A stretch of 64,000 nucleotides of DNA from Chthoniobacterales bacterium. GTDB taxonomy: Bacteria > Verrucomicrobiota > Verrucomicrobiia > Chthoniobacterales > Chthoniobacteraceae. Below are positions 1 to 64,000 of this stretch, piece after piece. How positions within the stretch are numbered: position 1 is the stretch's first letter; each line of letters begins with the position of its first letter. The stretch is from contig JBBQZX010000010.1 of the NCBI GenBank assembly GCA_038207335.1, positions 1-64,000 of the forward strand, in the 5' to 3' direction. Both the position numbers and the translations under genes were made by a program. The notes under the pieces were generated by a model. The model made no database searches. It was not told the origin of the DNA and was given only the letters and a program-made list of their open reading frames with translations.

Positions 1-45
1 TTCTTCAACCAGGCCGATGCACGCGGCATTTTCTGGAGCACCTGA
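1..45 (+). CDS. 3' end of a truncated upstream gene (FFNQADARGIFWST*)
   Basis: Frame 1 open from base 1 to TGA 43-45, which overlaps the ATG at 45 (TGATG coupling). Confidence 0.5.
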   Translation, partial: FFNQADARGIFWST

Positions 46-224
46 TGTCGCTCGATCCGAAAACAAACCGGCAAACTCGTGAGGCAGACAAGGCGAAGAA
101 GCGCGCAGAAGAGCCGCCGCTCAATCCACCGTTCCCGCACAAGCGGCAGTCGTTCGATCCGTTCTTCTTCAGCCTCGAACGCGAAACGCCCGACGAAGAA
201 GCCGCGCGAAAGGCTGCGAAGTAG
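45..224 (+). CDS. 59-aa hypothetical phage protein (below ORF-track cutoff)
   Basis: ATG 45 coupled to upstream TGA; reads MSLDPKTNRQ...PPLNPPFPHKRQSFDPFFFSLE...AAK to TAG 222-224; fills the gap in a + strand operon. Confidence 0.55.
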   Translation: MSLDPKTNRQTREADKAKKRAEEPPLNPPFPHKRQSFDPFFFSLERETPDEEAARKAAK

Positions 225-240
225 AGGCAAGCGCCGCGTC

Positions 241-264
241 CTTTGACAACGCGCTCCCGGCGTG
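241..264 (+). promoter_or_regulatory. Element-specific motif copy 1: CTTTGACA-A-CGCG-CTCC-CGGC-GTG
   Basis: TTGACA at 243-248, 13 nt before GTG 262; 18/24 identical to the copy at 5167-5190. Confidence 0.65.
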
Positions 265-2628
265 AGCGACCTCGATCTCTACGCCGACCTCATCACCCGC
301 AAGCTCGTCTCGCGTGATGGCGGCGCGGTGTCGCTTTCGCCATTCGTGCTGGGCGACCAGTTGCGCTGCTCGCTGCGGACCTACGAGCGCAGCGAAAGCG
401 GTGATTTGCGGGAGCGCGATCTGCGCCTGAGGACTCTGCGGGCCAGCATCGGCAAGGTTCTCGCGGCTCCGACGAGCGGCTGGTTCAAGCTGTGGATTGG
501 CGACACCGACACGCCGGAGATCAATTTCGACGCCACGGCCGATGTCTTCAAAACGGCGGCGCAGGGCTCGGGCATCATCGACACCGTGGAAAGTCCGGTG
601 ACGGGAACGTGGGTCGTGAAGACGACGCGCGCGGACGATGAAGGGCCATATCCGATCCGCGTTCACACGAACAAACTCGGGCCGATCTCCTTCGTGCGCG
701 TGCGGCAGTTCAAACAGCTCGGAGTCTGGTGGTTTGAATGCCGGCTGATCCAAGCACCGCTGGCGTTCAACGCCGGTCACGAGCGCGTCCTCCCAACGCC
801 TCCGAGCATCCGGCGTATCCGCTCGGGCGATGCCGGCAGCGAGACACAGCCGCCGAGCAATGAAATCCAGGCGCTTTATCTGCCGCAGGATTTCCGCGGC
901 ACGTATTTCCTGCGCTGGAACTATCGCGTCTCGAAGCTGCTCGGGATTGAGGACGGGCCGGATGAAATAGCGGCGGCGCTCAATGCGATGTTCGAGAGTG
1001 GCAAGCAATTCGAGGTGACGAACCCGGAGCCGGATCACGCATACATCGAGTTCACGGGCGAACTCGAAGGCGCCTCCCAACCGCTCATCACCGTCGAGGT
1101 GAACACCTTTGCGCCCGGCGTGCTCACGTTCACGTTGCCTCTAGATCGCGCCGAAATGGCGGCGGCGCTGCGAGCGGTGCCGGAGATCGAAGTGCCGTTC
1201 GAGGTCGAGGCCGAGATCGTGGAGGACGGCGAAGACATCGCCGACCCCGCGGTGTCGGGCCGCATCATCACGCTCTTTCAGCAGCCTGTGAAAATCGTGC
1301 GCGAGCAAATCTGGGAAGAGATGCAAACGGTGCAGCCGATCGACTGGCTGCGTCCGCCTCAACCGCGCGACTACATTCCATTCACGCCCGACCAGATCAT
1401 CTTCGGCGTGCAGCATTACGTGGCGGTTTTCGGCGACGGCGAACTGCGTTCGTTCTCGTTCCCGCACAATCTCGGCACCGAGGCATTCCATCTGACCGTC
1501 CGGGCGAACGCATCGGGCGGCCGTGTGCTCGTGAACGGCGTGGATTTCACCATCACGATCCCGAGCGCGAATGAGGCCATGCTCGACTTCCCACTGACCG
1601 CGCCGGTGCCCGCGCTCAACAGCCTCGCGCTGGTGCTTTCGAGCGCAGGACCGCGCAGCGCCTTTCTCGCGCACACGCACACGATGGCGCAGATCATCGG
1701 GCTCCTCGACGCGCTCGCCGGAGTCTATGCGCGGCTCGAAAACATCGAAGACCTGCTGCCCAAACCCAATCTGCTGGGGCGTCGCGAAAAGAAGGTGCCG
1801 CAGGAAATCGAGATCCCGGATCGCGTCGAATTGTTTCCAAGCGGACGCCTGCCAGCGAACTTCGATTCCAAGTCTCTCGAAAATGGCAAGACCGCGACGT
1901 TGCCGCGGCCGCCCGGCCTTCTGCCGGCAATCCACGACGCGACCGTGGTGCCAATCAGCATCCCGCTCCCGCGCGCGGAACCGAACGCGGGCAACGTGTT
2001 CCAAAACACCACGAGTGCGCCGCTGCTCGTGCCCGGCGGCCTCGGCCGACGCGGTGGCTATCTCGAGCCGCAGGGCTATGCGGGCAGCGATGGCCGCGTG
2101 TGGTATCGGCTGTCCCGAGCAGCGCAGACCAACTCGTTCTTCCCACACGATTTCGAGCGCGAACTCTTTCTGCTGCACATCAACGAAGCGATGTGGCAGC
2201 CGGGCGGAGAGTTCACCGTGGAGTTCGATTTGGAGCTGCAACTCCTGGCCGCAAACACGCGCGCGCAATTTCTCTTGGTGATCGAGGCGGGCTCGGCCCC
2301 CGGCCAAATCACGCCCGCGCCTGTCGCCGAAAATCTCGCGGATGTCGTCTGGCGTCCATCTCCGCTGCTCTCGCAGCGCATCATCCTCAGCAGCCTCAAG
2401 CTCAAGCATCACTTCGGCGCCCTCATCCGTCGCTCACTCGACGACGTGCTCACCGCCGAGCGCCGGCTCTATACGACTTGGAGCGCGTGCGGGGCACCGG
2501 CCGTGCCGGAAACGCTTGGCTTCATGCTCCGCGCGCGGCTCATCCAATTCGACACCGAGAACAGCGTGCGCGGCGCGAAGGGTTTCGTCTTCTACGCCTT
2601 CAGCCAAGGCAAAGCCCAGATCTGCTAA
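262..2628 (+). CDS. Putative phage tail/baseplate-fibre structural protein (788 aa)
   Basis: Long ORF with good codon bias; HTHTMAQIIGL matches the HxHxxxxIxGL tail-fibre repeat motif; GDG...HNLG motif typical of phage structural proteins; beta-rich. Confidence 0.65.
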   Translation: MSDLDLYADLITRKLVSRDGGAVSLSPFVLGDQLRCSLRTYERSESGDLRERDLRLRTLRASIGKVLAAPTSGWFKLWIGDTDTPEINFDATADVFKTAAQGSGIIDTVESPVTGTWVVKTTRADDEGPYPIRVHTNKLGPISFVRVRQFKQLGVWWFECRLIQAPLAFNAGHERVLPTPPSIRRIRSGDAGSETQPPSNEIQALYLPQDFRGTYFLRWNYRVSKLLGIEDGPDEIAAALNAMFESGKQFEVTNPEPDHAYIEFTGELEGASQPLITVEVNTFAPGVLTFTLPLDRAEMAAALRAVPEIEVPFEVEAEIVEDGEDIADPAVSGRIITLFQQPVKIVREQIWEEMQTVQPIDWLRPPQPRDYIPFTPDQIIFGVQHYVAVFGDGELRSFSFPHNLGTEAFHLTVRANASGGRVLVNGVDFTITIPSANEAMLDFPLTAPVPALNSLALVLSSAGPRSAFLAHTHTMAQIIGLLDALAGVYARLENIEDLLPKPNLLGRREKKVPQEIEIPDRVELFPSGRLPANFDSKSLENGKTATLPRPPGLLPAIHDATVVPISIPLPRAEPNAGNVFQNTTSAPLLVPGGLGRRGGYLEPQGYAGSDGRVWYRLSRAAQTNSFFPHDFERELFLLHINEAMWQPGGEFTVEFDLELQLLAANTRAQFLLVIEAGSAPGQITPAPVAENLADVVWRPSPLLSQRIILSSLKLKHHFGALIRRSLDDVLTAERRLYTTWSACGAPAVPETLGFMLRARLIQFDTENSVRGAKGFVFYAFSQGKAQIC

Positions 2629-3428
2629 TGCCTACTCCCGCACCCACGGCCAAACCCGTGATTAGCGTCCTTCAATCGGTAATTGGATACCTGCAATGGC
2701 AGGCGTTCGAGTTTCAGCCGACGGCGACCGGGGAGCCGACGAAGTGGTATTGCACGGCGCTCGCGCCCGGCCTTTTTTTCGACGAAGAGACGGGCCCGAT
2801 CCTGGGCGCGGCGACGCTGCCGGGCGTCTATGAGTTCACGCTGAGTTGCGAGAACGCGGTCGGGCTTTCCGATCTAGTGACGTTTGCGATGGGGATCGAA
2901 GCGAGCGGCTTTGTCCAGCCTGCCAATGTGCTCGATCTGACGATCGACGTGACGACGCGGCGCGTCTCGCTGGCGGGGATCATTGGCGATGTGGGCGGCG
3001 GCGCGAGCGGCTCCAATGCGGGCGGGGAAAAGTGGGAGCCGCTGTTTTGGGTCAAGGCCGGTGACGACCTGGTGATAAACGTGGGGTTCATCAAAGGGGG
3101 TGTGCAGTTCGATCCGAAGCTTACGGGGCTCAAGTTCGCGCTGAAGGAATTGGAGCCGGAAAACGTGCTCGTTGCTGGCGAGGTTTGGGGGAAAGCGGGC
3201 GCGGGCGACGGTACGTCTTATGTACTCGTCGTGCATATCGATTCCGACGAACTGCGCGGGGCACTGACCAATCACGAGGACGATCAGACCACGCAATTTC
3301 TCGCGCTCGGCGAGTTTGAATGGACGCAGGACAACGAGCTCGATCCGCAGATCGGGCCGGACGTCATCCGCAGTTCGACGCGCACGTTCGGCGTGATGCT
3401 GCCGCGCGACTTGATCGCCAATCCGTAA
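2628..3428 (+). CDS. Putative Ig-like (He_PIG-type) domain phage protein (266 aa)
   Basis: TAATG coupling at 2626-2630 gives start MPTPAP; LAPGLFFDEETGPILGAATLPGVYEFTLSCENAVG fits the putative-Ig consensus LPxGL...TGxIxG....GxYxFT...NxxG. Confidence 0.7.
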   Translation: MPTPAPTAKPVISVLQSVIGYLQWQAFEFQPTATGEPTKWYCTALAPGLFFDEETGPILGAATLPGVYEFTLSCENAVGLSDLVTFAMGIEASGFVQPANVLDLTIDVTTRRVSLAGIIGDVGGGASGSNAGGEKWEPLFWVKAGDDLVINVGFIKGGVQFDPKLTGLKFALKELEPENVLVAGEVWGKAGAGDGTSYVLVVHIDSDELRGALTNHEDDQTTQFLALGEFEWTQDNELDPQIGPDVIRSSTRTFGVMLPRDLIANP

Positions 3429-3433
3429 AAACG

Positions 3434-4732
3434 ATGGCGCGCAATCTCGACTGGTTTCAGGCGCGAAAGCTCGCGCGGGTGGATGCAAAACGCATTCGTC
3501 GCGATGCGTGGCGCTATTGGCTCGAGTTGGACCACACGGTCTATCTCTGGTTCCTGTACCGGCCCGCGGGCGTCATCGAAATCAAGGACGGCGCACCATC
3601 GGTGACGACGGAATCGCGCGCGGTCGTTTTGAATTCGGAATTCCGCGCATTTGAATTTCTCGCGAACGACTGGACCGACGAGCCGTGGTATCTGCCGCCG
3701 CAACCTCCAGCGGTCGATCCTCCCGGCGGCGGTGGTGGAGGCAACGGTGACGGTGGAAGTAATCCGCCGGGCGATGGCGGCAATGGCTCAGGTGGGAGCG
3801 GCGGCGGCGGCGGCAATTCCGGTGGTGCCGGCGGCGGCACCGGTAGCGGCGATGGCGGGATCGGTTCCGGTGGCGGCAGCTCAGGCGGAGGCGGCAGCGA
3901 CAGTGGCGGCTCTGGAAGCTGGGGCAACAATAGCGGCGGCAGCGGCGGTGGATCCCACTCGCCAAGGCCGCCGAGGAAGCGGGTGCCTTGGGGCGATTAC
4001 ACTCCACACGTGACCGTCGATCTTGATCCCGACATCGACGGGCCGGGCTGCTTCATCGAATCGCCACGGCCATGCACCGCATTCGTGAACGTTTCGCTGC
4101 CAGATCCGGGCGATGGCAAACTGAAGATCGCGACCATCTCGGTGACCTGCTTTGGAAAGACGAAACTCGGCACCCTCGCTCCCGGCGGGACGCAGGGATT
4201 TGCGTTCACCGGCAAAGTCAGCGCGGGCCAGGTCGTTACCGCGACGGCGACGGCTTCCGCGGGTGACGGCATCCATTCGTGGACCGGCTCCGGCGAGAAG
4301 GCGTGCGACGTGAAGGACTGTATCAAGACGGCCTTCACCTGGACCGGCGACGAGGAGGATTCGCATCGCTGTCCGCCACAGGGATCCGAGAGCACCGAGA
4401 CCGGCTGGGATTTTTCGGATAGCTATGCGGTGACGCGCCACTATGCGATCAACCCGGAGCCGGGCACGGAGATCGGGATCGTTTACGGCAAGGACTACAA
4501 TCCGCCGGGCAATCGCACGCAACTCACGACGTCTGTTCCCGACGGGCAGACCACCACGGTCAAGCTACACGTCGATGCGCCCGGCGCGGTAACCTGCCAA
4601 GTCAGCGCGCAAGGTGGGATCAGCAACGTCGAGCCGCACAAGCTCGGCATCGTCTACGACGGACCGACGACCATCCAAACCGACCTCCATGGCTGCACCA
4701 CGCAAAAACGCGGAACTGAAACAGGCCCTTGA
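3434..4732 (+). CDS. Multidomain protein: DUF2829/Tad2-like N-terminus, Gly/Ser-rich linker, Cys-containing beta-rich C-terminus (432 aa)
   Basis: ATG 3434 lies 5 nt after the previous stop; N-term LDWFQA...KRIRRDAW...EFLANDW; about 80-residue G/S/N linker. Confidence 0.7.
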   Translation: MARNLDWFQARKLARVDAKRIRRDAWRYWLELDHTVYLWFLYRPAGVIEIKDGAPSVTTESRAVVLNSEFRAFEFLANDWTDEPWYLPPQPPAVDPPGGGGGGNGDGGSNPPGDGGNGSGGSGGGGGNSGGAGGGTGSGDGGIGSGGGSSGGGGSDSGGSGSWGNNSGGSGGGSHSPRPPRKRVPWGDYTPHVTVDLDPDIDGPGCFIESPRPCTAFVNVSLPDPGDGKLKIATISVTCFGKTKLGTLAPGGTQGFAFTGKVSAGQVVTATATASAGDGIHSWTGSGEKACDVKDCIKTAFTWTGDEEDSHRCPPQGSESTETGWDFSDSYAVTRHYAINPEPGTEIGIVYGKDYNPPGNRTQLTTSVPDGQTTTVKLHVDAPGAVTCQVSAQGGISNVEPHKLGIVYDGPTTIQTDLHGCTTQKRGTETGP

Positions 4733-5162
4733 TCAGCTCTGCGCCTTGATCGCGCGGCTTGCTCGGAAGTATTCGATCGGCACCGTGGGCCTGACTGGCA
4801 TCGATGCGCGGAGGACGTCGATGGCTGGCGAAGCCGTCGAGCTGCTGGTGGTGCCTTCCAAAATGGCACTGCCGTTTGCGCGTGCGCTTTCCGATGCGAG
4901 CGGCCGCGCCGTACGCATGCGTGACCCGCAAACGCTGCCTTACACGCATCCCTTTCACTACTGCGTGCGGTGGCTCAACGTGGACCGGTTGCCGGTCTGC
5001 CCGTTCCCGCGCGGAGCGATCCTCACTTCGATCAATGGTGCGCCAACGGCGATTGAGCTGACCGCAATCCCACACTTCGCACCAGCGATGGGCTACGTCC
5101 GCGCGGCGCCCTTAGCGCCGGACTTCGTGCCTGCACCGGCGCTCGGCAGCTTTCTCATCTGA
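4689..5162 (+). CDS. Hypothetical protein (157 aa)
   Basis: ATG 4689 (MAAPRKNAELKQALDQL), overlaps previous gene by 44 nt, same strand as operon; no family recognised. Confidence 0.6.
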   Translation: MAAPRKNAELKQALDQLCALIARLARKYSIGTVGLTGIDARRTSMAGEAVELLVVPSKMALPFARALSDASGRAVRMRDPQTLPYTHPFHYCVRWLNVDRLPVCPFPRGAILTSINGAPTAIELTAIPHFAPAMGYVRAAPLAPDFVPAPALGSFLI

Positions 5163-5166
5163 CCCG

Positions 5167-5190
5167 CTTTGACAGCGCGAGAGCGGCATG
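5167..5190 (+). promoter_or_regulatory. Element-specific motif copy 2: CTTTGACA-G-CGCG-AGAG-CGGC-ATG
   Basis: TTGACA at 5169-5174, 13 nt before ATG 5188. Confidence 0.65.
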
Positions 5191-6147
5191 CAGCCACCTC
5201 GTATTTGCCGACGCCTTCGTGGCGTCATGAGCCTTTGGACGAAGACGCCGATGTTCAGCGTGCATCGAGGTCCGGTGCTGATTCAAACGCTGGCAACCTG
5301 CCTCGCTGCGCGCGCTTTCGAGGAGACGGAATTCGTCACCGACGATCGCGGGGCAGCCATCGCGAAGCTCCTCGGCTGGCCGTTCACGAACATTTCCACG
5401 GCGCTCGAAAGCTGGCCAACCGATGGCCTGGGACACATTTGGGCGCTTGGAAAACTCGTGGCGTGTGCTGTCCAAGAGCAGCCGTTCGTTCAGTTCGACG
5501 GCGACGTGATGCTCTTCAAAGCGTTGCCAAAACGGGTAGAGCGATTCCGCCTGATCGCCCAATCGCCGGATTACGCGCACTACTACACTTCGCCCGACAT
5601 GCTTGCGGCTCAGCGGATCGCGGGCTTCCCGCCCGCGGCGCCCGCATTCAATGGCGGGCTGCTCGGCGGCAACGACGTCGCGCTCGTGCGCGCCTACGCG
5701 TGGGCCGGCCTTGAACTGGCGCAGAAGTTCCGCGGCAGCCCGCTCAACGGCACCACGACTTCGATGCTCGTCGAGCAGTATCAGCTCGGCGTTTTCGCAC
5801 AGCGCGTGGGCGTTGAGGTGGGCACCCTTCTGCCGCTCCATCCCACTCGGAAGCAGGTCGCCAAAGCGGGATATGCGCATCTGACTGGCGGCGCAAAACG
5901 TGACCCCGAGTTGATCGCTCGCGCCGAGCAGCGCCTCGCTCGCGACTTCCCGGAAGCCTACGTGCGCTTCCTCGCGATGTGGCCGCAGGTCGAGGCTTTG
6001 ACACCTCGCGGCGGCTGTGAATACGCCAGCTCCAATTCCAGCGCCGAGCCGACCGGGCATCAGCTTCTGCACGACCTGCAAGGGCCGACTGCACCACCTT
6101 CGCGAGTCCCTTCCGCGCACGCTCGAAAGCCTGCTGCCCGGCGATGA
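5188..6147 (+). CDS. DUF6734-like putative glycosyltransferase
   Basis: SLWTK, VTD, WALGKL, QEQPFVQFDGDV (DxD), FNGGLLGG, LVEQY motif series; C-terminal 43 codons overlap the next gene. Confidence 0.7.
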   Translation: MQPPRICRRLRGVMSLWTKTPMFSVHRGPVLIQTLATCLAARAFEETEFVTDDRGAAIAKLLGWPFTNISTALESWPTDGLGHIWALGKLVACAVQEQPFVQFDGDVMLFKALPKRVERFRLIAQSPDYAHYYTSPDMLAAQRIAGFPPAAPAFNGGLLGGNDVALVRAYAWAGLELAQKFRGSPLNGTTTSMLVEQYQLGVFAQRVGVEVGTLLPLHPTRKQVAKAGYAHLTGGAKRDPELIARAEQRLARDFPEAYVRFLAMWPQVEALTPRGGCEYASSNSSAEPTGHQLLHDLQGPTAPPSRVPSAHARKPAARR

Positions 6148-6766
6148 AGTCGTCCTGCTCGACTACGATTCGCAGGACGGATTGGTGGACTGGGTCCGCG
6201 CGGAACTGACGCCCAAAATCCGCGCAGGTCGGGTGCGTTTTGTGCAGCTCGATGAAGGTCCGCAGCCGTGGCATCCGACGCGCGCGAAGAACATCGCCCA
6301 CTTCTGCGCGCGCCATCCAGTTGTTTGCAATCTCGACGCCGACAATTGGGTCGTCCCGGGCTTTTCCGCATGGCTTCGCGAGGTCTTCGCGCGTGACGGA
6401 CGCCGCATCACCAGCATGAGCCCTCGGACGTGCGGCGGCGGCTTCGGCCGGATCGCACTGCGCAAATCAGACTGGCTCGCCCTTGGGGGCTACGACGTGC
6501 GGATCCGATCCTGGGGTTGGGAGGACAATGACCTCTTGCTGCGCGCCGAGGCCGCGGGAGTTGAGGTCGTCATGACGCCGGACAACTTCGCCGCGTTCCG
6601 CCGCCACGGCGACTGCGAGCGCGTCTTCGCCGAAGGCGCAAACGATAAGACAACCAGTCTCGCCATCAGTCGCCGGAACGCCGCAGCTACGCTCGCCGGG
6701 CAAAAGTGCATCGCCAACGCCGGCCACCCCTGCGCGAACGTCCGGGTGCGCGTGAATTTCGCCTGA
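6017..6766 (+). CDS. GT-A glycosyltransferase (GT2 N-term / GT7 C-term-like)
   Basis: ISFCTTCKGRLHHL, VLLDYDSQD, RAKNIA, NLDADN (DxD), GGYD....WGWEDNDL. Confidence 0.85.
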   Translation: MNTPAPIPAPSRPGISFCTTCKGRLHHLRESLPRTLESLLPGDEVVLLDYDSQDGLVDWVRAELTPKIRAGRVRFVQLDEGPQPWHPTRAKNIAHFCARHPVVCNLDADNWVVPGFSAWLREVFARDGRRITSMSPRTCGGGFGRIALRKSDWLALGGYDVRIRSWGWEDNDLLLRAEAAGVEVVMTPDNFAAFRRHGDCERVFAEGANDKTTSLAISRRNAAATLAGQKCIANAGHPCANVRVRVNFA

Positions 6767-6769
6767 ACC

Positions 6770-7462
6770 GTGGACATCCGGGCGACCTTTCCGTTTCGCG
6801 TGTTCATCAGCCTCGAATCACGCATCGACCGACGTGAGCGGTTCCTGCCGAGACTCGCGGCGGCAAACCTCGATGCCGAATGGTTCAAGGCCGTGGACGC
6901 TGACACTCTCCGCGGCGACCCCCGCGGATTTCTCGACGTCCGTAAACGCTCCCTCGCGCTCGGCAAACGTCTCATCCTTCGCGAGGCCGAAAGCCGGAAA
7001 GCCGACGCCGTGCTCATCTTCGAGGACGATGCCATTTTTCATCCGGGATTCGTCGCCGAAACTGCGGCACTCACCTTGCCCAATGATTGGGGCATCTTCT
7101 ATTTCGGTTGCCAGCATATCGAGACACCGCAACCCGTAGCACCCGGCCTCTTCCGGGTCAGTCGCGCACTCGATGGTCACGCCTTTGCCGTGCGCCGTAA
7201 GTACTACGCTGCAGTGCGGGCTTCGATGCGGGGTGGTGCCAAGGGCACTGTCGATGAACTGCACAGCGATGTGCTTCTCTCCAGCCTTCACGGGATCATT
7301 CCGACCTATGCTGCTTACCCCAATCTCGCCTGGCAGGCCGTCGAGCATTCCGACCTCACAGACACTTGTTACAGCAACTATTTTTCCGACGGGTCTCAGT
7401 GCTGGTTCCGCCACCTTCTGCCACCGTTTTGCAAGGACGGGAATTTGACGTGCGTGCAGTAA
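6770..7462 (+). CDS. Glycosyltransferase family 25-like
   Basis: FISLESRIDRR, FKAVD, LIFEDDA, LPNDWGIFYFG motifs. Confidence 0.85.
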   Translation: MDIRATFPFRVFISLESRIDRRERFLPRLAAANLDAEWFKAVDADTLRGDPRGFLDVRKRSLALGKRLILREAESRKADAVLIFEDDAIFHPGFVAETAALTLPNDWGIFYFGCQHIETPQPVAPGLFRVSRALDGHAFAVRRKYYAAVRASMRGGAKGTVDELHSDVLLSSLHGIIPTYAAYPNLAWQAVEHSDLTDTCYSNYFSDGSQCWFRHLLPPFCKDGNLTCVQ

Positions 7463-7466
7463 GATG
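7444..7466 (+). promoter_or_regulatory. Element-specific motif, degenerate copy 3: TTTGACG-N13-ATG
   Basis: TTGACG 7445-7450, 13 nt before ATG 7464; spacer poorly conserved because it overlaps the GT25 3' end. Confidence 0.45.
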
Positions 7467-7823
7467 AAGCTACGTCTCACTCTCGCCATCCTCCTCGTCG
7501 CCGTGCTTCCCAGCGTCGCTCTCGGCGCGGTCGGCGTGGCGACGGGCGCCATTCCGTTCGAGTCGGAAATCGATTATCTCGCCAGCAAAAACATCGCCTA
7601 TTGGTTCCTCGCACTGGCCGCAATTTCAATTGCGAGCTGGTCCTTCATTGTCCGCTGGATGCTCAATCAACTCGAAAGCCAGCGCACCGTGAACGCCGAC
7701 GTGACCAACAAGCTCATCTCCTACATGGAAGGCGACCACTCCAAGATGATCGTCGTCACCGAGAAGGTGCTGTTCGTCATGGACAAGGTGATCGAACGGC
7801 TGGATCGGCGGCCGCTCACGTAG
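7464..7823 (+). CDS. Small membrane protein, possible holin (TM + coiled-coil tail)
   Basis: Hydrophobic N-terminus, second TM (IAYWFLALAAISIASWSFIVRW), amphipathic C-terminal helix; last gene of the + strand operon. Confidence 0.6.
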   Translation: MKLRLTLAILLVAVLPSVALGAVGVATGAIPFESEIDYLASKNIAYWFLALAAISIASWSFIVRWMLNQLESQRTVNADVTNKLISYMEGDHSKMIVVTEKVLFVMDKVIERLDRRPLT

Positions 7824-7829
7824 CCCCAG

Positions 7830-8398
7830 TCAGTTGTTACCGAGCTTCGGCTCCAGCGCATCGCGCGCGACGCCCATCGTCGCGAGAAGCGCTTGCGCCA
7901 TCGCGCGCGTCTCGGGCGTCGGTTGTTGCGGCGGCAGCATCCCGGCGAAGCGCCCTTCGATGCCGTCGAATTTCAACGCATCGAATTCGCCGAACCCGAA
8001 GAAGCCACCGGCATCCGTCCGCAGGATTGGTAGGAACCGCTGAGTCTGCCGGCCCTGCGCCTCGCCCATCACGACCACAAATTCCTTGCGGTCGAACGCC
8101 TCCGAGGGAGGTGTCGTCGTGTCGAGCGTCTCGCCCGGCTTCGCCATCGTCACCCACGACTCCAGAATCATCACCATGTAGGTCGCACCGTAGGCGGCGG
8201 AGATCAGTCGCCCGATGCTGGCAAAATCGTTCTTCGCACGCTCGTCGGCGAGAGACTCGGGGATGAAATGCAGCAGCCCGTCCGGAGACACGGCCAGCAT
8301 CGTCGGAGCGACACGGCGATGTTTTTCATCGAAAATTCGGCGTAGCCCTCCGCGTAGGCGGTGAGCGTGTCGAGGTCGGTTGGTTCTTGCGGTGTCAC
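7830..8398 (-). pseudogene. Frameshifted hypothetical gene (or sequencing error)
   Basis: GTG 8398 is coupled to the excisionase stop (GTGA); MTPQEPTDL...FSMKNI continues as RVAPTMLAVSPDG... only after a 1-nt shift near 8316-8326. Confidence 0.65.
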
Positions 8399-8640
8399 TT
8401 CGTTACTTGCAGCTCCGCTCGGCGGGCCACTTGCTCGGGGATTTTGGCGGGAATCGCGAACTGTGCAAGCAGGGCCGACTTCACCGCGACCGGATCAAAG
8501 AGATGCAGCCGCGGATTCGGCTCGATGTAGGGAATCATCCGCCGGGCAACCCACCCATCAATCGTGCGGGGGCTGACGGAGAGAAGAACGGCAAGGTGGC
8601 GTTTGCGGACAAGGTGCGAGGCAGGCGTGGTTTGGCTCAT
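8395..8640 (-). CDS. Excisionase-like winged-HTH DNA-binding protein (81 aa)
   Basis: LVRKRHLAVLLSVSPRTIDGWVARRMIPYI...LFDP MerR/AlpA-type pattern; directly downstream of integrase. Confidence 0.8.
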   Translation of the reverse strand: MSQTTPASHLVRKRHLAVLLSVSPRTIDGWVARRMIPYIEPNPRLHLFDPVAVKSALLAQFAIPAKIPEQVARRAELQVTK

Positions 8641-8665
8641 GCTCGCGCGTCACGTCAATTTTTTG
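8638..8665 (-). promoter_or_regulatory. Element-specific motif copy 4: CAAAAAATTGACG-N12-ATG
   Basis: TTGACG 8658-8653, 12 nt before ATG 8640; shares CAAAAAATTGAC exactly with the copy upstream of the integrase; includes the integrase stop codon. Confidence 0.5.
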
Positions 8666-9860
8666 GCGAAGGAAGGATGGCGAACCATTCCTTCGCTGCG
8701 TCAGGCGTAACCAGCTCGCGGTAGTGTCGAAACAGCTTGTCGGGCGAGTTGCCCATCTCCAGCGCGACCTTCGCGGCGTCCGGCGTGTCTGCGAGCCGGT
8801 AGCTGGCGTAGCTGTGGCGCAGGGCATTTTGCCGCCAGCCCACGCCGGAATTGTCGCCGAGATAGTTTAGTCGGAATGCGACGTTGGGCACGAAGCAGAC
8901 GTGCCCCTCCGCTTTCTTCAACGGCTCGAGCCACGCGCGCAGATTCGGCAGAAGTGGCACGAGACGGCGGGCCTTGGTCTTTGCCTTCGCCGCTTTGATT
9001 TCGATGTAGCCGCGATCCCATAGAATATCTCGCCAATCGAGCCGCTCGATCTCGGCAGAACGGATGCCGGAGAACGCGCCAATGACGATGTGGGGCAGTA
9101 GATTCACTGGGCACACCGCCAGAATCTTCCCCAATTCCGCAGCCGTGAAGATCGCCGGCGCACTCTCAGTGCCCTGGAAAGTCATGGCACGCTCAGCCGC
9201 GGTCTTGCGTTCCTGATCCAAATAGCCCTGCTGCCTCGCCCACTTGAACGTCGTCACGAGAATGCGCCGGAGACTGTTTTTCGTCGTGTGATTGCCGTGT
9301 GCCTCCCGCAACCATGCATCGATCTGCGTGGTCGTGATGTCCGCGATGGGCTGTTCGCTAAAGGCGAGCTTCATCCGCGTGAGATAGTGCTTCAGGCCGC
9401 GCCGATAGACGAGGCTGACGCCCGCCGCTACCTTGGAGGCGAGGCATTCATCGGCGACCACTCCGAAGGACTTGTTCGGCAGACCGCCGTGATGCGCGTT
9501 GTAGAAGCGCACCGCGTCGAGGATCGAACCGCCGTTCACAGAGGTCTTGGCGTCAGACCATTCCTCGACCGCACTGGTCAGAGTAAGACCGAATCGCTTC
9601 GTCCGTGCCTCGCACGCGCGGAATAGCTCGATGTCGCGCTGCGCTACCGGATCGGCGGACGGCAGTTCGTGCCGACACGAACTGTGAACCTGCTGAGCAA
9701 AGAGCTTTGCCGCATCGACGCTGGCGAAGGTCTTCGTCTTGCGTCGGCCAAGTTCGTACCAGGCGCACTGGAAGGAAGGGTAGCCGTCCTTCCTGCGGAG
9801 CGTGTAGATCTTGATTTCGGCATCGGCGCTGCCCACGGTGATGATTGATCTGCGTCGCAT
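8655..9860 (-). CDS. Tyrosine recombinase / phage integrase (401 aa)
   Basis: GIRSAEI (catalytic R), KAKTK, NALRHSYASY, EMGNS, FRHY (catalytic Y); likely start ATG 9860 (MRRRSIITVG). Confidence 0.95.
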   Translation of the reverse strand: MRRRSIITVGSADAEIKIYTLRRKDGYPSFQCAWYELGRRKTKTFASVDAAKLFAQQVHSSCRHELPSADPVAQRDIELFRACEARTKRFGLTLTSAVEEWSDAKTSVNGGSILDAVRFYNAHHGGLPNKSFGVVADECLASKVAAGVSLVYRRGLKHYLTRMKLAFSEQPIADITTTQIDAWLREAHGNHTTKNSLRRILVTTFKWARQQGYLDQERKTAAERAMTFQGTESAPAIFTAAELGKILAVCPVNLLPHIVIGAFSGIRSAEIERLDWRDILWDRGYIEIKAAKAKTKARRLVPLLPNLRAWLEPLKKAEGHVCFVPNVAFRLNYLGDNSGVGWRQNALRHSYASYRLADTPDAAKVALEMGNSPDKLFRHYRELVTPDAAKEWFAILPSPKN

Positions 9861-9894
9861 GGCTTTGTGCCGCGTGCGCGAAGTCAATTTTTTG
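9858..9894 (-). promoter_or_regulatory. Element-specific motif copy 5: CAAAAAATTGACT-T-CGCG-CACG-CGGC-ACAAAGCC-ATG
   Basis: TTGACT 9887-9882 followed by the same N-CGCG-N4-CGGC-R spacer; ATG 8 nt further on. Confidence 0.6.
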
Positions 9895-9913
9895 CATGAA
9901 CTTTTGCATGGAA
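9890..9913. repeat. Tandem 12-bp direct repeat TTTTGCATGAAC / TTTTGCATGGAA, candidate integrase arm-type sites
   Basis: Read directly; lies between the integrase start and the presumed att boundary. Confidence 0.55.
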
Positions 9914-10110
9914 TCTCCGTCCCAGTCGGTGCGCCGCTTGCGGAAGCGTCGTGAATTGAACTACTTGCGGATTCTACCAAAAACCCCGCTGCAGCGAACG
10001 GCTCCGTGCGTCACGGGAGCTGCTTCCACCGCCACCTTTCCACCCGCCATGCAACTCCCGCGCCGCCCTCCGCAGTCGTGGAGCTGGGGTCGTGAGGCGG
10101 CATTAGGCTG

Positions 10111-10386
10111 ATGACCCACTTTGATCCAGGGGACCAGAAGACGCCGCGAGGGCCCGGCGCTGCGCCCAACGCTTCCCCCCGGGTGGCCCGGGCCTCTTTC
10201 GCGCTCGCCATCGTCGCACTGGCGGTGGGGACCGTCGGCCTCATGGGCGAACATTGGCGCCCGGGTCTCATCCTCGTGCTCGCCGGGGTGGCTGGGATGA
10301 TGACGAGCGCCCCGCCGATGTTCCGCGCATGGCAGATGCGCAGAGGGATGAGACCGCGGAGGACCGACGAGGACCCTGCCGCCTAA
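10111..10386 (+). CDS. Small two-TM hypothetical membrane protein
   Basis: Two hydrophobic stretches (ASFALAIVALAVGTVGLMG; GLILVLAGVAGMM); fills the gap between element and mpl. Confidence 0.4.
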   Translation: MTHFDPGDQKTPRGPGAAPNASPRVARASFALAIVALAVGTVGLMGEHWRPGLILVLAGVAGMMTSAPPMFRAWQMRRGMRPRRTDEDPAA

Positions 10387-10518
10387 CCGGCGCTGCCGCA
10401 CACGCCTCCAGTATTCTGGTCGCATTCGCTGGGTTGAGCGGTAGTGCAGATGTTTTTTCGCGGAAGGCGCATTGCGCCGGGGGCAGGGCGGGGATAGCGT
10501 CGCGGCCTTTTTTCCGCC

Positions 10519-11904
10519 ATGCACAACGAGATTCGACATGTCCATTTCCTCGGAATCTGCGGGACCGCGATGGGGGCGGTCGCGGCGGCGATGCGCGCGC
10601 AGGGGTGCATCGTGAGCGGGTCGGATGAGAAGGTTTACCCGCCGATGTCCACTTTTCTCGCGGAGAAAGGGATCGAGTTGAGCGCGGGATATTCTCCCGA
10701 AAATCTGCCGCCGGGCGCGGACTTGATCGTGGTGGGGAATGCGATCTCGCGCGGGAATCCGGAGCTGGAGGCGGTGCTGAATCGCAGGCTCGCGTATCTG
10801 TCGCTGCCGGAGGTGCTGAAGCATTTTTTCCTGCGCGGGCGGCACAATCTGGTGGTGACGGGGACGCATGGGAAGACGACGACGACTTCGCTGCTGGCGT
10901 GGATTTTGAAGTGCGCGGGGCTGGACCCGGCTTACATGATCGGGGGGATCGCGCGGAATCTGGGACAGGGCAGTTCGCTGCATGAGTCGCGGCATTTCGT
11001 GATCGAGGGGGACGAATACGACACGGCGTTTTTCGACAAGCGCTCGAAGTTCGTCCACTACCTGCCGGAACTGGTGATCGTGAATAATATCGAGTTCGAC
11101 CACGCGGACATTTTCGACGATCTGGACGCGATTAAGCTGAGCTTCCGCCGGCTGCTGAATATCGTGCCGAGTGAGGGGATGGTTCTGATCAATGGCGACG
11201 ATGCGAACGCGGTGGATGTGGCGCGGGAGTGTCGCGCGGCGCTGGTGGAGGTGGGCTTTTCGGAGAATGCGGGGCGGCATATTCGCGATGTGAGCTACGG
11301 GGCGGGCGGGTCGGCGTTCACGCTGCTGGAGACGCGGTTCGAGCTGCCGATGGGCGGCGAATTCAATGTGCGCAATGCGGCGATGGCGATTTCGGCGGCG
11401 CATTTTTATGGGGTGCCGCTGGCGAAAATCCAGGAGGCGGTGGCGACGTTTGAAGGTGTGGCGCGGCGGCAGGAGGTGCGCGGTGAGGTGCGCGGGATCA
11501 CGGTGATCGATGACTTTGGACATCACCCCACGGCGATCGGGCAGACGCTGCGCGGGATGCGGCATCAGTACGCCGGGCGGCGGCTGTGGGCGCTTTTCGA
11601 GCCGCGCTCGAATACGACGCGGCGAGCGTGTTTTCAGGATTCGCTGCCCGCCGCGCTGTCGGAGGCGGACGGGGTTATCCTGGCGCAGGTGGCGCGGCTG
11701 GATCAGCTCCCGGAGGAGAATCGGCTCGACCCGGAGCGCGTGGTGGCGGACATCGCGGCGACGGGGCGCCCGGCGTTTTACGAGCCGGGTGTGGATGAGA
11801 TCATCGCGCGGCTGCGCACGCTGGCGGAGCCGGGGGATGTGGTGGTGATTTTCAGCAACGGAGGGTTCGGGAATATCCACGAGCGGCTGCTGCGGGAGCT
11901 CTGA
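10519..11904 (+). CDS. mpl: UDP-N-acetylmuramate:tripeptide ligase (murein peptide ligase)
   Basis: HFLGICGTAMG, GSDEKVYPPMS, GTHGKTTT, EGDEYDTAFFDKRSKF, DDFGHHPTAI, FEPRSNT, FSNGGFG. Confidence 0.95.
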   Translation: MHNEIRHVHFLGICGTAMGAVAAAMRAQGCIVSGSDEKVYPPMSTFLAEKGIELSAGYSPENLPPGADLIVVGNAISRGNPELEAVLNRRLAYLSLPEVLKHFFLRGRHNLVVTGTHGKTTTTSLLAWILKCAGLDPAYMIGGIARNLGQGSSLHESRHFVIEGDEYDTAFFDKRSKFVHYLPELVIVNNIEFDHADIFDDLDAIKLSFRRLLNIVPSEGMVLINGDDANAVDVARECRAALVEVGFSENAGRHIRDVSYGAGGSAFTLLETRFELPMGGEFNVRNAAMAISAAHFYGVPLAKIQEAVATFEGVARRQEVRGEVRGITVIDDFGHHPTAIGQTLRGMRHQYAGRRLWALFEPRSNTTRRACFQDSLPAALSEADGVILAQVARLDQLPEENRLDPERVVADIAATGRPAFYEPGVDEIIARLRTLAEPGDVVVIFSNGGFGNIHERLLREL

Positions 11905-11910
11905 AACGGG

Positions 11911-12885
11911 GTGAGCGAGTTCACCCGCGACTACGATTTTCTGCTGCCCGATGAACTCATCGCGCGGCATCCGCTGGCGCGGCGCGACGAGTCGCGGATG
12001 ATGGTGCTGCACAGCGCGGAGGAGCGAATCGAGCATCGGCGGTTTGCGGAGTTTCCGACGTTTCTGAGCGCGGGCGATCTCGTTGTTTTGAACGACACGA
12101 AGGTCATTCCGGCTCGTGTGTTTTCAAACGACGGGCGCATCGAGCTGCTCTTCCTCGAAGCGGTGCGGGAGAACGTGTGGAAGTGCCTCGTGAAGCCGGG
12201 GCGCAAGATGCGAATCGGCGCTCGGGTCGGGGTGCGGGAGGCGACGGGCGAGGTCGTGGAGATTTGCCCGGAGGGCGAAAGGATCATTTCTTTCGACCGC
12301 GCGGTGGACCTCGAAAATGCGGGCGAGATTCCCATCCCGCCTTACTTCCAGCGCGATGTGGAGGCGGCGGATGCGGAGCGTTACCAGACGGTTTTTGCGC
12401 GGGAGTCGGGCGCGGTCGCGGCGCCGACTGCGGGGCTGCACTTCACGCCGGAGATGCTCGCGGAGCTGCCCCACGCGTTCCTCACGCTGCATGTCGGGGT
12501 GGGGACTTTTCGCTCGGTTTTAAGCGACACGCTGGCGGGGCATCGGATGCACTCGGAGCGGTTTCGGATCACGGCGGAGGCGGCGGAAAAGATCAACGGC
12601 GCGGCGCGGATTTTCGCGGTCGGGACGACGACCACGCGCGTGCTGGAGTCGCAGGGGCTGCCGCTGCTCGCGGGGAATGGGAGCACGGATATTTTCATCC
12701 ACCCCGGCTCGAGCTTCCGTGCGATCCACGCGCTGCTCACGAACTTCCACCTCCCGCAATCGACCCTCCTTATGCTCGTCAGCGCGCTCGCCGGGCGGGA
12801 ATTCGTCCTCCGCGCCTACGCCGAAGCGATCCGCGAGCGCTACCGTTTCTACAGCTACGGCGACTGCATGTTGGTGCTGCCGTAG
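11911..12885 (+). CDS. queA: S-adenosylmethionine:tRNA ribosyltransferase-isomerase
   Basis: NDTKVIPAR, YQTVFA...GAVAAPTAGLHF, LHVGVGTF, TNFHLPQSTLLML, YRFYSYGD. Confidence 0.97.
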   Translation: MSEFTRDYDFLLPDELIARHPLARRDESRMMVLHSAEERIEHRRFAEFPTFLSAGDLVVLNDTKVIPARVFSNDGRIELLFLEAVRENVWKCLVKPGRKMRIGARVGVREATGEVVEICPEGERIISFDRAVDLENAGEIPIPPYFQRDVEAADAERYQTVFARESGAVAAPTAGLHFTPEMLAELPHAFLTLHVGVGTFRSVLSDTLAGHRMHSERFRITAEAAEKINGAARIFAVGTTTTRVLESQGLPLLAGNGSTDIFIHPGSSFRAIHALLTNFHLPQSTLLMLVSALAGREFVLRAYAEAIRERYRFYSYGDCMLVLP

Positions 12886-12893
12886 CGCAAAAA

Positions 12894-14087
12894 TCACCCG
12901 GCTTCCGGCGGATGGCGCGTGACGGTTTTCAGGCCGAGGACGCTCATGAAGAAGCTCGCGCCGATGACTTGGATCCCGAGCGTGAGGAGTGTCGATGCGG
13001 CGATGACGCGGCGCATATTCTCGACGTAGGAGAGCGCGCCGAAGCCGGCCATTTTCCACAGCCACAGCGACCAGAGGAGCGTCGCGGTGCCGGAGAAAAA
13101 GAGGAGCGCGCCGAGGATGACGCCTTTCTCCAATGTGAAGAATCGGAAGGCGCGGGCGAAGCGCGGATCGGCGGGGAGAAGCTCTTCGCCGATCGCGAAG
13201 ACCTTGGTGAAGCACGCGAGCGCGACCAGCTGCACGCCGATGACCACCGCCATGCACGACATCGCGAGCGTCCCGACGTCGAACTGCACGCCGAAGACCG
13301 TGCGTGTGTCGCAGAAAATCGCGAGCGCGGCGGCGCTGCCGAGCGCGGCGAGGGCGAGGCCGGGCATAAGGAAGAGCCAGCGCGGCGAGTAGATGAGCAT
13401 GAAGCGCAGATGCCGCCAGCCGTCGCGCCACGGCTTGAGATGCGGCGGGCGCGAGCGGCCGTCCTTGTGCAGCGTGATGGGGACTTCGCTGACGCGCATC
13501 CGCAGTTGCGAGGCCTTCATCACCATCTCGGATGCGAATTCCATCCCCGTGGTTTTCGGGCGCATCCGGTCGTAGGCGGCGCGGGTGAATGCGCGGAGGC
13601 CGCAGTGGAAATCGCGGATCGGCGTCTTGAAAAAGAGGCGTCCGAGATTTGAGAGGACAGGGTTTCCCAGCCAGCGGTTTTTGAAGGGCATCGCGCCGGG
13701 CGCGATCGTGCCGCCGCCGCTCGGGAGGCGGCATCCCATCACGAGATCGTCGCCCGCGCGGAGCCTCTCCACGAAGCCCGCGATGCTGGAAAAATCGTAG
13801 CTGTCATCCGCATCGCCCATCATGAGCCAGCGCCCGCGCGCCGCCTCGATGCCACCCCGCAGCGCGCTGCCGTAGCCCTTTTCCACGACGTGCACGACCC
13901 GCGCGCCGTGCTCCACCGCGATCGCAATGGAGCCGTCGGTCGAGCCATTGTCGGGCACGATCACTTCGCCAGAGACACCCGCGCGCTCGAAGCCGAGCCG
14001 CGCCTTTCCGATGCAGACCGCGAGCGTCTCGGCCTCATTCAAACAGGGGATGACAATGCTGAGATCGGGTGGACCTGGGTCGCTCAT
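12894..14087 (-). CDS. GT2 polyprenol-phosphate glycosyltransferase-like protein with C-terminal TM helices
   Basis: SIVIPCLNEAE, DNGSTDGS, GYGSAL, MGDADDSYDF, DFHCGLR, GMEFASEM, DGWRHLRF; hydrophobic C-terminus. Confidence 0.9.
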   Translation of the reverse strand: MSDPGPPDLSIVIPCLNEAETLAVCIGKARLGFERAGVSGEVIVPDNGSTDGSIAIAVEHGARVVHVVEKGYGSALRGGIEAARGRWLMMGDADDSYDFSSIAGFVERLRAGDDLVMGCRLPSGGGTIAPGAMPFKNRWLGNPVLSNLGRLFFKTPIRDFHCGLRAFTRAAYDRMRPKTTGMEFASEMVMKASQLRMRVSEVPITLHKDGRSRPPHLKPWRDGWRHLRFMLIYSPRWLFLMPGLALAALGSAAALAIFCDTRTVFGVQFDVGTLAMSCMAVVIGVQLVALACFTKVFAIGEELLPADPRFARAFRFFTLEKGVILGALLFFSGTATLLWSLWLWKMAGFGALSYVENMRRVIAASTLLTLGIQVIGASFFMSVLGLKTVTRHPPEAG

Positions 14088-14168
14088 ATTTCAAAAGGGC
14101 GCGTGGAAAGCGCGCATTGTCTGAACTTTCATTGCCCGTGGCAAATGACGGTCTGCTCATCCTGAAAA

Positions 14169-15029
14169 TCACCCGCCTCCCCTGCGCATCGCGGCGAAGA
14201 CTGCCGCCAGGATCAGCACGCCGCCGAGCTGCGTGCGCGGGCCGGGGATTTCGTGCAGCAGGAGGAACGCGAACACGATCCCGTAGATCGGCTCCATCGC
14301 GTTCACGATGCTCGCCACGTGCGCCCGGATGTGTCGCAGGCTCGCGATGAAGAGCGTCTGCGGCAGTGCCGTGCACACGATGCCGAGCACCGCGAGCAGC
14401 GCGGCGTCCTTGAGCGATGGCGTGCCCCGGCCTACCAGCAGCGCGGGGGAGGCGAAAAGCGCGGCCCAGGCGAGCTGGTGGAATGTCACCGCGAGCGGCG
14501 GGCAGCGGCGGACTTGAAGGCGCGTCACCAGCACCAGCAGCGCGCACGTCAGCCCGGCCACGAGCCCCCACGCGATGCCGCGCGTCACGTCATTCTGGAG
14601 GTCGAATGCCGGCGTCATGACTGCCAGCCCCACCATCACCAGCACCGCCGGGATCAGGTCGGCGGAGTGCCATTTCTCGCGGAAGACCAACGGCTCCAGC
14701 AGCGTCACGAAGAGCGGGTAGCTGGAAAACGCCAGCAGCCCGACGCCCACGCTCGAGAGCTGGATGGCGTGGTAAAATGCGAACCAGTGCAGCGCCAGCA
14801 CCGCTCCCGAAGCCGCCAGCAGCCACCGGTCCCGCGCCTCCTTCACGCGCACCGTCTTCCCCGTCACGGCGGCGGCGAGCAGGAGCGCGGGCAGCGCCAG
14901 CACCGTGCGCCCGGCCACGATCGTCAGCGCGTCGGCGGCGATCCACTTTCCGAAAAGCCCCGTGAACCCAAACAGCACCGTCGCCGCGTGGAGCTGGATG
15001 AGTGGGATGCGGCGGTTCAAGCGCCCCAC
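14169..15029 (-). CDS. DMT/EamA family transporter
   Basis: About 10 TM segments in two repeats; HWFAFYHAI, P.FVTLLEP, MEPIYGI...LLHE. Confidence 0.9.
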   Translation of the reverse strand: MGRLNRRIPLIQLHAATVLFGFTGLFGKWIAADALTIVAGRTVLALPALLLAAAVTGKTVRVKEARDRWLLAASGAVLALHWFAFYHAIQLSSVGVGLLAFSSYPLFVTLLEPLVFREKWHSADLIPAVLVMVGLAVMTPAFDLQNDVTRGIAWGLVAGLTCALLVLVTRLQVRRCPPLAVTFHQLAWAALFASPALLVGRGTPSLKDAALLAVLGIVCTALPQTLFIASLRHIRAHVASIVNAMEPIYGIVFAFLLLHEIPGPRTQLGGVLILAAVFAAMRRGGG

Positions 15030-15071
15030 TCAATGCCGCCCCGGCCCCGCCGGCAATACCCGCGGCGACCT

Positions 15072-15560
15072 TCAGCGCCCGTCCGTCCCACGGCGCAGCC
15101 AGCGCGCGATCAGCCAGTCGAGGGAAAACACCCCCGGGCCGAAGACGAACACGATCAGCGCAGCGAGGAAAAACAGAAACGGCGCGGCTGACGTGAACGC
15201 GTCCGGGTCCTGGAAGATCCCATTCAGCGCCTCCCGTTCCGCCGTCAGGTAGGCCACGATCATCGTGAACATCAGCGGCACCGACACCAGCCTCGACCCC
15301 AGCCCCACCAGCAGCAGCAGCCCGCCCACGCACTCCGTCGTCCCCGCCATCGCGGCATTCAGCTTGGGAAAAGGCAGCCCCAGCGTGGTGAAGTAGCCCG
15401 CCACCTTCTCGAGATCGCCCAGCTTCCCCTTGCCCGTGTTAAAAAACTGCCAGCCCCAGAAAAGCCGCGCCGCCAGCAGGAACGGCGACTGGAGCTTTTC
15501 GGCGACGGACACGAAGAGGGAGTGAAAGCGCTGTGCGCGCGCGACAAGGGTGGTGCTCAT
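15072..15560 (-). CDS. DoxX family membrane protein
   Basis: LLAARLFWGWQFFNTGKGKL, ECVGGLLLLVGL.SR, FGPGVFSLD; start ATG 15560 (GTG 15566 possible). Confidence 0.9.
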   Translation of the reverse strand: MSTTLVARAQRFHSLFVSVAEKLQSPFLLAARLFWGWQFFNTGKGKLGDLEKVAGYFTTLGLPFPKLNAAMAGTTECVGGLLLLVGLGSRLVSVPLMFTMIVAYLTAEREALNGIFQDPDAFTSAAPFLFFLAALIVFVFGPGVFSLDWLIARWLRRGTDGR

Positions 15561-15670
15561 GCCCACTCAGAGCCGCATCGGTTGAAAATATGCCCGCGCT
15601 ATTGAAAAAAGGAACCGCACCGCTCCTGCGGCGGATCCAAAATCGCGCCGCAGCGACGGGAGCGCAAGGC

Positions 15671-15901
15671 TCAGGGACGTCGGCTCTGTGTTCAGGGACG
15701 TCGGCCCTGGGTTCAGGGACGCCAGCTCTGGGTTCAGGGACGTCAGCTCTGGGTTCAGGGACGCCAGCTCTGGGTTCAGGGACGCCAGCTCTGGGTTCAG
15801 GGACGTCAGCTCTGGGTTCAGGGACACCAGCTCTGGGTTCAGGGACACCAGCTCTGGGTTCAGGGACGGCGTCCCTAAGCTCAGGGACGGCGTCCCTGAA
15901 G
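15671..15901. repeat. Tandem array of eleven 21-bp units (consensus TCAGGGACGCCAGCTCTGGGT)
   Basis: Units start at 15671, 15692, 15713 ... 15881; last two are TCAGGGAC-GGC-GTCCCT(A/G)A palindromes; a degenerate unit precedes at 15650. Confidence 0.97.
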
Positions 15902-16032
15902 TTAGCAATCGCGCCCTTCAACCGAGGGAAAAGGCCGCCCGCTCTCTGTAAAATGCCCGGAAGCTCCGAGACCGCACACCTTCCCTCAACGCCGCACCCG
16001 CGTCCCTTTCAAACGCCTCTGGCAACCCCGGG

Positions 16033-18210
16033 TCAGGCGACCGCAACCTCGCGCGCCGGGCCGACACCCCCAAGGGCGCGCGCAACTGCATCCGTGAGCT
16101 GATGCGCGAGGTAGGGCTTGGCGAGGTAGTTGCAGTCCGTGCGCGCGGCGATCTGGCGCTCGAAAAGGTCGATGCTGTAGCCGCTGCTGAAGAGGATCTT
16201 ACTCTCAGGCCGGTCCACGTTGAAGCGCTCCGCGACATCGCTGCCGCTGAGCCCGCCCGGCATGACCATATCCGTAAGCAGCAGATCGATCCGCCCCGGG
16301 TATCGCTGCCACATGGCAATGGCTTCCGGGCCGTCGGCCGCCTCGAGCACATGGTAGCCGGCATCCTCGAGTACACACTTCGCGAGCGCGCGCACATCGT
16401 TGTCATCTTCCACGAGGAGGATGACATCGCTATCGACGGGGCGCGAAAAGAGAGTGTGGGGTGCCGCCTCCGGCACCGCGATGCGGTCGGTGACGGGCAG
16501 GTAAATGCGGAAGGTGGTGCCACGCCCGCGCTCGCTCTCGGCATCGATCCAGCCGTCGTGCTGCTGGACGATCCCGAGGCAGGTGGCGAGGCCCATGCCG
16601 GTGCCCTTGCCGACTTCCTTCGTGGTGAAGAAGGGCTCGAAGATGTGGGTGAGCGTCTCGCGGCTCATCCCCTCGCCCGTGTCGCTGACGCTGAGGCGGA
16701 TGAACTCCCCGGCGCGTGCCTCCGCACTGCTGGCGGCGACGTCGGCATCGGTGACGTGCGCCACCTCGGCGCGGACGGTGATGGAGCCGGCGGCAAGCAT
16801 GGCATCGCGCGCATTGACGACGAGATTGACGATGATCTGCTCGAGATTGCACACGTCGGCAAAGACTGGCGGGAGCGCGGGCGGGAGGTGGAAGGTGAGC
16901 TCGATGGCTTCTGGCGTGAGCCGCCGCAGCATGGAGGCGACATTTTCGATGACTCCGCAGAGGGAGACGACCCGCTTCTCCATGATCTGCTTGCGGCTGA
17001 ACGCAAGGAGCTGCCGGGTGAGGGCCGCGGCACGCTCGCCGGCGCCCTGGACTTGCTTGAGCGACCAGAGGGTCTCGGGGTCCATGCCGGCCTTGGCAAT
17101 CTGGAGGCTGGTGTGGCCGGTGACGACGGTGAGGAGGTTGTTGAAGTCGTGAGCGACGCCTGCCGCAAGGTGGCCGATGGCCTCGAGCTTCTGAGACTGG
17201 CGCAGCCGCTCCTCGAGCTCGCGCTGCTCGGAGACATCCTGGAGGACAGCGATGAGGTGCGGCCCGGCGGCAAGTTCGAAACGCTCGATCCACAGCAGAG
17301 CGGCGCGCTCTTGTCCGCCGCTGGAGACAAAGCGGCACTCCTGCGCGGCCACGGGCTCGCCGCGATCAAGACGCGCGACGATTTCGCAACGCGGATCGAC
17401 CTCGATGGCGACGCCAGCGTCCCAGAGGGGACGGCCGACGAGCATGTCGCGCTGGGCGCCGGTGGCTGAGAGAAAGGCGCGGTTCAGCTCTATGCACGTG
17501 TGGTCGTTCATGCGCAGGATGGCGACGGGCATGGGACTGGCCTCGAAGGCCCTGGAGAGGCGCTCCTCGGAGAGCTTCAGGCTGGCTTGGGCGGCCTCAC
17601 GCACGGCCATCTCGCGCAGGAGTTGTGCGTTGGTTTCGTGAAGCGCGCGGGTGCGTTCCTCGACGAGGGAATTGAGATCCTCGACCGTGCGCCGCGCCTG
17701 CTGAGTGACGACCCACTTGGAGGTGAAGGCGTGGGCGAGCTGGAGCACCTCGATGCTGTCGAACGGCTTCTTCAGCACCACGAGCCGGTCGGATTTGCCG
17801 AGCTTGTCGATGATCTCCTGCCAGGAGTAATCCGAGTAGGCCGTGCAAATGACGATCTGGATCAAGGAGTCGATCTCCCAGATGCGCTTGATGGTCTCAA
17901 TGCCATCCCAGCCCGGCGGCATCCGCACATCGACGAAAGCCATGGCGTAAGGGAACCCCGCAGCATTGGCAGTCGCGACCTTATCGAGGCCCTCCCGCCC
18001 CTGGTATGCGGAGTCCAGCTCGAACTCCGAGTGGGAGTCAGCCGTGATCTTTGGCCCGAAGAACTCGGCCATGACGTTGTCGAGCGCATCGCTCGCGGTC
18101 GCTGCACGGCCAAGGACTTTGCGGAAATCGGCGTGGATTTCCGGCTTGTCGTCGATGAGGAGGATGCGGTTGTTGCCGTCCATGCGGGGCGGGAGAATGG
18201 AGTTGCTCAT
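16033..18210 (-). CDS. Hybrid sensor kinase (REC-PAS-HisKA-HATPase-REC)
   Basis: N-term ILLIDD...FVDVRMPPGWDG; GVAHDFNNLL; NLVVNARDAM; FEPFFTTKEVGKGTGMGL; C-term LLVEDD...LLTDMVMPGG. Confidence 0.95.
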   Translation of the reverse strand: MSNSILPPRMDGNNRILLIDDKPEIHADFRKVLGRAATASDALDNVMAEFFGPKITADSHSEFELDSAYQGREGLDKVATANAAGFPYAMAFVDVRMPPGWDGIETIKRIWEIDSLIQIVICTAYSDYSWQEIIDKLGKSDRLVVLKKPFDSIEVLQLAHAFTSKWVVTQQARRTVEDLNSLVEERTRALHETNAQLLREMAVREAAQASLKLSEERLSRAFEASPMPVAILRMNDHTCIELNRAFLSATGAQRDMLVGRPLWDAGVAIEVDPRCEIVARLDRGEPVAAQECRFVSSGGQERAALLWIERFELAAGPHLIAVLQDVSEQRELEERLRQSQKLEAIGHLAAGVAHDFNNLLTVVTGHTSLQIAKAGMDPETLWSLKQVQGAGERAAALTRQLLAFSRKQIMEKRVVSLCGVIENVASMLRRLTPEAIELTFHLPPALPPVFADVCNLEQIIVNLVVNARDAMLAAGSITVRAEVAHVTDADVAASSAEARAGEFIRLSVSDTGEGMSRETLTHIFEPFFTTKEVGKGTGMGLATCLGIVQQHDGWIDAESERGRGTTFRIYLPVTDRIAVPEAAPHTLFSRPVDSDVILLVEDDNDVRALAKCVLEDAGYHVLEAADGPEAIAMWQRYPGRIDLLLTDMVMPGGLSGSDVAERFNVDRPESKILFSSGYSIDLFERQIAARTDCNYLAKPYLAHQLTDAVARALGGVGPAREVAVA

Positions 18211-20222
18211 GCCGCGACGGCCTCCGGCTGCGCATTGAAGACGGGGAGCTCGAGCGTGAACGTGGCCCCGGTGCCGGGGCCGTCGCTGTGGGCGCTCAGC
18301 GAGCCGCCCATGCCGGTGGCGGCGAGCGCGCTGCTGTGCAGGCCGAAGCCGTGGCCAGTCTTCTTCGTTGTGAAGCCATGCGAGAAGATGCGCGTGAGAT
18401 TTTCCGCCGCGATGCCGCTGCCGCTGTCCTGCACCGAGACGCGCACCATGTTTTCGCCGCTGCCTTGGATTTTCACGACGATGCGGCGCTCCACGCGATC
18501 GGTGCCTTCGATGGCCTGTTTGGCGTTGCGCAGGAGGTTCACGAGGATTTGAAGGACGAGGTGCTTATCCACACGCACACGCGGCACGTCGTTGAATGCC
18601 TGCACGACGGTGATCCGGTGACGCGCGAGGGACATGCTGTTGATCTTAATGGCGTCGTCCACGAGCGTCTGGAGGTCGAACGCCTCGACAATCCCCTCGC
18701 CCTTCGCAAACCCCTGCTGCATGGAGACGATCTCCTTGATGTGGCTGATGTTCTTCGTGATGGACTCGACCTCCTCGAGCAAATCGGCGTGCTCCGCCTG
18801 AAGGGCATCCGCAACACGTGAGATGAGCTCGGGGATGTGCGGCCCGCGCGGGTCGCGGGCGACGAAGCCGGCGAAATCAGCGGCCTGAAGCGTGAGCAGA
18901 CCTGCGACTTTCGAGAGCTCGATGGACTTGGAATTGCGCAGCCGCTCTCCGATCACGCTGCCGGAGATGTTCACGCTGTTGAGGACGTTGCCGACATTGT
19001 GCAGCACGCCCGTGGCGACCTCTGCCATGCCCGCGTGGCGAGAGCTATCGACGAGCTTCGCGTTGGCGCGGTCGAGATCCTCGGAGGTGCGCTTTTTCTC
19101 GGTGATGTCATAGAAAACTCCACGCACCCAGACCGGTGCGCCCGAGCTGTCGAGCGTGACGGTGCCGCTCTCGCGAATCCAGACCATGCGCTCGTCCGCG
19201 GCGATCATGCGATATTCAAAGGAATAGGGTACCTTGTCCGCCACCATCTGCTTGAAGTGGTCGCGAGCCCACTGGTCGTCCGGGTGGAGCTTCGCGTCCC
19301 AAAGGTCTTTTTCGGTCATCCACCGCTGCGCCGGGTATCCGAGGATCTCCTCGCAGCGCGAGCTGACAAAAGTGAATTCCGCAGAGGCCGCATCCACTTC
19401 CCATACAATGCCGTCGATGCCGGCAACCAGCATCTCGAGGCGCTCTTTCTCGCGACGCATCCCATCCTGTTCCGCGAGGCGCGAGTGCGATTCGCGTTCC
19501 GAGGATTTGTAAGCGAGCAACCCGCTGCCACAGGCGATGATGAACATGATCGCGGCGAGGATGCCGATCGCGATGAGACGGGTTCTGCGCGCAGTCGAGT
19601 TCCAGACGGCGGGGTTGAAATTGACGATGAGCGCGGCCTCCGCTCCTCCTCTGAAATCGCGAATCGGCGCGGCGGCACTCACGCGATCGGTTGTCCTGAG
19701 AAAAGCAGACTCTCCTGCGAGCGCCTTCTCCACGAGCGGCACGAGGTCTCCCTCGTAAATCGCGCCGATCGGCGCGGGCTTTCCATTGGGGCCGGAGCCC
19801 TGGTTTGCATCGACGATGCGGGCGAACTGGCCGTCCGCCAGCTTTCGGAGCGTGAAGATTTCGCCGACGGGGGGATTCGCGGCCACCCAGCGTTTTATGG
19901 CGGCGGCCATCCGCCAGTAGCGCGGATTGTCGGGGGATGTCTGAGGGGTGATTTCTTGGTGACCCATCGGCCCAATTTCCGCGGAATAGGTTGGGGCATA
20001 TCCCTCGGCCATCTGCTGCATCTGGCGCTCTTCACTCTGCACCGCAGCATCCACAAAGATCCAGCCGCTCCCGAGGACCGCGAGCACAAGTAGCCAGAGG
20101 AGCCCGGGAAGCGCGCCTGCGAGCCGCCCGCGCCAGAGCCAGCGATGGATTCCGCCGAAGAGAAGGAGCGTCCCCGCCGCAAAAAGCAGGTAGTCCACAT
20201 GCCGCAAAACCAGTGGGATCAT
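18207..20222 (-). CDS. Membrane PAS-domain sensor histidine kinase
   Basis: N-terminal TMs, PAS_3 (LHPDD...EYRMI...WIRE), [42 protein letters not shown] coupling to next gene. Confidence 0.95.
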
Positions 20223-22327
20223 TAGTGGGAAGGTGAAAGTTCCCGGGTTTTCGGCCGCGATCCCGCTGGCGCAAATGCACGCGCTAGGCGCGCAAAAAGA
20301 GCGGGCTTCTTTTCTTTTGACTGCCTGGCGTTCGCAGCGATCGCCCGGCGTTTCGGACGGCAGCGCGCCAGCTTCGCAACGAGTTGCTTGCGATCCCGCG
20401 TGGCCTGCTCGCGAAGCCGCCGCGTCACTTGCGCACGGAGCCGTTCACGAGCGGCAATGCCTCGCGCCGCAGTCGCGCGCTCGGCTTCCACTCGTGCCAC
20501 CGTTCGCTCAAGCTTGTCCGCGGATTCGATCCCGAGGATGCGCAAATCTTCGCAAGCCATCTCCCGCAGCGCAATCTCCTCCGCGGCGCTTCCCGTGAGC
20601 GCCGCGAGTTGGCGCCGGTATTCCTCCTCGCGCTGGGCAAACCCCTCTGCCTGCACCTCCAGAAACCTTTCGGCATCCGCGCGAGCTTTTCCGAGCGAAA
20701 GCTCCGCCTGCTTCGCGGCTTCCTCGGCTTGGCGATCGGCTTCTGCGCGTACTTCCTCCACCGAGAGTTCCGCCTGCGCCTCCGCCTCCGCAGCTCGGCG
20801 ATCGGCTTCACTACGAGCCTCGCGCTCCCGATCCAGCGCCTGTGCCGCTTCGGTCCGCGCGACTTCTCCTGTCGCCACACAATGTTCCAGCTCTTCGATC
20901 CGAGCCAGCAGCTCATCCCGTTTGCGAGCCAACTCACCCGCTTCCTCTGCGGCCGCAGTCAGGAGCCCGATCTGTTCCATGAGCCCCGCATTCTCAGATT
21001 TGAGAGTTTCGATTTCAGCAGTCGCCGCGAGCAGCTTTCCATTGGCGGCTTCGGCCAGCTCAAAGAGCCCGGCCACCTCCCGATCCTTCCCATCGCACTC
21101 GAGCTGCAGCGTTTCGAAATCCTGCCGTGCGAGGCACAGTTCTTCGAAAAGCCCGCTCATGTGGCTCTTGAAAGCCAGCAATCCGTCGCGCTCCCGCTCG
21201 GATTCGCTAAGTCTGGATAGGCTCCCGTGAATCAGCCGATCCAACTCCGGCATCCGCTTCGCCTGCTCCTCGACATGCTGCCGCGTGCTCGTGCGCACTC
21301 CCGGAAGTTGCGCCTGCAAATCGCGATTTTTCTCCGCTAGTTCGGCGCGCGTACGCTCCAGTTCTGCGAGTGCCTTCGCCCATTCCGCCTCCAGCGCAAC
21401 ACGACCCTGCGAGAGTGCCGCAAGCTGCTCCGTCTGCTCCCGTTTAAAATTTGCGAGCTGCTCTGCCATCTCTTCGCTCACCTGAAGCGCCGCCTGTTTC
21501 TTGCGTGCGTCCTCCATAGGCGCCTCAACAGGTGGCTCCACAGGAGGCTCCACGGCGGGCTTCGGTGCCGTGACTCTAAGCGGAACAAACGGGATCAGGT
21601 CGGGCTTTGCGCCGCTCTTGCGCGTCATCGGGCCCTCCGCGAGCGCGCCGCTCGGCACATCACTTTCCTCCGATGGCGCGATGGGTGTAGGATTTTCGAT
21701 GACCGGTTTCGGCGAATACCACGATGGCTTGACCACACCATTGACAACAGGCCCTGACTTTCCATTTGCCGGGCGCGTATCGGTCTTGGCGGTGGCAGGC
21801 GGTGGCATGGCGCCATTAGAAAGCGCTCGATCCCGGAGCGTCTCGACGAAGGCCGCGTCCGTGGACTTTGAAACCGCGGCCGCCACATGAGGTGCCAGCG
21901 TGCCGATCATCTGCCACGGAAAGCGAATAGATGTATCATCCGACTCACTCAGCGCCTCGCGGAAAATCCCAGGGACGCGCCGATAAACCTCGGCCAGCGG
22001 GATCGTCGTGATTCCGTTCGCGAGGCAGCGGCCGATCTCGGAAGGCTCGAATCGCAGCGAAATGGATTCGTCGATCCCCTCGTCCTTCAGCAATACTTTC
22101 GGGATCCGGTGGAGAAAATGGCGGAGTTCGACCGCAATCGTAGTGTCTCGCTCCGGATTCGCGGAAGCTGGCGCTTGATCATGGGCCGAATTCGTCGGGT
22201 GTTCCGCCGATGCCGCAGGTCCTTCGATCGTCTTGACAATGGGGGTCTCCGGTACGTCGCTGCTTCCCGCAGTCGAGGGTTCGTCCTCCACACACCTTCC
22301 GAGAATTCTGTTCAATAGCTGATACAT
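20222..22327 (-). CDS. Long coiled-coil protein with N-terminal globular domain and Pro-rich linker
   Basis: 701-aa ORF; E/A/L/R heptad-rich from about residue 275; TAATG coupling to the kinase gene. Confidence 0.75.
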   Translation of the reverse strand: MYQLLNRILGRCVEDEPSTAGSSDVPETPIVKTIEGPAASAEHPTNSAHDQAPASANPERDTTIAVELRHFLHRIPKVLLKDEGIDESISLRFEPSEIGRCLANGITTIPLAEVYRRVPGIFREALSESDDTSIRFPWQMIGTLAPHVAAAVSKSTDAAFVETLRDRALSNGAMPPPATAKTDTRPANGKSGPVVNGVVKPSWYSPKPVIENPTPIAPSEESDVPSGALAEGPMTRKSGAKPDLIPFVPLRVTAPKPAVEPPVEPPVEAPMEDARKKQAALQVSEEMAEQLANFKREQTEQLAALSQGRVALEAEWAKALAELERTRAELAEKNRDLQAQLPGVRTSTRQHVEEQAKRMPELDRLIHGSLSRLSESERERDGLLAFKSHMSGLFEELCLARQDFETLQLECDGKDREVAGLFELAEAANGKLLAATAEIETLKSENAGLMEQIGLLTAAAEEAGELARKRDELLARIEELEHCVATGEVARTEAAQALDREREARSEADRRAAEAEAQAELSVEEVRAEADRQAEEAAKQAELSLGKARADAERFLEVQAEGFAQREEEYRRQLAALTGSAAEEIALREMACEDLRILGIESADKLERTVARVEAERATAARGIAARERLRAQVTRRLREQATRDRKQLVAKLARCRPKRRAIAANARQSKEKKPALFARLARAFAPAGSRPKTRELSPSH

Positions 22328-22344
22328 GGCTCAGAAATGAGCTT

Positions 22345-22361
22345 TAGCAGCGTGGATGCCA
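22345..22361 (-). promoter_or_regulatory. Putative sigma54 (-24/-12) promoter TGGCAT-N5-CTGCT
   Basis: Minus strand TGGCATCCACGCTGCTA has exact GG-N10-GC spacing, 17 nt upstream of ATG 22327, with an AT-rich tract further upstream. Confidence 0.6.
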
Positions 22362-22446
22362 GAACCTCGAAAATCGTTTGACAATCGAGTAATAGACGCT
22401 CTTTGAGAGAAACGCGTTGTTTACTCATACATAATAACCCTTATTT

Positions 22447-23172
22447 TCAGACTTCTTCTCGGCCACTAGGCTTCGCGACCTTCTCCCGCTTCGGGCGATA
22501 CCACCAGTCCAGCCGTTCCCGGTCCCGAATCCCTGCGGGGCCTCGCAATGCCAGCCGCGCCAGCATCCCCGCGATCTTCCAGAAGGAGTAGGCGCGCAGA
22601 TTTCGCCCCGAAGTCACCACCGGCTCCCGCAAAATCACGAACCGCCCACGGCGTCGCAGCGCGCGGATGAAGACCAAGTCCTCCGCGGCGAACTGCGCTT
22701 CATCGAAGCCGCCCACCGCCTCGAAGGCCGCCCGCGTGCAGAATAGACAGCATCCGCCGGTGTATCGGCTCACTCGCACCGTCGCCTCCGTCACCGGGGA
22801 CGCGATCTTAAACCACAGCGGCAACCGCCCCTCGAACCGCGCGACGCATCCGCCACCGACAGCCCCCGCCGCGATACTCGCGAGCGCCTCGCGAACGATC
22901 GCGGCATTCACGAGAGTGTCGGCATCCACGAAAAACAACGCCTCGCCGAGCGCCGCCCGCGCGCCGGCGTTGCGAGTCGCCGCGATGTGGCGGTGCTCCA
23001 CGCGCAGCACCCGCGCGCCCGCGGCCCGCGCGATTCCTGCAGTGGCATCAGCCGAGGCATCGTCCACCACGATCACCTCATACGGCAGCCCCGCGGCGGC
23101 AGCCCCCACCGCCGCCACGCTGCGCCCGATCCACGCCTCTTCGTCGTGCGCTGGGAGGATGAAGGAGATCAC
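22447..23172 (-). CDS. GT2 family glycosyltransferase
   Basis: ISFILPAHDEE, VVDDASADAT, RNAGA, FFVDADT, VGGFDE...AEDL, VVTSGR; GTG 23172. Confidence 0.9.
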   Translation of the reverse strand: MISFILPAHDEEAWIGRSVAAVGAAAAGLPYEVIVVDDASADATAGIARAAGARVLRVEHRHIAATRNAGARAALGEALFFVDADTLVNAAIVREALASIAAGAVGGGCVARFEGRLPLWFKIASPVTEATVRVSRYTGGCCLFCTRAAFEAVGGFDEAQFAAEDLVFIRALRRRGRFVILREPVVTSGRNLRAYSFWKIAGMLARLALRGPAGIRDRERLDWWYRPKREKVAKPSGREEV

Positions 23173-23266
23173 TTTTAAAATGTAATGCCGCTCGCCTTTC
23201 AAAGAAAAGCCCGGGCCGGAAGCTCAATTGCAAAAACGTTCCGCACGGTCCACCCTCCCCTCCCCA

Positions 23267-26176
23267 ATGAAGGTCCCCCGCCTCGCCGCCCTCTTCCTCG
23301 CCGCGCTCCTCCCCGCAGCCAGCGCCGACACCGCCCGCGTGCTCGTCACTTTCCACGACGCCCTCCCCGCCCACGACGCGTGGCCCGCCACCGAAACCGA
23401 CATCCCGCCCCCCGCCATCCGCTGGCTCGCCACCGACTTCACCTTCCCCCGCCTCGCGCAGCGCTACGACACCTTTGGCATCCGCGACTCTTGGGCCACC
23501 CCCATGATGCTCCGGGCCGCCGCCGAAGTCCGAATTGCGCCCGGCCCCACGCGCTTCCTCATCCGCGCCCGCGGGCTGAGTCGGCTCTCGGTAAATGGCG
23601 AAGTCATCGCCTCCACCAAAGCCCTCAAAGGCTCCTCCGACGGCCACAACCCCGTCCCGCCGCTCCCGCAGCCGCCCATCGCCGGAATGCGCCCCGTCGC
23701 CTACGGCATGCAGGAGGCCTTTGGCACCGCCACAGTCGGTGAAGATGGCCGCTGCACCGTCCTCTTCGAGGCCATGATCGGCGGGAAAAAGTTCCGCGCC
23801 GCCGACGGCGAAATGTGCGTCGCCGTCCAAGCCACGGGCGACGCTACCTTCACCCTCCTCCACCCCGAAGGCCCCGCCACTCCCCTCACCGATGTCGGCT
23901 GGACTACCGCCGCAGCCCGCGCCGAAGCATCGCTCGCCGCCCTCGACGACACCAACCGCCACACCGCCGCCGCCACGCAAGACACATTTTGGGAGAAGCG
24001 CCACGACGCCGCCCGTGACTGGGCCAAAGCGCACACCCCACCCGCAGCGCCGCTCAACTCCATCGACGCCTTCCTCTCCGACAAAATCGCGCGCGCAGTC
24101 GCCGCCGCCGCCGGTGGCATGGATGCCGAGGGCGAGAGCTTTCACAAAAATGTGCTCCCCGTGCTGAGCGACACCTGCTTCCGCTGCCACGGCGAGAAAT
24201 CGAAAGGCGACCTGCGCCTCAACACCCGCCCCGCAGCGCTCAAGGCCGGCACATCCGGCAACGCGGCGATCGTGCCCGGAGAACCCGCCTCGAGCGAGCT
24301 CATCGCGCGCATCTCCTCACACGATCCCGACGAGCGAATGCCGCCAAAAGGCGACGCCCTCGCCCCCGCCCAGATCGCTGCAATCCAATCGTGGATCAAG
24401 GTCGGCGCGCCTTGGCCCGCCGAGCCCGTCCCCGCCGATGAAGTCGCCATCCCGCCGCTCATCGGCGACGCCGCGTTCCTCCGCCGCGCCGCGCTCGACC
24501 TCATCGGCGTCCCTCCCAGCGAAGCCGAAGCGCGCGCTTTTCTCACCGACACGACCACCGACAAACGCGCACGCTTCATCGACACGCTCCTCGCCGACCC
24601 ACGCTTCGCCGACCACTGGGTCAGCTACTGGCAGGACGTGCTCGCGGAGAATCCGAGCATGTTGAAACCGAGCCTGAATAACTCCGGCCCGTTCCGCTGG
24701 TTCCTCTACGATGCCCTCCGCGACGCCAAGCCGCTCGACCGCATGGCTACCGAACTCATCCTGCTGCGCGGCAGCAAAACCGAGGGCGGCAGCGCGGGCT
24801 TCGGCGTCGCCGCGGACAACGACGCGCCCTTCGCTGCAAAGGGCCAAATCCTCGGCAGCGCCTTCCTCGGCCTCGAGCTCCAGTGCGCCCGCTGCCACGA
24901 CGCGCCCTTCCACGAGTCGAAGCAGCGCGACCTCTACTCCCTTGCCGCCATGCTCGAGCGCAAGCCCGTGACCGTGCCGAAATCGAGCACCGTCCCCGCC
25001 GCGTTCTTCGAGAAAAAAGCGCGCGAATCCGTCATCAAAGTCACACTCAAGCCGGGCGAGGAGATCGCGCCGAAGTGGCCATTTTCCAAAGCCTGCGGGC
25101 TCGCCGACAGCGCCGCGATCGACTCGCTCATGCGCGATCCGCACGACACGCGCGAGCGCCTCGCCGCTCTCATCACCGCGCCGCAAAACGAGCGGTTCGC
25201 GCAGGTGATCGTGAACCGCGTGTGGAAGCGGCTCATCGGCGCGGGCTTCGTCGAACCGGCGCACGATTGGGAAGGCCACGCCGCGAGCCATCCCGAGCTG
25301 CTCGCGTGGCTGGCGCGCGATTTCGTCGCGCACGACTACGACCTCCGGCACGTCGTCCGGCTCGTGATGACCTCCCAAATTTACCAGCGCGAAGCCACCG
25401 CGCAGAACCGCAAAGCCGCACCCGAACGCCGCTGGTTCACCGCGCCCGACCGTCGCCGCCTGACCGCCGAGGAGGTCGTCGATTCGCTCTACACCGCCGC
25501 CGGGAAAAAGCTCGAAGTCGAGGAGCTGACCTTCGACCCCGACGGTCGCCAAGCCGCCGGCACGATGATCTCGCTCGGCGCGCCGACACGCGCGTGGCAA
25601 TTGGCCAGCCTCTCGAACGAACGCGACCGACCGAGCCTCTCGCTCCCGCGTGCGCAAGCCGTGTCCGATGTCCTCAACGCATTCGGCTGGCTCGGCTCGC
25701 GGCAAAATCCGCTCACCGACCGCGAGACCGACCCGAACGTCCTCCAGCCCGGCGTCCTCGCGAACAGCATGATGAGCACATGGATCACGCGCGCCTCCGC
25801 CGACAGCGGACTCGCCGCACTCGCGCTCGATGCCAAATCCCCCGAGACGCTCGTGAATGCTGTATTCATGCGCTTCCTCACGCGACCGCCCACCGATTCC
25901 GAGCGCGCCGATTTTTCAAAAGCACTCGCCCCCGGTTTCTCCGAGCGCGTGCTCCCGGCCGACGCCGTCCCCGACCTCACGCCGCTCCCGCGCATTTCAA
26001 AAGTCTCCTGGAGCACGCACCTCATGCCCGAGGCGACGACCATCAAAATGGAAATGGAACGCCGCGCCCGAGCCGGCGACCCACCTGACCCGCGCCTCGC
26101 CCCCGACTGGCGCGAACGCTACGAAGATTTCGTCTGGGCCATCATCAACGTCCCCGAATTCGTCTGGATTCCCTGA
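23267..26176 (+). CDS. Secreted DUF1549/DUF1553 protein with planctomycete-type cytochrome c domain
   Basis: Signal peptide; CFRCH...MPP; FLRRAALDLIG.PP; LQCARCHD.P; VNRVWKRLIG.G.VEP; HPELL.WLA; RRLTAEE. Confidence 0.9.
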   Translation: MKVPRLAALFLAALLPAASADTARVLVTFHDALPAHDAWPATETDIPPPAIRWLATDFTFPRLAQRYDTFGIRDSWATPMMLRAAAEVRIAPGPTRFLIRARGLSRLSVNGEVIASTKALKGSSDGHNPVPPLPQPPIAGMRPVAYGMQEAFGTATVGEDGRCTVLFEAMIGGKKFRAADGEMCVAVQATGDATFTLLHPEGPATPLTDVGWTTAAARAEASLAALDDTNRHTAAATQDTFWEKRHDAARDWAKAHTPPAAPLNSIDAFLSDKIARAVAAAAGGMDAEGESFHKNVLPVLSDTCFRCHGEKSKGDLRLNTRPAALKAGTSGNAAIVPGEPASSELIARISSHDPDERMPPKGDALAPAQIAAIQSWIKVGAPWPAEPVPADEVAIPPLIGDAAFLRRAALDLIGVPPSEAEARAFLTDTTTDKRARFIDTLLADPRFADHWVSYWQDVLAENPSMLKPSLNNSGPFRWFLYDALRDAKPLDRMATELILLRGSKTEGGSAGFGVAADNDAPFAAKGQILGSAFLGLELQCARCHDAPFHESKQRDLYSLAAMLERKPVTVPKSSTVPAAFFEKKARESVIKVTLKPGEEIAPKWPFSKACGLADSAAIDSLMRDPHDTRERLAALITAPQNERFAQVIVNRVWKRLIGAGFVEPAHDWEGHAASHPELLAWLARDFVAHDYDLRHVVRLVMTSQIYQREATAQNRKAAPERRWFTAPDRRRLTAEEVVDSLYTAAGKKLEVEELTFDPDGRQAAGTMISLGAPTRAWQLASLSNERDRPSLSLPRAQAVSDVLNAFGWLGSRQNPLTDRETDPNVLQPGVLANSMMSTWITRASADSGLAALALDAKSPETLVNAVFMRFLTRPPTDSERADFSKALAPGFSERVLPADAVPDLTPLPRISKVSWSTHLMPEATTIKMEMERRARAGDPPDPRLAPDWRERYEDFVWAIINVPEFVWIP

Positions 26177-26179
26177 ACC

Positions 26180-27457
26180 ATGAACCGCCGCCAATTCCTC
26201 TCCACCACAGCATTCGCGCTCGCCGCATCCGCCGCAAAATCGAGCGCCATTTCCTCCATGCCGCTGCTCCGCGGCAAAGCCGAGCACTGCATTTTCGTCT
26301 GGCTCGGCGGTGGCATGTCGCACATCGACACCTTCGATCCGAAGCGCCGCGGCGACCCCGCGAAAAAGCTCGCGGGCTCGCTCTACGACAGCATCGACAC
26401 CGCAGTGCCCGGCGTGCAGGTCTGCGAGCATTTAAAAAAAATGGCGCCCCTCATGGACCGCGTCACCGCCGTGCGCACGCTCCACCACGAGGTCATCGAC
26501 GAGCACGCCGCCGCCACGAATCGCATGCACACCGGCCGCCCCGTCAGCGGCACCGTCGCCTACCCGTCGCTTGGCTCCGTCGTCGCATTCGAGCGCGGCG
26601 CGGCGGCGGAAGGCGCGCCGCCGTACGTGCTCATCGGATACCCAAATGTCACGCGCGGCCCGGGCTTTCTCGGCTCGCGCGCGGGCTATCTTTATCTCAC
26701 CGACACCAGCCACGGCCCCGCCGGTCTCTCGCGCCCCGACGGCATCTCCGATGACCGACAGGCCCGCCGCGAGAGCTACCTCGCCAGCCTCCGAACCGGC
26801 GCGGAATCAAGGCTGGAGGCCGATCCGCGAGTCCACGACTACACCGCCGCGATCGAGCAGAGCCTGAAGCTCAGCGGCCCCGGCTTCACCAGCGCGTTCG
26901 ATTTGGAAAAAGAAAACGCCGACCTGCGGCGCGGCTACGGCGGCGAATTCGGCCAGCGCTGCCTGCTCGCGCGGCGCCTCGTCGAGCGCGGAGTCCGCTT
27001 CATCGAGGTCTCGCACAATCTGAACTTCGTCAACGGCACCGGCTGGGACGTCCACAACGAAGGCATCCGCAATCAGCACGAGCTCATCCGTGACCTCGAC
27101 CAGGCCGTCGCCGCGCTCATCACCGACCTCGAGTCGCGCCACATGCTCGACAAAACGCTCATCGTCATCGGCACGGAATTCGGGCGCCCGCCCGAGTTCG
27201 ACGGCGGCGGCGGCCGCGGCCACCACGGCGCATCCTTCAGTTGCGTCCTCGCCGGCGGCGGCCTCGCCCACTGCGGCGCATTCGGCGAGACCGACGAACT
27301 CGCCAAAAAGCCCGTCGCCGACCCCGTCACGGTCCCCGACTTCTTCTCCACGATCCACGCCGCCCTCGGCATCGACTACACAAAATCCCTCCACGAAGGC
27401 GACCGCCCCGTTCCCATCACCGACCGCGGAAACCCAATCGCAAAGCTCTTCACGTAG
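26180..27457 (+). CDS. DUF1501 family protein (Tat signal)
   Basis: [50 protein letters not shown]. Confidence 0.93.
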
Positions 27458-27572
27458 AGACGTTTCGAGAGTAGGCGAGCGATTGGAAAAGATTCGGGGT
27501 TTGCACTCGCGGGGCGGGTCTTGAATTGTCTTAGCGCAACCAACTTCAATCCCTAACGAAAGACACACACTT

Positions 27573-28655
27573 ATGGGCCTCATGGATTTCATCAAAGGCG
27601 AACTCATCGAGATCATCGAGTGGACCGATGACTCGCGCGACACGCTCAGCTACCGCTGGCCGGACGACGACAAAGAGATCAAGAACGGCGCGCAACTCAT
27701 CGTACGCGAATCGCAGGTCGCGCAGTTCGTTTATGTCGGGCAATTCGGCGACACCTTCGAGCCCGGGCGGCACACGCTGACCACGGAAAACATCCCGATC
27801 CTCACCACGCTGAAGGGCTGGAAATACGGCTTCAATACGCCCTTCAAGGCGGACGTTTATTACGTCAGCACGCGCCTTTTCACCGGCAACAAATGGGGTA
27901 CCTCAAACCCCGTGATGATGCGCGACGCGGACTTCGGAATCGTCCGCGCGCGCGCATTCGGCACGTACGATTTTCGCATCGTGGAGCCGAAACTTTTCCT
28001 CAAGGAAGTCGCCGGCAGCGACCAGCATTTCCGCCTCGACGAATTCGCCGACACGATGCGCTCCCGCATCATCTCGCTTTTCAGCGAAGCGCTCGCGCAG
28101 TCGAAAATCCCAGTGCTAGACGTGGCCTCGCGCTACAGCGAAGTCGGAGCCGCGCTGCTGCCGCTCATCAATCCCGTGGTGACCGCGAAATATGGGCTCG
28201 AGATGACGAGCTTCATTTTGGAGAACGTTAGCGTCCCCCCGGAAGTCGAGGCGGCGATCGACAAACGCTCGTCGATGGCGGCGGTCGGAAATCTCAACGA
28301 TTACGTAAAGTTCCAGATGGCCGAGGGCATGGGATCGGGCGGCGGCGGCGCGGGCGGATTCGCGAGCGAGATGGCCGTCGGCATGGCAATGGCTCAGCAG
28401 ATGATGCAGCAGCAGGGCGGCGTGCTCGGCCCGCAAGCGACGCCCGGCATCCCGCCCGCCGGAGCCGCTCCAGCACAAGCTTCTGCGCCCGCGGCGACTC
28501 CCGATTTGCTCACGCCATCCGATGCGGCAAAGGTGCTCGGCGTGTCCGAGTCGGACGTCTTGCAAACGCTCGAAGCGGGTGATTTGAAAGGTAAAAAGAT
28601 CGGCTCCGCGTGGCGCATCACACGCGCCGCGCTGGACCAGTTTTTGCAGAGCTAA
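27573..28655 (+). CDS. SPFH/Band7 (YdjI-like) protein with C-terminal HTH_17-like domain
   Basis: IEIIEW, GAQLIVRESQ.A, FEPGRHTL.TENIP, KWGT.NP, RARAFG; C-term LLTPSDAAKVLGVS...GKKIGSAWRI. Confidence 0.88.
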   Translation: MGLMDFIKGELIEIIEWTDDSRDTLSYRWPDDDKEIKNGAQLIVRESQVAQFVYVGQFGDTFEPGRHTLTTENIPILTTLKGWKYGFNTPFKADVYYVSTRLFTGNKWGTSNPVMMRDADFGIVRARAFGTYDFRIVEPKLFLKEVAGSDQHFRLDEFADTMRSRIISLFSEALAQSKIPVLDVASRYSEVGAALLPLINPVVTAKYGLEMTSFILENVSVPPEVEAAIDKRSSMAAVGNLNDYVKFQMAEGMGSGGGGAGGFASEMAVGMAMAQQMMQQQGGVLGPQATPGIPPAGAAPAQASAPAATPDLLTPSDAAKVLGVSESDVLQTLEAGDLKGKKIGSAWRITRAALDQFLQS

Positions 28656-28661
28656 AGTCCA

Positions 28662-28958
28662 GTGCGAACCATCTTCCACGCCGTGTACCGCCGCGCGTTC
28701 AGTCTCATCGAGATCATCGTCGTGCTCTTCATCGTCGCGATGCTGCTCATCATCATCGTGCCGCTTTTGTTGAAAGGCGGGCGCGCGACCGATCCCGTCG
28801 TCCTCAATGTGCCGGACGAATCCGCCGCGCCCGCTTCCAAAAGACCTTTGCCCGAGCCGCCGCCGCCGTTGCCAGAGCCCGAGGCTCCCCCTTCTCCGTC
28901 CACCCCTGCCGAAGTCCCTCCGGTGGACGCCGCACCCGGCGAAAAGCCGCTTCCCTAA
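28662..28958 (+). CDS. Prepilin-type N-terminal cleavage/methylation protein with short Pro-rich tail
   Basis: RRAFSLIEIIVVLFIVAMLLIII class III signal (E5 present), then PEPPPPLPEP low-complexity. Confidence 0.7.
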   Translation: MRTIFHAVYRRAFSLIEIIVVLFIVAMLLIIIVPLLLKGGRATDPVVLNVPDESAAPASKRPLPEPPPPLPEPEAPPSPSTPAEVPPVDAAPGEKPLP

Positions 28959-28985
28959 AATCGCGCGCAATCGCGGTTCGCAGAG

Positions 28986-30095
28986 ATGTCCGACATCACC
29001 GCACGCCAGAAATTCGCCTGCCCCGAGTGCGGGGCCGAGGCGCAGTGGAATCCCGCGAAACAAGCGCTCGTCTGTCCGTACTGCGGTGCCGTGTCGCCCG
29101 TAAAACTCGAAACCGCGCCGACGCAAATCGCCGAGCACGATCTCGAAACCGCGCTGCGAAAAATCCCCGATACCGAACGCGGATGGGAGGCGGAAAAGAC
29201 CTCGGTGAAGTGCCAGAGCTGCCAGGCGATCACCGTTTTCGATCCGACGCGCGTGGCGCAACGATGCGACTTCTGCGGCTCATCGGCGCTCATTCCGGTC
29301 GAGCAAAATCAAGCGCCCATCCGGCCCGAGAGCCTGCTGGAATTCAAGCTGCCCGAGACCCAAATCCGCGACCTCGTGCGGAAGTGGTATGCCTCGCGAT
29401 GGTTCGCGCCGAACGCGCTGAAATCCCGCGCCCTCACCGACACCGTTCACGGCCTTTACATCCCCTATTGGACGTTCGACGCGCAGATCCATGCGGAGTG
29501 GCAGGCCGAGTCCGGATATCATTATTACGAGACGGAGAGCTACACGGACTCGCAGGGGCGCACACAAACGCGTCAGGTCCAACGCACTCGTTGGGTGCCC
29601 AGCTCCGGCTCTCTCGACCACTTTTTCGACGACGAACTCGTCGCCGCGTCACGCGGCGCCGACCCCGATTTGCTGCGCAAAATCGAGCCCTTCCCGACTA
29701 CAACCGACCTCAAGCCATACGACCCCGGCTTTCTCTCAGGCTGGGTCGTCGAGCAATACCAAATCGACCTCATCGCCGCCGCGAAGCACTCGCGCGAGAC
29801 GATGGAAAGCAAAACGAGAGGCCTGTGCGGAAGCGAAGTCCCCGGCGACACGTATCGCGGCCTGCGAGTCGATGCGGATTTCAGCGGGCAGACCTTCAAG
29901 CACATCCTCGTCCCCCTCTGGCTAGTGGCCTACACTTACGGCTCGAAGACATTTCAAGTCGTCGTCAACGGCTACACCGGTGCCCTCGCCGGCAAGCACC
30001 CGCTGAGCTGGATAAAGATCACTCTCGCAGTGCTCGCCGCGCTCATCGTGATCCTGCTCATCGCCTACGCGCAGTCCGGAGGAGGCGGAGGGTAG
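28986..30095 (+). CDS. Zinc-ribbon membrane-anchored protein (YdjG-like)
   Basis: CPECGA...CPYCG, CQSCQA...CDFCG, GLYIPYWTFD, HILVPLW, VNGYTG, C-terminal TM. Confidence 0.85.
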   Translation: MSDITARQKFACPECGAEAQWNPAKQALVCPYCGAVSPVKLETAPTQIAEHDLETALRKIPDTERGWEAEKTSVKCQSCQAITVFDPTRVAQRCDFCGSSALIPVEQNQAPIRPESLLEFKLPETQIRDLVRKWYASRWFAPNALKSRALTDTVHGLYIPYWTFDAQIHAEWQAESGYHYYETESYTDSQGRTQTRQVQRTRWVPSSGSLDHFFDDELVAASRGADPDLLRKIEPFPTTTDLKPYDPGFLSGWVVEQYQIDLIAAAKHSRETMESKTRGLCGSEVPGDTYRGLRVDADFSGQTFKHILVPLWLVAYTYGSKTFQVVVNGYTGALAGKHPLSWIKITLAVLAALIVILLIAYAQSGGGGG

Positions 30096-30160
30096 GAAGT
30101 CGGGTTTAGGAATTGTCAGGTGCACTCGCGCCTCCGCCCTTCCTAAATCCTCCTTCCTAC
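30092..30160. repeat. 21-bp imperfect inverted repeat (18/21) built on TTCCTAC/TTCCTAA heptamers
   Basis: GTAGGAAGTCGGGTTTAGGAA (30092-30112) pairs with TTCCTAAATCCTCCTTCCTAC (30140-30160). Confidence 0.7.
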
Positions 30161-30175
30161 TTCCTACTTCGCGCG

Positions 30176-31201
30176 ATGCACGACCTCATCGCCCATCTTA
30201 AATCCTCCGCCGATCTCACCACCTCACACGTCGAAGATGCTCTCCAGCACTTGATCTCCGGCGATGTGCCCGGTGCGGACAAAGCGAACTTTCTCCGCGC
30301 CCTGCGCGAAAAAGGCGAGACACCCGGCGAGATCGCGGCCTTCGCAGCGGCCCTGCTCGCGCGCGCCGTCGAAACCGGTCTCGACCCGGCAAGAATCGAC
30401 GGCCCGATCCTCGATGTCTGCGGCACCGGCGGCGACCAGATGGGCATGTTTAACGTCTCGACCACCAGCATGTTCGTCCTCGCGGCAGGCGGCGCAGTCG
30501 TCGTGAAACACGGCAACCGCGCGATCACCTCACAGTGCGGCGGCGCCGACGTGCTCGAGGCCCTCGGTATAAAAATCGAACTCTCGCCCGCTGACCTCAA
30601 ACGCAGCGTCGAAACCCTCGGCCTTGGCTTCATATTCGCCCCCGCGTATCACCCCGCATTCCGCTCCATCGCGCCCGTCCGCAAGCTCCTCGCCGCGCAG
30701 GGAATCCCGACCATTTTCAATATGCTCGGCCCGCTCCTGAATCCCGCGCGCCCACCATTCCAGCTCGTCGGGATCTTCTCCAAATCGCTGCTTGGAAAAT
30801 ACGCGGCGACCCTCGCCGCGCTCGGCCGCAAACGCGCATGGGCGCTGCACGGCGACGGCACCGACGAGCTTGCGATCACCGGTCCGAGCGACGTGCGTGA
30901 AATCACTCCCGACGTCATCCGCGAGTTCGTCCTGCAGCCGGAAGAGCTCGGCATTTCGCTTGCGAAAATCGACGACCTTCGCGGCGGCGACCGCGCTGAA
31001 AATGCGCGCATCCTCGTCGCGATCCTCGACGGCTCGGAGCGCGGCCCGAAGCGCGACATAGTCACCCTCAACGCCGCCGCCGGCTTCGTCATCACCGGCC
31101 TCGCCCCGGACCTCCAATCCGCGCTGGCACTTGCCAGCGAGCAGATCGACTCCGGCCGCGCCCTCGCAAAACTCCGTGCTCTCCAAGCCTTCAGCGTGTA
31201 A
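30176..31201 (+). CDS. trpD: Anthranilate phosphoribosyltransferase
   Basis: KGETPGEI, DVCGTGGD...FNVST, VKHGNRAITS..GGADVLE, FAPAYHP, PTIFNMLGPLLNP, LNAA. Confidence 0.96.
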   Translation: MHDLIAHLKSSADLTTSHVEDALQHLISGDVPGADKANFLRALREKGETPGEIAAFAAALLARAVETGLDPARIDGPILDVCGTGGDQMGMFNVSTTSMFVLAAGGAVVVKHGNRAITSQCGGADVLEALGIKIELSPADLKRSVETLGLGFIFAPAYHPAFRSIAPVRKLLAAQGIPTIFNMLGPLLNPARPPFQLVGIFSKSLLGKYAATLAALGRKRAWALHGDGTDELAITGPSDVREITPDVIREFVLQPEELGISLAKIDDLRGGDRAENARILVAILDGSERGPKRDIVTLNAAAGFVITGLAPDLQSALALASEQIDSGRALAKLRALQAFSV

Positions 31202-31250
31202 GCGGCCAAATCCGTTTGCCGCTCCCGCGCCCCCGCCCTATCAACACGCG

Positions 31251-32213
31251 ATGCGCACCATTGGCACTCTCGAGTCGGACGAAATCGCGACCCGATTCAG
31301 CGACTATCTCTATGTCAAAGGCATCGAAAATCAGACCGAGCGCGAGGACGACGGCACCTTCTCAGTCTGGGTGCTCGACGACGACCAGCTCAACGAAGCC
31401 GCCGCGCACCTTCGCCACTTTCGTACCAATCCCAGCGCGCCGGAATTCGACGGCGTCAGCGCCACCGCGCGGCGTGTCCGCACTCGCGTGATGCGTGAGG
31501 AAAACTCGCGCCGCTCCACATTCGCCGACACCGCGCGCGTCGGCTACGAGAGGCATTTTCGAGGCGCAGCGCCCGTCACTCTCGCGCTCATCGTCATCTC
31601 GGCGCTCGTCGCGCTCTGGTCGCATCTCGGTGAAAATACGACGCCGGTACGGCCACTTTTCATCTCCGATTACCTCTACGATTTCAGCAGCGGCACATCG
31701 ATCCACTTGCCCACGCTCCTCGCGCACAACGGTGAGCTCACACCGGCACTCGAAGCTCGCGCCACGCGCCACGGCTTTCTCCCGGAAGTCCGCAGCGGCC
31801 AAGTCTGGCGTCTCATCACGCCGATTTTCCTGCACTTCGGGATTCTGCATCTCGTCTTCGACATGATGATGCTCTACCAGCTCGGCACCTTCACCGAAAA
31901 CCGGCTCGGCGGCCGCCATCTGCTCGCTCTCGTTCTGGTCATCGCGGCTTTGTCGAACACCGGTGAAGCACTGTGGGGAAGCCCAAATTTTGGAGGCATG
32001 TCCGGCGTCGATTACGGGCTGTTCGGCTTTCTCTGGATCCGAGGAAAATGCGACCCCGCAGCCGGCTGGCAGATTAATAAAAACGTCGTCACGCAGCTCC
32101 TCGTCTGGTTCGTCCTCTGCCTCGTGCACATCATCCCGCACGTCGCCAATACCGTCCACGCCATCGGCCTCGGCATCGGCATGGCGTGGGGCTATATCTC
32201 AGCAAAGAGATAG
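31251..32213 (+). CDS. glpG: Rhomboid intramembrane serine protease (GlpG-like)
   Basis: GlpG-type soluble N-domain (FSDYLYVKGI), GQVWRLITPIFLHF, GGMSGV (catalytic Ser), ANTVH..G (catalytic His). Confidence 0.88.
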   Translation: MRTIGTLESDEIATRFSDYLYVKGIENQTEREDDGTFSVWVLDDDQLNEAAAHLRHFRTNPSAPEFDGVSATARRVRTRVMREENSRRSTFADTARVGYERHFRGAAPVTLALIVISALVALWSHLGENTTPVRPLFISDYLYDFSSGTSIHLPTLLAHNGELTPALEARATRHGFLPEVRSGQVWRLITPIFLHFGILHLVFDMMMLYQLGTFTENRLGGRHLLALVLVIAALSNTGEALWGSPNFGGMSGVDYGLFGFLWIRGKCDPAAGWQINKNVVTQLLVWFVLCLVHIIPHVANTVHAIGLGIGMAWGYISAKR

Positions 32214-32340
32214 CACACGACTGCTTGCACAAGGAGGACGCCCGCCGTCGCGACGGTTGCTAGAATCAATTCCCGATTTCGAGTTCTCCCGGCATCTCTC
32301 TCCGCCGTAATCGCCGCGTCCGCCGTTCAATCTTCTCCCC

Positions 32341-32364
32341 CTTCGTGTCTTCGTGTCTTCGTGG
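32341..32364. repeat. Three tandem 8-mers CTTCGTGT/CTTCGTGG (REP-like half element)
   Basis: Read directly in the intergenic region before gcvT. Confidence 0.6.
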
Positions 32365-32425
32365 TAAAAGTGACCCAGCAGTTTGGCGCTAGACAGCGAA
32401 AGTGACCCGCTTACGCTGCCGCACC

Positions 32426-33538
32426 GTGTCCGAAAACTCATCGTTGAAACAGACGCCACTTCACGCCGAGCACGTCGCGCTCGGCGCGAAAATGGTGGAC
32501 TTCGGCGGCTGGTCCATGCCCGTCCAATACACCGGCATCCTAGACGAACACGCCGCCGTCCGCACTGGCCTCGGCGTCTTCGACATCTCGCACATGGGTC
32601 AGTTTTTTGCCTCCGGCGCGGGAGCGCTCGCGTGGCTGAATCGGATGCTCACAAACAACGTCGAGAGGCTCGGCGGCGGCGAATGCCAATACACTTTCCT
32701 GCTGAACGAGCGTGGCGGCGTCATCGACGACCTCATCGTCTATCGGCTCGCCGAAGAACGGTTTCTGCTCGTCGTGAACGCCGGTAAAATCGACGAAGAC
32801 TTCGCATGGCTCGAAGCGCATCGGGCCACGGATGTGACTTTCACAAACGAGAGCGCCCAATTCGCGGGGCTCGCCGTGCAGGGGCCGAAATCCGTGCAGC
32901 TCTTCGACGCGTTTTTCGACGGGCGCTACTCCCGACCCGCGCGCAATGAAATCCTCCGCGTTGCGATCGACGGTGCCGATTACTTCATCGCGCGCACGGG
33001 CTACACCGGCGAGGACGGCTTCGAGATTTTTTGCCCCGCGGAGCGCGGCGTGAAAGCGTGGCGCGACATCCTCGCGCGCGGCGCGGATTTCGGAATCAAG
33101 CCGTGCGGACTCGGCGCGCGCGACACGCTCCGACTGGAGATGTGCTACCCGCTGAATGGCTCCGACCTCTCCGCCGAGACGACGCCGCTGGAGGCCGGTC
33201 TCTCCATTTTCATCGACCTGCAAAAGCCTGAATTCATCGGACGCGAGCGCCTCCAGCAGCAGCGCACCGAGGGAATCGCGCGACGGCTCGTGCCTTTCAA
33301 AATGAAGGACAAATCGCCACCGCCGCGCTCACATTATCCCGTCTTCAAAAACGGAGCGCCGATCACCGAGACGACCAGCGGCACGCTCTCTCCATCGCTC
33401 GGCATCGGCATCGGCATGGCATACATACCTACGGAATTCGCGCGCATTGGCGAAGAGATCGACATCGAAATTCGCGGCAAACGTTTCCCTGCCATCATCG
33501 AAAAAAAGCCGCTCCTGCGCGTGAACAAAGGCGCGTAA
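32426..33538 (+). CDS. gcvT: Glycine cleavage system aminomethyltransferase T
   Basis: LKQTPLH, FGGWSMPVQY, FDISHMG, VIDDLIVY, ARTGYTGEDGFE, GLGARDTLRLE; GTG 32426. Confidence 0.97.
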   Translation: MSENSSLKQTPLHAEHVALGAKMVDFGGWSMPVQYTGILDEHAAVRTGLGVFDISHMGQFFASGAGALAWLNRMLTNNVERLGGGECQYTFLLNERGGVIDDLIVYRLAEERFLLVVNAGKIDEDFAWLEAHRATDVTFTNESAQFAGLAVQGPKSVQLFDAFFDGRYSRPARNEILRVAIDGADYFIARTGYTGEDGFEIFCPAERGVKAWRDILARGADFGIKPCGLGARDTLRLEMCYPLNGSDLSAETTPLEAGLSIFIDLQKPEFIGRERLQQQRTEGIARRLVPFKMKDKSPPPRSHYPVFKNGAPITETTSGTLSPSLGIGIGMAYIPTEFARIGEEIDIEIRGKRFPAIIEKKPLLRVNKGA

Positions 33539-33550
33539 AATCCTTTCAAC

Positions 33551-33952
33551 ATGAACGTCCCTGAAGACCTCAACTACGCCGAATCCCACGAATGGCTGCG
33601 TCTCGATGGGGCGAATGGAACCGTCGGAATCACAGACCACGCGCAAGACGAACTGACCGATGTCGTCTATGTCGAGTTGCCGAAAGTCGGCGCGCAAGTG
33701 AAGGCGAAGCAGCAGGTCTGCGTCGTCGAGTCCGTGAAAGCCGCGAGCGATATCTACTCGCCCATCTCGGGCACGATCACCGCGATCAATGAAGCGCTGA
33801 CGTCCAATCCCGCGCTCATCAATACCGACCCGTTCGGCGAGGGCTGGATTTTTAGGATCACGATCGAAGCTGGAGAGGAGATCGAATCGCTGAAAAGCCC
33901 GGCGCAATATCGCGAACAAATCGGCGGCCCATCCGCCGACGGCGGACTCTAG
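33551..33952 (+). CDS. gcvH: Glycine cleavage system H protein
   Basis: [21 protein letters not shown] (lipoyl Lys), N.DPFGEGW. Confidence 0.97.
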
Positions 33953-33991
33953 CTTCGCGCGAATCCGGCATCCCTTCACGGCACGCCTGCC

Positions 33992-34669
33992 ATGCGCTTC
34001 CTGATTCAGTCGGCACTCGCGCTTGCCGCATTCACTTCACTTACCGCCGCGGAATTCGAGCCGCTCTTCAATGGCAGTGATCTCGCTGGCTGGGACGGCA
34101 ATCAGCGCTTCTGGTCCGTGCGCGATGGGGTCATCCGCGGCGAGACGAAGCTCGGCGCGTTGCCGCTCGGGAACACATTTCTCATCTGGCGCGGAGGCAC
34201 GCTGCGGGACTTCGAGCTGCGCTTGAAATTTCGCATCCAGAGTGGCAATTCCGGCGTGCAGTATCGGAGCCGAGATCTCGGAAAATGGGTCGTCGCAGGG
34301 TATCAGGCGGAGATTGAAAACAGGCAGGGGAAGGTCGGATTTTTGTATGAAGAGAGGGGCCGAAAATCTCTCGCGAGCGTCGGCGAGCGCGTGGAGATCG
34401 GTGCGGATGGCGCCCGAAAAGTCACCGGCGAAATCGCGACTAAGGCCGCGCTGATCGCGAAAGGATATTACAAAACTCGCGAGTGGAACGACTACACGAT
34501 CGTCGCGCACGGAAGCCACATCGAGCAGTGGCTGAATGGCATCAAAGTCGCGGAACTCACCGACGACGATGAGGCCCATCGCGCACTCGAAGGCGTCCTC
34601 GCGCTTCAGCTCCACGCCGGGCCGCCCATGCTCGTGGAATTCCGCGACATCCTACTGAAACCGCTCTAA
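33992..34669 (+). CDS. DUF1080 (3-keto-disaccharide hydrolase-like) secreted protein
   Basis: Signal peptide, LFNGSDLAGW, DFELRLKF, NSGVQYRS, GYQAEI, EWNDY, LQLH, VEFRDI. Confidence 0.92.
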   Translation: MRFLIQSALALAAFTSLTAAEFEPLFNGSDLAGWDGNQRFWSVRDGVIRGETKLGALPLGNTFLIWRGGTLRDFELRLKFRIQSGNSGVQYRSRDLGKWVVAGYQAEIENRQGKVGFLYEERGRKSLASVGERVEIGADGARKVTGEIATKAALIAKGYYKTREWNDYTIVAHGSHIEQWLNGIKVAELTDDDEAHRALEGVLALQLHAGPPMLVEFRDILLKPL

Positions 34670-34710
34670 TTCCGCGCGCCCTCGCTTCGCCGTTCCTAAG
34701 TCCAAAAACC

Positions 34711-36474
34711 CTACTTCTTAGTTTCCGCTCCTTCTCCGCTCGCGAGGACTTCCACGCACGGCCTCCCCACACACATTGCAGGTTCACTCATGCGGAGCGC
34801 CGCACAGAGCGTCGGGACGAAATCGGTAATCCCGAATGGCTCCGCGTATCGACCGGCACGAAACGCGGCACCGTGAAACAGGACGGGAACGTGCGTGTCG
34901 TAGTTGTAAGGCGAGCCGTGCGTCGTGCCGGTCTTGCCGCCATAGTCGATGAGATACGGCTTCGCGAGCAGGAAGACATCGCCCCCTCGCTCGGCATTGT
35001 AGCCCGCGACCACGCGCTGTCCGAATGGGCCCGGCACCCGCCCATCGAGGAGCTGCTCCCGCGAATAGACCGCGTGATATTTCCCAGTCGAAAGCGCCCA
35101 TTCGCGGATCGCTGCCACCACTTCACTTGCCGCTAGATTCTTCTCCCGCAGCACGTCGGGATTGAAATAGAGCTGGCTGTCGTAGATGCCGCGCGTCAGC
35201 AGCAGATTCGACGAACCGAACCGCTGGCTCAACCGCGCAAGAAGATCGCCGAGAAGCGTCACATCGTCGATCCGTTGCGCGTCGAGCCCCTGCAGCGCCG
35301 CAAATTCCGGCGTCGGCATCACCGCGTGATCCGCTGTCAACGTGATCCAGACATTCTCGAGCCCGAACCTCTTGTCGAGGTAAGCGAACAAATCCGCGAG
35401 TTGCCGATCCAGCCTCAGCACGATGTCCTCCACCTCTTGCGAATACGGACCGTAGCGATGGCCCGCGGCATCGACCGCCGAGAACGATAGCGTCAGCAAA
35501 TCCGGCCCGGGTCCATCGCCGAGCTTCTCCCCCTCGATCGCCGCGCGTGCGAATTCGCCGAGGATTTGGTTTGAAAATGGCGTCGCTAGGAGATTCTCAA
35601 AGCTCTCGGTCGCAGGCGGAGCCGGCGTCGCACGCGGCGGCACGATTTTTGTGATTGCACCACCACGCGCACTGACGGCGGACGCCGCTGATTTTCCCGC
35701 GCCCGGCGCGGTCGCGGGCGGCAGCGAGCGGGCGATCACGTGCGGGAAGATGGGCTTCTTTTCTCCCGGCAGAAGTCCCTCGCCGGGCGCGTCGTCCTCG
35801 CGTTCGTACAATTTTTCGTCGAGCAGCCGTTCCCACTTTTGCCCTGCGAGCTTCGATGGCAACGCGCGCTCGTTGAACGCCTTCACCCACGCCGGCAAGT
35901 CGGCCATGTAGTAGCTGCTCGTGACGAAATTCCCGCTCGCGGCCTCAAACCAAAACGCACCCAAAGGCTTCTTCCCCGCCGGCAAAATTGCGCCGCGATC
36001 CTTCATCGAGATGCCCACGACCCTTGAGTTGAAGCGCAACCGCAGTTCATCGGCAAAATTGTCGCCGATGAAATTTCGCGGCGACATCTTCCCCTCGCTC
36101 CCCGCCGTGCCGACTCCCGTCACCGCCGGGTCGGCGCAGCAGTACACCGTTTTCCGCGTGCGCCGGTCGAACCAATCATTGCCGATGATGCCATGCATCG
36201 ACGGCGGCGCTCCGCTGAAAACGCTCGCATGTCCCGGCCCCGTCACCGTCGGGCAATAGTCGAATTTTGCCGAAGTCATGAACGCCCCGCGATCCGTCAG
36301 CAGCCGAAATCCGCCGTCCGAGAACCGCTCATGAAACCGCACCAGATAGTCGTAACGTAACTGATCCACGAGGATCGCCACGATGAGCTTAGGTCGCGGC
36401 GCTTCCACCGCACGGAGTACCGGTGAGAAAAAAAAGAGCACGGCACAGACGCGGAGGAGCGATCGCTTTTGCAT
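34711..36474 (-). CDS. PafA-type alkaline phosphatase / nucleotide pyrophosphatase family
   Basis: ILVDQLRYDYL, TVTGPGHA (Thr nucleophile), GIIGNDW, SMKDRGAIL, D..GH.YGP, LTADH, THGSPYNYDTHVP; start uncertain (36474-36516). Confidence 0.92.
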   Translation of the reverse strand: MQKRSLLRVCAVLFFFSPVLRAVEAPRPKLIVAILVDQLRYDYLVRFHERFSDGGFRLLTDRGAFMTSAKFDYCPTVTGPGHASVFSGAPPSMHGIIGNDWFDRRTRKTVYCCADPAVTGVGTAGSEGKMSPRNFIGDNFADELRLRFNSRVVGISMKDRGAILPAGKKPLGAFWFEAASGNFVTSSYYMADLPAWVKAFNERALPSKLAGQKWERLLDEKLYEREDDAPGEGLLPGEKKPIFPHVIARSLPPATAPGAGKSAASAVSARGGAITKIVPPRATPAPPATESFENLLATPFSNQILGEFARAAIEGEKLGDGPGPDLLTLSFSAVDAAGHRYGPYSQEVEDIVLRLDRQLADLFAYLDKRFGLENVWITLTADHAVMPTPEFAALQGLDAQRIDDVTLLGDLLARLSQRFGSSNLLLTRGIYDSQLYFNPDVLREKNLAASEVVAAIREWALSTGKYHAVYSREQLLDGRVPGPFGQRVVAGYNAERGGDVFLLAKPYLIDYGGKTGTTHGSPYNYDTHVPVLFHGAAFRAGRYAEPFGITDFVPTLCAALRMSEPAMCVGRPCVEVLASGEGAETKK

Positions 36475-36664
36475 GAGGGTGGTGCGAGCAAACATGGAGT
36501 TTGCGTAGAGATGCAACGCCTTCTCGCAGCGGCGAAGCGGGTGCGTCGGAGCGCGTAATCCGCGTCCTCAGTCCGCATTCCGGCGTTCGCCGTTTTCCGT
36601 GAATTTTGCGTCTCCGCAGAAACTCGACTTTTGCGGCGTTGCAATCATTTTCACGCAACCCCCC

Positions 36665-39600
36665 ATGAAACATTCTCGCGTCATTTTCGCGGCGAGCGCG
36701 CTGCCCGTGCTCGCTCTCATCGTCCGCAGCCAGGCGATTTCGATCACTGCACCGGGCACTTACACGCAGGATTTCAATGGGCTCGCGACGACTACCGGGA
36801 CGACTTGGGCGAATGATTCGACGGTGCCGGGCTGGTATGCGCAGACGGATACCCTGACGACGATTCCACTCGGGATATACAATGGCGGAGACGCGCTGAC
36901 TTCCGGGATGTTCAGCGTAGGTGCGGCGGGAAGCACCGAACGCTCGCTGGGTTTTCGCCCGACGACGAATGGCTACGGGATGACGCTGCTCGGCCTGTCT
37001 TTTCAAAATAACACGGCGGGGACGCTGAACTTCGGGAGCTTTTCGTATCAGGGGGAGCTGTGGTTTGGGCAGACGAATGCGAGCACGCCGGATGGTTATC
37101 AATTTTTTTACCAAATCGGGAGCGCTGCGATCACGAACCTCGGGCCGTTCACGGTGAATAATGGCGCGACTTTTGCCGCGAATGCAGCGGTGGACGATGC
37201 GGGCTGGACGCGCGTCTCGGCGCTGGATTACACGGCCGCGAACAGCTCGACGGCGGCGTTCAATCCGGGGCTGAACACGGCGGTGTCGGTGGCGAATCTC
37301 GGGGTGACGCTCGCCCCCGGGCAGTTCATCACATTTCGTTGGCGGAATCCGAATGACACGGGCGGCGATGCGATCATGGCGATCGACGATGTTGTGATCG
37401 CTTACAATTTGCTTGGTGCGGACCTGACCTACGATCTTCTGCACACTGCGGGCGGCGCGCCGAATGGGATGCTCACGACGTCCGGTGGGCAGTATTTTCT
37501 GAATGGCGGGGTCCCCGCGAGCTTCGCGCAGAATGACAGTGTGACCTTCAGCCAAAGCGGCTCGGCGACGATCGCGGTGCCGGCGAATGTGACGGTCGGG
37601 GGCTTCACGGTGAGCGCGGCGAGCGGCACGTACACGATCGGGGGCGCGGGGGCGATCACGGGGCCTTTTGCGAAGAGCGGGGGCTCCACGCTGGTGCTGA
37701 CTTCGGCGAATGTGTTCAGCGCTCCGACGATCACCGGCGGCGTGGTGGAGACGCAGGCGCAAGGCGCACTCGGCACGGGAGGCATCGCGATCAGCGGAGG
37801 CTCGATGTTGAAGACGACGACGGCGCCGCAGACGCAGACGGGCTCGCTGGCGGTCGGCACGGGCGGGGCGACGGTGCAGACGGATGCGAGCCTGACGGTG
37901 AGCGGCATCTCGGGGAGTGGGCCGCTGTTGAAGACTGGCGTGGGCGCGCTGACGCTCTCCTCCGGGGCGGCGAGCGCGCATGTCGCGGGTATCACGATCG
38001 GCGCGGGGAAGGTGAGCGCGAGCACGGCGGCGGCGCTCGGTGGCGCGACGCAGGCGATCACGCTCGGTGGCGGCACGCTGGAACTCACGAATACCGCGGC
38101 GGAGGAAACTTTCAACGATACGACGACAGCACGCACGATCGTCGTGACGGCGGCTGGCGGAGGCATCGCGGTGACTGCGCCGGCCTCGACCGGCGCAGGG
38201 CCGGGAATCGGTCTCACGGTGGCGCGCGCGGATTCGATCAACGGCGGCGGAACGCTGACGAAATCAGGCACGGGCGTGCTACGGCTCGCGGCGAATCAGA
38301 CGACTTTCACGGGAAACTGGATCGTGGCTGGCGGCATCCTAAGCTACGGGAATGGGCTCGCGAATGCGCTCGGCAGCGGCAGCGTGACGGTGCTGCCGGG
38401 CGGCACATTTGGCGGTGTGAATACTGTCGTGCCCGCAGGCAATCCGATCACGCTGGCAGGCGGCGCGCTCGGCACGCGGACGGGCGATCTCACGGATTTT
38501 CAGAGCAGCGTGAATGTGACGGCACCGTCGTTCATCGGGCTGCGCAGTTTCAATTCGCCGGTCAATAGCGACAACATTCTCATTAGCGGAAAGCTCTCCG
38601 GCAGCGCGAGTCTCACGCTCCAGGGAAATGTCGGGACGCTCGTGCGTGCGCTGCGAGTGAGCAATGAGACGAACGATTTCAGCGGCGCGTTCATCGTGGA
38701 GCCAGGCCAGACGTTGCACGCGCAGGCGACTGTCGGCACCGGCAGCGCGCTCGCCACGAGCAACGTGCAGCTTCAGGCGGATGCAGCGAACCCGAGCACG
38801 CTGCGGATTCGCGACGACGGCACAGCGGGCGGGCAGACGCTCACGTATGGAAATGCGGTGACGCTGACCGGGACGGGTGCGGCGGTGGTGGATGTCGATC
38901 GCAGCGGCGTGGCGAATACCGGCAGCACGATCGCGCTCGGGACACTGGCGCTCGGCGGGCAGACTTTGAACAGCGTCGGAGCGAATGGATACCGCGCGTC
39001 GTTCAGCACCGTCGGGCTGAGCGCGGATTCCACGCTGAATCCCACGACCGCCGACATCGTCGTAAGCGGCGGGATCAGCGGCAACGCGGCGCTAACGAAG
39101 ACCGGCGCGGGCGCGCTGCGACTCGGTGGCGCGAGCACATTCAGCGGTGCCGCGCATCTCGCGGGCGGCGCGACGGTGCTCGCTGCGGGTGCGACGCTGG
39201 GCACGTCATTGATCGACATCGGCCCCGCCGGAACCCTCGATGCCACGGCGCTTCCCACCGGACTCGCGCTTGGCGCAGGACAGACGCTGGGCGGCAGCGG
39301 CACACTCACCGGCGCGCTCGCGGTCGGGCCCGGAATTATCGATCCGGGCGCGGGGGCGGCAGCGGGCGTCCTGCGGATTTCCGCGGATACCAGCTTCACT
39401 CCGGCGTCCACGCTTTCTCTCCAAGTCGCGCATCTCAGCATCGGCGTCGTCGTGCCCGGCACGGATTACGATCAGATTCTGCTCGGCACCGGAGTCGGCC
39501 CCGCGAGCACCGCCAGCCTCACGCTCGGCGGCGGCGCGCTCGTGCTCTCGGTCGGCGGCGGCATCGTCGCAGGCGACCTCTTTTTCATCATCGTGAATGA

Positions 39601-39829
39601 CGGCAACGATCCGATCGCCGGCACGCTCACCGGTCTCACGCAAGGCGCGACATTTGCCCAAGGAGGCCAGTCATTCCAAATCAGCTACGGCGCTGACTCG
39701 GTCGCCGGCACATTTCTCGGCGGCAACGACCTCGCGATCGTCGCCGTCCCCGAGCCGAACGCCGCGCTCTTCGTGCTGCTCGGCGGCGCGCTCCTCGGCC
39801 TGCGGCGACGCGCGCGGCATCACGCCTGA
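36665..39829 (+). CDS. PEP-CTERM surface protein with autotransporter-associated beta-strand repeats
   Basis: Signal peptide; repeated L.K.G.G.L.L units; G/T/A/S rich; C-terminal VPEP-TM-RRR. Confidence 0.92.
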   Translation: MKHSRVIFAASALPVLALIVRSQAISITAPGTYTQDFNGLATTTGTTWANDSTVPGWYAQTDTLTTIPLGIYNGGDALTSGMFSVGAAGSTERSLGFRPTTNGYGMTLLGLSFQNNTAGTLNFGSFSYQGELWFGQTNASTPDGYQFFYQIGSAAITNLGPFTVNNGATFAANAAVDDAGWTRVSALDYTAANSSTAAFNPGLNTAVSVANLGVTLAPGQFITFRWRNPNDTGGDAIMAIDDVVIAYNLLGADLTYDLLHTAGGAPNGMLTTSGGQYFLNGGVPASFAQNDSVTFSQSGSATIAVPANVTVGGFTVSAASGTYTIGGAGAITGPFAKSGGSTLVLTSANVFSAPTITGGVVETQAQGALGTGGIAISGGSMLKTTTAPQTQTGSLAVGTGGATVQTDASLTVSGISGSGPLLKTGVGALTLSSGAASAHVAGITIGAGKVSASTAAALGGATQAITLGGGTLELTNTAAEETFNDTTTARTIVVTAAGGGIAVTAPASTGAGPGIGLTVARADSINGGGTLTKSGTGVLRLAANQTTFTGNWIVAGGILSYGNGLANALGSGSVTVLPGGTFGGVNTVVPAGNPITLAGGALGTRTGDLTDFQSSVNVTAPSFIGLRSFNSPVNSDNILISGKLSGSASLTLQGNVGTLVRALRVSNETNDFSGAFIVEPGQTLHAQATVGTGSALATSNVQLQADAANPSTLRIRDDGTAGGQTLTYGNAVTLTGTGAAVVDVDRSGVANTGSTIALGTLALGGQTLNSVGANGYRASFSTVGLSADSTLNPTTADIVVSGGISGNAALTKTGAGALRLGGASTFSGAAHLAGGATVLAAGATLGTSLIDIGPAGTLDATALPTGLALGAGQTLGGSGTLTGALAVGPGIIDPGAGAAAGVLRISADTSFTPASTLSLQVAHLSIGVVVPGTDYDQILLGTGVGPASTASLTLGGGALVLSVGGGIVAGDLFFIIVNDGNDPIAGTLTGLTQGATFAQGGQSFQISYGADSVAGTFLGGNDLAIVAVPEPNAALFVLLGGALLGLRRRARHHA

Positions 39830-40290
39830 CGCGGTGCGTGCTGCGCGGCAAGTTTGCGCGCATGGAGTCGGCTGATGATGACGCGCCCCGCGATGACATG
39901 CGCCGGGAGCACGATGAACGTGCCGACGCCGATCCACGCGTGCCACCGACTGAGCCACTCGCGGAATGCTTCGTCGCCCGCGTAGTAGAGGCCGTATCCG
40001 GTCGCGATGAGGAAGGCGTTCAGCGCGATGAGCAGCGCGCCGGAGAGCCGATTTTTGTCCGCGGTCCAGCCGCGCCGGATATGCGTGGCGAGCGCACCCA
40101 GCACGAGCAGCGCAGCCATCGCAGCGCCGCCGTGGATTCTCAGCAGCAGCCTCGGAAGCCGCTCCCACGCTTGATCTTCGAGCCGCGTCTGCGCGAACAT
40201 CCAACCCGCGCCGGTGAGAAGCAGCACGCCGAAGCTGACGTAAACCGCCGCTTGAAACGGCCGGCTGAGATGAAATGTGGAGCGCTTCAT
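39820..40290 (-). CDS. Four-TM membrane protein with paired His (cytochrome b / DUF4405-like)
   Basis: LLLTG...IHGGAAM...ATH and LIATG...WHAWIG...PAH in two repeats; ATGA overlap with apbE stop. Confidence 0.7.
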   Translation of the reverse strand: MKRSTFHLSRPFQAAVYVSFGVLLLTGAGWMFAQTRLEDQAWERLPRLLLRIHGGAAMAALLVLGALATHIRRGWTADKNRLSGALLIALNAFLIATGYGLYYAGDEAFREWLSRWHAWIGVGTFIVLPAHVIAGRVIISRLHARKLAAQHAPRQA

Positions 40291-41177
40291 GCCCACCGCG
40301 GACTGCACAAAACTTCGCCCGCCGTGACGACGAAAAGCGCGTCGGCGTGAAAGTGCACAAGCACCGGCAGCGATGCCTCGCCGCGCAGCATGACAATCTT
40401 AGTGAGCGCATCTGCGAGCATCGCGGTGCGAGCGCGAACAGTTGCGCTTTGCACGGCGACGGGCGCATAGGAGCACGGCTCGACGATCGGCCCGCGCGTG
40501 GCAGCGGGTGTGATGCGGTCGGCAAAATAGTGCGCGGAGGTGGCGAGCGCAGCATCGGCAAGAGCAATAGTCGTGAGCGCTTGCCGGGGCTCCAGCGGGT
40601 TGCGGATCGCGATGGGAAAAGAACGCGAGCCGAGCCCCCGCAGATCGCCGCCGGCATTCACCAGCGCGTTGCCGATGCCGTGCTCCCGAAGCGTCTCGAT
40701 CGCGCGGTCGACGGCGAATCCTTTCGCGATGCCACCGAGATCGAGCCGCACGCCAGGACGATGAAACCGAACGCGCCGATCCGACAACAGTTCGACGTCC
40801 GAGAAACTCGGAACGCTGTTGAGATCAGCATTCACGGGCGATCCGCCGCACGGCAGGAATCCAAGCGCCTGCAACTGCGGCGCAACCGCGACATCGAATG
40901 CCCCGCCTGAAACCCGCCACATTTCCTCCGCGCATTCCAGCACGGAAAACGTTGCCACATCCACCTCCACCGGCTCGTAAAACGCCCGCCGATTCACCTC
41001 CGAAAGCACGCTCGCGGGGTCATGAAAACTCATCCGCCGCTGCACCTCCGCGACCGTCCCGAACGCGGCGCTGATCGCACGCCGCGCGCGATTTTCACCA
41101 CAATCCGCGACCGTGATCTCGACGAACGTCCCTAGTAGCGGACGCGACCGCCTCATCTCACTTGAGCGCGATTTCAT
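40287..41177 (-). CDS. apbE: FAD:protein FMN transferase
   Basis: PLLGTFVEI, MSFH...S.LS.VN, SGGAFDV, LDLGGIAKGFAVD, VNAGGDL, ALATS, ADALTK. Confidence 0.93.
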   Translation of the reverse strand: MKSRSSEMRRSRPLLGTFVEITVADCGENRARRAISAAFGTVAEVQRRMSFHDPASVLSEVNRRAFYEPVEVDVATFSVLECAEEMWRVSGGAFDVAVAPQLQALGFLPCGGSPVNADLNSVPSFSDVELLSDRRVRFHRPGVRLDLGGIAKGFAVDRAIETLREHGIGNALVNAGGDLRGLGSRSFPIAIRNPLEPRQALTTIALADAALATSAHYFADRITPAATRGPIVEPCSYAPVAVQSATVRARTAMLADALTKIVMLRGEASLPVLVHFHADALFVVTAGEVLCSPRWA

Positions 41178-41679
41178 ACACAGCAAGCACCCGCCGCACG
41201 CCCTCCGTCACGTGCCGACTCGAGAGCGTCGCGCCGCTGATATTCTTGATATCCTGATCCAGTCGCAGCGGCGCGCACGCCGTCTTTCCTGTGAATTGCG
41301 CGCGCCATTTCGCCTCACGCACCTCACCGCCGTACGACTCGCGATACTCCATGATCTCCACGTCTTTCACCGCTCCGCCCACCGTGAGCGCGACCGCGAA
41401 CGTGATGTATTCATGCTTCCCGAGCACGTCATCCACCACAAACCAGCCGCCGCCTGCCACCCGCCAAATCTGCGGGTCTTTCCTCAACCGCATGTCGCTC
41501 ATCTTCTCGATCGCCTTGCGCTGCTCCGGTGACAGCTTCGCCTCCGAGCGCGTCATCGCGGCACCGGGAAACATCTCCTTTTGCGCCTGTTCGATGGTGA
41601 GGTAAGTCGTAGCAAAGCATGGCGCCGATGTGCTGAGAACGAGTGCCGCGGGAAGCGTGAAAGTTTTCCAGTCGGACAT
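41158..41679 (-). CDS. Secreted FMN-binding (flavinylated) domain protein
   Basis: Signal peptide; GKHEYITFAV, YRESYGGEV, W..QF.GK, ISGATLSS flavinylation motif. Confidence 0.9.
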   Translation of the reverse strand: MSDWKTFTLPAALVLSTSAPCFATTYLTIEQAQKEMFPGAAMTRSEAKLSPEQRKAIEKMSDMRLRKDPQIWRVAGGGWFVVDDVLGKHEYITFAVALTVGGAVKDVEIMEYRESYGGEVREAKWRAQFTGKTACAPLRLDQDIKNISGATLSSRHVTEGVRRVLAVYEIALK

Positions 41680-41682
41680 GGT

Positions 41683-42531
41683 TTAGAAATTGATGCCGAC
41701 CTTCAGTCGAAATTGATTGCGTTGCTCTTCCGCGAACGTCTGGCCGGTGTGCGATTCATCCACGCCCTCGCCATACACCTGATAATTCCAGCTCAAAGTC
41801 GCCCAGAATTTCTCGCCACCGTAGTGCAGCGTCGGCCCGGCATAGACCACGCCGTGCTCGAAAAAATTGAGGTCGAAGAGCGGATACTCCACCCGCGCGT
41901 GCGCCTCCGCGCCGATGAACCAATTCCGCGCGAACCGATACGACACGCCGAGCCCGCCCGAGTATGAAAACTCGCGCGGATATTCCTCCGCGGGCTGCTT
42001 TCCCCATGCCCACTCCACACCTCCACTGAGCGCCACGATCAGCGTGTCATCGAGGAAGTTTTTTTGAAGCGCAAAACCGGGCGCGATGAATGGCTCGTGC
42101 TCGATGAACCCGCCGACATCGTCGTGGATCAGAAAGCCGCCCTCGAGCCGGAGCGCGAGTCCGATGAAGTCTTTGAAAGGCGAAAGCACGCGATATTTTC
42201 CCGCCACCTCGATCCCGCCAAAACGGTATACCTGACGGTTGCCGAGGTCCTCGGTGTCGTAATCGAAATAGCGATTCACAACGGCGACGCTCGCCTGGAA
42301 TTTGTCCGTGAAGCCGTATTCAAGCTCCGTCTCGAAGTCGTATCCATAATACGGACCCGACGGCTTGCCGGTCCGAAGCGTCGAAAACTGATACAGTTCG
42401 AAGTGCCCACCGGGCAGGGTCTCTGCGCCGGTGACCCAGCCGAAAAGCTGCTCGTCGGCGCGAGAGGGGGTGGGGAGAAAAGCGAGCAATGCTGCAGCAA
42501 TGCGGATGGGACGGATGGAGCGATGAAGCAT
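41683..42531 (-). CDS. Putative outer-membrane beta-barrel (DUF6662-like)
   Basis: Signal peptide ..SRA|DEQLFG, AETLP.G, TELEYGFTD, alternating aromatic strands, C-terminal KVGINF. Confidence 0.75.
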   Translation of the reverse strand: MLHRSIRPIRIAAALLAFLPTPSRADEQLFGWVTGAETLPGGHFELYQFSTLRTGKPSGPYYGYDFETELEYGFTDKFQASVAVVNRYFDYDTEDLGNRQVYRFGGIEVAGKYRVLSPFKDFIGLALRLEGGFLIHDDVGGFIEHEPFIAPGFALQKNFLDDTLIVALSGGVEWAWGKQPAEEYPREFSYSGGLGVSYRFARNWFIGAEAHARVEYPLFDLNFFEHGVVYAGPTLHYGGEKFWATLSWNYQVYGEGVDESHTGQTFAEEQRNQFRLKVGINF

Positions 42532-42568
42532 GGGATGGTTCGGTTTTAGAAGCGCGGACGCTACATTA

Positions 42569-42585
42569 TTGAGATTGAGTCTCAA
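42569..42585. promoter_or_regulatory. Fur-box-like palindrome TTGAGA-TTGAG-TCTCAA
   Basis: Perfect 6-5-6 inverted repeat in an AT-rich patch 37 nt upstream of ATG 42531; resembles the TGA(A/G)A-WTNAW-T(T/C)TCA Fur pattern. Confidence 0.6.
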
Positions 42586-42678
42586 CAAAAAACCGCGTCG
42601 GCGTCGAACGCGGGGTAACCACAAACGGACCGTGGGGGGGAAGAAATGCTCCCCGCTGCCCGTACCAAAAACAGCGCG

Positions 42679-43398
42679 CTATTGCGCCGCAGGCGGAGCC
42701 GTCCGAGTGCGGAACCCAGGCACTTTATCGCTGCGCACCGACGTGCCACTCATCTTATTGGCGAGCAGCAGTTTCTCTTTTGCCATCGGCAGACCGACCG
42801 AGACGAAGGCTTTGATTTCGGGATCCTTGGTCTGCTGCGCGGCTTCGTAGTTTGAAAGTGCGCGCTGGTTCGCAGCCACGATTTCTTCCATCAGCGTTTT
42901 GTCGAATTTCGGACCGGTGAGCTTCTCGAACTTCTTCGCGAGCGCCTTTTGCGCGGCCGGTTCGCCATCCGAGATGGTGATGCCATTCATCTTCGCAAGC
43001 CGCGCGATTTTTCCGTTTTCATCCGCCTGCGTGGAAGACAGCACTTCGCCCATCGCCTTCACCTGCTCCGTGCTGGCGCGGGTCTTTGCTAGCTCTCCGA
43101 GATAAAGCTGCACCCGCCCGTGCTCGATCGCGCTCGTGAGAAAAAGCAGTTCGCGCCCGCTGATGTCGCTCGATACGAGCGTGCTATTTTTCACCGGTGC
43201 CGGAGCAGGCGTCGCGGCAGGTGGCGGCGCGACTTGCGGCACTGCCGGCGTTTTGATCACGGGCGCTGGAGAAGCAGCGGGCGCGGGAGTCGCAGGTGTC
43301 GGTGAAACCGCCGCGGCTTTGGAAGGTGCGACTTTTTGCGCGGCAATGAGACCGGCCACTGCGAGGCTGGCGGTGAGGACGAGAAGGAGCGGTTTCAT
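42679..43398 (-). CDS. DUF4142 (ferritin-like) secreted protein with Pro/Ala-rich N-terminus
   Basis: Signal peptide; FL..A......LGELA..RAS..QVK, L.G..FDK, DPEIKAF....LP. Confidence 0.75.
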   Translation of the reverse strand: MKPLLLVLTASLAVAGLIAAQKVAPSKAAAVSPTPATPAPAASPAPVIKTPAVPQVAPPPAATPAPAPVKNSTLVSSDISGRELLFLTSAIEHGRVQLYLGELAKTRASTEQVKAMGEVLSSTQADENGKIARLAKMNGITISDGEPAAQKALAKKFEKLTGPKFDKTLMEEIVAANQRALSNYEAAQQTKDPEIKAFVSVGLPMAKEKLLLANKMSGTSVRSDKVPGFRTRTAPPAAQ

Positions 43399-43412
43399 TT
43401 TTTGAAGGCAGG

Positions 43413-44867
43413 CTAGTCGGCAAGTTTTGCCGAGAGGATTTCGCTGACCACCGTCGGGTTGGCCTTTCCCTGCGAGAGTTTCATCACCATGCCCTTGATT
43501 GAATTGATCGCCTGCATTTTGCCAGCTTTGTATTCGGCGACGGCGCGCGGATTCGCGTCGATGGCCTGGACGCAAAGCGCCTCGATCGCTCCCGCGTCGC
43601 TCTCCTGCTTGAGTCCGCGCTCTTCCACGATTTGCACCGCGCTTTTTCCCGTCTCAAACATCGCGGCAAAAACCTCCTTTCCCTGCTTCCCGCTGATCGC
43701 GCCAGTGTCAATGAGGCTCACGAGTTCATTCAGCGCACTCGCGGAAACGGGCGATTCCGCGATTCCGAGTCCGGCATTTGCGAGCGCGCTTAGGAGGTCG
43801 TTGAGGATCCAATTCGCGAGGCTTTTCGGCTTGCTCGCGGTCTCCGCCGCGGCGTCGAAAAACGCGGCGAGCGAGGCATCGCCGACGAGCACATTCGCGT
43901 CGTACTCCGTCACGCCGTAGCTCGCCACGAAGCGCTCGCGCTTTTCTCCCGGCAGTTCCGGCCGCTTCACACGCACCTCATCGATGAAGACGCGCGTGTC
44001 CACTGGCAGCAGGTCGGGATCGGGAAAATAGCGATAGTCGTGCGACGATTCCTTCACCCGCATCTGGAACGTCTGCCCGCTCGCATCGTCCCAGCGCCGC
44101 GTCGATTGCACGAGCTTCTCCCCGCGCTGGAGCGCCTCCGTTTGACGCTCGATTTCATACGCCACGGCACGCCGCACACCGCTGATCGAGTTCATGTTTT
44201 TGATCTCGATTTTCACCCCGAGTTCCGCCTGCCCCTCAGGCCGCACGGAGACGTTGCAGTCGCAGCGCATCTGCCCTTTTTCCATGTCGGCATCGGAGAC
44301 GCCGCCATAGATGAGGAGCTGCTGGAGCGCGGTGAGGTACGCGAATGCCTCCTCCGGCGTCTCGATCTCCGGCTCGCTCACGATCTCCATGAGCGGCGTG
44401 CCGGCGCGGTTGAAATCGATGCCGCTCGTTTCGCCGAAATGCGTGCTTTTGGCCACGTCCTCCTCGAGGTGGATACGCGTGAGTTTCACCGCTTTGCCCG
44501 AATGCGCGATGCTCGCTTGCGCGTCCTTCGGATACGCAAAATCGTGCAGGGGCACCGCGCCGCCGACGCAGATGGGCTGGTCGAATTGCGTGATCTGATA
44601 GTTCTTCGGCATGTCCGGGTAGAAGTAATTCTTCCGGTCGAATTTGCAGATCGCGGGCACCTCGCAGCCGAGCATGAGGCCGGCAAGCGCGGTCATTTTC
44701 AGCGCCTCGCCATTCATCACCGGCAGCGCACCGGGGAAGCCAAGACAGACGGGGCAGGTGTGCTTATTCGGCTCCGCACCGAATTCGACGGGGCAGCCGC
44801 AGAACATCTTACTGCGGGTCTTGAGCTGGACGTGGACTTCGAGGCCGATGGTGGGGATGTAGGTCAC
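43413..44867 (-). CDS. gatB: Asp/Glu-tRNA amidotransferase subunit B
   Basis: IGLEVHVQL, FDRKNYFYPD.PK.YQITQ, IHLEED, DFNRAGTPLMEIVSEP, RCDCNVS, DYRYFPDPDL. Confidence 0.98.
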   Translation of the reverse strand: MTYIPTIGLEVHVQLKTRSKMFCGCPVEFGAEPNKHTCPVCLGFPGALPVMNGEALKMTALAGLMLGCEVPAICKFDRKNYFYPDMPKNYQITQFDQPICVGGAVPLHDFAYPKDAQASIAHSGKAVKLTRIHLEEDVAKSTHFGETSGIDFNRAGTPLMEIVSEPEIETPEEAFAYLTALQQLLIYGGVSDADMEKGQMRCDCNVSVRPEGQAELGVKIEIKNMNSISGVRRAVAYEIERQTEALQRGEKLVQSTRRWDDASGQTFQMRVKESSHDYRYFPDPDLLPVDTRVFIDEVRVKRPELPGEKRERFVASYGVTEYDANVLVGDASLAAFFDAAAETASKPKSLANWILNDLLSALANAGLGIAESPVSASALNELVSLIDTGAISGKQGKEVFAAMFETGKSAVQIVEERGLKQESDAGAIEALCVQAIDANPRAVAEYKAGKMQAINSIKGMVMKLSQGKANPTVVSEILSAKLAD

Positions 44868-44999
44868 GGTGGTCAGTGTTCAGCGGTGGCGCGCCTCCTG
44901 AAAACTGAAAACTGAGAATTGAATCCCGAAGGCACGCAGCCCGCGGGGAATAAAGGCGGGACGCGTTTGCTCAAAGCGCCGATGATTCCGAAAACCGCG

Positions 45000-45731
45000 A
45001 TGCAGCCGACGCCTTTCGTTTCAATCATCATCCCGGCGCTCGACGAGGCGGCGGTGATCGGGGCGACGATCGGGAGCGCGCAGTGTGCATTTGTGGAAAA
45101 TGAGATCATCGTGGTGGATGGCGGGAGCGCGGATGCGACGGCGCAGGTGGCGGAAACTGCTGGCTGCCGCGTGGTCGGCACGCAGCAGCGGCAGCGCGCG
45201 GCGCAGATGAATCTCGGCGCGACGCTCGCTCGCGGCGAGGTCCTGCTTTTTCTGCACGCGGATACACACATTCAGAAGGGCGCGCTGCAGGCGATTCGCG
45301 AGGCGATGCGGGATGCGCGGACGGTCGGGGGCGCGTTCGTGCGGCGATACGATTCGGGATCGTGGATGCTCGCGCTGACGTGCCGCCTCGCGGGTTGGCG
45401 CAATGCGCTTTTCGGTTGGCATCTCGGCGACCAGGCGATGTTCGTGCGCGCGGATGTCTTCCGCCGCAGCGGTGGATTCGCACAGGTAGCACAATTCGAG
45501 GATCTCGATTTTTCGCGTAATCTCTCGCGCTTCGGCTGCGTGGTGACGTTGAGGCCGGCGGTGATTTCCTCGGCACGCAGATTCGCCCGCCGCGGGCCGT
45601 TGCTGACGACATTGCGCGATTTTTTGCTGACCTGCCGGTATCTCATCCGCGGGCTATCACCGCCGCGCGTTCCTTTGCCAGCAGCCATTCCCGCGCCACA
45701 GGCCGAACCCGAAATCCAAGCGACACGATGA
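45000..45731 (+). CDS. GT2 glycosyltransferase, TIGR04283-like
   Basis: SIIIPALDEA, VVDGGSADAT, RAAQMNLGA, LLFLHADT, GDQAMFV, FEDLDF, SSARRF. Confidence 0.85.
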   Translation: MQPTPFVSIIIPALDEAAVIGATIGSAQCAFVENEIIVVDGGSADATAQVAETAGCRVVGTQQRQRAAQMNLGATLARGEVLLFLHADTHIQKGALQAIREAMRDARTVGGAFVRRYDSGSWMLALTCRLAGWRNALFGWHLGDQAMFVRADVFRRSGGFAQVAQFEDLDFSRNLSRFGCVVTLRPAVISSARRFARRGPLLTTLRDFLLTCRYLIRGLSPPRVPLPAAIPAPQAEPEIQATR

Positions 45732-47179
45732 AAAAAGGCGAAGGAATCTACAACGTCGTGGTGATCGGCGCAGGCACTGCAGGGCTAGTGACGGCGGCGG
45801 GAACTGCCGGCCTCGGCGGACGCGTCGCGCTGATCGAGCGCAACAAAATGGGCGGCGATTGCCTGAACTTTGGCTGCGTGCCGAGCAAGGCGCTCATTTC
45901 CTCAGCACGCGCGCTTCACACGATCGGCCGCGCGGCGGCGTGGGGCATAGACGCGGCAGCGCCGGAAATCGATTTCAAGCGGATCGTGGAGCGCGTCCGC
46001 GAGCGGCGGGCAAAGATCGCGCCAAACGACTCGCAGGAGCGCTTCGAGTCGCTCGGAGTCGATGTGTTCCGCGGCGAGGCGCGCTTTCTATCCGCACAGG
46101 AAGTTGCCGTGGACGGGGTGAAATTGCGCGCAAAACATTTCGTGATCGCGACCGGGACGCACGCCGCACGTCCGAAAATCGACGGCCTCGACAGCGTGAA
46201 ATTTTTTACGAACGAGACGATCTTCGACGAGCTCGACGAGAAACCTGAGCGGCTTCTCGTGCTCGGCGGCGGGCCGATCGGATGCGAGCTCGCGCAGTCA
46301 TTTGCCCGGCTCGGAATCCGCGTGACGCTCGTGCAACACGGCCCGCGCATCCTTTCCAAAGAAGACCCCGAAGTCTCGACCCTGCTGCGCGCGACACTCG
46401 AGTCAGACGGCATCGAAGTACTGACGGACTCCGAACTCGCGAGCTTGAAAGGGAGCGGCTCGCGCAGCGGCACGGCTTCGATCGCGAGCGGCGGAGCGAC
46501 GCGCGAAATGAAGTTCGACGCGCTGCTGCTTGCGGCGGGTCGGCAGCCAAATCTCGACGCCCTGAATCTCGATGCTGCGGGCGTGCGCGCGAACAAGCAC
46601 GCGGTCGAGGTAAACGAGTTTCTGCAGACCTCGCAGCCGCACATTTACGCAGCGGGCGACATTACGGGACGCCATCTTTTCACGCACATGGCCGACTACG
46701 ATGCGCGCGTCGTGGTTCGGAATATCCTGATGCCGCTCCAGCTTTTGCGGCAGCGCGCTAACACGAAAATCGTGCCGTGGGCCACCTATACCGACCCCGA
46801 GGTCGCGCGCGTCGGGCTCAGCGAGGAGGAGGCAAAAAAGCAAGGTGTCGGATACGATGTGTATCGGCAGGAAATGGCGGACGTGGACCGCGCAATCGCG
46901 GAAAGCGCGATGTCGGGCTTTGCGAAAGTGCTGACCGCACGCGGAACGGATCGCATCCTCGGCGCGCTCGTGGTGGGAGAGCATGCCGGCGACCTGCTTC
47001 AGCCGCTGACGCTCGCGATGAACTCGGGGATCGGTCTCAGCAAAGTCGCCGCGGCGATTCATCCGTACCCAACATTCGTGGAAATCGAGCGCAAAACCGG
47101 CGACGCCTACAACAAAACCAAGCTCACTCCCCGCGCGAAAAAAATCTTCTCGTGGCTCTACGCGAGGCAGCGGGGCTGA
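45728..47179 (+). CDS. Pyridine nucleotide-disulfide oxidoreductase (MerA/Lpd-like family)
   Basis: GAGTAG, GGDCLNFGCVPSK, GGGPIGCE, YAAGD, YTDPEVA, IHPYPT; no C-terminal Cys-Cys. Confidence 0.9.
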   Translation: MKKGEGIYNVVVIGAGTAGLVTAAGTAGLGGRVALIERNKMGGDCLNFGCVPSKALISSARALHTIGRAAAWGIDAAAPEIDFKRIVERVRERRAKIAPNDSQERFESLGVDVFRGEARFLSAQEVAVDGVKLRAKHFVIATGTHAARPKIDGLDSVKFFTNETIFDELDEKPERLLVLGGGPIGCELAQSFARLGIRVTLVQHGPRILSKEDPEVSTLLRATLESDGIEVLTDSELASLKGSGSRSGTASIASGGATREMKFDALLLAAGRQPNLDALNLDAAGVRANKHAVEVNEFLQTSQPHIYAAGDITGRHLFTHMADYDARVVVRNILMPLQLLRQRANTKIVPWATYTDPEVARVGLSEEEAKKQGVGYDVYRQEMADVDRAIAESAMSGFAKVLTARGTDRILGALVVGEHAGDLLQPLTLAMNSGIGLSKVAAAIHPYPTFVEIERKTGDAYNKTKLTPRAKKIFSWLYARQRG

Positions 47180-47198
47180 ATATCAACGCTCACTTTTT

Positions 47199-47915
47199 AT
47201 GATGAAATGGCTCGGTAAAAACTGGAAATGGATCGCGATCGTCGTCGCCCTGATCGCACTCTCCTTCGCGGCAAAAAAATTTCTGCCAATCGCGGACTGG
47301 ATCCGTTCCCTGAGCTCATGGGTAAAGGATCTCGGCCCTTTCGGCTTCGTCGCTTTTATCCTGATCTACGCCGCTGCGACGGTGCTTTTTCTTCCCGGCT
47401 CCGTGCTGACGATTGCCGCTGGGCTGATCTTCGACAACCTCTTCATCGCCATCGGTGCCGCGTGGACCGGCGCGACCATCGGGGCATCCCTGGCATTTCT
47501 CGCGGGTCGCTACATCGCGCGTTCGAAGGTCGAATCGAAGACCAAAGGCAGCGAAAAATTCGAGGCGATCGACAAGGCCATCGGCGATCAGGGCTGGAAA
47601 ATCGTGGGCTTGTTGCGGCTGAGTCCGCTGATTCCATTCAGCATCAGCAACTACTTTTACGGCATCACGAAGGTCGGCTTTTGGCCGTACGTGATGGCGA
47701 GCGCGGGCGGGATGCTACCCGGCACAGCACTTTACGTTTATCTCGGAAAGGCGGGGAAAGCGGGGCTCGGAGGAGGCTCGAAAGCGCATACGCCGCTCGA
47801 GTGGACTTTCCTCGGAGTCGGTTTGCTCGCGACGATCGGCGTGACGGTCTGGGTCAGCCGTATTGCAAAAGACGCGCTAAAAAAATCGGGCGCAACAACC
47901 GACGAGGGAAAGTAA
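47199..47915 (+). CDS. TVP38/TMEM64 (DedA/VTT) membrane protein
   Basis: FLPGS.LT..AG.IF, GAT.GA..AF..GRY, LLRLSPLIPF...NY.YG, GMLPGT. Confidence 0.92.
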   Translation: MMKWLGKNWKWIAIVVALIALSFAAKKFLPIADWIRSLSSWVKDLGPFGFVAFILIYAAATVLFLPGSVLTIAAGLIFDNLFIAIGAAWTGATIGASLAFLAGRYIARSKVESKTKGSEKFEAIDKAIGDQGWKIVGLLRLSPLIPFSISNYFYGITKVGFWPYVMASAGGMLPGTALYVYLGKAGKAGLGGGSKAHTPLEWTFLGVGLLATIGVTVWVSRIAKDALKKSGATTDEGK

Positions 47916-47928
47916 CGCGGGACGGCGC

Positions 47929-48330
47929 TCAGTAGTAGTACGGTTTCCAGAAATCCGCCGGCGCGACGAGTTCGAGTGCCGCAAACGTGTCGGGATCGAC
48001 TTTCGGCGTTCTGTCGGAAACGAAGGGCTCGTAGCTGTGCCCGAACAAGTCCTGCCCTTGGTAGTAGAGCGGCGTGTCAGTCGGCTTCATGTATCCTTGG
48101 AGATCGGCGAGAGTCGCCACATCGCCGGGGCTTTTCGCCTTGTCAGCCGTCCACATCACCATCGCGTGATCGATCACGCGCAGGTCGTTTAAGATGCGGC
48201 TCGCCTGTGCTCGTTTTCGTGCACGCAGGTAGTTGGGGACTCCGATCGATGCGAGCATCGCGATGATGGCGACGACGATCATGATTTCGACGAGCGTGAA
48301 GCCGCGTCGCAAATGGTTTAAGGATTTCAT
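47929..48330 (-). CDS. Type IV pilin / pseudopilin
   Basis: RRGFTLVEIMIVVAIIAMLASIGVPNYLRARKRAQ. Confidence 0.9.
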   Translation of the reverse strand: MKSLNHLRRGFTLVEIMIVVAIIAMLASIGVPNYLRARKRAQASRILNDLRVIDHAMVMWTADKAKSPGDVATLADLQGYMKPTDTPLYYQGQDLFGHSYEPFVSDRTPKVDPDTFAALELVAPADFWKPYYY

Positions 48331-48362
48331 GGAATGAGTATGAATTGCTGCCCTTCCAATGG

Positions 48363-48378
48363 AGCACACGGCGTTCCG
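48363..48378 (-). promoter_or_regulatory. Weak sigma54-like site CGGAAC-N5-GTGCT upstream of pilin
   Basis: GG-N10-GC spacing exact but several mismatches to TGGCAC-N5-TTGC. Confidence 0.35.
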
Positions 48379-48476
48379 CAAATCTTATATTTCTAGAAAA
48401 TCTCAATCATTAAGCGATTCGTGAACACCGGCAACCACTTGCCGCGTCCCCGCTTTCTCGCTAATTCCCTCTTTGC

Positions 48477-49310
48477 TTGAAAGTCATCCGCTCTCTGCGT
48501 GCCGCTACCATCCCCGTTCCGAGGCCGGTCGTCCTCGTGCCTACCATGGGTGCGCTGCATTGTGGCCACGCAACGCTCATCCGGCGGGCCCGCGCGCTCG
48601 CGGGTGCAAGTGGCACCGTAGTTGTTAGCGTCTTCGTGAATCCCACGCAGTTCGGCCCGACTGAGGATTTTACCCGCTACCCGCGAACTCTCGCGGCCGA
48701 TCGCCGCCTCTGTAAAGCGGAGGGCGCGGACGTCATCTTTCACCCAGCCGCGAGCGCGATCTACCCGTCTGGATTCTCCACTTTCATCGAGGAAAACATC
48801 CTCTCCACCCGGCTCTGCGGTGCCTCAAGACCCGGTCACTTCCGCGGCGTCTGCACGGTCGTCGCGAAACTTTTCAACATCATTCACCCAGACGTGGCCG
48901 TCTTCGGGCTCAAAGATTTCCAGCAGTGCGCAGTCATTTCCAAAATGGTCCGAGACCTCAATTTGTCCGTACGAATTGCCCCAGTCGCCACAGTGCGTGA
49001 GCCCGATGGCCTCGCCCTGAGTTCTCGAAATCGATATCTCTCTCCCGCGGAACGCTCGCAGGCACCAGTGATCCGCCGGGCGTTCCTCGCCGCTGCGGCT
49101 GCATTTTCCAGCGGCGAGAAAAGTTCCGCAAAACTGCGAGAGATTCTCGCGCGTGAAATCGCCAAGGCTCCCCTCGCCCGCGTCGATTATCTCGAACTTG
49201 CCGACGCGAAAACGCTCGCGCCAGTCACCACGGCTTTGCGTTCCACAGTGCTTTTCGCCGCTGTTTTTTTTGGAAAAACACGGCTCATCGACAACCTCCC
49301 ACTCCGATGA
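48477..49310 (+). CDS. panC: Pantoate-beta-alanine ligase
   Basis: VPTMGALHCGH, SVFVNPTQF, YPR, RPGHFRGV, FGLKDFQQ, REPDGLALSSRN, RLIDN. Confidence 0.97.
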   Translation: MKVIRSLRAATIPVPRPVVLVPTMGALHCGHATLIRRARALAGASGTVVVSVFVNPTQFGPTEDFTRYPRTLAADRRLCKAEGADVIFHPAASAIYPSGFSTFIEENILSTRLCGASRPGHFRGVCTVVAKLFNIIHPDVAVFGLKDFQQCAVISKMVRDLNLSVRIAPVATVREPDGLALSSRNRYLSPAERSQAPVIRRAFLAAAAAFSSGEKSSAKLREILAREIAKAPLARVDYLELADAKTLAPVTTALRSTVLFAAVFFGKTRLIDNLPLR

Positions 49311-50980
49311 TTCGCTATGATTACGTCGTCATAGGCACAGGCATCGCGGGCCTCACCTTCGCCCTGAAAGCAGCCACGCACGGCAGCGTCGCAATCGTGA
49401 CGAAGCGCGCCCCCGCCGAGTCGAATACCCGCTACGCCCAAGGCGGAATCGCGTGCGTCACGAGCCCCGAGGACTCGTTCGAACTCCACGTCGCCGACAC
49501 GCTCGAAGCCGGCGCAGGTCTCTGCGACGAAGCTGTCGTCCGCGCGATCGTCACCGACGCACCCGCTCGCATTCGGGAACTGATCGATCTGGGAGTTCAA
49601 TTTGACCACCGATCGCCCAACCCGGGCCAGCCAGACGAGCTCGACCTCGGACGCGAAGGCGGCCACTCACGCCGCCGTATCCTCCACGCACGCGACATCA
49701 CGGGACGCGAAATCGAGGAAGCGCTCCTACGCGCGGTCGCCGGCCATCCGCACATCGAGATGATGCAAAATCACATGGCCGTGGACCTCATCACCTTGCG
49801 AAAGCTCGGCCACGTCAGTGCCGATCGCTGCCTCGGAGCCTACATCCTCGACGAGGCCACAGGCAACGTCCTCACTCTGCGCACCGACCGACTCGTCCTC
49901 GCCACCGGCGGCTGCGGAAAGGTCTATCTCTACACCACCAATCCCGCAGTCGCGACCGGCGACGGCCTTGCGATGGCATGGCGCGCCGGGGCTCGCATCG
50001 CGAACATGGAATTCATCCAATTCCACCCCACCTGCCTCTACCACCCAGACGCCGGTAGCTTCCTCATCTCCGAGGCCGTGCGCGGCGAAGGCGCGCGCCT
50101 CATCGACGCTCGCGGCCAGCAGTTCATGGCCAAATATGACGCGCGGCTCGAACTCGCACCGCGAGACATCGTCGCCCGCGCCATTGATGCCGAGATGAAA
50201 CGCACCGGCGCAAAATGCGTCTTCCTCGACATCACGCACCAGCCCGCGGAATTCGTCCGCGAGCGTTTTCCGAACATCTACGAGACCTGCCTCCGCTACG
50301 GCATCGACATCACCCGCGCCCCCATTCCTGTCGTCCCTGCCGCGCATTACCAATGCGGCGGCGTGCAGACCGATGGGAACGGAATGACCAGCCTGCCCGG
50401 GCTCTGCGCCATCGGTGAAGTCGCTTGTACAGGCCTACACGGAGCCAACCGGCTCGCGAGCAACTCACTACTTGAGGCCGTCGTTCTCGCCGACCGATGC
50501 TCTGCATTGTTTAAACATCGCACTAATGATCAATATTCTGATCTCAAGGATAATGCATCCGATTTTACTTTAGCTTCGGGATCATCTTTCTCAGCAGAAA
50601 AAGACGATTCATTCGACGAAGTTCACATCCCAGACTGGTCCAGCGGGGACGTCCAAGACGTCGATGAACTCGTGGTGATCTATCACAACTGGGACGAAAT
50701 TCGCCGTCTCATGTGGGATTACGTCGGCATCGTCCGAACAACCAAACGCCTCCAGCGCGCCGCCCGCCGATTGCTGCACCTTCAGCAGGAGATCCAAGAG
50801 TCGTACTGGAATTTCAAGATCACCACCGACCTCCTCGAGCTCCGCAATCTCGCCACCGTCGCCGGCCTCATCGTCGATTGCGCCCTGCTCCGCCGCGAAA
50901 GCCGCGGCCTGCACTACACACTCGATTTTCCCGAAGCGGACGAGCAGCAGCGCCGACCGACCACGCTGGAGCGCGCGTAA
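49307..50980 (+). CDS. nadB: L-aspartate oxidase
   Basis: GTGIAG, YAQGGIA, EGGHSRRRILH, QFHPT, LISEAVRGEG, ELAPRDIV, GLHGANRLASNSLLE, MWDYVGIVR, ESRGLH. Confidence 0.97.
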   Translation: MIRYDYVVIGTGIAGLTFALKAATHGSVAIVTKRAPAESNTRYAQGGIACVTSPEDSFELHVADTLEAGAGLCDEAVVRAIVTDAPARIRELIDLGVQFDHRSPNPGQPDELDLGREGGHSRRRILHARDITGREIEEALLRAVAGHPHIEMMQNHMAVDLITLRKLGHVSADRCLGAYILDEATGNVLTLRTDRLVLATGGCGKVYLYTTNPAVATGDGLAMAWRAGARIANMEFIQFHPTCLYHPDAGSFLISEAVRGEGARLIDARGQQFMAKYDARLELAPRDIVARAIDAEMKRTGAKCVFLDITHQPAEFVRERFPNIYETCLRYGIDITRAPIPVVPAAHYQCGGVQTDGNGMTSLPGLCAIGEVACTGLHGANRLASNSLLEAVVLADRCSALFKHRTNDQYSDLKDNASDFTLASGSSFSAEKDDSFDEVHIPDWSSGDVQDVDELVVIYHNWDEIRRLMWDYVGIVRTTKRLQRAARRLLHLQQEIQESYWNFKITTDLLELRNLATVAGLIVDCALLRRESRGLHYTLDFPEADEQQRRPTTLERA

Positions 50981-51046
50981 CGCGCACGTCTCACGGAAGT
51001 GTCATTTGCATGACGGTTCCGCGACATTAGCTTCCGGCTCCACTCC

Positions 51047-52426
51047 ATGCGCGCTCCCCTCGCCCTCGCCCTCTCTCTTTTCATCGTGGCGGTCGCATCG
51101 GCCACCGAATTCCAAGATGTCGCCTCCGGTTTCGGCACCACGACAACGCTCATCGGAACGCATCAAGACACCACCAACGACGATATGGGCTTCGCGAAGA
51201 ATTTCTGGAACGCCTCTTACGAGGGCGCGCTTGCCGCCACCGTCCCGCTTTCCAATCCGCACATCTCAGCCGCCGATGCGCTAGGCAACGTATACATCGC
51301 GGACAAAGCCAGTCATTCCATCCTGAAAATCACGCCGGACGGCCGCATCCATACGTGGGCCGGCACACACGCCGCCGGTTTCAATGGCGACGGCCCCGCG
51401 CTCGCGACGACGCTCCAAATCAATAATCCTAACGGTTTATTCATCTTCCCGGACGGCACTGTCTATCTCCTCGACCCCGGCAATCACCGCATCCGCCGCA
51501 TCGCGCCGGACGGCACGATGGCCACCGTACTGAACGACCCCGACCCGAACTGGTATCCCTCGGGACGCGCGCTCTGGGTCAGCCGGGACCAGAAGCTCAT
51601 CTACTACACGAACGAATACGCGCCCGTCCCGCCGAGCATCATCGCCGATGGAGCTTGCGTAAAAAAGTGGACGCCCACGGGCGGCATCGAACTCGTCTGC
51701 AGCAAAGACGTCGGATTCTTCAACCCCGGCAACCTCGCCGTGAACCCCGCCGATGGAAAACTCTATGTCACCGACCGCGCCGAAGAAGACACGAACAAGA
51801 TGGCACCCGGCCTCTTCCGCATCGACGGCCCCGAGCAGCGCACGCGCATCACCGGGAATATCACCAGTCCCGCCGCCGCCGACGGGCAACTCGCCATCAA
51901 CAGCTTCATCGATCAGCCGCGAGGCATCGCGTTTTTACCCAATGGCTCTTACTTTATCTGCGGCCACAAAGACGGCAGCATATGGTACGTCGATACGGTG
52001 GGCATTCTTCACCTCTACATCCACGGCAAGGGCTCAGGCGACACCTATCTGCTCTCCAACGGCCTGCATCCGCCGCTTGCCGACAGCACCAATTACATCC
52101 GACAGCCGCGCGCGATCACCATCTCGCCTAATGGCAATCTGCTCGTAACCTGCAACGACAGCGGCTTCGTCTTCACGGTGAAAAATATCCTCCCGCCCGT
52201 GCTGCCGCTCGATTTGAAAGCCGCGCAACACGACGCCCAGGGCCTCCACCTCGACTGGACCTCGCCACCCGAGCAGGCCTACGTCGTCGAGCGCACACTC
52301 AGCCTAGCGCCGATCAATTGGCAAATCATTGGAGCCACTTCTGGCAACGGCCCCGGCACAGAATTCACCGATTCCGACGCCAGCTTCTTCGGCCATGCAT
52401 TCTATCGCCTCACCCCACCGAGGTAG
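51047..52426 (+). CDS. Secreted NHL-repeat (beta-propeller) protein with C-terminal Ig-like domain
   Basis: Signal peptide; GNVYIAD, GFNGDG.A....INNP.G, D.GNHRIRRI; C-term Y.VE....L....W...FYRL. Confidence 0.85.
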   Translation: MRAPLALALSLFIVAVASATEFQDVASGFGTTTTLIGTHQDTTNDDMGFAKNFWNASYEGALAATVPLSNPHISAADALGNVYIADKASHSILKITPDGRIHTWAGTHAAGFNGDGPALATTLQINNPNGLFIFPDGTVYLLDPGNHRIRRIAPDGTMATVLNDPDPNWYPSGRALWVSRDQKLIYYTNEYAPVPPSIIADGACVKKWTPTGGIELVCSKDVGFFNPGNLAVNPADGKLYVTDRAEEDTNKMAPGLFRIDGPEQRTRITGNITSPAAADGQLAINSFIDQPRGIAFLPNGSYFICGHKDGSIWYVDTVGILHLYIHGKGSGDTYLLSNGLHPPLADSTNYIRQPRAITISPNGNLLVTCNDSGFVFTVKNILPPVLPLDLKAAQHDAQGLHLDWTSPPEQAYVVERTLSLAPINWQIIGATSGNGPGTEFTDSDASFFGHAFYRLTPPR

Positions 52427-52433
52427 GTCAACC

Positions 52434-52913
52434 TCATCCGCGCCGCTTGTTGAAGCTCGCCTTCTCTCGGTCCATCTCCCGCTTCGTCACGCGCGCCTTC
52501 AAATCCGCCCGTTGATCCCGGTGCTCTTTTCCTTTTCCAATCCCCAGTTCGAGCTTCACTCGCGCGTCCTTCCAATACATCCTCATGGCCACGATCGTAT
52601 GCCCCTTGATCTGAGTAAGCCCGATCAACCGGTCGATTTCACTGCGATGCAGCAGGAGCCTGCGCGGGCATTTCGGCTCATGCTGTGAAAAGCTCGCCCG
52701 AGCGTAGGGTTGAATATCGAGATCGTACACGAAGACCTGCCCGCCCTCGATCCGACCAAACGCGTTCGTCAAATTCGCAAGTCCGCCGCGGATCGACTTG
52801 ACCTCTGTCCCCTTTAATTCGATCCCAGCCTCGAACCGCTCAAGGATGTGATACTCGTGCAGCGCCTTCCGGTTGACCGAAATCTCCGCAATTCTGACCT
52901 TCTCGTCGGTCAT
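52434..52913 (-). CDS. smpB: SsrA-binding protein
   Basis: NRKALHEY, EAGIELKGTEVKSIR, RLLLHRSEI, GKGK..RDQR. Confidence 0.97.
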   Translation of the reverse strand: MTDEKVRIAEISVNRKALHEYHILERFEAGIELKGTEVKSIRGGLANLTNAFGRIEGGQVFVYDLDIQPYARASFSQHEPKCPRRLLLHRSEIDRLIGLTQIKGHTIVAMRMYWKDARVKLELGIGKGKEHRDQRADLKARVTKREMDREKASFNKRRG

Positions 52914-52955
52914 TCAAACGCGCCCACCGCGGGCCTTTTCTCGGAACGGAGCCCG

Positions 52956-53180
52956 CTACGCGGCACCGTTTGCAGAAGCCGGAGCTTCCGGCATTTCAAA
53001 CTGCAATTTTCCCTCGACGATCTCCCGCAGCGCGATATCGAGAAACCCCATCCGCGGGCCGGTTTCCACAAGCGGGCGATGCCCGACTTGAAGCTGCCGA
53101 ACACGTTTTGAAACGACATTGACCAGAACTTGTTGATTGGGAATCACCTTGAGAGCGTCGTCGAGAAAAGAGCTGGTCAT
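52956..53180 (-). CDS. rpoZ: RNA polymerase omega subunit
   Basis: LVNVVSKRVRQL..G..P......DIALREI..GK. Confidence 0.88.
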   Translation of the reverse strand: MTSSFLDDALKVIPNQQVLVNVVSKRVRQLQVGHRPLVETGPRMGFLDIALREIVEGKLQFEMPEAPASANGAA

Positions 53181-53216
53181 AAATTGTGCAAACACGGCCG
53201 GAAAAATGGAACGCGG

Positions 53217-53245
53217 AATCTGGAGGCGAACCCCTCCGTTGTCAA
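53217..53245 (-). promoter_or_regulatory. sigma70-type promoter TTGACA-N17-CAGATT for rpoZ-smpB
   Basis: Perfect -35 at 53245-53240, 17-nt spacer, -10 at 53222-53217. Confidence 0.6.
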
Positions 53246-53283
53246 CCTGAGTTTCCGACTATTTTTAAAGCGGCGGTCGCCCT

Positions 53284-53736
53284 CTAATTCCGCTTGCGCA
53301 GGGTGATCCGTTTCAGCCGCGCGCTGTCGGGCGGACTCCACGTCATCACTTCAGGGTCGTCCTTGAACGCGTTGTGCACGATCCGCCTTTCGTATGCGTT
53401 CATCGGATCGAGCTGAAACGCACGCCCCGTTTTCCTCACGATCTCCGCGAGCTGCCGCACGCGATGCGCCAGCCCGTCGTCCTGCATTTCACGCCAATGC
53501 TCGACATCCACCTGCACGCGCGGCGACTCCTTGTCCTTCGCCTGCAACATCCGGTTCAGCAAAAGCTGTATGTCATCGAGAAGCTCGCCGTTGCGCCCGA
53601 TGAGCGTTTCTTTTTCCGCCGTATAGACCTGCAGCGTGAGCCCGTGCTCGTGCTCGAATTCCTTGATCTCGCACACAAAGCCCAACAGGCCGAGCATCGA
53701 GTCGAGGACTTCTTTCGGATTCAGGCGGGTGCTCAT
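53284..53736 (-). CDS. jag: Jag/KhpB family KH-R3H RNA-binding protein
   Basis: LIGRNGE.L..IQ.L.N (KH), PMNAYERRIVH (R3H); follows yidC. Confidence 0.9.
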   Translation of the reverse strand: MSTRLNPKEVLDSMLGLLGFVCEIKEFEHEHGLTLQVYTAEKETLIGRNGELLDDIQLLLNRMLQAKDKESPRVQVDVEHWREMQDDGLAHRVRQLAEIVRKTGRAFQLDPMNAYERRIVHNAFKDDPEVMTWSPPDSARLKRITLRKRN

Positions 53737-53750
53737 AAAATGGCGAACGC

Positions 53751-55577
53751 TCAGCCTCGCGGCTTCTTTTTCGTCGGCGCGGAAACTTTCACCGGCACGG
53801 GCGTGGTGCGATTTCGAGTCGCGTAAAGTTGAGCGATCGAAAAGAGATTCTGCACCGTCCAGTAAAGGGCAAGCGCGGAAGCAAAGTTGTAGCAAAAATA
53901 GACGAACATCAGCGGCATGAACATGAAGATGCGCTGCTGCGTCTGATCGCCGGATTTCGGCTGAATCGCCATCTGCCAAAACATCGTTCCTGCCATGCAC
54001 AACGGCAGCACATTGATCGGAACGGTCCCGAGATGCGCGACCGTATCCGGCTGTGAAAGATCATGAACCCACCAGAGAAATCCGCTGTTTCGCAGCTCCA
54101 CCGCTTTTCCCAACATGCTGTAAAAGCCGAAGAAAATCGGGATTTGCACGACCATCGGCAGGCATCCGCTGAGCGGGTTGATGTTGTAATCTTTATAGAG
54201 CTTCATGAGCTCCGTGTTCATCCGCGTAGGGTCGTCTTTGTACTTTTCGCGCAGCTCCGTCATCTTCGGCTGGAGCGCCTGCATCCGCTTCATCGAGGTC
54301 GTCGCTTTATTTTGCAACGGCCACATGAGGCTTTTAATGACGAGCGTGAGGACGATGATCGCGAGCCCGTAACTCCCGAGCCACGCACGCAACATGTTCA
54401 TGGAATTCAACAGGGTCTTGCTCACGATGCTGAACATGCCGAAGTCCATGATGTCGGCCTCCTGATTGCCGAGCGCCACGAGGCGGCGGTACTCGCGCGG
54501 GCCGGTGTAGATGTCGAAGGATTGCGTCGCCGACTGCCCTGCAGCCAGCGTGAAGCCAGGCATTCCGATCGCGCCCTCGATCCCGTGACGCTCGCCTTTT
54601 TGCCCGACCGTGGAGCGTCCCGCGCCGCTCCACGCGTCGTCGGAAATCACGAAACGCTGCGACCACACGCGATTACCGCGCTGCTTCGCGAGCACATCGC
54701 TGCTCGCTTTTTCATCCGCAACCGGGCTCACGATCGAGGTGAAATACTGGTTCGTCACGCCGGCCCAGCGGACGTTGTCCGTCGCGTCGGTATAGACCGG
54801 CTTCGGCGCGGATTTGAACATCAGGAATCCGCTTCCGCCGAACCAGCTCACGTTCACCGATTTGTTGCCGCCATTTCGGTAATAATCGAACCCCGTGTAA
54901 ATCTCCTGGTCGCGCGTGTGGATCGGCGCAGCGGAGCCTGTTTCGACAAAATATCCATTCGCAAGCGGAAGCGGCGCGGAACCGTGATTGGTCAACGTCA
55001 CATCGAGTCGCACGAGATATTCCTGACGAAGCTTCTCCTCGTCGCTCAGACCATCGAGCTTCGGCAGCGTGAATTTTTTGCTGATCTGAAGCTCCCGCGC
55101 GTCCGTGTGCTCGAAGCGAATTTCGCCCGTTGCCACATCGACGGTTTGGGTGAAGGCAACATTCGTCCCCTCGCCCGCGATCTCGGTCGTCGCACCGATC
55201 GGCGTCGGTCCGAATTCATTCAGCACGACATTGTCGCCGTTCTCCGCGTTGTGCTTTTTCAGCACCGCACGGGCGAGTCCGCCGCCGAGATTTGTAAAAG
55301 TGTAATCCACAGACGGAGTGGAAAGGTTCTCCAGCGTCGCGGGCTCCTCCGGGCTGGAAGCCGGCTTGGGGGCTTGATCCCCAGACGGCGCGACCGCCGG
55401 CGCAGGTGCATCCGCGGGCGCGGCGACCGGCGCTTCCACGGGAGCATTCGCGGCGGCGATGAGCGCGGCTTCCTGCTGCAGGCGCGCAGCCTTTTGCGAT
55501 TCGTGCGTGGTGTAAATCTGCCACGCCATGAGGCCCAGAACGGCGAGGACGACTCCGATGATTCCTTTGCGATCCAT
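53751..55577 (-). CDS. yidC: Membrane protein insertase
   Basis: N-term TM, FTNLGG, YG.AII.LT..IK, SMKRMQALQPK, NPLSGCLPM..QIPIF, DLSQPD, LALYW.V.N. Confidence 0.97.
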   Translation of the reverse strand: MDRKGIIGVVLAVLGLMAWQIYTTHESQKAARLQQEAALIAAANAPVEAPVAAPADAPAPAVAPSGDQAPKPASSPEEPATLENLSTPSVDYTFTNLGGGLARAVLKKHNAENGDNVVLNEFGPTPIGATTEIAGEGTNVAFTQTVDVATGEIRFEHTDARELQISKKFTLPKLDGLSDEEKLRQEYLVRLDVTLTNHGSAPLPLANGYFVETGSAAPIHTRDQEIYTGFDYYRNGGNKSVNVSWFGGSGFLMFKSAPKPVYTDATDNVRWAGVTNQYFTSIVSPVADEKASSDVLAKQRGNRVWSQRFVISDDAWSGAGRSTVGQKGERHGIEGAIGMPGFTLAAGQSATQSFDIYTGPREYRRLVALGNQEADIMDFGMFSIVSKTLLNSMNMLRAWLGSYGLAIIVLTLVIKSLMWPLQNKATTSMKRMQALQPKMTELREKYKDDPTRMNTELMKLYKDYNINPLSGCLPMVVQIPIFFGFYSMLGKAVELRNSGFLWWVHDLSQPDTVAHLGTVPINVLPLCMAGTMFWQMAIQPKSGDQTQQRIFMFMPLMFVYFCYNFASALALYWTVQNLFSIAQLYATRNRTTPVPVKVSAPTKKKPRG

Positions 55578-55663
55578 GAATTTTTAGCGGAGTTGAAAAA
55601 CCTCGGAGCGCGAGGCTCGGAGCGTGTCGGGTGTGTGATGTGGCTGCATGAAAATTTGTGCTG

Positions 55664-55981
55664 CTACCGATGCGCGCAACACGGCGCGCTCGTGTTCTCC
55701 TTTTTCTCCGGCAGTCCGAGGGAGGAAGATTCAGAGGGAGATGAAGAGAAAGATTTTCGCGGCACCGGATCGAATCCAAGCCCGCCCCACGGATGACACC
55801 GCCCGAGCCGCTTCAACCCGAGCCAACTTCCCCGGAGCGCGCCATGCACCTCCACTGCTTCGAGAAAATAGTGCGAGCAAGTCGGTTCGAATCGGCATCC
55901 CGAAGTAGGCCCGCCGAGAAACGAAAGCACGGGCGAAATGAGCAACTGATAACCGCGAATGAGGAGCCGGATGAGCAGCAT
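55664..55981 (-). CDS. yidD: Membrane protein insertion efficiency factor
   Basis: [23 protein letters not shown]...R..RCHPWGG.G.DPVP; TAATG coupling to rnpA. Confidence 0.95.
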
Positions 55982-56343
55982 TAGGCGGCGACATTGAGCA
56001 GTCCGGCGCGCGCCGCCAAGCCGCGCCATTCCGCGCGAAGCTCCTCGAATTTCGCTCCCGCAGCGCGTTGCCGCGCGATCAGCACGAGCCACCGGTCCGC
56101 AGCCACTAGCCCGCGATCGGCACGGAAGATTTCGCGCAGTCTGCGCCGCACCCGATTCCGAACCACCGCCCCTCCGACGCGGCGCGACGTGATGATTCCG
56201 ATGCGCGTCGGCGCTGGCGTTTCCTCACGATGAAGGACGCTCAAAACCATGAACTTTCCATGGAAGGAAACGCCCTCGCGCTTGAGCTTTTGAAATTCCG
56301 ACGCGCGCGCAAGGCGGGCGGATTTGGGAAAGCGCAAACGCAC
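55981..56343 (-). CDS. rnpA: Ribonuclease P protein component
   Basis: FPKSARL....[26 protein letters not shown] (RNR motif). Confidence 0.95.
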
Positions 56344-56437
56344 GGCGCGGCTTCGATTTTGAAACCGGAGGCTCGATGCAAAGGACCGCCACGGGCGGCT
56401 CGGCGCGTCGGAAGCGTCAGCGATCGGGAATCCGACT

Positions 56438-56611
56438 CTAGGCCTGCGTGTGCCGCTTGTAGTGAATCTCGACGCCCTTCGGCAAAAGCCGCTTGCGCCC
56501 CTGCGCGCGGCGGCGTGAAAGGATGGCCCGGCCATTCTTGGTTCTCATGCGCGCTCGGAAGCCGAACTGGCGTTTGCGTGTGCGTTTGGATGGCTGATAA
56601 GTGCGTTTCAT
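56438..56611 (-). CDS. rpmH: 50S ribosomal protein L34 (C-terminally extended)
   Basis: MKRTYQPS...RKR..GFRARM.T..GR.ILSRRR..GRKRL. Confidence 0.97.
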
Positions 56612-56640
56612 AGGCCGTGTTTTTGGGAAAAAGAGGCGCA

Positions 56641-56668
56641 ATCTTAGCGGCCTGCCTCGCGGTGTCAA
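56641..56668 (-). promoter_or_regulatory. sigma70-type promoter TTGACA-N16-TAAGAT for rpmH operon
   Basis: Perfect -35 at 56668-56663; -10 at 56646-56641. Confidence 0.6.
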
Positions 56669-56691
56669 CACAGCGGACTGACTACTTTTTT

Positions 56692-56761
56692 AACCGCGGA
56701 TTACGGGGATGGCGCGGCTGGAGTGGAGTGAAAATCCGCGCTTTCCGCGCAATTCGCGGTG
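56692..56761. repeat. REP-like imperfect inverted repeat (20/26) with about 9-nt internal periodicity
   Basis: AACCGCGGATTACGGGGATGGCGCGG (56692-56717) pairs with CCGCGCTTTCCGCGCAATTCGCGGTG (56736-56761). Confidence 0.65.
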
Positions 56762-56777
56762 AAAGTTCTTCCTCGCG

Positions 56778-57848
56778 ATGACATCTTCCAACGGCGGTTT
56801 TCAATTCGATGTCGCGATCGTGGGCGGAGGTCCGGCGGGCGCGAGCTGCGCCGCCGCGTGTGCGCGTGGCGGCCTGAAAACCGTCGTCCTCGAGCGCTCG
56901 ATTTTCCCGCGCGAAAAAGTCTGCGGCGACACGCTGAATCCTGCGTGCTGGCCGATCTTGGAGCGCCTCGCTCTTTCCGAACACGTCATGCGCCTGCCGC
57001 ATTCGCGGCTCGCGGAGGTGGAGTTCATCGGCCTCGATGGCGCCTCGCTGCGCGTCCCGCTCGACGCGTCGGAGCGCGGTGAAATCTCCATCAAGCGAAG
57101 CATCTTGGACAATCTCCTGCTCGCGCGCGCAGCCGAACTCGGCGCGGAAATCCGGCACGATTGCGCAGTCACGCGCATTGAGCCGGGATGGAAAATTCAC
57201 GCCGGTGGCGAGCCCATCACCGCGCGGATTCTCGTCGCCGCAGACGGCCGGAATTCCACCGTCGCGCGCTTCCTGAATCTCCTGCCAGCCAGCGCCCGCG
57301 ACCGCATCGGCGTCCAGACGCACTTCCCCGCTCCCGCCGATTTCGGCGACCGCGTCGTCATGCGTTTCCTGCCCAGCGGCTACTGCGGACTCGCCTCGGT
57401 CGGCGAAAATCAACTCAACCTCTGCCTCGTGGCGCGCCCGAAAAATCTCGACGCAATCAAGTCTTGGGCGCACGCGCAGTTCACCCTCCCGCCCGATCAG
57501 CCCTGGCACACCATCGCGCCCCTCGCCCGCGCCGCAGTCGCGCCGCGCCACGGTGACCTCCTTCTCGTCGGCGACGCCGCGCGCGTCGTCGAGCCCTTCA
57601 CCGGCGAGGGCATTTTCTACGCCCTCGCATCCGGTGAACTCGCCGCCCGCGCCATCCTCTCCCGCGACCTCGCAAGCTACACCGCCGTCCACCGCGCCCT
57701 CTACCGCGGACGCCTTTGGATCAACCACCTCACCCGCCTCGCCGCGACAAATCCTCGCATCTCCACCGCCATCTTGACCGTCGCAAAATTCGCTCCAAAA
57801 ACCCTCCGCCTCCTCACTCACAAAGTCACCGGAGCCGTCACGCGATGA
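56778..57848 (+). CDS. NAD(P)/FAD-dependent oxidoreductase (geranylgeranyl reductase-like)
   Basis: DVAIVGGGPAG, FPREKVCGD, R..LD..L, VAADGRNS, LVGDAA..VEPFTGEGI..A..SG. Confidence 0.9.
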   Translation: MTSSNGGFQFDVAIVGGGPAGASCAAACARGGLKTVVLERSIFPREKVCGDTLNPACWPILERLALSEHVMRLPHSRLAEVEFIGLDGASLRVPLDASERGEISIKRSILDNLLLARAAELGAEIRHDCAVTRIEPGWKIHAGGEPITARILVAADGRNSTVARFLNLLPASARDRIGVQTHFPAPADFGDRVVMRFLPSGYCGLASVGENQLNLCLVARPKNLDAIKSWAHAQFTLPPDQPWHTIAPLARAAVAPRHGDLLLVGDAARVVEPFTGEGIFYALASGELAARAILSRDLASYTAVHRALYRGRLWINHLTRLAATNPRISTAILTVAKFAPKTLRLLTHKVTGAVTR

Positions 57849-57907
57849 GCGCAGCACCTCATCAAAAAACTGTCCATCCCGCGCGTAGTATCGAAAATCC
57901 GCACCCC

Positions 57908-58705
57908 ATGCCGAATCGCATCGATCAGAAATTCGCCGACCTCCGCGCCGCCGGGCGCACCGCCCTCATCGCCTACATCTCCGCCGGCGATCCGAGCCTC
58001 GATGCCACTTGCGCGCTCGCCCTCGCGTTTGAAACCGCCGGTGTCGATCTGCTCGAACTCGGCGTCCCATTCTCCGACCCGCTCGCCGACGGCATTGTAA
58101 ACCAAATGGCCGCCGCCCGCGCGCTGGAGGCCGGCGCGACAGTCCCCGGCGTGCTCGACTGCGTGCGCGAAATCCGCCTCGCCTCGCAGCTTCCCATCGT
58201 CCTCTACACCTACATGAATCCCATCTATCGATACGGATTCGAGCGCTTCCACCGCGATGCCGAAGCCGCCGGAGTCGATGGCCTGCTCATCCTCGATCTC
58301 CCGCCGGATGAGGACGCACAAAACTCCGAACTCTCACAACAAACCGGTCTCAAGCGCATCCGCCTCATCGCCCCGACCACGCCGCCCGCGCGCATCGCGC
58401 AGCTCACCGCCGGCGCGAGCGGATTCATCTACTACGTCTCGCGCGAAGGTGTCACCGGCGAGCAATCCGCCGTCGCCACCTCACTCCCCGAGCGCGTCGC
58501 CGAGATTCGCAAAACCACCGACCTGCCCATCGCGGTCGGCTTTGGAATTTCCACGCCCGAGCACGTCCGCGAAGTCGCTCGCGACGCCGACGCCGTCGTC
58601 GTCGGCAGCGCGATCGTCAAGCGCATCGCCGAGCACGGCAAAAGCCCCGACCTCGTGGAAAAACTCGCCGCCTTCATCCGACCCCTCGCCGCTGCCACGC
58701 GGTGA
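57908..58705 (+). CDS. trpA: Tryptophan synthase alpha subunit
   Basis: YISAGDP, LELGVPFSDPLADG, YTYMNP, DLPPDE, LIAPTT, YYVSREGVTG, VGFGIS, VVVGSAIV. Confidence 0.97.
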   Translation: MPNRIDQKFADLRAAGRTALIAYISAGDPSLDATCALALAFETAGVDLLELGVPFSDPLADGIVNQMAAARALEAGATVPGVLDCVREIRLASQLPIVLYTYMNPIYRYGFERFHRDAEAAGVDGLLILDLPPDEDAQNSELSQQTGLKRIRLIAPTTPPARIAQLTAGASGFIYYVSREGVTGEQSAVATSLPERVAEIRKTTDLPIAVGFGISTPEHVREVARDADAVVVGSAIVKRIAEHGKSPDLVEKLAAFIRPLAAATR

Positions 58706-58773
58706 ACTTGCGCCGGAGGGAAGCGCGCTGTCGCTTCCAAGTCTCGCCACCGACGACGCCAACGCGTGTGAAT

Positions 58774-59913
58774 TTACTCCGCCGCTTCCGCGCCGGACAC
58801 GAGTTCCCCGAGCCGCGTTTTTAGCGCGTCCACCCCTTCTCCGAGCCCGGCACTGATCGGGAAAATCTCGAGCCGTTTGTAGCGCTCACGGAAGTGCGCG
58901 AGCTTCTCCGCGGCCTCTGGCAAATCCATTTTGTTTGCCACCACGATCCACGGGCGCTCACTCAGTTTTTCATCGTGAAGATCGAGCTCTTTCCGAAGCT
59001 TTTGCAAATCCTCGATCGGCTCGCGGCCCTCGCTGCCGGCCATGTCGAGCACGAAAACGAGCAGCTTGCACCGCACGATGTGGCGCAGGAATTCGTGACC
59101 GAGTCCGACATTGGCGTGCGCTCCCTCCACCAGTCCGGGGATGTCCGCGACCGTCACGCGCTGGAAGCCCGTCAACTCGACGACCCCGATGTGCGGCGTT
59201 AGCGTCGTAAATGGATACGACGCCACCTTCGGATGCGCCGCCGAGATCGCGCCGAGCAGTGTCGATTTGCCTGCATTGGGATACCCCACGAGTCCCGCGT
59301 CCGCGATCTTTCGCAGCTCGAGATAAAACGTCCCCGCCTCCCCCTCGTCGCCGTCCGTGTATTGCGTCGGCACCTGATTCCGCGAGCTCTTGAAATGCAC
59401 ATTCCCGAGCCCGCCCTTGCCGCCTTTGCACAGCACGAATTCTTGCCCGACCTCCTTCATGTCCACTACGACTTCGAGCTGCGACGGATCGAGCCCCGCC
59501 TTTTTGCCCGCCCGCGGCTCCGGCGCCTCGTCTTCCGGCGATTTCGCAAAGTCGATGTAAGTCTGGTCCGTGCGATACGCGACGGAAGGCTCGAGCCCTT
59601 CCTCTTTCACCTCATCCGGCATCCGATAGACGATCGTGCCGACCGGCACCGGCACGATTTTATCCTCCGCCGATCTCCCGAAACACTGCTTGCCCTGCCC
59701 GTGATCGCCATTGCGCGCCTTCACGATCGGCTCGTAAAAAAACGGCGTCAGGCTGTCCGTGTGCGTGTCGGCGCGCAGGACGATGCTCCCACCGCGCCCC
59801 CCATCGCCGCCATCGGGGCCGCCGCGCGGGACAAATGACTCGCGGCGAAAACTGCACGAGCCGCGCCCGCCGTCGCCCGCCTTCGCCTGAATCTTAATGT
59901 GGTCAACGAACAT
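58774..59913 (-). CDS. obgE: GTPase Obg/CgtA
   Basis: MFVD, SFRRE.FVP.GGPDGGDGG, GLVGYPNAGKSTL, YPFTTL.P, DIPG, NKMD, ISA. Confidence 0.97.
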   Translation of the reverse strand: MFVDHIKIQAKAGDGGRGSCSFRRESFVPRGGPDGGDGGRGGSIVLRADTHTDSLTPFFYEPIVKARNGDHGQGKQCFGRSAEDKIVPVPVGTIVYRMPDEVKEEGLEPSVAYRTDQTYIDFAKSPEDEAPEPRAGKKAGLDPSQLEVVVDMKEVGQEFVLCKGGKGGLGNVHFKSSRNQVPTQYTDGDEGEAGTFYLELRKIADAGLVGYPNAGKSTLLGAISAAHPKVASYPFTTLTPHIGVVELTGFQRVTVADIPGLVEGAHANVGLGHEFLRHIVRCKLLVFVLDMAGSEGREPIEDLQKLRKELDLHDEKLSERPWIVVANKMDLPEAAEKLAHFRERYKRLEIFPISAGLGEGVDALKTRLGELVSGAEAAE

Positions 59914-59964
59914 GGGCCGCAGACTCTCGACTGTGCGCCCCGCCGCTGTCGAGACGCGTTCGCG

Positions 59965-61407
59965 CTACGCCGCGATCTTTTTGTACGGCTCGCCCTCGTT
60001 CAGCGTCGGGCGTTCCGGGCGGCCTTTGTATTTGAAAACGAGGCCCATGTTATCGAGTCCGAGCAGCCACAGGATCGTCGCGTGCAGATCGTGAATATGC
60101 AGCTTTTCCTCCACCGCCCGCAGCCCGAGATCGTCCGTCGCGCCGATCGTCTGCCCGCCCTTCACGCCGCCGCCGGCCATCCACATCGTGAAGCCGCCGG
60201 GATTGTGATCGCGCCCATCGCCTTTTTCGCTCATGGGCGTGCGCCCAAATTCCCCGCCCCACACGACCAGCGTTCCATCGAGCAAACCGCGCTCTTTCAA
60301 ATCCCGCAGCAGCGCCGCGACCGGTTGATCCATGCTCGCGCACAGCGCGCTGTGATTCTTTTCGATGTTCGCGTGCGAGTCCCATTTGCTGCCCGCGCCG
60401 TGATAAATCTGCACGAAACGCACGCCGCGCTCGACCATCCGCCGCGACAGCAGACACAGCCGCCCGAAATCCGCGCACTCATGCCGGTCGAGGCCATACG
60501 CACTTTTCGTCGCGTCACTTTCACCCGTGAGATCGACCGCCTCCGGCGCCTCCGCCTGCATCCGATACGCGAGTTCGTAACTCGTCAGCCGCGCCGCGAG
60601 TTCGGTCTGGTGCGGAAAACGCGCGGCATAGTCTCGATTGAGGCCATTGATAAAATCGAGCTTCGCGCGCTGCTGCGCCGGCGTCAGCGAATCGGGCGTG
60701 TTCAGATTCGGAATCGGCTCCGCGCCGCCCTGCAACCGCGTGCCCTGATACACCGCCGGCATGAACCCCGCGCTCCAGTTCCGCGGCCCATTTACGACGC
60801 TCGACTGATTGTCTTGCAGCACGACGAACGCGGGCAGATTCGTATTCGCCGTGCCGAGTCCGTAGCTCACCCAGGAGCCGAGCGAAGGCCGCCCGCCGAG
60901 GATCGATCCAGTATTCATTTGGCACACACCCGCGCTGTGATTGATCCCGTCCGACCAGCACGAGCGGATCACCGCGAGATCGTCCGCGCACTCCGCGATG
61001 TGAGGCAGCCAATCGCTCACCCACAGCCCGCTTTTGCCGTGCTGCTTCCACTGCCGCTTCGAGCCGAGAAGCGCCGATTTCGACTCGCCCATCGCGGTCA
61101 ATACTTCGCCATAACTCGCCGGCAACGGCTGCCCCGCAAGCTCGTTCAGCAAAGGCTTCGGATCGAAAAGATCGAGATGCGAAGGCCCGCCTTCCATGAA
61201 GAGAAAGATCACATTTTTCGCACGCGTCGGAAGCTGCGGCGGCTTGGCCGTGAGCGGCGAAGCAGGCGCGGAAAAACCCGCCGCGCTGCTCTCGCGCGCG
61301 AGCAAACTCTGCAGCGCAATCGCGCCGAGCCCGACGCCCGAGCGGTGCAGAAAATCACGCCGCGAGAGCGTCGGTTCGTATCGGTGACAGCGGGGGTCGA
61401 TGTTCAT
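59965..61407 (-). CDS. DUF1501 family protein (Tat signal)
   Basis: SRRDFL, AKNVIFLFMEGGPSHLDLFDPKP, RPSLGSWVSYGLG, RRMVERGVRFVQ, WDSH, GEFGRTP, GRDHNP. Confidence 0.93.
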   Translation of the reverse strand: MNIDPRCHRYEPTLSRRDFLHRSGVGLGAIALQSLLARESSAAGFSAPASPLTAKPPQLPTRAKNVIFLFMEGGPSHLDLFDPKPLLNELAGQPLPASYGEVLTAMGESKSALLGSKRQWKQHGKSGLWVSDWLPHIAECADDLAVIRSCWSDGINHSAGVCQMNTGSILGGRPSLGSWVSYGLGTANTNLPAFVVLQDNQSSVVNGPRNWSAGFMPAVYQGTRLQGGAEPIPNLNTPDSLTPAQQRAKLDFINGLNRDYAARFPHQTELAARLTSYELAYRMQAEAPEAVDLTGESDATKSAYGLDRHECADFGRLCLLSRRMVERGVRFVQIYHGAGSKWDSHANIEKNHSALCASMDQPVAALLRDLKERGLLDGTLVVWGGEFGRTPMSEKGDGRDHNPGGFTMWMAGGGVKGGQTIGATDDLGLRAVEEKLHIHDLHATILWLLGLDNMGLVFKYKGRPERPTLNEGEPYKKIAA

Positions 61408-64000
61408 TCGGTGTAGAGAAATTCGCTGGCATTCAGCAGCGCCTGGCAGAAGTCGCCGAGGGCGGCGGTCGCGGGATCATTTGACGGCGAGGCTTTGGCG
61501 GCGGGACGCTCGAGCCCGTGGCCGTGGCCGCTGGCGTCAGCGAGCACGTCGGGCTTTTGCTCGAAGCGCCAGTAGCCGAGCGTGGAATCCGCGACGCCCT
61601 CGGCGGTGTAGAGGAGTTGCGCGGGAGCCAGCGCTTTTGCGGAAAGTCGCACGTCGTCGATTGCGCCGTGGAATGACTGCGGATCGCGCGCCGACCTCGC
61701 GCCGAGCGTGAGCGGCGCGGTGTTCGCGAGGCCACCCGCGATGTCGTGCTCGACAGTCGCGATGAGCAGCGGTTCGTCGTCGTTCGCGAGGTCTTTCACC
61801 GCGAAAACCACGCGCCCCGGCTTGCCATCCGCCGCGGGTGTGAAAGCGGCTGAGACGAAATACGGTTTGTTCACCTGCATGTTCAGGTCGGAGAAAACGG
61901 GCCGCTCCCCGAAGCTCCCGTCGCTCCGTTTTCCGACGAGTTGCAGCGCGAGCGTGAGCGGCTTTCTGCGCGAGCGCTGGCCGGTGATCCCGAGGCTCCA
62001 GCCCGGCTCCGAGAGCGTGCCTTTCCACTTAGCCGCGATGGTCCGCAGGCTCGCCTGCTCCGACACCGAGCGCGGCGTGACGAATGCCTCCACCGTGAAC
62101 GCGCCGTCCAGCGGCAGCGCCTCGCTGTCCGTCACTCGGAACATCGCCTGCTCGCCGCCCGGCTCGATCAGCGCCGCCTGCCCATCGCGATACGGGATTT
62201 TATCCGGTATGAACGCCGCCTGCCCTGACTCGAGCTTTTTCGTGTCCGCCCCCGCCACATCGGCCGCGATGAATGCGGTCGCCGCGCGCACCTCCTCCGC
62301 GCTCGCCGCGCGCCCAAAAGCCAGCCGATACGCGGCCAGCACCTGCTCCGCCTTGTCCGTCGGCGCGAGCTTTTCCAACCGCCTCGCGAAGGCCTGTCCA
62401 CGCGCCCGCAGTGCCGCGCTATTCGAGAGTAACAGCGCCTGTACCGGCGTCGTCGTCGTGTCGCGCGATGCCGCACTCGTGAACCACTGCGGCGCATCGA
62501 AAACATCCGCGAGCGCGTCGCGCGTGTTGCGCATGAAGCGCGTGTAAATCGTCCGGCGCGGCAGATTGGGCAGCACGCCGGGGCCGCCCGCATCGGACTT
62601 CAGCTCCCCGCTCACCGCCAGCATCGCGTCGCGAATTTCCTCGGCATCGAGCCGCCGTGGCTGCGCCCGCCAGAGCAGGAGATTCTCCGGGTCTTTCAGC
62701 TTTCCCGCAGCCGGCGACGGATGCTCCCCGCGCCGATAGGCCGCGCTCGTCACGATGAGCCGGTGCAGCTTTTTCATGCTCCAGCCATCGCGCACAAATT
62801 CCCCCGCGAGACAGTCGAGCAACTCGGGATGCGACGGCTTCTCACCGAGCTTCCCGAAGTCGCTCGCATTCGCCGCGAGCCCGCGCCCGAAGTGCTGCTG
62901 CCAGGCGCGATTCACCATCACGCGCGCCGTCAGCGGATTCTTCGGATCCGTGATCCAGCGCGCCAGCGCCGAGCGCCGCCCCGTGCTCGCGGGCAGCGGC
63001 GCGATCGTCGCGGGCGCGGGATCTAGGATGGTCAAAAATCCGGGCTCGATCGCGCCGAGCGCCTGCTTTTTCGGGATGAAAACCGGCGCGGCTTTCGGCC
63101 CCACATCGCCCGCCGCGAATGCCACCGGCAGCGGCTCCGGCTTCTCGTTTTCAAATGCCGCAAGCTGCCGGCGCAGTGCGAGAATCCGCTCTTTGTCCGC
63201 CGCTGAAAACAGCCCGTCGCGTCGCGCCTGATCCGTCTCGATCTGCCGCCACGACAGCACCGCGAGCTGCGCCTCCAGCGGATCGCGCGCGGCCACCGGC
63301 TTGAAAATCATCGCCTGGATGTCATCGGGAAAACGCCCGATTGCCGTCTTCTCCGCCTTGTCGAAATACGGCTGCTCCAGCGTCGCAAGTTCGGCGCGAA
63401 TCGACGCCGTCTTTTCCTCCCACGGCTTCATCCGTTCCGCATGGGCACTTGCTTCCGCGTCCGTCGCCGCCGTTTTATCCCCCGGCTGGATGCCCGCGAA
63501 AAACGCGCGCAGCCGGAAATAGTCCTTCTGTAAAAGCGGATCGAACTTGTGATCGTGACACCGCGCGCACTGGAGCCCCATCCCCATGAACACATCCGCC
63601 GTCGTGTCCGTGAGATCGTTCAAAATCGTGTCCCACTGCCCGCGCACATCCCGCGCATTCCACTCGTAAATCCCGTGCCGCAAATACCCCGTCGCGATGA
63701 GTGCCTCGGTGTCGCCGGGGAAAAGTTCATCCCCCGCGAGCTGCTCCTGCACGAAGCGATCGTACGGTTTGTCGTCGTTGAAAGCCCGGATCACGTAGTC
63801 ACGAAACCGCCACGCATCCGGGCGATAGTCATCCGCGCGATACCCGTCCCCATCCGCATATCGGACGAGGTCGAGCCACTGCCGCGCCATCCGTTCGCCG
63901 TATCGAGGGCTCGCGAGCAGCCGATCCACGAGCCGCTCGAAAGCGCCCGGCGCAGTGTCCGCGAGAAAAGCATCCACCTCCGCCGGCGTCGGCGGCAGCC
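61404..64000 (-). CDS. DUF1549/DUF1553 protein with inserted LamG-like domain (5' end outside window)
   Basis: LLASPRYGERMARQWLD..RYAD, QCARCHDHKFDP, NPLTARV.VNR.W, RRLDAEE.RD, FTVEAF...F.GAIDDVRLS. Confidence 0.92.
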   Translation of the reverse strand, partial: LPPTPAEVDAFLADTAPGAFERLVDRLLASPRYGERMARQWLDLVRYADGDGYRADDYRPDAWRFRDYVIRAFNDDKPYDRFVQEQLAGDELFPGDTEALIATGYLRHGIYEWNARDVRGQWDTILNDLTDTTADVFMGMGLQCARCHDHKFDPLLQKDYFRLRAFFAGIQPGDKTAATDAEASAHAERMKPWEEKTASIRAELATLEQPYFDKAEKTAIGRFPDDIQAMIFKPVAARDPLEAQLAVLSWRQIETDQARRDGLFSAADKERILALRRQLAAFENEKPEPLPVAFAAGDVGPKAAPVFIPKKQALGAIEPGFLTILDPAPATIAPLPASTGRRSALARWITDPKNPLTARVMVNRAWQQHFGRGLAANASDFGKLGEKPSHPELLDCLAGEFVRDGWSMKKLHRLIVTSAAYRRGEHPSPAAGKLKDPENLLLWRAQPRRLDAEEIRDAMLAVSGELKSDAGGPGVLPNLPRRTIYTRFMRNTRDALADVFDAPQWFTSAASRDTTTTPVQALLLSNSAALRARGQAFARRLEKLAPTDKAEQVLAAYRLAFGRAASAEEVRAATAFIAADVAGADTKKLESGQAAFIPDKIPYRDGQAALIEPGGEQAMFRVTDSEALPLDGAFTVEAFVTPRSVSEQASLRTIAAKWKGTLSEPGWSLGITGQRSRRKPLTLALQLVGKRSDGSFGERPVFSDLNMQVNKPYFVSAAFTPAADGKPGRVVFAVKDLANDDEPLLIATVEHDIAGGLANTAPLTLGARSARDPQSFHGAIDDVRLSAKALAPAQLLYTAEGVADSTLGYWRFEQKPDVLADASGHGHGLERPAAKASPSNDPATAALGDFCQALLNASEFLYTE

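Follow-up and report, generated by a model that had tools for sequence, protein, structure and literature searches.

A predicted Tad2-fold domain heads a family of prophage tail-module proteins with variable surface-type cargo in Chthoniobacterales

The window, i.e., the whole stretch of 64,000 nucleotides analyzed here, begins with the first base of contig C10 and includes the right-hand part of a prophage, without its head genes and tape measure gene. Our analysis centered on a stop-free frame of 432 aa on the forward strand (3434-4732), whose product has the N-terminus MARNLDWFQARKLARVDAKRIRRDAW...EFLANDWTDEPW and whose parts and neighbors are listed in Table 1. Since an alternative in-frame ATG at 3320 overlaps the upstream gene, and since the six closest relatives begin with M(A)(R/K)NL, position 3434 is likely the start codon, as judged from the sequences. 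The gene then begins 5 bases past the preceding gene for a 266-aa protein. Promoter and terminator scans performed at chance level, and the ESM Atlas gave no usable match to either end of the protein.

Table 1. Features of the 432-aa gene and of the surrounding prophage, with positions in the window.
Feature	Position	Strand	Evidence
788-aa conserved tail-module gene, second candidate partner	262..2628	+	16/21 clustered loci; weak PHROG matches
266-aa tail gene, constant upstream neighbor, candidate docking partner	2628..3428	+	He_PIG E 0.0013; synteny
Residues 1-85 of the 432-aa protein, Tad2-fold domain, likely tail-docking module	3434..3688	+	AF2 model, fold searches, conservation in 118 members
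Residues 86-186, flexible Pro/Gly/Ser-rich linker	3689..3991	+	Sequence; pLDDT <50, without secondary structure
Residues 187-296, Ig/FnIII-like beta-sandwich	3992..4321	+	pLDDT mostly 76-94
Residues 297-432, second beta-rich domain, candidate binding domain	4322..4732	+	Middling-confidence model
Tyrosine integrase, right end of prophage	8655..9980	-	phrog_1 E 1.3e-23

An earlier note on this DNA, made from the letters alone, had described an approximately 80-aa linker of Gly, Ser, Asn and Asp followed by a beta-type C-terminus bearing Cys residues. Both features were recovered: the Gly/Ser/Asn/Asp run covers residues 98-174 within a Pro/Gly linker of about residues 86-186, and residues 187-432, which contain 8 Cys, were modeled as all-beta. 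The content and length of the linker differ among relatives. Residues 185-294 reached Z 8-9 against many Ig-like domains in a fold search, and the domain formed by residues 297-432 is missing or substituted in many relatives. The full-length model was built on a 7-sequence alignment and gave a pLDDT of <50 for the N-terminal domain, for which a model based on 122 sequences was used instead.

The product of the upstream gene consists of an N-terminal Ig-like domain and a beta domain, BppU_N-like by eye, and it matched the tail protein family phrog_8763 with E 0.04 in the window and 4e-5 to 2.5e-6 in relatives. A homologue of this gene was found immediately upstream in 34/34 loci tested, out of 46 loci of which the other 12 were short, duplicate, broken, spurious or not included; one of these 12 untallied loci (L122) has a different gene upstream. 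A separate search of genomes of Chthoniobacterales, in which some loci repeat earlier ones, placed the 266-aa gene directly upstream in 27/29 loci and 21/22 regions, the exceptional region being cut by a contig end. Further upstream, relatives carry genes for the tape measure, the small and large terminase, the portal, the maturation protease and the major capsid protein, an arrangement which we take to be lambda-like; no sheath gene was noticed upstream in relatives. The gene order in relatives thus bears out the placement of the gene inside a tail-gene cluster by the earlier note.

Downstream of the gene (5188-7462), and likewise in several relatives, lie a DUF6734 gene and two glycosyltransferase genes (GT2, GT25), whose products may modify either the appendage, by glycosylation, or the surface of the host. 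A repeat of ∼113 bases just past the integrase (9987-10099) was present on at least 12 other contigs. Pieces of related elements were found in the same genome on contigs C2, C6, C46 and C52. On C46 (L001:4912-6659), a second copy is 91% identical to window positions 3745-7817 and, at a junction inside the Gly linker, runs into the gene that follows the tape measure, ∼7 kb including the Tad2-fold domain being missing. A domain swap was considered for this copy and rejected, as the junction looks like a deletion joint; the copy is a deletion remnant or a misassembly.

A search with residues 1-90 found six relatives with 47-54% identity. A search of 1.84 billion representatives with the full-length alignment of the protein and these six matched 213 clusters (E<=0.001), 150 of which were listed, and the domain is therefore not a product of chance. 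As the family set was built from a full-length query, it favors fused forms. Among the named loci, 20/21 belong to Verrucomicrobiota, mostly Chthoniobacterales; the remaining one (L025) was rejected as a spurious match of only 13 residues. The domain profile matched 20/301 genomes of Chthoniobacterales and 1/401 genomes across the phylum, the latter being the genome of the window. A related prophage is carried by the cultured Chthoniobacter flavus (locus L015), and the sources of the phage family are soil and freshwater. Neither the domain nor the 266-aa neighbor had a credible match among the isolated phages of INPHARED. One member (L013:10001-10444) is truncated: after 148 aa, its frame enters integrase-like sequence read on the reverse strand.

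For residues 1-87, the AF2 model based on the 122-sequence alignment reached a pLDDT of 94.9, and its core comprises α1, β1-5 and α3, as does the core fold of Tad2. Nine Tad2 entries aligned to it with Z 7.9-8.9 and an rmsd of 1.9-2.6 Å over 62-67 residues, the next fold reaching Z 3.7. In a fold search against 48,161 chains, MoTad2 ranked first (Z 8.5, rmsd 2.1, 63 aligned) and AcrIIA7 second (Z 8.3), followed by chains with 5.2 and 3.4. The Foldseek comparison with Tad2 structures that the earlier note had proposed returned Tad2 in all ten top PDB rows, the best with E 0.036 and none at E 0.001.

Also proposed there was a comparison with the DUF2829 profile. The 432-aa query itself remained unmatched to PF11195 (Tad2-like; cut-off 25 bits) at E<=1, whereas SPO1 Tad2 scores 85.8 bits against this family, and no PF11195 match was present in the genome of the window. 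A profile-profile comparison with Tad2 scored 25.1, well above 60 column shuffles (mean 2.5, maximum 8.1) and the reversed profile (4.2), with a probability of 31% (47-54% untrimmed). PF11195 was also the Pfam family matched most by members (11/122 at E<=0.5, best 8.8e-4), and their top PHROG was phrog_2709 (10 members), which SPO1 Tad2 matches at 9e-10. The domain alone had a single match among the PHROGs, phrog_643, a Tad2-related family (E 0.37); Pfam, PHROG and PDB searches run directly with the domain sequence gave nothing significant, and a PDB search with the full alignment returned linker noise only. Model, fold searches and the profile comparison with its controls support the DUF2829/Tad2 fold first suggested from sequence: residues 1-85 are predicted to share it, and a distant homology to Tad2 is likely.

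The proteins of the Tad2/DUF2829 family (PF11195), such as SPO1 Tad2, MoTad2, HgmTad2/AcrIIA7 and SptTad2, have the same helix, five-stranded sheet and short helix, and share with the domain the anchors F7/W7, A10, R22/R23, W25/W26, L81-A82 and D84-W85, at an overall identity of 14-18%. In SPO1 Tad2, gcADPR is reported to be contacted by W25, N26, W73, T78 and D79, together with waters on S76, and the dimer to be made by α2 with β2 (10.1101/2023.05.01.538930). The pocket is described as intact in ∼99% of Tad2 homologues and predicted to be non-functional in 1%, and a second pocket arises in long variants from an insertion at β2 (10.1101/2023.11.15.567273).

These positions were mapped to the domain by motif anchors and secondary structure and compared between 118 family domains (the 122 members minus 4 without the end motif) and 62 distinct Tad2 domains. 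W-N, i.e., N26, was present in 1/118 family domains vs. 59/62 Tad2 domains, Ser at S76 in 3/118 vs. 58/62, and the second Trp in the region of W73 in 5/118 vs. 59/62. Since the Tad2 set was retrieved with patterns that hold pocket residues, its conservation figures are inflated, and the published 1% of non-functional pockets serves as an independent check. W-N was likewise found in 0/30 more distant matches. The position of T78 is mostly Ala or Asp in the family. The earlier note had found the WNG asparagine and the W..SQTD residues not conserved in the single protein, which is correct; the loss of N26, W73 and S76 extends across the family.

The family domains are also shorter. The span from the Trp to the DW motif measures 41.5 residues vs. 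61 in Tad2, ∼20 fewer, and in the model β2 and β3 are connected by a tight turn where Tad2 has α2. The α2/β2-β3 insertion, which provides the dimer contact and the second pocket of Tad2, therefore appears to be missing from the family. One member (L024:9947-11131) contains ∼155 aa, Ig-like by eye, inserted in the domain at the hairpin whose Tad2 counterpart lines the pocket. W7, R22, W29, W39, V64, F70, F75 and T81 are near-invariant in the 118 members; this family-specific pattern suggests a different conserved binding surface. By the features tested, the domain is thus Tad2-like in fold and outside the sponge family.

These observations bear on the possibility that the domain still oligomerizes and sequesters an immune signal, possibly another one, and that the protein, made late in the cytoplasm, offsets an alarm triggered by tail proteins before its own assembly onto the virion. 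The whole core fold and W25 are retained, as is an acid at D79, mostly Glu (Asp in 22/118 family vs. 60/62 Tad2 domains; Asp or Glu in 114/118 vs. 61/62), and Tad2 homologues are reported to bind diverse signals (10.1101/2025.08.24.671296). Moreover, side tail fibers of Pseudomonas phages are reported to activate type II Thoeris (10.64898/2026.06.04.730250), which would give a reason for fusing a sponge to a tail protein. However, the family-wide loss of N26, W73 and S76, the probable absence of the second-pocket insertion and the large insert in the pocket-lining hairpin argue against this reading, collagen cargo, being trimeric, would suit a tetramer poorly, and the fixed place after one tail gene is unlike that of mobile anti-defense genes. 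Position alone does not decide the matter, because true Tad2 genes also lie beside small late or lysis-like genes, as seen by eye in L027, L028 and L029. Overall, we consider a role as a sponge unlikely.

A further difference from Tad2 lies in what follows the domain. In the family, a median of 225 residues come after it, and only 4/117 members have <=45 residues and no clear cargo, whereas 80/87 Tad2 matches end <=10 residues from the stop. The view of Tad2 as a stand-alone protein, taken in the earlier note, is therefore mostly correct but has exceptions, as Tad2 has been reported in fusion with two other sponges, Acb4 and Sequestin (PF21825), one of these fusions being active (10.1101/2025.07.12.664507). 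Those fusions likewise use the Tad2 fold as a module of a longer protein; their partners, however, are sponges, while the partners in the present family are Ig, collagen, lectin-like and EGF-like domains. Specifically, the cargo of relatives includes collagen repeats (L140, E 1.4e-7), He_PIG, Listeria-Bacteroides repeats, PA-IL-like and cEGF domains, and at least two Cys follow the domain in 90/117 members. In some members (P0084, P0147, P0156, L004, L140), the domain is internal, C-terminal or doubled. Two tandem genes with different cargo were found in 8/22 regions, and also in L140 and L141. In L140 (9902-12457), three consecutive genes encode a C-terminal Tad2-fold domain, an N-terminal Tad2-fold domain with collagen, and a further collagen fiber.

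Phage tail appendages typically combine a small domain that stays constant with a flexible stalk, exchangeable surface-type cargo and a fixed distal position in the tail; tail fibers and Ig-bearing decorations have a conserved anchor, a flexible stalk and variable C-terminal binding domains. The family resembles them in each of these respects, its gene lying in the distal tail module and its conserved anchor preceding a variable surface-type C-terminus, and it is this combination that leads us to read the protein as a tail appendage. We therefore regard it as more likely than not that the Tad2-fold domain fastens swappable adhesive cargo to the tail tip rather than acting as a sponge. The protein would be made late, together with the tail genes, and its invariant surface (W7, R22, R23, W29, W39, F70, E74, F75, D79, W80, T81) would bind a protein of the tail tip, most likely the 266-aa neighbor. 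The flexible linker would then give the cargo reach to glycans of the cell surface or matrix, and in phages with two such genes, equivalent sites might receive two different appendages. Of the two functions weighed in the earlier note, an attachment module is the one that fits the evidence, while the sponge is made less likely by the loss of pocket residues.

The protein could also be a virion decoration anchored elsewhere, at the neck, tube or capsid, as are the known decorations T4 Hoc and T5 pb10, and Ig domains are indeed typical cargo of virion decoration proteins. In the wide fold search, the third-ranking chain was gp164 of Staphylococcus phage 812 (8QKH chain S), a stopper decoration of the virion with a small helix-sheet-helix N-domain (Z 5.2, rmsd 4.5 Å, 76 aligned, 9% identity), which is described as decorating the neck, with a presumed role in whisker attachment (PMC12886913). 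This match is weak, a Z of 5.2 being within the range of common arrangements, and gp164 has no Tad2 Pfam match and sits at the neck, not the tail tip. Since the gene family stays beside distal tail genes and not beside head or neck genes, we find an anchor elsewhere on the virion improbable.

More improbable still is a protein that is not part of the virion, acting either as a chaperone in assembly or as an adhesin set free by lysis. The full 432-aa protein matched no PHROG, and with the glycosyltransferase and DUF6734 genes downstream it borders an accessory block, both of which would suit such a role. Yet no signal peptide is visible in the 432-aa sequence, and the combination of a constant N-terminus, a variable C-terminus and collagen cargo is that of a fiber.

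To our knowledge, the Tad2 fold has so far been known only as an anti-defense sponge. A domain that kept the fold, dropped the pocket and took a place among tail genes would show a second, structural job for it, and raises the testable question of whether virion parts gave rise to sponges or sponges to virion parts. No phage fiber or decoration anchor with a Tad2 fold was found in the searches made, nor a Tad2-fold virion protein in the literature searched, a scope that left aside most subscription papers and the supplementary homologue tables of the Tad2 preprints, which could contain family members; the available portions of PMC13299392 and PMC13700489 mention none. Docking and sequestration might also be combined, the domain both docking the adhesive cargo and soaking up a tail-triggered immune signal through a remodeled pocket. 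Such a dual role seems to us as unlikely as a sponge proper, but if true it would be the first case of a structural virion protein doubling as a sponge and would link the origin of sponges with virion parts. The preferred reading, in which the domain docks cargo to the tail, suggests that the nearly unstudied phages of Verrucomicrobia use a plug-in adhesin system. It also implies that fold-based annotation would mislabel the genes of this family as anti-Thoeris. True Tad2 genes were found in 4/201 genomes of a sample of the phylum. In L156, the cargo of the second gene resembles a NIDO domain by eye.
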